Assembly: GCA_041690595.1 (NCBI GenBank)
Contig: JAWLHB010000020.1
Location: 121,233 to 141,232 of the forward strand
DNA from: Lentisphaeria bacterium
GTDB taxonomy: Bacteria; Verrucomicrobiota; Lentisphaeria; JABSQK01; JAWLHB01
DNA: 20,000 nt
Direction of reading: 5' to 3'
In this document: in pieces, positions 1-20,000 of the stretch
Numbering within the stretch: position 1 is the stretch's first letter
Layout: each line of letters starts with the position of its first letter
Notes under the pieces: generated by a model
What the model saw: the letters and a program-made list of their open reading frames with translations, nothing else
The model's database searches: none
Told to the model about the DNA's origin: nothing
Made by a program: the position numbers and the translations under genes

Positions 1-2051
1 CCGTCAAGATTCCAACGATCGACGAAGACGATACGAACAAGTTCAAGGAGCTGCTCACCCGGGCGGCCGTGCTCGAGTTCCGCATGGTGCATCCCGAGAG
101 CGGCGACTTTGAGCAGCTCGAGCGGGAACGGCAGCAGGAAGATCCCGATTACGTCCATCAGGTGCTGGGCTATGAGCGCAAGGTTCATGAGTACGACATG
201 AAGGGGCAGTCCCGCCGTGAAGTTTTATGGCTGAGCACGGAAGAACAGAAGCTGAGTGGCCAGAACATCACCGACGCTCATCCCACCGCGGGCGAATTCG
301 GCCAGTTGCAGATTGCCTTCACCCTCGATACGGAAGGGGCCATCGCCTTTGGTGAACTGACCGGCGCGAATGTCGGGCAGCGGATGGCTATCGTGCTTGA
401 CGGCACCGTTTACAGTGCCCCCAACATCAATGACCGAATTGGTGGCGGGCGCGGCGTCATCACTGGCAGCTTCACGCAGGATGAAGCCTCGCAGTTGGCC
501 ATCGTCCTCAAGAGCGGCAACCTGCCCGTGCAGACCCGGCTTGAAGGTGTCAACATGACGGCGCCGACGCTGGGTATCGAGTCCATCCGCAGTGGCGCGA
601 TGGCCGCCGTTGTCGGTATTATCCTCGTCATTCTCTTTATGGTCACCTATTATTTCCGTTCTGGCGTCATTGCCACGATCGCGCTGGTGCTCAACATGCT
701 CATCGTGATGGGGACGCTGCCAATTCTGGACGCCACCATCACCCTGCCAGGCCTTGCGGGTATCGTCCTGACGATTGGTATGGCGGTGGACGCCAACGTC
801 CTCATCTTCGAGCGTATTCGAGAAGAGCTGAAGACCGGCAAGTCCATCCAGAACGCGATCAGCCGCGGCTACAGTTCCGCCTTCTCCACCATTCTGGATG
901 CGAACCTGACGACCCTCTTCACCGCCTTCATTCTGGTGAAGTTCGGTTCCGGCCCGATCAAGGGCTTCGGTGTGACCTTGAGCATCGGTATCATCGCCAG
1001 CATGTTCACCGCGCTCTTCGTTACCCGCACCATCTACGACACGCTGCTCAAGTACGACCTGATTCACAAGCTGCGCATGATGCAGTTCCTGGAACCCGGC
1101 CATGTCCGCTTCTTCGACTATCGCAAGCTGGCTTACCTGGTCTCCGCCGGCTTCATCCTCCTGGCCTTGATAACCATCGTCGTCCGCGGCGGTAGCGCGT
1201 TGAGCGTCGATTTCCGCGGTGGCACGGCTATCAGTTTCCAGTACGAGGAAACCGTATCCAACCAGCAGATTGCAAAGACGCTCGAACAGAATGAGCAGTT
1301 GGGGGTGCGCGACGTCCGGGTGAACTATAAGAGTTCGACCCTCAAGGAAGGGCGCCTGATGGAAGTGGTCGTCACCAAGCAGTTCAGCGACGAAGTCGAT
1401 CCAGGCACCCTGATTGCCGGCATCATCAATGCGGCGCATCCGGAGATGAAAGCCAGGGTTGCGTCGGTGGAACTGGTGGGTGCGATGGTCGGCTCTCAGT
1501 TCACCTGGAGCGCCATCAAGGCGGTCATTCTGGCTTTGATCATGATCATCATCTACATTGCCATCCGTTTCGAGTTCAGCTATGCTATTGGCGCCGTGGT
1601 CTGTCTGGCGCACGACGTGATCATCGGCTTGGGAATCTACCTGATGTGGGGCTTCGGCGATCGGCAGATTTCGCTGACCGTCATTGCCGCCATCCTCACG
1701 ATCATCGGCTATTCGCTCAACGATACCATTGTGGTCTTTGACCGAATCCGGGAGAATGTGGGGCTGTTGCGTAAGACCAACTTCGCCGAGATCTGCTCCA
1801 TCAGCATCAACCAGACGCTCAGCCGTACGATCCTCACCTCGTTGACCACCTTGCTCGTTGTCGTTATCCTCTACCTCTTTGGTGGTGGTGCGATCAATGA
1901 CTTCTCCCTGATCATGATGGTGGGTATCGTCGTCGGTACCTATTCGTCAATCTTCGTAGCTACACCGGTGATGATATATATCCAGACTCGTGTCATGCAC
2001 AAGAAGAGCTTGCTTGCGGAAGGTGCGAGCACCAGCAAGACACCGGCATAG
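1..2051 (+). CDS. secDF: Protein translocase subunit SecDF (fused SecD-SecF), 5'-truncated by the window edge
   Basis: The frame is open from base 3 (VKIPTIDEDDTNKFKELLTRAAVLEF...), so the GTG at 69 is not the true start. SecD motifs (MAIVLDG..SAP, GMAVDANVLIFERIREE) and SecF motifs (VDFRGG, GYSLNDTIVVFDRIREN, GTYSSIFVA) lie in one ORF. Confidence 0.97.
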   Translation, partial: VKIPTIDEDDTNKFKELLTRAAVLEFRMVHPESGDFEQLERERQQEDPDYVHQVLGYERKVHEYDMKGQSRREVLWLSTEEQKLSGQNITDAHPTAGEFGQLQIAFTLDTEGAIAFGELTGANVGQRMAIVLDGTVYSAPNINDRIGGGRGVITGSFTQDEASQLAIVLKSGNLPVQTRLEGVNMTAPTLGIESIRSGAMAAVVGIILVILFMVTYYFRSGVIATIALVLNMLIVMGTLPILDATITLPGLAGIVLTIGMAVDANVLIFERIREELKTGKSIQNAISRGYSSAFSTILDANLTTLFTAFILVKFGSGPIKGFGVTLSIGIIASMFTALFVTRTIYDTLLKYDLIHKLRMMQFLEPGHVRFFDYRKLAYLVSAGFILLALITIVVRGGSALSVDFRGGTAISFQYEETVSNQQIAKTLEQNEQLGVRDVRVNYKSSTLKEGRLMEVVVTKQFSDEVDPGTLIAGIINAAHPEMKARVASVELVGAMVGSQFTWSAIKAVILALIMIIIYIAIRFEFSYAIGAVVCLAHDVIIGLGIYLMWGFGDRQISLTVIAAILTIIGYSLNDTIVVFDRIRENVGLLRKTNFAEICSISINQTLSRTILTSLTTLLVVVILYLFGGGAINDFSLIMMVGIVVGTYSSIFVATPVMIYIQTRVMHKKSLLAEGASTSKTPA

Positions 2052-2060
2052 CGGCGTTAC

Positions 2061-2771
2061 GTGGACACTTCTCCGCCAAGGCAGGGGGTCGGCAAGATGT
2101 TCGACCGCATTGCCGGTCGCTATGATTTGCTGAATCACCTGTTGTCCGCGGGTCAGGATTGGGTGTGGCGCAGGCGGCTTGCCGGCGCCATGCGTCGCGG
2201 CGCTGCCGTGCGGGTCCTCGATCTGGCGACCGGAACCGGCGATCAGCTTCTGGCGCTCGACAGGCGACTCGACCTCGAATTGGGGATCGGCATCGACATC
2301 TCCTGGGGGATGCTTCACCTGGGCCACCGCAAGCTGCGCGACAGGAAGGTCCACGACCACCTGCACATGGTCCATGGCGATGCGTTGGCCCTGCCGCTTC
2401 CGGATCACGTTGTCGATGCGGTTACCATCAGCTTCGGCATTCGCAACGTCAGCGACATGGATCTTGCCCTGCGTGAGATGCACCGTGTCTTGAAACCCGG
2501 CGGTCAAGTGTATATTCTGGAATTCGGGTTGCCCGATAATCGGCTGCTGCGTCGTCTCTACCTTTTTTATTTCCGTCACCTTCTGCCACATCTCGGGGGC
2601 TTGCTTTCCGGGGATATCAAAGCGTATCAGTACTTGAACAAGACGGTGGAGACCTTTCCCTACGGTTCTGACTTTGGCGCCCATCTGGAACGGGCCGGTT
2701 TCACCGCTGTCTCGGCACGCCCCATGACCTTCGGCGTTGCATATCTGTATACAGGTACACGTAACTCCTGA
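2061..2771 (+). CDS. menG: Demethylmenaquinone methyltransferase (MenG/UbiE family)
   Basis: Motifs MFDRIAGRYDLLNHLLSAG, SAM-binding VLDLATGTGD, ISFGIRNV, EMHRVLKPGG and AYQYL. Sits directly upstream of menF and menD. Confidence 0.93.
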   Translation: MDTSPPRQGVGKMFDRIAGRYDLLNHLLSAGQDWVWRRRLAGAMRRGAAVRVLDLATGTGDQLLALDRRLDLELGIGIDISWGMLHLGHRKLRDRKVHDHLHMVHGDALALPLPDHVVDAVTISFGIRNVSDMDLALREMHRVLKPGGQVYILEFGLPDNRLLRRLYLFYFRHLLPHLGGLLSGDIKAYQYLNKTVETFPYGSDFGAHLERAGFTAVSARPMTFGVAYLYTGTRNS

Positions 2772-4189
2772 TGACCATCCTCTCCTATCTATCGCTCGAT
2801 GAAGCACGCCAGCAGCTGGTGCGTGACCTGCGCGCCGCCATCGGCCGCGACCCGGCGGCCAGCATCTGTCGCGCGGAGGTAGAGATTGAACCCGTTGACT
2901 GCCTGCCCTGGCTGACGGCCCAAGGTGCCGATCACTCCATGTACTGGTCCGACCGCATCAACACCTTCGAAGTTGCGGCGACCGGCGAGTGCGATCGCCT
3001 CTGGTATCCGGATCGGGTGACGGTCGAGGAAGTCTTTGCGGCGGTGCATGAGCGCCTCGACGGCAGTGACCCGGAGGCGCGGTACTATGGCGGCATCGCC
3101 TTTGTCTCCGATGCGTGTGAAAAGCCCCGTGAAGAGAAGTGGAAGCCCTTTGGCGCCGCGCGCTTCTCGCTGCCGCGGCTTGAACTCATTCGGCGGGAAA
3201 AGCGCACCTTTCTGGCGTGCAACATGCGCGCCAGCGCGGCCGGTGGCTGGGAGGAGGAGATCGCTGCCAGTGAAGCGGCCTTGGCGAGCATGGTAGCCAC
3301 CACGGCATCCGTACCGATCCTCCCGCCCCTGCACCTGGTCAGGCGCCACCATCAGCCGGAGATGGAGGGATGGAACGCGCTCTTCGAGAGGGTGGTGGAC
3401 GCGCTGCGGAGCGGAAGCCTCGAGAAGGTCGTGCTGGCACGTTGCTCCACCTGCGAGCTGGATCGGCTGGTCACGCCGGCCGCCCTGCTGAGCCGCCTTG
3501 CCGCCATCACGCCCAACTGTTTTCATTTCGCTTTCCAGTATAACCGGGAGACGGCGTTCATCGGCGCGACCCCCGAATTACTTTGTTCCCGCCGCGGCCG
3601 ACATGTCTGCACCGAAGCCATTGCCGGGACCCGCCGCCGGGGTGTATGCGCGGCGGACGACGATCGCCTGGGGCATGAGCTTCTGACTTCGGACAAGGAT
3701 CGGCGGGAGCATGGCTTTGTGGTCGATTCGGTCGAAGCGGCACTGGCGCCACTTTGTCATGCCGTGGAGCGTGACGCGGTGGGGCTGCTGAAGCTGGCGA
3801 ACGTTCAGCATCTCTGCCAGCACATGAGCGCGGAACTCAATCAAGGTGCCTCGGATGCCGACCTGGTGGCGGCGCTCCATCCCACTCCGGCCGTGGGTGG
3901 CTGGCCAACCGACGCGGCGCGTGATCTGATCGGTGTGCTCGAGCCCTTCGATCGTGGCTGGTATGCCGGGCCCGTGGGCTGGATCGGCGCGGGGGGGCTG
4001 CAGCTTGGCGTCGGCATTCGTTCGGGGCTGCTCTCGGGCCGCAGCCTCAGTCTCTATTCCGGCGCGGGGCTGGTTCGCGATTCCGTAGCCGAGCAGGAGT
4101 GGCAGGAGATCGAAGACAAGCTCTCCTCGTTCATCAAGGGGCTGCTGCACTATCAGGGAGGGGATGGCGATGGAGACGGGGGAGCGTAA
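2771..4189 (+). CDS. menF: Isochorismate synthase (menaquinone-specific)
   Basis: Chorismate-binding motifs KVVLAR, GATPELL, EAIAGT, KDRREH, NVQHL, LHPTPAVGG, RGWYAGPVG and YSGAG. TGATG stop/start overlap with menG. Confidence 0.93.
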   Translation: MTILSYLSLDEARQQLVRDLRAAIGRDPAASICRAEVEIEPVDCLPWLTAQGADHSMYWSDRINTFEVAATGECDRLWYPDRVTVEEVFAAVHERLDGSDPEARYYGGIAFVSDACEKPREEKWKPFGAARFSLPRLELIRREKRTFLACNMRASAAGGWEEEIAASEAALASMVATTASVPILPPLHLVRRHHQPEMEGWNALFERVVDALRSGSLEKVVLARCSTCELDRLVTPAALLSRLAAITPNCFHFAFQYNRETAFIGATPELLCSRRGRHVCTEAIAGTRRRGVCAADDDRLGHELLTSDKDRREHGFVVDSVEAALAPLCHAVERDAVGLLKLANVQHLCQHMSAELNQGASDADLVAALHPTPAVGGWPTDAARDLIGVLEPFDRGWYAGPVGWIGAGGLQLGVGIRSGLLSGRSLSLYSGAGLVRDSVAEQEWQEIEDKLSSFIKGLLHYQGGDGDGDGGA

Positions 4190-5852
4190 CTTCCTGTGGG
4201 CCAGGCTGATGATCGAGGAGCTGTGGCGTCTTGGCGCCCGCTGCTTCTGCCTGGCTCCCGGTTCGCGCTGCACGCCGCTGACCGCCGCGGTGGCCATGCA
4301 TGGCGGCATTCGATCCGTTCAGCATTTCGATGAACGCGGACTCGCTTACCATGCTCTGGGGCAGACCCGGGCGACCGGGCTGCCGGCAGTGCTGATCTGC
4401 ACCTCGGGTACCGCCGCGGCCAATTTCGCGCCGGCGGTCGCCGAAGCTGCCATGGATCGGCTGCCGATGCTCATGCTGACCGCTGATCGACCTCCCGAGC
4501 TGCGTGACGCCCAGGCCAATCAGGCCATCGACCAGGTACGACTCTTCGGCGGCTCTCTGCGCTGGCAATTCGATCTGCCCTGCCCAGACGATGAGATGGC
4601 TCCACAGGCCGTGTTGACGACAATGGATCAGGCCTGGCGGCGGGCTCTTGGCCCCATTGCCGGCCCGGTGCAGATCAACTGCATGTACCGCCAGCCCTTT
4701 CTGCCGGCCCAGTTGCCGTCCACGCTGAACTTCTCGTGGGCCACCGATGGTCCCTACACGGTGCACCGGCCATCGATCCCCCTGCCGGATGATGGCACCA
4801 TGGCGTCGGCGGTGGAGCTGCTGCGCTCGGCGGCGCGGCCCATGGTGCTCATCGGAGGACTGCGCTCCGCGGCCGAGCAGACGGCCGTGCGGGAGTTGGT
4901 GCATCATCTTCGGCTGCCGACTGTCGCCGACATCACCTCGGGGCTGCGTCTTGGTCGACCCGATCCCTGTTGTCTGGCTCATTTCGAGATGCTTTGGAAG
5001 CAGCCGTCCTTTCGTGAGGCATGGCGGCCGGATCTCATTCTGCGGATTGGGGGACGCTTTGTCGGCAAGGCAGTCGAACTGCTGCTGGCGGCAGGCTGTG
5101 CGACACAAGGGATCCGCGTGCAGTCCCACCCGGAGCGCGATGACCCGTTTCACCTGGGGGGACTCGTGGTGGAAGGCGAGCTGGTGACAATCTGCGAGCG
5201 TCTGCGGGCTGCCGTGCCATCGGCGGAACCCGTTGAATGGCTGCTCGCCGCGGATCGCCGGATGGCCGACCGGTTGACCGCTTCCACTGGCGAGGTGGCG
5301 GCAGCACGCCTGGTGGAGGCCGACCTGCAGACCGGTGAAGGGCTTTTTCTCGGGGCGAGCCTGCCCGTGCGTCATTTCAATACCTTTGCGACTGGCGACG
5401 GCGCTCCGGTGCCGGTGGGGGCGAATCGCGGCGCAAGCGGTATTGACGGAACGGTGGCCGCGGCAGCGGGCTTCGCACAGGGGGTGCGGCGGCCGGTGAC
5501 GCTTGTTCTCGGGGATCTGGCACTGCTGCACGATCTCAACTCGTTGGCGCTCCTGGGTGGCTTGGAGCATGCCGTGCGAGTGATCGTCTTCAACAATGGG
5601 GGAGGGGGCATCTTCTCCCTCTTGCCGATTGCGGATCAGGCTCAGCTCCATGAGCGCTATTTCTTCACTCCGCATGGTTGGCGCTTCGAACATGCGGCGG
5701 CAATGTTCCACCTGCCGTACTTTCCGGCGGATGGTGAAGGCTCGCTGCGGGAGATGCTGTCACGGTCTCGCCGGGGCGGGGGATCGTGCCTGATCGAGGT
5801 TGTCACCGGGCCGGAAGACTACAAGCGCACCATGGCCGAGCTGACCCGGTAG
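4164..5852 (+). CDS. menD: SEPHCHC synthase (ThDP-dependent)
   Basis: Motifs APGSR.TPL, DERG, CTSGTAAAN, LTADRP, GPVQIN, ANRGASGIDG and the ThDP motif GDLALLHDLN...NNGGGGIF. The start may be ATG 4170, since GGAGG at 4157-4161 is better spaced to it. Overlaps the 3' end of menF. Confidence 0.95.
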   Translation: MAMETGERNFLWARLMIEELWRLGARCFCLAPGSRCTPLTAAVAMHGGIRSVQHFDERGLAYHALGQTRATGLPAVLICTSGTAAANFAPAVAEAAMDRLPMLMLTADRPPELRDAQANQAIDQVRLFGGSLRWQFDLPCPDDEMAPQAVLTTMDQAWRRALGPIAGPVQINCMYRQPFLPAQLPSTLNFSWATDGPYTVHRPSIPLPDDGTMASAVELLRSAARPMVLIGGLRSAAEQTAVRELVHHLRLPTVADITSGLRLGRPDPCCLAHFEMLWKQPSFREAWRPDLILRIGGRFVGKAVELLLAAGCATQGIRVQSHPERDDPFHLGGLVVEGELVTICERLRAAVPSAEPVEWLLAADRRMADRLTASTGEVAAARLVEADLQTGEGLFLGASLPVRHFNTFATGDGAPVPVGANRGASGIDGTVAAAAGFAQGVRRPVTLVLGDLALLHDLNSLALLGGLEHAVRVIVFNNGGGGIFSLLPIADQAQLHERYFFTPHGWRFEHAAAMFHLPYFPADGEGSLREMLSRSRRGGGSCLIEVVTGPEDYKRTMAELTR

Positions 5853-5860
5853 GGATCCAC

Positions 5861-7099
5861 TCAGCGGATCATCTGCCGGCCCACTTCGCGATAGGCGAAG
5901 AGACCGAAGGCCAGCACGGTGAACATGCCGATGAAGAGGAAGATGTAGACGATCCCGAAGCCAAGGTAGTGCAGCGGGATCATCTTCCCCGCGGCCAGGG
6001 CATCGGCCATCCAGAAGAGCTGCCAGTTTGGAATCAGCGCGTGCAGCACATCGGCAATCTGGTTCTTGGTGACATAGATGAAGCGGGCCGCGGCCTGCAG
6101 GGCGGTTGAGGGCTCCTGCAGATAGATCTTGTGGTTAAGGGCATGTATGCCGCGTATCAGCAAGGCTCCATTGATCAGGGCGAAGCTCAGGTGCAGCTCC
6201 CATTTTCCAATGCGCTTCAGGCGACGGTCGGCAAAATGCTTGGCGGTGAGTATCCAGAAGCCCAGGAAGAAGGGAAGAAGAATGAAGTACCACAGGTGCA
6301 TGGCCTGCAGCACCTGCTCCAGCTTCAGCTCGCGCAACTGAAGGTGAAAATAATCGGACATGAGGCCGAGCAGGAAGAAGATGGCGCAGATGCTCAGATT
6401 GGCGACCAGGCTGAACTGCGTGGAGAGGGCGGTGGCCAGCGTACCCATGGCCCAGACCGAAAACAACACCAGCAGGATTGCCAGAACCAGGTTCGCCGAG
6501 TAGCGCGGATAGTGATCGGTATAGCTTCCATAGCTGTATTCGGGTACGAAGAAGACGACAACCAGCATGACGCCGTAGAGGACGGCCATGCAGGTGGTGG
6601 CCTGTGCCGAAAAGGACGACTTCTTCAGGTAGTTCATCAGCGCGCCATAGCCGCATGCAATAAAGAGTATGGCGAAGAAGGTTGAGTAGATGTAGATGTC
6701 GAAACGGAACTGATCCACCGCCATGCGCAAGGCCAACATCACCGCGATCCCCGTGATCCAGACAAAGAGGGTCAGTGCCGTGAGAATCCCGATCACCTTG
6801 GCAATGATGAAGACGGCGCGATTCACCGGCTTGGAGAGGATGAGGAGAACGGTTCCGGTGTCGATCTCGCGGGCAATGGCATGGCTGGCGCAGAGAACCG
6901 CGGTAATCCATCCGAAGACCATGACCGTCGCCAAGGCGCCATCCGTGACCATTTTTTCCTGTTCACGAAAGACATAGAGGGCCATGACGGGGTAGTTGCC
7001 GATGATGGCCTGCGTGGTCAGCAGGAGGATCACATAGATCGGCTGACGTATGCATTCCCGAAAGGTATTGCGCGCGATGTGGTAAATGCTCTGCAGCAC
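5861..7099 (-). CDS. ABC-2/ABC transporter permease-like polytopic membrane protein
   Basis: N-terminal IARNTFRECIRQP, the EIDTGTVLLILSKPVNR..FIIAK.IG motif typical of ABC-2-type permeases, about 8 hydrophobic segments and a C-terminal F..RE. Confidence 0.75.
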   Translation of the reverse strand: MLQSIYHIARNTFRECIRQPIYVILLLTTQAIIGNYPVMALYVFREQEKMVTDGALATVMVFGWITAVLCASHAIAREIDTGTVLLILSKPVNRAVFIIAKVIGILTALTLFVWITGIAVMLALRMAVDQFRFDIYIYSTFFAILFIACGYGALMNYLKKSSFSAQATTCMAVLYGVMLVVVFFVPEYSYGSYTDHYPRYSANLVLAILLVLFSVWAMGTLATALSTQFSLVANLSICAIFFLLGLMSDYFHLQLRELKLEQVLQAMHLWYFILLPFFLGFWILTAKHFADRRLKRIGKWELHLSFALINGALLIRGIHALNHKIYLQEPSTALQAAARFIYVTKNQIADVLHALIPNWQLFWMADALAAGKMIPLHYLGFGIVYIFLFIGMFTVLAFGLFAYREVGRQMIR

Positions 7100-7155
7100 C
7101 GTTGCCTACAAGGGGCTGATGGTGGAAGTTCGCCGTCCGATGAGCGGCTCCGCGA

Positions 7156-7746
7156 TCACTCTCCGGGGTCGGCTTCCGGCTGGGGCGTATCCGATGGGCC
7201 GAACCGGCGCCGTACACCCTCGACTCCCTTTTCCTTGATCAGGTTGTTCCGGTCGTCGAAGTGTTCCATCTGCTTCTTGTACTGCTTGGGCAGTTTGGGC
7301 AGATCGAGCAGGCTGGCAACCGACTGAGCGATACGCTCCCAGTTGTCATTGCGAAAGACGGTGACAGTCACATCGTTGCCCAACTGGTCGATATAGGATT
7401 GCGGGGCATAGCGCTCGTTGCCGAGGAAAAGCACCGTCTTTGGGCGAAGGGTATAGATGAACTCGGTGAAGCGGTCACTGCCAATGCCCATGGACTCGCC
7501 GTTGTAGTGAAGCATGTATAGCTTGTCATCGCTGCTGCTGGCCGGCAGGAAGAGGATCGGTAACTCGGTGTGGTATTGGATCAATTCCGCCAGGACACGA
7601 GACTTGACGAAGTTTCCCGTGACAATGATGGTATGGGGTGGATCCTTCTTGAACCAACTGAAAGGATTGTACCAGGAGGCTTGGGTCGTAGCGCCAAGCA
7701 GGATGGTTGTCGTCAAGACGAGGACAAAACGGGAAGGGCGGTGCAT
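7156..7746 (-). CDS. Secreted hypothetical protein, possibly a cell-wall-binding-repeat-2-like alpha/beta fold
   Basis: ATG at 7746 gives a signal peptide (MHRPSRFVLVLTTTILLGATTQA). Codon usage matches the core genes. The fold guess rests on the pattern PILF...PKTVLFLG..YAP..YIDQL...VTVF..DNWERIA. Confidence 0.65.
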   Translation of the reverse strand: MHRPSRFVLVLTTTILLGATTQASWYNPFSWFKKDPPHTIIVTGNFVKSRVLAELIQYHTELPILFLPASSSDDKLYMLHYNGESMGIGSDRFTEFIYTLRPKTVLFLGNERYAPQSYIDQLGNDVTVTVFRNDNWERIAQSVASLLDLPKLPKQYKKQMEHFDDRNNLIKEKGVEGVRRRFGPSDTPQPEADPGE

Positions 7747-7805
7747 GTGAGAAAGACTCCTTAAGACTCGAACTAGTCCTGCCGAGCAGGGAAGATGGCT
7801 CCGTA

Positions 7806-7834
7806 TGGACAATGGTTATCCGCGGGTATATTCT
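7806..7834 (+). promoter_or_regulatory. Putative sigma70 promoter for the PurN-like gene
   Basis: TGGACA (7806-7811), 17 bp, TATTCT (7829-7834), in the divergent intergenic region. Confidence 0.4.
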
Positions 7835-7904
7835 AAGCATCCATAGCAGTTGTGTCAACAAGCTTCGGGAGAAATTCCCGATCCATCCGCGGGGAAATAT
7901 CTGC

Positions 7905-8807
7905 ATGTCTTCGATTCGTCCGTTGCTGCCTGCCTTGAAGGGCGCGGTACCGCGTGCCGCCATCTTCATGAGCGGGAGTGGCTCCAACGCCGAAAAACTC
8001 CTGGAACGCTGGCGCCGTGAGAGCCCGCCTCTGGAGATTGTCGCGCTTGTCACCGACCGGCCGGAGAGCAGCCGGGCCATGGAACTCGGTGCCACCTATG
8101 ACGTTCCAGTCATCCGCCATGATATCCGGGCCTTCTATTTCGACCGGGGCTGCCGGCGCATCACCATCGCCACTCCTGAGGGACGCCGGATTCGCCAGGA
8201 ATGGACTGACGAACTTCGCGTCAGGCTCGCTTCCTTCGACATTGATTTCGGGCTTTTTGCCGGTTTCGTGCCGCTGACGAATCTGACGCGCCACCTGCCC
8301 TGCCTGAACGTCCATCCCGGTGATCTGACCTGGCTCAAGGATGGGGAACGCCACCTGGTGGGGCTGCACACCATTCCCATCGAGCGGGCCATTCTGGAGG
8401 GGCTCGGCTATCTGCGCACCAGCGTCATCCTCGCCGAATCCTATTCGGGCAAGGGCGATGACATGGACAGCGGCCCCATTCTGGGCATCTCCGGCAAGGT
8501 GATCATCGATCTGCAGGGAGCCTCGCTGGCTGAGCTGCGGGAGCTTGCCGCCGCGCGTCCCGTGCAGCGCCCGGTGGGGGGCTTTTGCGATCGCCTGGAA
8601 GCGATTGCCGAGCATAACCAGGAGCTACTCAAGAGAGGCGGCGACTGGGTTGTCTTTCCGGAGGTGGTATGGGCCTTCGCGGGCAATCGGTATGCGGTCG
8701 ATGGCGGCGGTGGGCTGCTGTACCGTCAGGCGGACGCGTGGCAGCCTGTGCGCACCGTGATCTATGATGGCAATGGCGTCGAGCTGGTGGAGCGCGAAGG
8801 CGGTTAG
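7905..8807 (+). CDS. purN: PurN-like formyltransferase (GAR transformylase family), long variant
   Basis: Phosphate loop AIFMSGSGSN, LVTD, FAGF, and catalytic LNVHP and DMDSGPI. The likely start is ATG 7905 rather than 7707. Confidence 0.72.
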   Translation: MSSIRPLLPALKGAVPRAAIFMSGSGSNAEKLLERWRRESPPLEIVALVTDRPESSRAMELGATYDVPVIRHDIRAFYFDRGCRRITIATPEGRRIRQEWTDELRVRLASFDIDFGLFAGFVPLTNLTRHLPCLNVHPGDLTWLKDGERHLVGLHTIPIERAILEGLGYLRTSVILAESYSGKGDDMDSGPILGISGKVIIDLQGASLAELRELAAARPVQRPVGGFCDRLEAIAEHNQELLKRGGDWVVFPEVVWAFAGNRYAVDGGGGLLYRQADAWQPVRTVIYDGNGVELVEREGG

Positions 8808-10081
8808 GCCGGCTTTTCGCAGAGGACGAAGATGAGCGACCCGAAAAGGTGGCGTTGCGTCTGCAGGCGGAAACCCGCTCGCGTGAGGGTCTCGGTCAAG
8901 GTCGCCACCTCGAATTTGGTCAGATGACGGTGCCCCTCCCTGCCATGGCGCAGGGTGCGTTCATAGAGCCATTCGATTGCCGGCCACCAGGGTCGCCCAT
9001 AGTCGGGCGTGCTGACGAGCAGCCGACCACCCGGCTTGAGCACGCGGAAGAGTTCGGCGATTGCCCGGCCGGCCTGTTGCGGTTCGAGGTGCTCGAGCAC
9101 TTCGAGGCAGTAGCATGCGTCGAAGCTGCCGTCGGCCAGTGGCAGGTGCGTGGCGTTGGCTTCGAGCAAACGCCGCTTCTCGTGCCCCAGATAGCGCAGC
9201 ACGCGGCGGTTCAAGTCGAGGCCGACGACCTGTGGATAACCAAGAATGATGCGGTCGGTGCCGCAGCCGACATCCAGCGCCAGCCCCTGGGGAGGCAGCA
9301 GGGCCATGGCCTGGCTGTGACGCTGGCGCTGCCAGTAGCGCTGCATGGGGATGCGGCTGTTGTAGGCGCGTTCGTCGTAGTCGCAGAAGGCGCGTGAGTT
9401 GCGAAAAGAGCGAAGCCGCATGCTGGACTTCAGAAATGCCAGACCGTAACGGATGACGGCGGCCTTGGAACGGCCTTCCAGCCGCGGCCGATAGTAGAAG
9501 GGCATCTCCTTCAGCCGGAAGCCGTGCCCGTACGCCTTGATGCCGATCTCCGACTGGATCTCAAAGGCCTCGCTTTTCAGCTCGAACTCCGCGAAGATCT
9601 TCCGGCGGTAGAGTTTGAAGCCACCGGAGAGATCCTGCACCGGAAGGGAGCAGACAAAGCCGAGATACCGGTTGAGCATCCGGCTGGTGAAGACGCGAAA
9701 CCAGGAGGCATCCTGCCCGCCGCGCGGCAGGTACCGTGAGGCGATCACCAGATCCGCATCGTGCCGCCGGTCGAGCATCCAGCGAATGTAGACGGGATCG
9801 TGGCTGCCATCCGCATCCATCGTGGCAATCAGCTCATGGCTCGCCAGGCGAAAGCCGGTCTTGAGGGCTTCCGCATAGCCGCTCTCCAGCGCCACGTATC
9901 GTGCCCCGAGGCGTGCGGCAATCGCCTCCGTGCCGTCGCCCGTCGGTGCATCCACGATGAGAATCTCCAGCTCCCCGGTGACGGCATCGAGTTCGTCGTG
10001 CAGCCGCTCGATGACGAAGGGCAGGTTGGCGGCTTCCCCTTTGGTGGGCAGCAGGACGGTGAGGTTGGGCAGGTTGGTCAT
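8804..10081 (-). CDS. Fusion of a GT2 (DPM1-like polyprenyl-phosphate glycosyltransferase) and a class I SAM methyltransferase
   Basis: N-terminal half has TMDADGSHDP, DLVIASRY, DLSGGFKLYR and RLEGRSK. C-terminal half has LDVGCG, GLDL, LPLADGSFD, EVLEHL and RVLKPGG. Confidence 0.85.
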   Translation of the reverse strand: MTNLPNLTVLLPTKGEAANLPFVIERLHDELDAVTGELEILIVDAPTGDGTEAIAARLGARYVALESGYAEALKTGFRLASHELIATMDADGSHDPVYIRWMLDRRHDADLVIASRYLPRGGQDASWFRVFTSRMLNRYLGFVCSLPVQDLSGGFKLYRRKIFAEFELKSEAFEIQSEIGIKAYGHGFRLKEMPFYYRPRLEGRSKAAVIRYGLAFLKSSMRLRSFRNSRAFCDYDERAYNSRIPMQRYWQRQRHSQAMALLPPQGLALDVGCGTDRIILGYPQVVGLDLNRRVLRYLGHEKRRLLEANATHLPLADGSFDACYCLEVLEHLEPQQAGRAIAELFRVLKPGGRLLVSTPDYGRPWWPAIEWLYERTLRHGREGHRHLTKFEVATLTETLTRAGFRLQTQRHLFGSLIFVLCEKPA

Positions 10082-10096
10082 TCGGTTTGTCCCGGC

Positions 10097-11115
<1,019 letters not shown>

Positions 11116-11116
<1 letters not shown>

Positions 11117-11955
11117 CAGATTGTCGTCTCCAGGTAATGGATCAGCGCATCGTGCCAGTGCGGGCGCGACGGAGTTGCCAGTGAATCGAAGCGGGAGCAG
11201 TCGAAGCGGGAATTGAGCGGACGGTGAGCTGGAGCCGGGAAGGCGTCGGAACTGCATGGTTCCAGCCTGACGCTATAGCCGCGGTGAGTCGCAATAAGCT
11301 GGGCTACCTCAAAGCGGCTGGCATATCCCTGGGCCGCATAAAGGTACGTGCCTTCGGTCTCTTTGTCCACCAATGCCAGGATGGCGCTGGCAACCGCGGT
11401 TGTGGGCGTTGGCGCGCCAATCTGGTCCCCGACCACCTTCAGCAGGTCGAGGCGGGCGGCCAGCTCCTGGATCTTGCTGACGAAGTGACGCCCGTGCCGA
11501 CCGTACGTCCATTCGATCCGCAGGATGGCATGGCGGCAGCCCGATGCTCCGAGCAGCTGCTCGCCCCGCCACTTGGTCTCGCCGTAGACATTGAGGGGGT
11601 GGGGCGGGTCGGCCTCGGTATAAGGCGATTCCTTGCGCCCGTCATAGACAAAGTCGGTACTGATGTGCAACACGTACTGGCCGCGTTCGGTCGCCAACCG
11701 ACCAAGGTTCCCGACCGCGACGGCATTCACCTCATGCGCCAGTTCGGCGGCGGTTTCCGCTCCGTCGACATTGGTGTAGGCGGCACAGTTGACGATGATG
11801 CGGGCGTCCTTTGTCGCCTTCGCCACGGCATCTTGGTCACGGATATCCAGCTCCGGCAGGTCGAAGGGGGCGTGCGGCCGGTTCTGTTTGGCCAGCACGG
11901 CCTGAAGATCGCGGCCAAGCATGCCGCCGGCGCCCAGGATGGCAAGTTTGTTCAC
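11116..11955 (-). CDS. rfbD: dTDP-4-dehydrorhamnose reductase
   Basis: This is the C-terminal part of the 819-aa track ORF. GTG at 11955 gives MNKLAILGAGGMLG, then VNCAAYTNVDGAE, HISTDFVYDG, YGETK, VVGDQIGAPT and PAHRP. Confidence 0.93.
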
Positions 11956-12117
11956 GGATGATGGAGGTGTGTGAGGTTGAAGGTTTCGGGTGTAGTGTAG
12001 CACACGGGATGCCCCAGTTACAGCTTTCCGCGCAAGTTGGGATTGCAAAAGCAGGTGGATAGTGCCACTATTTCCGCCTATAACAAGTGACCAGCCAGAT
12101 ACTAACGAGGGATTGCC

Positions 12118-12711
12118 ATGAGCCGCCAGGCCATAGTTGAACGGAAAACGACCGAGACGCAGATCACCGTCGAGTGGAAAATCGATGGCGCCGGTAATGC
12201 GGAAATCTGTACCGGTATTCCCTTCATGGATCACATGCTGACGCTCTTCGCGCGGCATGGCTTCTTCGACCTGAAGGTGGAAGCCGAAGGCGACCTCGAG
12301 GTCGACGCGCACCACACGATGGAAGATCTGGGCCTGACCATGGGCAAGGCGCTCTCGCAGGCTCTGGATGACAAGGCGGGAATTCACCGCTATGGCTTTT
12401 TCTACCTGCCCATGGATGAGACTCTGGCGCGGGTCGTCGTCGACCTTTCCGGGCGACCCTGCCTGATGTACGATGTAGACGTTCCCCGCGGCCACATGCT
12501 GGGCGGCATGGACGTGCGGCTCTTCCGCGAGTTCATGCAGGCCTTTACCAATGCCGCCGCACTGAATCTGCACATCGACCTGATCCGCGGTGAGGACATG
12601 CACCACATTTTCGAGGCCATCTTCAAGGGATTGGCCAGAGCGTTGGACATGGCGACCAGGATGGAGCCACGCGAAAAGTCCATTCCCTCCACCAAGGGCA
12701 CGCTCGTCTGA
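12118..12711 (+). CDS. hisB: Imidazoleglycerol-phosphate dehydratase
   Basis: Motifs [44 protein letters not shown] and IPSTKG. GAGG RBS upstream. Confidence 0.97.
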
Positions 12712-12747
12712 GCTGATGATTACGCACCAACTGGAGAAGCGTCGACG

Positions 12748-13485
12748 ATGTTGAAAATAGTCCCGGCCATCGATATCCGGCACGGCAAATGTGTGCGCCT
12801 GGAACAGGGCGATTATGACCGGCAGACCACCTACGAGGTGTCGCCAACCGACATGGCCAGAAAATGGCAGGATAGCGGCGCTGAACTCATCCATCTGGTC
12901 GATCTCGATGGTGCCAAGGCCGGCCATCCCGTCAATCTGGACGTCATCGAGAGGATCTGCGCCAGCGTCTCCGTCCCCTGCGAGCTGGGCGGCGGCATCC
13001 GCACCATTGCGGATATCGAGGATGCGCTGGAGGCAGGCGTTTCGCGCGTGATTCTCGGTACGGTCGTTGCGGAGAACCCGACGCATGCGGGAGCGCTGCT
13101 GGAGGATTTCGCTGCCTGCGAGCTGGTGGCGGGGATCGACGCGCGTGGCGGCAAGGTGGCGGTTCGTGGCTGGACTGAAGAGTCGCAAGCCGATGCCATG
13201 GATCTGGCGCAGGAGCTCTTCCTCCATGGTATCCAGAATTTCATCTACACGGATATCCTGACGGACGGCATGTTCACGGGGCCTAACGTGAAGGAGCTGG
13301 TAAATCTGTGCCGGTCGCTGCCCGAGGCGCGGGTAATCGCATCTGGCGGGATTGGGACCGCCGCGCATGTTGCCACCCTGGCGGAACTCAATCTCGACAA
13401 TCTTGACGGGGTCATCGTCGGCAAAGCGCTCTACGACGGTCGCGTCACCTTCGAGGAGCTGGCGAAAGCAATCCGCGGCGCCTGA
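12748..13485 (+). CDS. hisA: ProFAR isomerase (HisA)
   Basis: Motifs IVPAIDIRHGKCVRL.QG, HLVDLDGA, ELGGGIR, GIDARGG.VAVRGW, IYTDI..DGM..GPN, IASGG and IVGKALY. GGAG RBS upstream. Confidence 0.97.
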   Translation: MLKIVPAIDIRHGKCVRLEQGDYDRQTTYEVSPTDMARKWQDSGAELIHLVDLDGAKAGHPVNLDVIERICASVSVPCELGGGIRTIADIEDALEAGVSRVILGTVVAENPTHAGALLEDFAACELVAGIDARGGKVAVRGWTEESQADAMDLAQELFLHGIQNFIYTDILTDGMFTGPNVKELVNLCRSLPEARVIASGGIGTAAHVATLAELNLDNLDGVIVGKALYDGRVTFEELAKAIRGA

Positions 13486-13489
13486 TCGC

Positions 13490-14074
13490 TCAGCGGGCGA
13501 TGGGCTCCACGGGGACGACGATGCGCACCAGATTCTCTGCCTCTTCGATTTCCAGGGATTGCGAGGAAAGGGCAAGCTCCTTTTCCTCCAGAGTCTCTAC
13601 CCAGGTGTCGTTGATGGTCCGATAGGCTTTGAAGGCGGCTACGCTGCGGTGAGCATTCAGGATGGCGATGATGCTCTGCTGGCGCGGCAGCTCGATGAGT
13701 TTCAGGGGAAGCTGCACGTCGGTGACATCGGCATCGTCCTTAAGGAGATAGCCGACGATGCTGTGGCGTTCCTTGAGCGGGATGCGCTCGAAGCGATTGT
13801 CGGCGAGAGCGCATGGCGTGCCAATGGCGTCCAGCAGCCCTTGCTCGCTCAACAGCGGCAGGACTTCGTCTTCGCGGACAACCATTGCCTTGTGCAGTGG
13901 ACCATAGCGGTCTATACCCACGATTCGCCATGGACCTGCTTCGCTGAGGGTGATGTCGACCGTGCTGAAGAGCCCCAGGCAGGCGCCACCGCCGACAAAG
14001 AGGATCACGACGAGGGATAGAAAGACCAGCGCGATGACCGCTCGCCGATGTCGATTGAATGGGATGAACTTCAT
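13490..14074 (-). CDS. Membrane-anchored protein with a probable GyrI-like small-molecule-binding domain
   Basis: ATG at 14074 is followed by a basic stretch and one TM segment. The pattern GLFSTVDI...EAGP....RYGP, SIVGYLL, LP....I, KAY and EI resembles GyrI-like folds. Confidence 0.55.
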   Translation of the reverse strand: MKFIPFNRHRRAVIALVFLSLVVILFVGGGACLGLFSTVDITLSEAGPWRIVGIDRYGPLHKAMVVREDEVLPLLSEQGLLDAIGTPCALADNRFERIPLKERHSIVGYLLKDDADVTDVQLPLKLIELPRQQSIIAILNAHRSVAAFKAYRTINDTWVETLEEKELALSSQSLEIEEAENLVRIVVPVEPIAR

Positions 14075-14093
14075 CCGTACCTTGAGCTGTCGG

Positions 14094-15407
14094 TTAAAGT
14101 AGATTGGCGGCGATCTCAGCCAGTTCACTCCGCTCGCCTTTGTCTAAAGTAACATGAGCAGCGATAGACTGCGAGCGAAAACGGTTGACCAGCGAAATAA
14201 AGCCGTTCGACATGGAGTCGACGTAGGGATTGTCGATCTGATCTGGATCCCCGGTAAGCACGAGTTTGGTATTCCGGCCGACGCGGGTGATGATCGTCTT
14301 GACTTCCAGGGGGGTGAGGTTCTGGGCCTCGTCGATGATCATGAACTGATGGGGAATGCTGCGGCCACGAATATAGGTGAGCGGCTCGATGCCGATCTCA
14401 TCCGACTCCAGGATGTCCGCGGGAAGGGAACGCTGGCGACTGCGGCGGTCCACTTCGCGGATCAGCTCGATCGCATCATAGATGGGCTGCATCCAGGGGC
14501 GCAGCTTTTCCTCGATCTCGCCAGGCAGAAAGCCGATGTCTCGCCCCATGGGGACCGTGGGTCTGCTGACGAGGACGCGATTGTAGGCATCCTCCACCAG
14601 CACTTTGTAGAGGCCGGCCGCCACGGCCAGGAGGGACTTGCCGGTGCCTGCCTTGCCCTGGAGGGTAACCAGCTTGATGTTGTCGTCGAGCAACGCATCG
14701 AGGGCGAAGTTCTGGCCGAGGTTGAGCGGGTGAATGCCCAGGACGGATTCGCGGCTCTGCAGGGGTTGCACGGTGACGCCGTCACTCCGCAGGCGTCCGA
14801 GGGCGGTGATCTCGCTGTTCTCCCTGCTGATCAACTGCACGTACTCATTTGGGTTGTGGGGAGGCTGATCGAGCTTCAACTGGCCGTCCTTCAGGAAGGC
14901 CTCGATCTGGTCCGGCGGCACGTTCAGATGGTGGACGCCCGTGTAGAAATCCTGGAATCGAACCTTGTCATCCTCGTAGTCTTCGGCATAGATGCCCAGA
15001 GCGTCGGCCAGGAGGCGCAGGTTGATGCTCTTGGTGATGAGAATGGTGGGTTGCTCGGGGTCCGCCTGATTCATGTGGACGGCGAGGTTGAGCAGCTTGT
15101 TCTCGAAATGGTCGCCGACCTGCAGGCCGCGGTTCTGGAGGACATCGCGTGTCCGCTGGGCATGAACGCGCAGCATGCCGCCGCTTTTCAGGGAAATGCC
15201 CTCGCCAAGCTTGCCATGCTCCCGGAATTCATCAAGCATCTTGATGATTGTGCGGGCATTCCTGCCGAGATCCGTCATATCGCGCTTGAAAGAGTCGAGC
15301 TCCTCGATCACTTCTATGGGGATGATCACGATGTTGTCGTCAAAGCTGTAGATCGATTGCGGATTGTACAGCAGTACGCTCGCATCCAGAATGAAATTCT
15401 TTTGCAT
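14094..15407 (-). CDS. PIN-domain + PhoH-family ATPase (PhoH2/YlaK-like)
   Basis: PIN N-terminus (FILDASVLL..P, VIEELD.FK), Walker A GKAGTGKS, and PhoH motifs RDIGFLPG, PWMQPIYD, YIRGRS, IIDEAQN, GDPDQID and ERSELA. Confidence 0.93.
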   Translation of the reverse strand: MQKNFILDASVLLYNPQSIYSFDDNIVIIPIEVIEELDSFKRDMTDLGRNARTIIKMLDEFREHGKLGEGISLKSGGMLRVHAQRTRDVLQNRGLQVGDHFENKLLNLAVHMNQADPEQPTILITKSINLRLLADALGIYAEDYEDDKVRFQDFYTGVHHLNVPPDQIEAFLKDGQLKLDQPPHNPNEYVQLISRENSEITALGRLRSDGVTVQPLQSRESVLGIHPLNLGQNFALDALLDDNIKLVTLQGKAGTGKSLLAVAAGLYKVLVEDAYNRVLVSRPTVPMGRDIGFLPGEIEEKLRPWMQPIYDAIELIREVDRRSRQRSLPADILESDEIGIEPLTYIRGRSIPHQFMIIDEAQNLTPLEVKTIITRVGRNTKLVLTGDPDQIDNPYVDSMSNGFISLVNRFRSQSIAAHVTLDKGERSELAEIAANLL

Positions 15408-15511
15408 GTGGCGGGGGCAGTTCTCCCGGATGGTACGTGTGGCGGCTTGTAATGCGGTAGCTATAACTAGTACCTTGGCATGCTCAGATTTGCAACCAGG
15501 AGGCTTGGGTT

Positions 15512-16348
15512 ATGATGTTTTGCGCTGGAGATCGCGAGTGGGATCTGCAACGGCAGGTGCTGGTCATGGGGATCGTCAACGTGACGCCGGATTCGTTTTC
15601 CGAGCATGGCGATACGTATCGGGTTGAGGATGCCGTGGCGCGTGGGCTGAAGCTGGTGGCCGATGGCGCGGATATCCTCGACATTGGCGGCGAGTCTACC
15701 CGACCCGGTGCCCAGCCCGTCGAAGCCGAGGAGGAGATGGCGCGGATTCTGCCGGTGATCGAGGGCTTGCGTCGGGTGACCGACTGCCCGATCAGCGTGG
15801 ATACGTGGAAAGCATCCGTGGCCGACCGGGCCCTTCGAGCAGGGGCCTGCATGGTGAACGACATCAGTGGTTTTCACCGGGATTGTGACCTTGCTGGGGT
15901 GGCCGCCGAACATCGCGCCGGCTGCATTGCCATGCACATGCGAGGCACGCCCCAGACCATGCAGTCCCTGACCGAGTATGCGGACATTTTTGCTGAGATC
16001 AACGCCTTTTTTGGCGAGTGCATCGAACGGCTGGTTGCCGCGGGTGTCGAAAGGAGGTGTATCAGCCTCGATCCGGGGATTGGCTTCAGCAAGACGGTGG
16101 AGCAGAATCTGCTCCTGATTCGTCATCTGGATAGATTCGCCGGGCATGGGTGTCCGCTTCTGCTGGGAGTATCGCGTAAATCCTTCATCGGCCGGACCTT
16201 GAAGCTGGATGATCCGAAGCATCGAGTCTGGGGTACGGGAGCTGCGGTAGCCTGCGGAATCCTGCGGGGGGCACACATCGTGCGGGTGCATGACGTGCGG
16301 GAAATGCGGCAGGTCACCGATATGACCGTTGCCATCCGCGACGCTTAA
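15512..16348 (+). CDS. folP: Dihydropteroate synthase
   Basis: Motifs MGIVNVTPDSFS, DIGGESTRPG, ISVDT, NDISG, MHMRG.P, DPGIGFSK, GVSRKS and VRVHDV. AGGAGG RBS at 15498-15503. Confidence 0.97.
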   Translation: MMFCAGDREWDLQRQVLVMGIVNVTPDSFSEHGDTYRVEDAVARGLKLVADGADILDIGGESTRPGAQPVEAEEEMARILPVIEGLRRVTDCPISVDTWKASVADRALRAGACMVNDISGFHRDCDLAGVAAEHRAGCIAMHMRGTPQTMQSLTEYADIFAEINAFFGECIERLVAAGVERRCISLDPGIGFSKTVEQNLLLIRHLDRFAGHGCPLLLGVSRKSFIGRTLKLDDPKHRVWGTGAAVACGILRGAHIVRVHDVREMRQVTDMTVAIRDA

Positions 16349-16364
16349 CTCTCCATGGAGCCTT

Positions 16365-18395
16365 ATGGAACGACCTTTTGAGCTTTCGACCGAATTTGAG
16401 CCCGCCGGCGACCAGCCACAGGCGATAGACGCGCTGGTGCGCGGGCTTCAGGATGACCGCCATTTCCAGACCTTGCTGGGGGTGACCGGGTCGGGCAAGA
16501 CCTTTACGCTGGCGAACGTCATCGAGCGCGTTCAGCGGCCGGTGCTGGTGATCTCGCACAACAAGACGCTGGCTGCCCAGTTGTACAGCGAGTTCAAGCA
16601 CTTCTTCCCGAAGAACGCGGTCGAGTACTTCATCAGCTACTATGATTATTATCTGCCGGAAGCCTATATTCCACAGACGGATACCTACATCGCCAAGGAC
16701 GCGCACATCAACGAGGAGATCGAGAAGTTGCGGCTGGCGGCGACCAGTTCGCTCCTCGACCGCAAGGATGTGATCGTCATTGCGAGCGTCTCGTGCATCT
16801 ACGGGTTGGGCTCGCCGGAAGATTTCATGAACATGAGTGTGCCGCTGGAGGTGGGCCAGGAGTTGGTGCGCGACGAGATGCTCGCGAGGCTGATCGACCT
16901 GCAGTATCAGCGCAACGATCTGGCGCCGGAGCGCGGCGAGTTCCGGGTTTCGGGCGACACCGTCGACGTCTATCCTGCATATCGTGACGATGTGGTACGC
17001 ATCGAGCTGTGGGGAGACGAGGTGGAGCGGCTGACCCGCCGCGATCCGCTGACCATGGAGGAGCTGGAAGGTCTGGAGCGCACGACCATCTTTCCCGCCA
17101 GCCACTTCGTCACTCCGGCCGAGCGCGTCAAGATCGCGGAGCGCGACATCAAGGAGGAGATGAAGGAGCAGGTGCGCAAGTTCGAATCGGAAGGCCGCCT
17201 GGTGGAGGCGCAGCGCATCTATCAGCGGACCATGTACGATCTGGAGATGCTGCGCGAGGTTGGCTTCTGCAGCGGGATCGAGAACTACTCCCGCCATCTG
17301 AGCCGTCGCAAACCGGGCGAGCGCCCCTTCTGCCTGGTCGACTTCTTTCCCGAAGATTTCATCACCATTATCGATGAATCGCATGTGACGATTCCCCAGT
17401 TGCGCGCGATGTACAAGGCGGACCGTACCCGCAAGGAGACGCTCGTTGAACATGGTTTCCGGCTCCCGTCCGCTCTGGACAACCGGCCGCTCACCTTCGA
17501 AGAGATCGAGAAGATCCTCAAGCAGACGATCTTCATGTCGGCCACGCCAAGTGACTACGAGGTCCAGCATTCCGTCCCGGTTCAGCAGGTCATCCGGCCC
17601 ACGGGGCTTCTGGATCCCATCGTGACCATCCGGCCGTTGGATGGGCAGATCGACGATCTCATGGCCGAAGTGCGCGAATGCGCATCGCGAGGTGAGCGGG
17701 TGCTGGTGACGACGCTCACCAAGCGGACCTCCGAGGATCTGTCCGAGTACCTGGCGGAGCTTGGCGTGCGCGTCAAGTATCTGCATTCGGATATCGATGC
17801 CATCGAACGCGTGGATATCCTGCGCGATCTGCGCACCGGCGATTTTGACTGCCTGGTTGGCGTCAACCTGCTTCGCGAGGGGCTGGATCTGCCCGAGGTG
17901 GCACTGGTGGCGATTCTGGATGCGGATAAGGAGGGCTTCCTGCGTTCGCAGACGGCCTTGATCCAGACCGCCGGCCGGGCAGCGCGTCATATCGATGGCA
18001 GGGTGATACTCTACGCGGATCGCATCACCGACAGCATACAGGCGATGTTGACGGTAACGACGCAGCGCCGTGACGTGCAGGCGGCCTTCAACGAGCGCCA
18101 CAACATCACCCCGACCAGTGCCACGCGCGCCATCCAGGAGAGCTTGCGACTGTACAGCAACCTTCCCGGCAGCAAGGCGCTGGCCATTGCGGAGAACACG
18201 GATGATCTGGATGTCGCCGAGGTACTGCGGCAGCTTGAGGGGGATATGTTCGAAGCAGCCGAGCAACTGGAATTCGAGCGCGCGGCGATGATCCGCGATC
18301 AGATTGCGAAACTCAAGCGCGAGAACGGCATCGAGACGGAGAGCGTCTCCAAGCCGCAGGGGCGCTCACGCGGCCGAAAGAACGTCCGCTACTGA
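16365..18395 (+). CDS. uvrB: Excinuclease ABC subunit B
   Basis: Motifs PAGDQPQAI, LGVTGSGKT, HNKTLAAQL, YYDYYLPEAY, GIENYSRH, DESH, GFRLPSALDNRPL, NLLREGLDLPEV, QTAGRAAR and a C-terminal UVR coil. ATG at 16365 follows GGAG. Confidence 0.98.
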   Translation: MERPFELSTEFEPAGDQPQAIDALVRGLQDDRHFQTLLGVTGSGKTFTLANVIERVQRPVLVISHNKTLAAQLYSEFKHFFPKNAVEYFISYYDYYLPEAYIPQTDTYIAKDAHINEEIEKLRLAATSSLLDRKDVIVIASVSCIYGLGSPEDFMNMSVPLEVGQELVRDEMLARLIDLQYQRNDLAPERGEFRVSGDTVDVYPAYRDDVVRIELWGDEVERLTRRDPLTMEELEGLERTTIFPASHFVTPAERVKIAERDIKEEMKEQVRKFESEGRLVEAQRIYQRTMYDLEMLREVGFCSGIENYSRHLSRRKPGERPFCLVDFFPEDFITIIDESHVTIPQLRAMYKADRTRKETLVEHGFRLPSALDNRPLTFEEIEKILKQTIFMSATPSDYEVQHSVPVQQVIRPTGLLDPIVTIRPLDGQIDDLMAEVRECASRGERVLVTTLTKRTSEDLSEYLAELGVRVKYLHSDIDAIERVDILRDLRTGDFDCLVGVNLLREGLDLPEVALVAILDADKEGFLRSQTALIQTAGRAARHIDGRVILYADRITDSIQAMLTVTTQRRDVQAAFNERHNITPTSATRAIQESLRLYSNLPGSKALAIAENTDDLDVAEVLRQLEGDMFEAAEQLEFERAAMIRDQIAKLKRENGIETESVSKPQGRSRGRKNVRY

Positions 18396-18410
18396 GCCAC
18401 GCGCCGGCAC

Positions 18411-18623
18411 TCACGCTTCCAGTCGGGTGAATCGGGGCACCGTACGGCCCTCATGCTCCACCACTTCGGCAAACATGGTCGCAGGCCTCACCCACAGGCC
18501 ACGCTCGCCATAGAGCTGGCGGTAGACGACCAACTCCTCCAGGCTTTCGCTGTGTCGGGCCAAGCCGATCACCTCGTATTCCTTTCCCTTGAAGTGTCGA
18601 TATCGTCCTGGCAGTATCTCCAT
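18411..18623 (-). CDS. DUF1653 family protein
   Basis: Signature GRYRHFKG..YEV...ARHSE..EELVVYR.LYG..GLWVRP..MF.....PRF. Confidence 0.9.
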   Translation of the reverse strand: MEILPGRYRHFKGKEYEVIGLARHSESLEELVVYRQLYGERGLWVRPATMFAEVVEHEGRTVPRFTRLEA

Positions 18624-18898
18624 GATGGGCAGCGCCTCACGCGTTGGCTGGTTGATCAGTTGGTGGTACCCAGACTATACCCCACGACCAAGACCTTTTC
18701 CTGGGGGGAGGGATCGAGCCGTGTGCGTGCGGTCGGCTGCGCGGCAGAAGATCATGGTCTCGACCTTGACAAAAGGTGGCAGGGATGAGCATATTCTCTT
18801 CCATGGTCGAACAACCCAAGGTGGCCAGAGCGAAAAGTCAATTGGCCTCAGCGGCGATCGGAATCAGACTACACCTGAAATCTGGTGGTAGAATCGAG

Positions 18899-19441
18899 AT
18901 GAACGGTTTGTGTTATCCGTTATCTTTTAAGGCATTACGGTGCCATTATTTTATTTCCATGGTTCCATCTATTTCTGTTATTGCACTAGCTTTTCTTTGT
19001 CTATGCGGGTGCTCATGGACTGATAGAATGATGAAACTAGATAGGATGCTTGAGCGGACGCTAGATCCTTACGTTACTGCCTATATGGCGTCCAGTAGTT
19101 TGGATGACCGGATCAATATCCTGAACCATCTAATAGCGGATATGAATAACCTTCGCCTGAAGCTTAAAACAGACCGACAGCGCTACTTTGTCGACGACAC
19201 AATTGCTTTTTCGTACGCTCGCCTTTACTACATAAACGTGGATCTGCAAAGACCTCATGCAGCAGAGCAAGCCAGAGCCGAAGCAATCAAGCATCATCCC
19301 GACTGGCAGTTGCTACCAGATGACGAACGTGTGGTAAGGCTCGAAAGTCTTGTCGTATTCCTGCGCAAGCTTGACGCGAGGTATGGCGTGCCGGTGCCGC
19401 AGGCATCCCCCCAACAAAACAACCCTGCAATCCAGCAGTAA
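18899..19441 (+). CDS. Hypothetical lipoprotein, helical/TPR-like, low GC
   Basis: Hydrophobic stretch ending in a lipobox-like LCG-C. The start is uncertain (ATG 18899 or 18959; the GTG at 18776 is unlikely). AT-rich codon usage unlike neighbouring genes. Confidence 0.6.
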   Translation: MNGLCYPLSFKALRCHYFISMVPSISVIALAFLCLCGCSWTDRMMKLDRMLERTLDPYVTAYMASSSLDDRINILNHLIADMNNLRLKLKTDRQRYFVDDTIAFSYARLYYINVDLQRPHAAEQARAEAIKHHPDWQLLPDDERVVRLESLVVFLRKLDARYGVPVPQASPQQNNPAIQQ

Positions 19442-19671
19442 TTTTGAGCGGTGAAGCCAAAGCTTACTGGCATCTTGAGTATTATGGTTTCGCCATAGCT
19501 ATCTACAGGCAGATCGCCGCTCGGAGAGCGCCTCCCGCTCTATGGCTGGTCGCCAGCCGGCCGTTGCCCGAAAGCCGTTGCCGCCCCTGTGTTCAGGTCA
19601 TTCCAGAGTCACGTGCATGGCCCCAGTTTTCGAAGTTCCTCATAGCCGATTCGGTGGTTCTTTCTTTCTGG

Positions 19672-19700
19672 TTGACTTGGTGGATGGGATGGGCTACAGT
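19672..19700 (+). promoter_or_regulatory. Putative sigma70 promoter driving the structured RNA and the downstream ORF
   Basis: TTGACT (19672-19677), 17 bp, TACAGT (19695-19700). The predicted +1 at about 19705-19707 coincides with the start of the inverted-repeat arm. Confidence 0.65.
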
Positions 19701-19704
19701 TTTT

Positions 19705-19840
19705 ATGCCCGGTGACGGTGGTGCTTTAGATTGCGTGCGGCGTTGCGCCGTGCATGCTTATCTACCCAGATGAAGCTCAATTCATGAGCTTCGAGAGCTG
19801 ACGCCGATGTTGTGAAGTTAAGCGTCCGTCACCGGGCCAT
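19705..19840 (+). ncRNA. Putative structured RNA closed by terminal inverted repeats (retron msr-msd-like, or a structured 5' leader)
   Basis: Perfect 12-bp IR GCCCGGTGACGG (19707-19718) / CCGTCACCGGGC (19826-19837), extendable by two more pairs (AT/AT) with one bulge. Internal hairpins at 19727-19764 and GAAGCTCA/TGAGCTTC (19772-19792). Confidence 0.55.
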
Positions 19841-19857
19841 TCCAGAAGGTGAGTGCC

Positions 19858-20000
19858 ATGGGCTGGATCGGCAGACTGTTCGGGTTGGAAGTGTCGAGAC
19901 GTCGTAAGCGTCAAAAATACCCCATGTTGTTTTTGGGGCCAGACGCCTACGCGGCTTGGGCCTTGGCTTCGCGCTTTGCTTTCCAGACGTCGGGGAGGAA
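19858..20000 (+). CDS. N-terminus of an unidentified protein, truncated by the window edge (candidate reverse transcriptase or retron partner)
   Basis: SD-like GAAGGTGA upstream of ATG 19858. The frame is open to the end: MGWIGRLFGLEVSRRRKRQKYPMLFLGPDAYAAWALASRFAFQTSGR. Not in the supplied ORF track. Confidence 0.55.
   Translation, partial: MGWIGRLFGLEVSRRRKRQKYPMLFLGPDAYAAWALASRFAFQTSGR

Follow-up and report, generated by a model that had tools for sequence, protein, structure and literature searches.

A probably decayed retron in a Lentisphaeria genome, from a candidate new type with a putative SF2 helicase partner

At the end of the window, by which we mean the whole 20,000-nt stretch of Lentisphaeria DNA analysed here, a promoter is followed by a folded RNA with closing arms and an msr hairpin and by an adjoining reverse transcriptase (RT) gene, which is split by an insertion sequence (IS); in relatives, the gene order is ncRNA - RT - SF2 helicase. 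We interpret the window locus as the decayed representative of what may be a new retron type, with a type XIII-like msr, an RT clade of its own and an SF2 motor partner, and assign this reading a probability of about 0.7. The locus has the testable features of a retron, except that the RT is broken in this copy. The first-pass annotation of this DNA suggested a retron-type ncRNA, a reading supported by the presence of a retron RT behind the RNA and by the occurrence of the RNA pattern only in genomes that contain this RT subfamily.

The ncRNA and its conservation

The features of the locus are as follows:
19672..19700, + strand: sigma70-type promoter (-35 TTGACT at 19672-77, 17 nt, -10 TACAGT at 19695-19700)
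19707..19718, + strand: 5' arm of the closing inverted repeat, perfectly complementary to 19826-19837
19725..19730, + strand: invariant TTTAGA (11/11 aligned loci), in which G19729 is predicted to serve as the branching guanosine (2'-OH priming)
19733..19757, + strand: msr hairpin, the predicted RT recognition stem-loop, with the GCGGYGTTNCGCCG core
19764..19818, + strand: predicted msd template for a DNA product of ~55 nt, both ends putative
19772-19792, + strand: 8-bp msd hairpin, inside the predicted msd
near 19797-19804, + strand: degenerate small hairpin, inside the predicted msd
19826..19837, + strand: 3' arm of the closing inverted repeat, pairing with the 5' arm over 12 bp
19845..19853, + strand: purine run resembling a ribosome-binding site, by sequence
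19858..19903, + strand: 5' end of the retron RT gene (15 codons), which continues on contig C10 of the same genome (G000), L003:1288-2313, - strand
19896..19903, + strand: 8-bp IS target-site duplication, with the same 8 bp at the opposite IS end on C10
19904..20000, + strand: end of a multi-copy IS with a 23-bp terminal repeat, possibly IS66-like, transposase not assembled

The promoter TTGACT-N17-TACAGT lies where the first-pass annotation placed it, and a promoter scan returns 1 promoter-like site against 0.2 expected; a TAnnnT hexamer, a loose pattern, is present 3-9 nt 5' of the arm in 10 of the 11 loci compared (the window and ten relatives). The 12-bp closing stem is likewise exact, 19707-19718 being complementary to 19826-19837. 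Among inverted repeats of 12 bp whose spacer measures 80-150 nt, its arms are the only one in the window, and because the whole genome carries 97 comparable repeats (0.24 per 20 kb), the arms by themselves are moderately unusual, suggestive and not decisive. Folding of 19700-19860, a check proposed in the first-pass annotation, yields -64.3 kcal/mol (z = -3.81), with 0/200 shuffles equally stable, and another of its proposals, an Rfam scan of the ncRNA, matched no family. A chance origin of the RNA is ruled out by the retention of its layout in 10 other genomes; the folded RNA is genuine, and is very probably a retron msr-msd.

In the relatives, the 5' arm and TTTAGA precede a GCGGYGTTNCGCCG hairpin, which is followed by ACCC and a long hairpin that varies among loci; a small hairpin, GTAA and the 3' arm complete the layout. 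Perfect arms of 9-14 bp, differing in sequence, are present in 11/11 loci, and duplexes formed by a locus's own arms average -30.6 kcal/mol, against -18.7 kcal/mol for swapped arms, with the own partner being the best in 9/11; both loci for which it is not the best have near-identical relatives. The RNA pattern is found in 11 of 351 genomes of the class, precisely the genomes that contain the RT subfamily, and in 0 of the 340 others; because the pattern was built from these loci, only its absence in the 340 others constitutes a test, and a reversed-pattern control gave 2 matches. The ncRNA adjoins the RT in 10/11 genomes and is located on a separate contig in the remaining one (G143), and its presence in genus g80 is patchy (5/10 genomes). 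Stem conservation in homologous loci, as sought in the first-pass annotation, holds for the arms, msr and msd, the internal hairpins being 95.8% paired with a covariation score matched by 5/500 shuffles, whereas the two-sided covariation in these hairpins is weak (2 pairs; 91/500 shuffles as high). In four g80 loci (L106, L107, L108 and L116), the 3' arm is separated from the start of the RT gene by an additional 150-200 nt in which short palindromes occur.

TTTAGA is invariant in the 11 aligned loci, which were chosen with a pattern containing TTAGA, the longer motif having first been spotted in RT-anchored upstream DNA. The context of the priming G is given as usually TAGC, with the variant CAGA, in the available portions of Simon et al. 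(PMC6868368). Given the invariant TTTAGA and these published contexts, G19729 is the best branch candidate, and appears more likely to be the priming G than G19720/21, the positions favoured in the first-pass annotation; the latter lie in a linker that varies among the loci, with no conservation, and were rejected. The long imperfect hairpin of that annotation is retained as the core stem at 19733-19757, its TAGAT/ATCTA extension being no family feature, and the GACGC/GCGTC stem fails as a family feature in the aligned loci; the 8-bp hairpin at 19772-19792 was verified in the sequence, and the ribosome-binding site and start codon indeed lie outside the closing stem (purine run at 19845-19853, ATG at 19858).

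In the alignment, 99% of the msr hairpin cells are paired, and 4 pairs alternate between G-C and G-U, with 0 two-sided changes. The msr core is also present in 6/22 SWIM-bearing type XIII-like loci, some with TTAG 5' of the core, and one type XIII-like locus contains two near-identical copies of the msr hairpin region (L081:1520 and L081:3987).

The first-pass concern that the msd is too short for a retron is correct as to the length in the window, but a short msd is typical of the family, with a predicted 55-79 nt in 10/11 loci (L115 left out) and 64-79 nt in the relatives. A long msd hairpin is present in 11/11 loci, with only 8 bp in the window, and the msd DNA fold of the window is the weakest (-8.3 kcal/mol, versus -13 to -24 kcal/mol in the 10 relatives). 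Triloops account for 18/21 of the predicted msd loops, and when read on the DNA strand 17/18 of these are NNA and 12/18 are GNA. Triloops of the d(GNA) type are stable in DNA, and the bias, observed in sequences that are kin, fits selection on a putative DNA copy.

The RT family and the interrupted RT gene

The ORF at 19858, which the first-pass annotation wanted tested for an RT, is the start of a gene for a retron RT with NAAPH, YADD and VTG motifs, though this gene is split by the IS. The window ends with contig C20, and its final 97 bases recur at many contig ends. The insertion splits the RT gene at 19903/19904, and the IS end in the window pairs through its 8-bp flank with an end of contig C10, where a 342-aa RT piece containing all three motifs continues in the same frame beyond the IS end. 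Joined across the break, with X at the junction, the RT measures 355 aa. In the family model of 352 positions it spans positions 1-349, and the C10 piece by itself begins at position 19. The IS-free allele is present in a near strain, on the basis of one 151-nt record (run X1, depth 2), which matches 19816-19904 and then the C10 sequence, with 2 differences in 30.

The 23-bp terminal repeat occurs in 27 copies (11 of one type, 16 of the other), all within ~150 nt of contig ends, and 9/11 left-type IS ends pair with exactly one right-type end via an identical 8-bp flank. With their GTAA-starting terminal repeats and 8-bp duplication, the IS ends presumably resemble those of the IS66 family; a search of the assembly for the IS66 transposase (PF03050) did not find it, the IS body being unassembled. 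One IS breaks the assembly in many places, and the 8-bp duplications, which join nine contig ends uniquely, could scaffold G000 and expose other interrupted genes. A literature search for IS-broken retrons found nothing relevant.

The best PADLOC model for the RT is RT_XIII (E 1e-87, 293 bits), followed by a model at 275 bits. A protein search recovers a tight group of 40 RTs of ~350 aa, with a median length of 349 and an aligned identity to the query of 45-61%, some of which have a source label, for example Lentisphaerae. Among the 351 class genomes, 35 match the family alignment at E <= 1e-60 and 11, including G000 itself, score E <= 8e-109, the next best being 4e-75; phylum samples (401 genomes) contain no additional genome with the RT subfamily, and a scan of genome contigs with a single RT query gave one distant locus. 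YADD is present in 40/41 family members, NAxxH in 16/41 (with the His in 41/41) and VTG in 16/41, being replaced by [VIA]LG in 22/41. In a quick tree of 139 RTs (midpoint root, built without published reference sequences), the 41 members form one side of a support-100 branch, apart from 19 SWIM-linked rows, and the window RT nests inside the helicase-linked RT clade. Most family RTs (window:19858-19902, P0003-P0042) begin with an amphipathic-looking MG(L/F/I)(L/F)xxLFG followed by basic residues, a stretch which we take to resemble membrane-targeting helices and which may tether the complex to the membrane.

Other RTs were seen alongside this family. Contig C8 of G000 contains a second RT (486-aa frame, RVT_1 E 1e-35), with C8:40037-40729 and C8:126338-127453 corresponding to the RT and a stand-alone, weak SWIM_XIII match. 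In the same class, a second clade of RTs (~290 aa; L121, L123, L127 and L133) has as flanking genes a Prok-E2_D-like one (~280 aa) and one of ~105 aa, without PADLOC matches, and is possibly another unclassified retron arrangement.

The probable SF2 helicase partner and probable decay of the window copy

ORF clustering at 15 loci identifies a ~910-aa protein encoded directly 3' of the RT as the only neighbour family common across genera, the next most widespread families being present in 3-4/15 loci. This helicase gene follows the RT in 10/10 other RT-subfamily genomes from 4 families, with a spacing of -4 to 278 nt (<=37 nt in 7/10; -4, 0, 2 and 6 nt in four loci). Helicase matches occur in 19/351 class genomes, 8 at 23-29% identity, with no RT in their fetched flanks, and 11 at an identity of at least 54%, of which 10 are RT genomes. 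In the eleventh, G149 (84% complete), whose helicase gene starts only 146 nt into a contig, searches recovered neither this RT subfamily nor the RNA. RT and helicase distances correlate (Mantel r 0.73, 0/10000 permutations, 15 pairs matched by the equal length of their contigs, which include some of the 10 relative genomes), showing joint inheritance, not interaction; because the genomes are kin, neither the 10/10 linkage nor the Mantel result reflects independent events. Beside other RTs, a neighbour cluster of ~900-aa proteins proved to consist of alpha-galactosidases.

The protein contains ResIII/DEAD domains, with helicase motifs retained in 29-31/31 sequences, and its structure model (pLDDT 88.5) predicts an SF2 core like that of XPB, Hef, FANCM and RIG-I. 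The best structural matches of the model are XPB (5tnu, Z 17.8, rmsd 19.8 over 365) and yeast TFIIH (5oqj, Z 17.4, rmsd 3.6 over 368), and FANCM also matches (9el5, Z 16.6, rmsd 3.8 over 376). The C-terminal module (~220 aa), folded alone, has a pLDDT of 64 and a best Z of 6.7, to common ferredoxin-like arrangements only. The resemblance to XPB/Rad25, Hef/FANCM and RIG-I-like helicases lies in the predicted SF2 core; sequence identity to them is only 12-23%, far under the NCBIfam cut-offs, and the retron-linked protein differs in its helical inserts, its ~220-aa C-terminal module and its encoding in a retron operon. No nuclease domain was identified in the helicase, PADLOC defence models gave no strong match, all matches in a comparison with Atlas were under 0.85, and viral contigs yielded only distant helicases (best E 7e-7).

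Together, the 31 near helicases make up a support-100 clade inside a wider family, which includes members without an RT (G356 at 37% identity, and two plasmid records among housekeeping genes); phylum samples (401 genomes) added only RT-free, more distant helicases. Because wider family members exist without any RT, the helicase is not toxic by nature. By eye, the flanks of the relatives look like housekeeping genes, not defence islands. We regard the helicase as probably a functional third part of the retron family.

The helicase was not found in G000 with protein and 76-row alignment queries, which gave only generic SF2 matches (best E 8e-6), in an assembly that is 97% complete and without repeats, so that the gene is no more than 'not found'; an ABC transporter gene lies directly after the RT. 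Given the position of the window RT among helicase-linked RTs, loss is the more economical interpretation. In G139 (L141:1-2565), the helicase is broken near residue 280 by ~100 extra bases with stops, beside an RT and an ncRNA that are both intact. Should RT-msDNA hold a harmful partner in check, that partner must be lost first, and G000 and G139 fit this order, although two cases lend it weak support. In our view the unit in G000 is very probably dead, with the helicase having been lost first, the msd eroding and the RT then having been hit by the IS.

In G143, the RT and helicase lie together at L136:7608-11695 and an intact ncRNA lies elsewhere (L149:1386-1548, - strand), adjoining the gene that flanks the ncRNA in genus relatives, which suggests that the retron ncRNA acts in trans, provided that the assembly is no chimera. 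A sequencing-run search listed no holder of the RNA.

Upstream of the retron in the window, the ORF at 18899-19441 was rejected as an effector, since searches of Pfam, NCBIfam and PADLOC returned nothing and none of the relatives has a homologue next to its locus. This ORF (+ strand) has a low GC content (47%) and a lipoprotein-like N-terminus and lies directly upstream of the retron promoter, and contigs C6, C33 and C9 carry copies, at 71-82%, of parts of the region (18733-18833 and 19171-19273).

Proposed mode of action, alternatives and known systems

Following known retron chemistry, one transcript would carry both the RNA and the RT, and the RT would bind the msr hairpin and prime at the 2'-OH of G19729, copying back from ~19818 to ~19764 to form a branched DNA of ~55 nt. 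The DNA product of the relatives would be 64-79 nt, with a long and a short hairpin mostly GNA-capped in the DNA strand. By analogy with characterised retrons, priming at the G of TTTAGA (G19729) and formation of a short branched DNA are very highly probable for intact copies. In retrons generally, RT-msDNA restrains a harmful partner (available portions of PMC12548924 and PMC8632793). Here, RT-msDNA would bind and restrain an ATP-driven DNA translocase, which would be freed or activated when the msDNA is perturbed by a phage protein. Any harm would then stem from ATP turnover or from protein displacement on DNA, as the helicase has no identified nuclease domain. Such toxin-antitoxin-like defence via a restrained motor is the most likely mode, at slightly less than even odds. 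We lean modestly towards a new retron type whose membrane-tipped RT and compact msDNA of two hairpins together control a recruited XPB-like SF2 DNA motor that has no recognisable nuclease or other toxin domain, with an ncRNA able to act in trans (G143).

The same three parts could instead form a unit in which the helicase is a helper or client, unwinding the RNA:DNA hybrid, recycling the RT or loading on the msDNA, in housekeeping or DNA repair. This would suit a protein recognisable only by its XPB/Hef/FANCM/RIG-I-like SF2 core, with stand-alone homologues amid housekeeping genes and no strong PADLOC match, and some retrons are possibly domesticated (Mestre et al., PMC7736814, available portions). 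The patchy presence within genus g80 (5/10), as for accessory conflict systems, and the loss of the helicase first in both decayed cases make the helper role rather unlikely. It is further disfavoured in that, to our knowledge, characterised retrons produce msDNA without a dedicated helicase. Still less probable is a stand-alone retron with the helicase as an unrelated, co-inherited neighbour: msr-msd-RT cassettes without a partner are known (PMC7736814, available portions), the genomes here are related, and the window locus, lacking an adjacent accessory gene, resembles the stand-alone retrons of the Ec107-like branch of clade 2 and of clade 11. Yet the lack of a partner in the window looks secondary, since 10/10 relatives have the helicase, and the RT-helicase pair persists while other flanks change between genera, is tightly spaced in four loci, has moved jointly in G143 and has matching RT and helicase clades.

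Type XIII retrons belong to RT clade 10, include Mx162, Mx65, Sa163 and Ne144, and have SWIM and HEAT/ARM partners (Mestre et al. 2020, PMC7736814, available portions). With RT_XIII as its best RT model and an msr core common to 6/22 SWIM-bearing loci, the window locus could be taken as an ordinary type XIII retron with SWIM/HEAT effectors elsewhere in the genome, for which the weak SWIM_XIII match on C8 (E 3e-22) would be a candidate; this match is, however, partial, the search was also positive in 2/14 control genomes, and true partners score E 1e-148 or better. Neither clustering nor reading of the ORF lists turned up a SWIM/HEAT gene near the window locus or its 10 relatives, in a procedure that detected such genes beside 22 more distant RTs. 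The partner here is an SF2 helicase, in place of SWIM plus HEAT/ARM/WGR, and the RTs of the family, ~350 aa long against a 469-position model, lack the long N-terminus, often have [VIA]LG for VTG, form a clade separate from the SWIM-linked RTs in the quick tree and are accompanied by a short two-hairpin msd. An ordinary type XIII retron is very improbable, and because the defining SWIM/HEAT partners are missing, the locus is not to be filed as type XIII. Least probable, at a few chances in a hundred, is the alternative raised in the first-pass annotation, a cis-regulatory leader or a separate sRNA with no role in reverse transcription; the retron reading is drawn from sequence, and the G143 RNA precedes a different gene, but the RNA occurs only in genomes with this RT, has a retron layout and carries a loop bias that suits the DNA strand.

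Among described systems, the nearest arrangement is a type XI-like lineage (TXI_noncan_h) in the SPIRE survey (PMC13712802), in the available portions of which a DnaB_C helicase-domain neighbour is proposed as an accessory module; the likeness is a helicase-type gene directly beside a retron RT, whereas that domain is DnaB-type and the RT type XI-like, and the present protein is a ~910-aa SF2 ResIII/XPB-like helicase linked to another RT clade. Table S1 of the same survey, as available, includes two Lentisphaerae RTs with a ResIII neighbour (rows 730 and 731), assigned only to type III-A5 at low confidence, and ResIII is not mentioned in its available text. The word helicase is absent from the available main text of PMC7736814, whose supplement, outside this comparison, may list a helicase cluster, and no SF2 helicase partner is named in the available portions of 10.1101/2024.07.21.604473, PMC12548924 and PMC8632793. 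A literature search found nothing on a retron-SF2 pairing, subscription papers being mostly outside its coverage. Within these available portions, an SF2 helicase partner was found neither in the 13-type classification (PMC7736814) nor in the 2026 metagenome survey (PMC13712802).

Pipelines miss the retron in the window because a collapsed IS splits its RT over two contigs, and this copy illustrates how such a retron unit decays. Being short and having its own promoter, the msd could serve as a compact basis for retron editing tools, and the retron linkage offers a testable context for a wider, unstudied family of ~910-aa helicases. Retron types are defined by their partner proteins, and with a conserved operon of ncRNA, RT and SF2 helicase the classification would gain a type whose output is a motor, not a nuclease or nucleotide-depleting enzyme. 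If the proposed reading is true, these bacteria would possess an immune or DNA-surveillance device based on a motor, not on an enzyme toxin.
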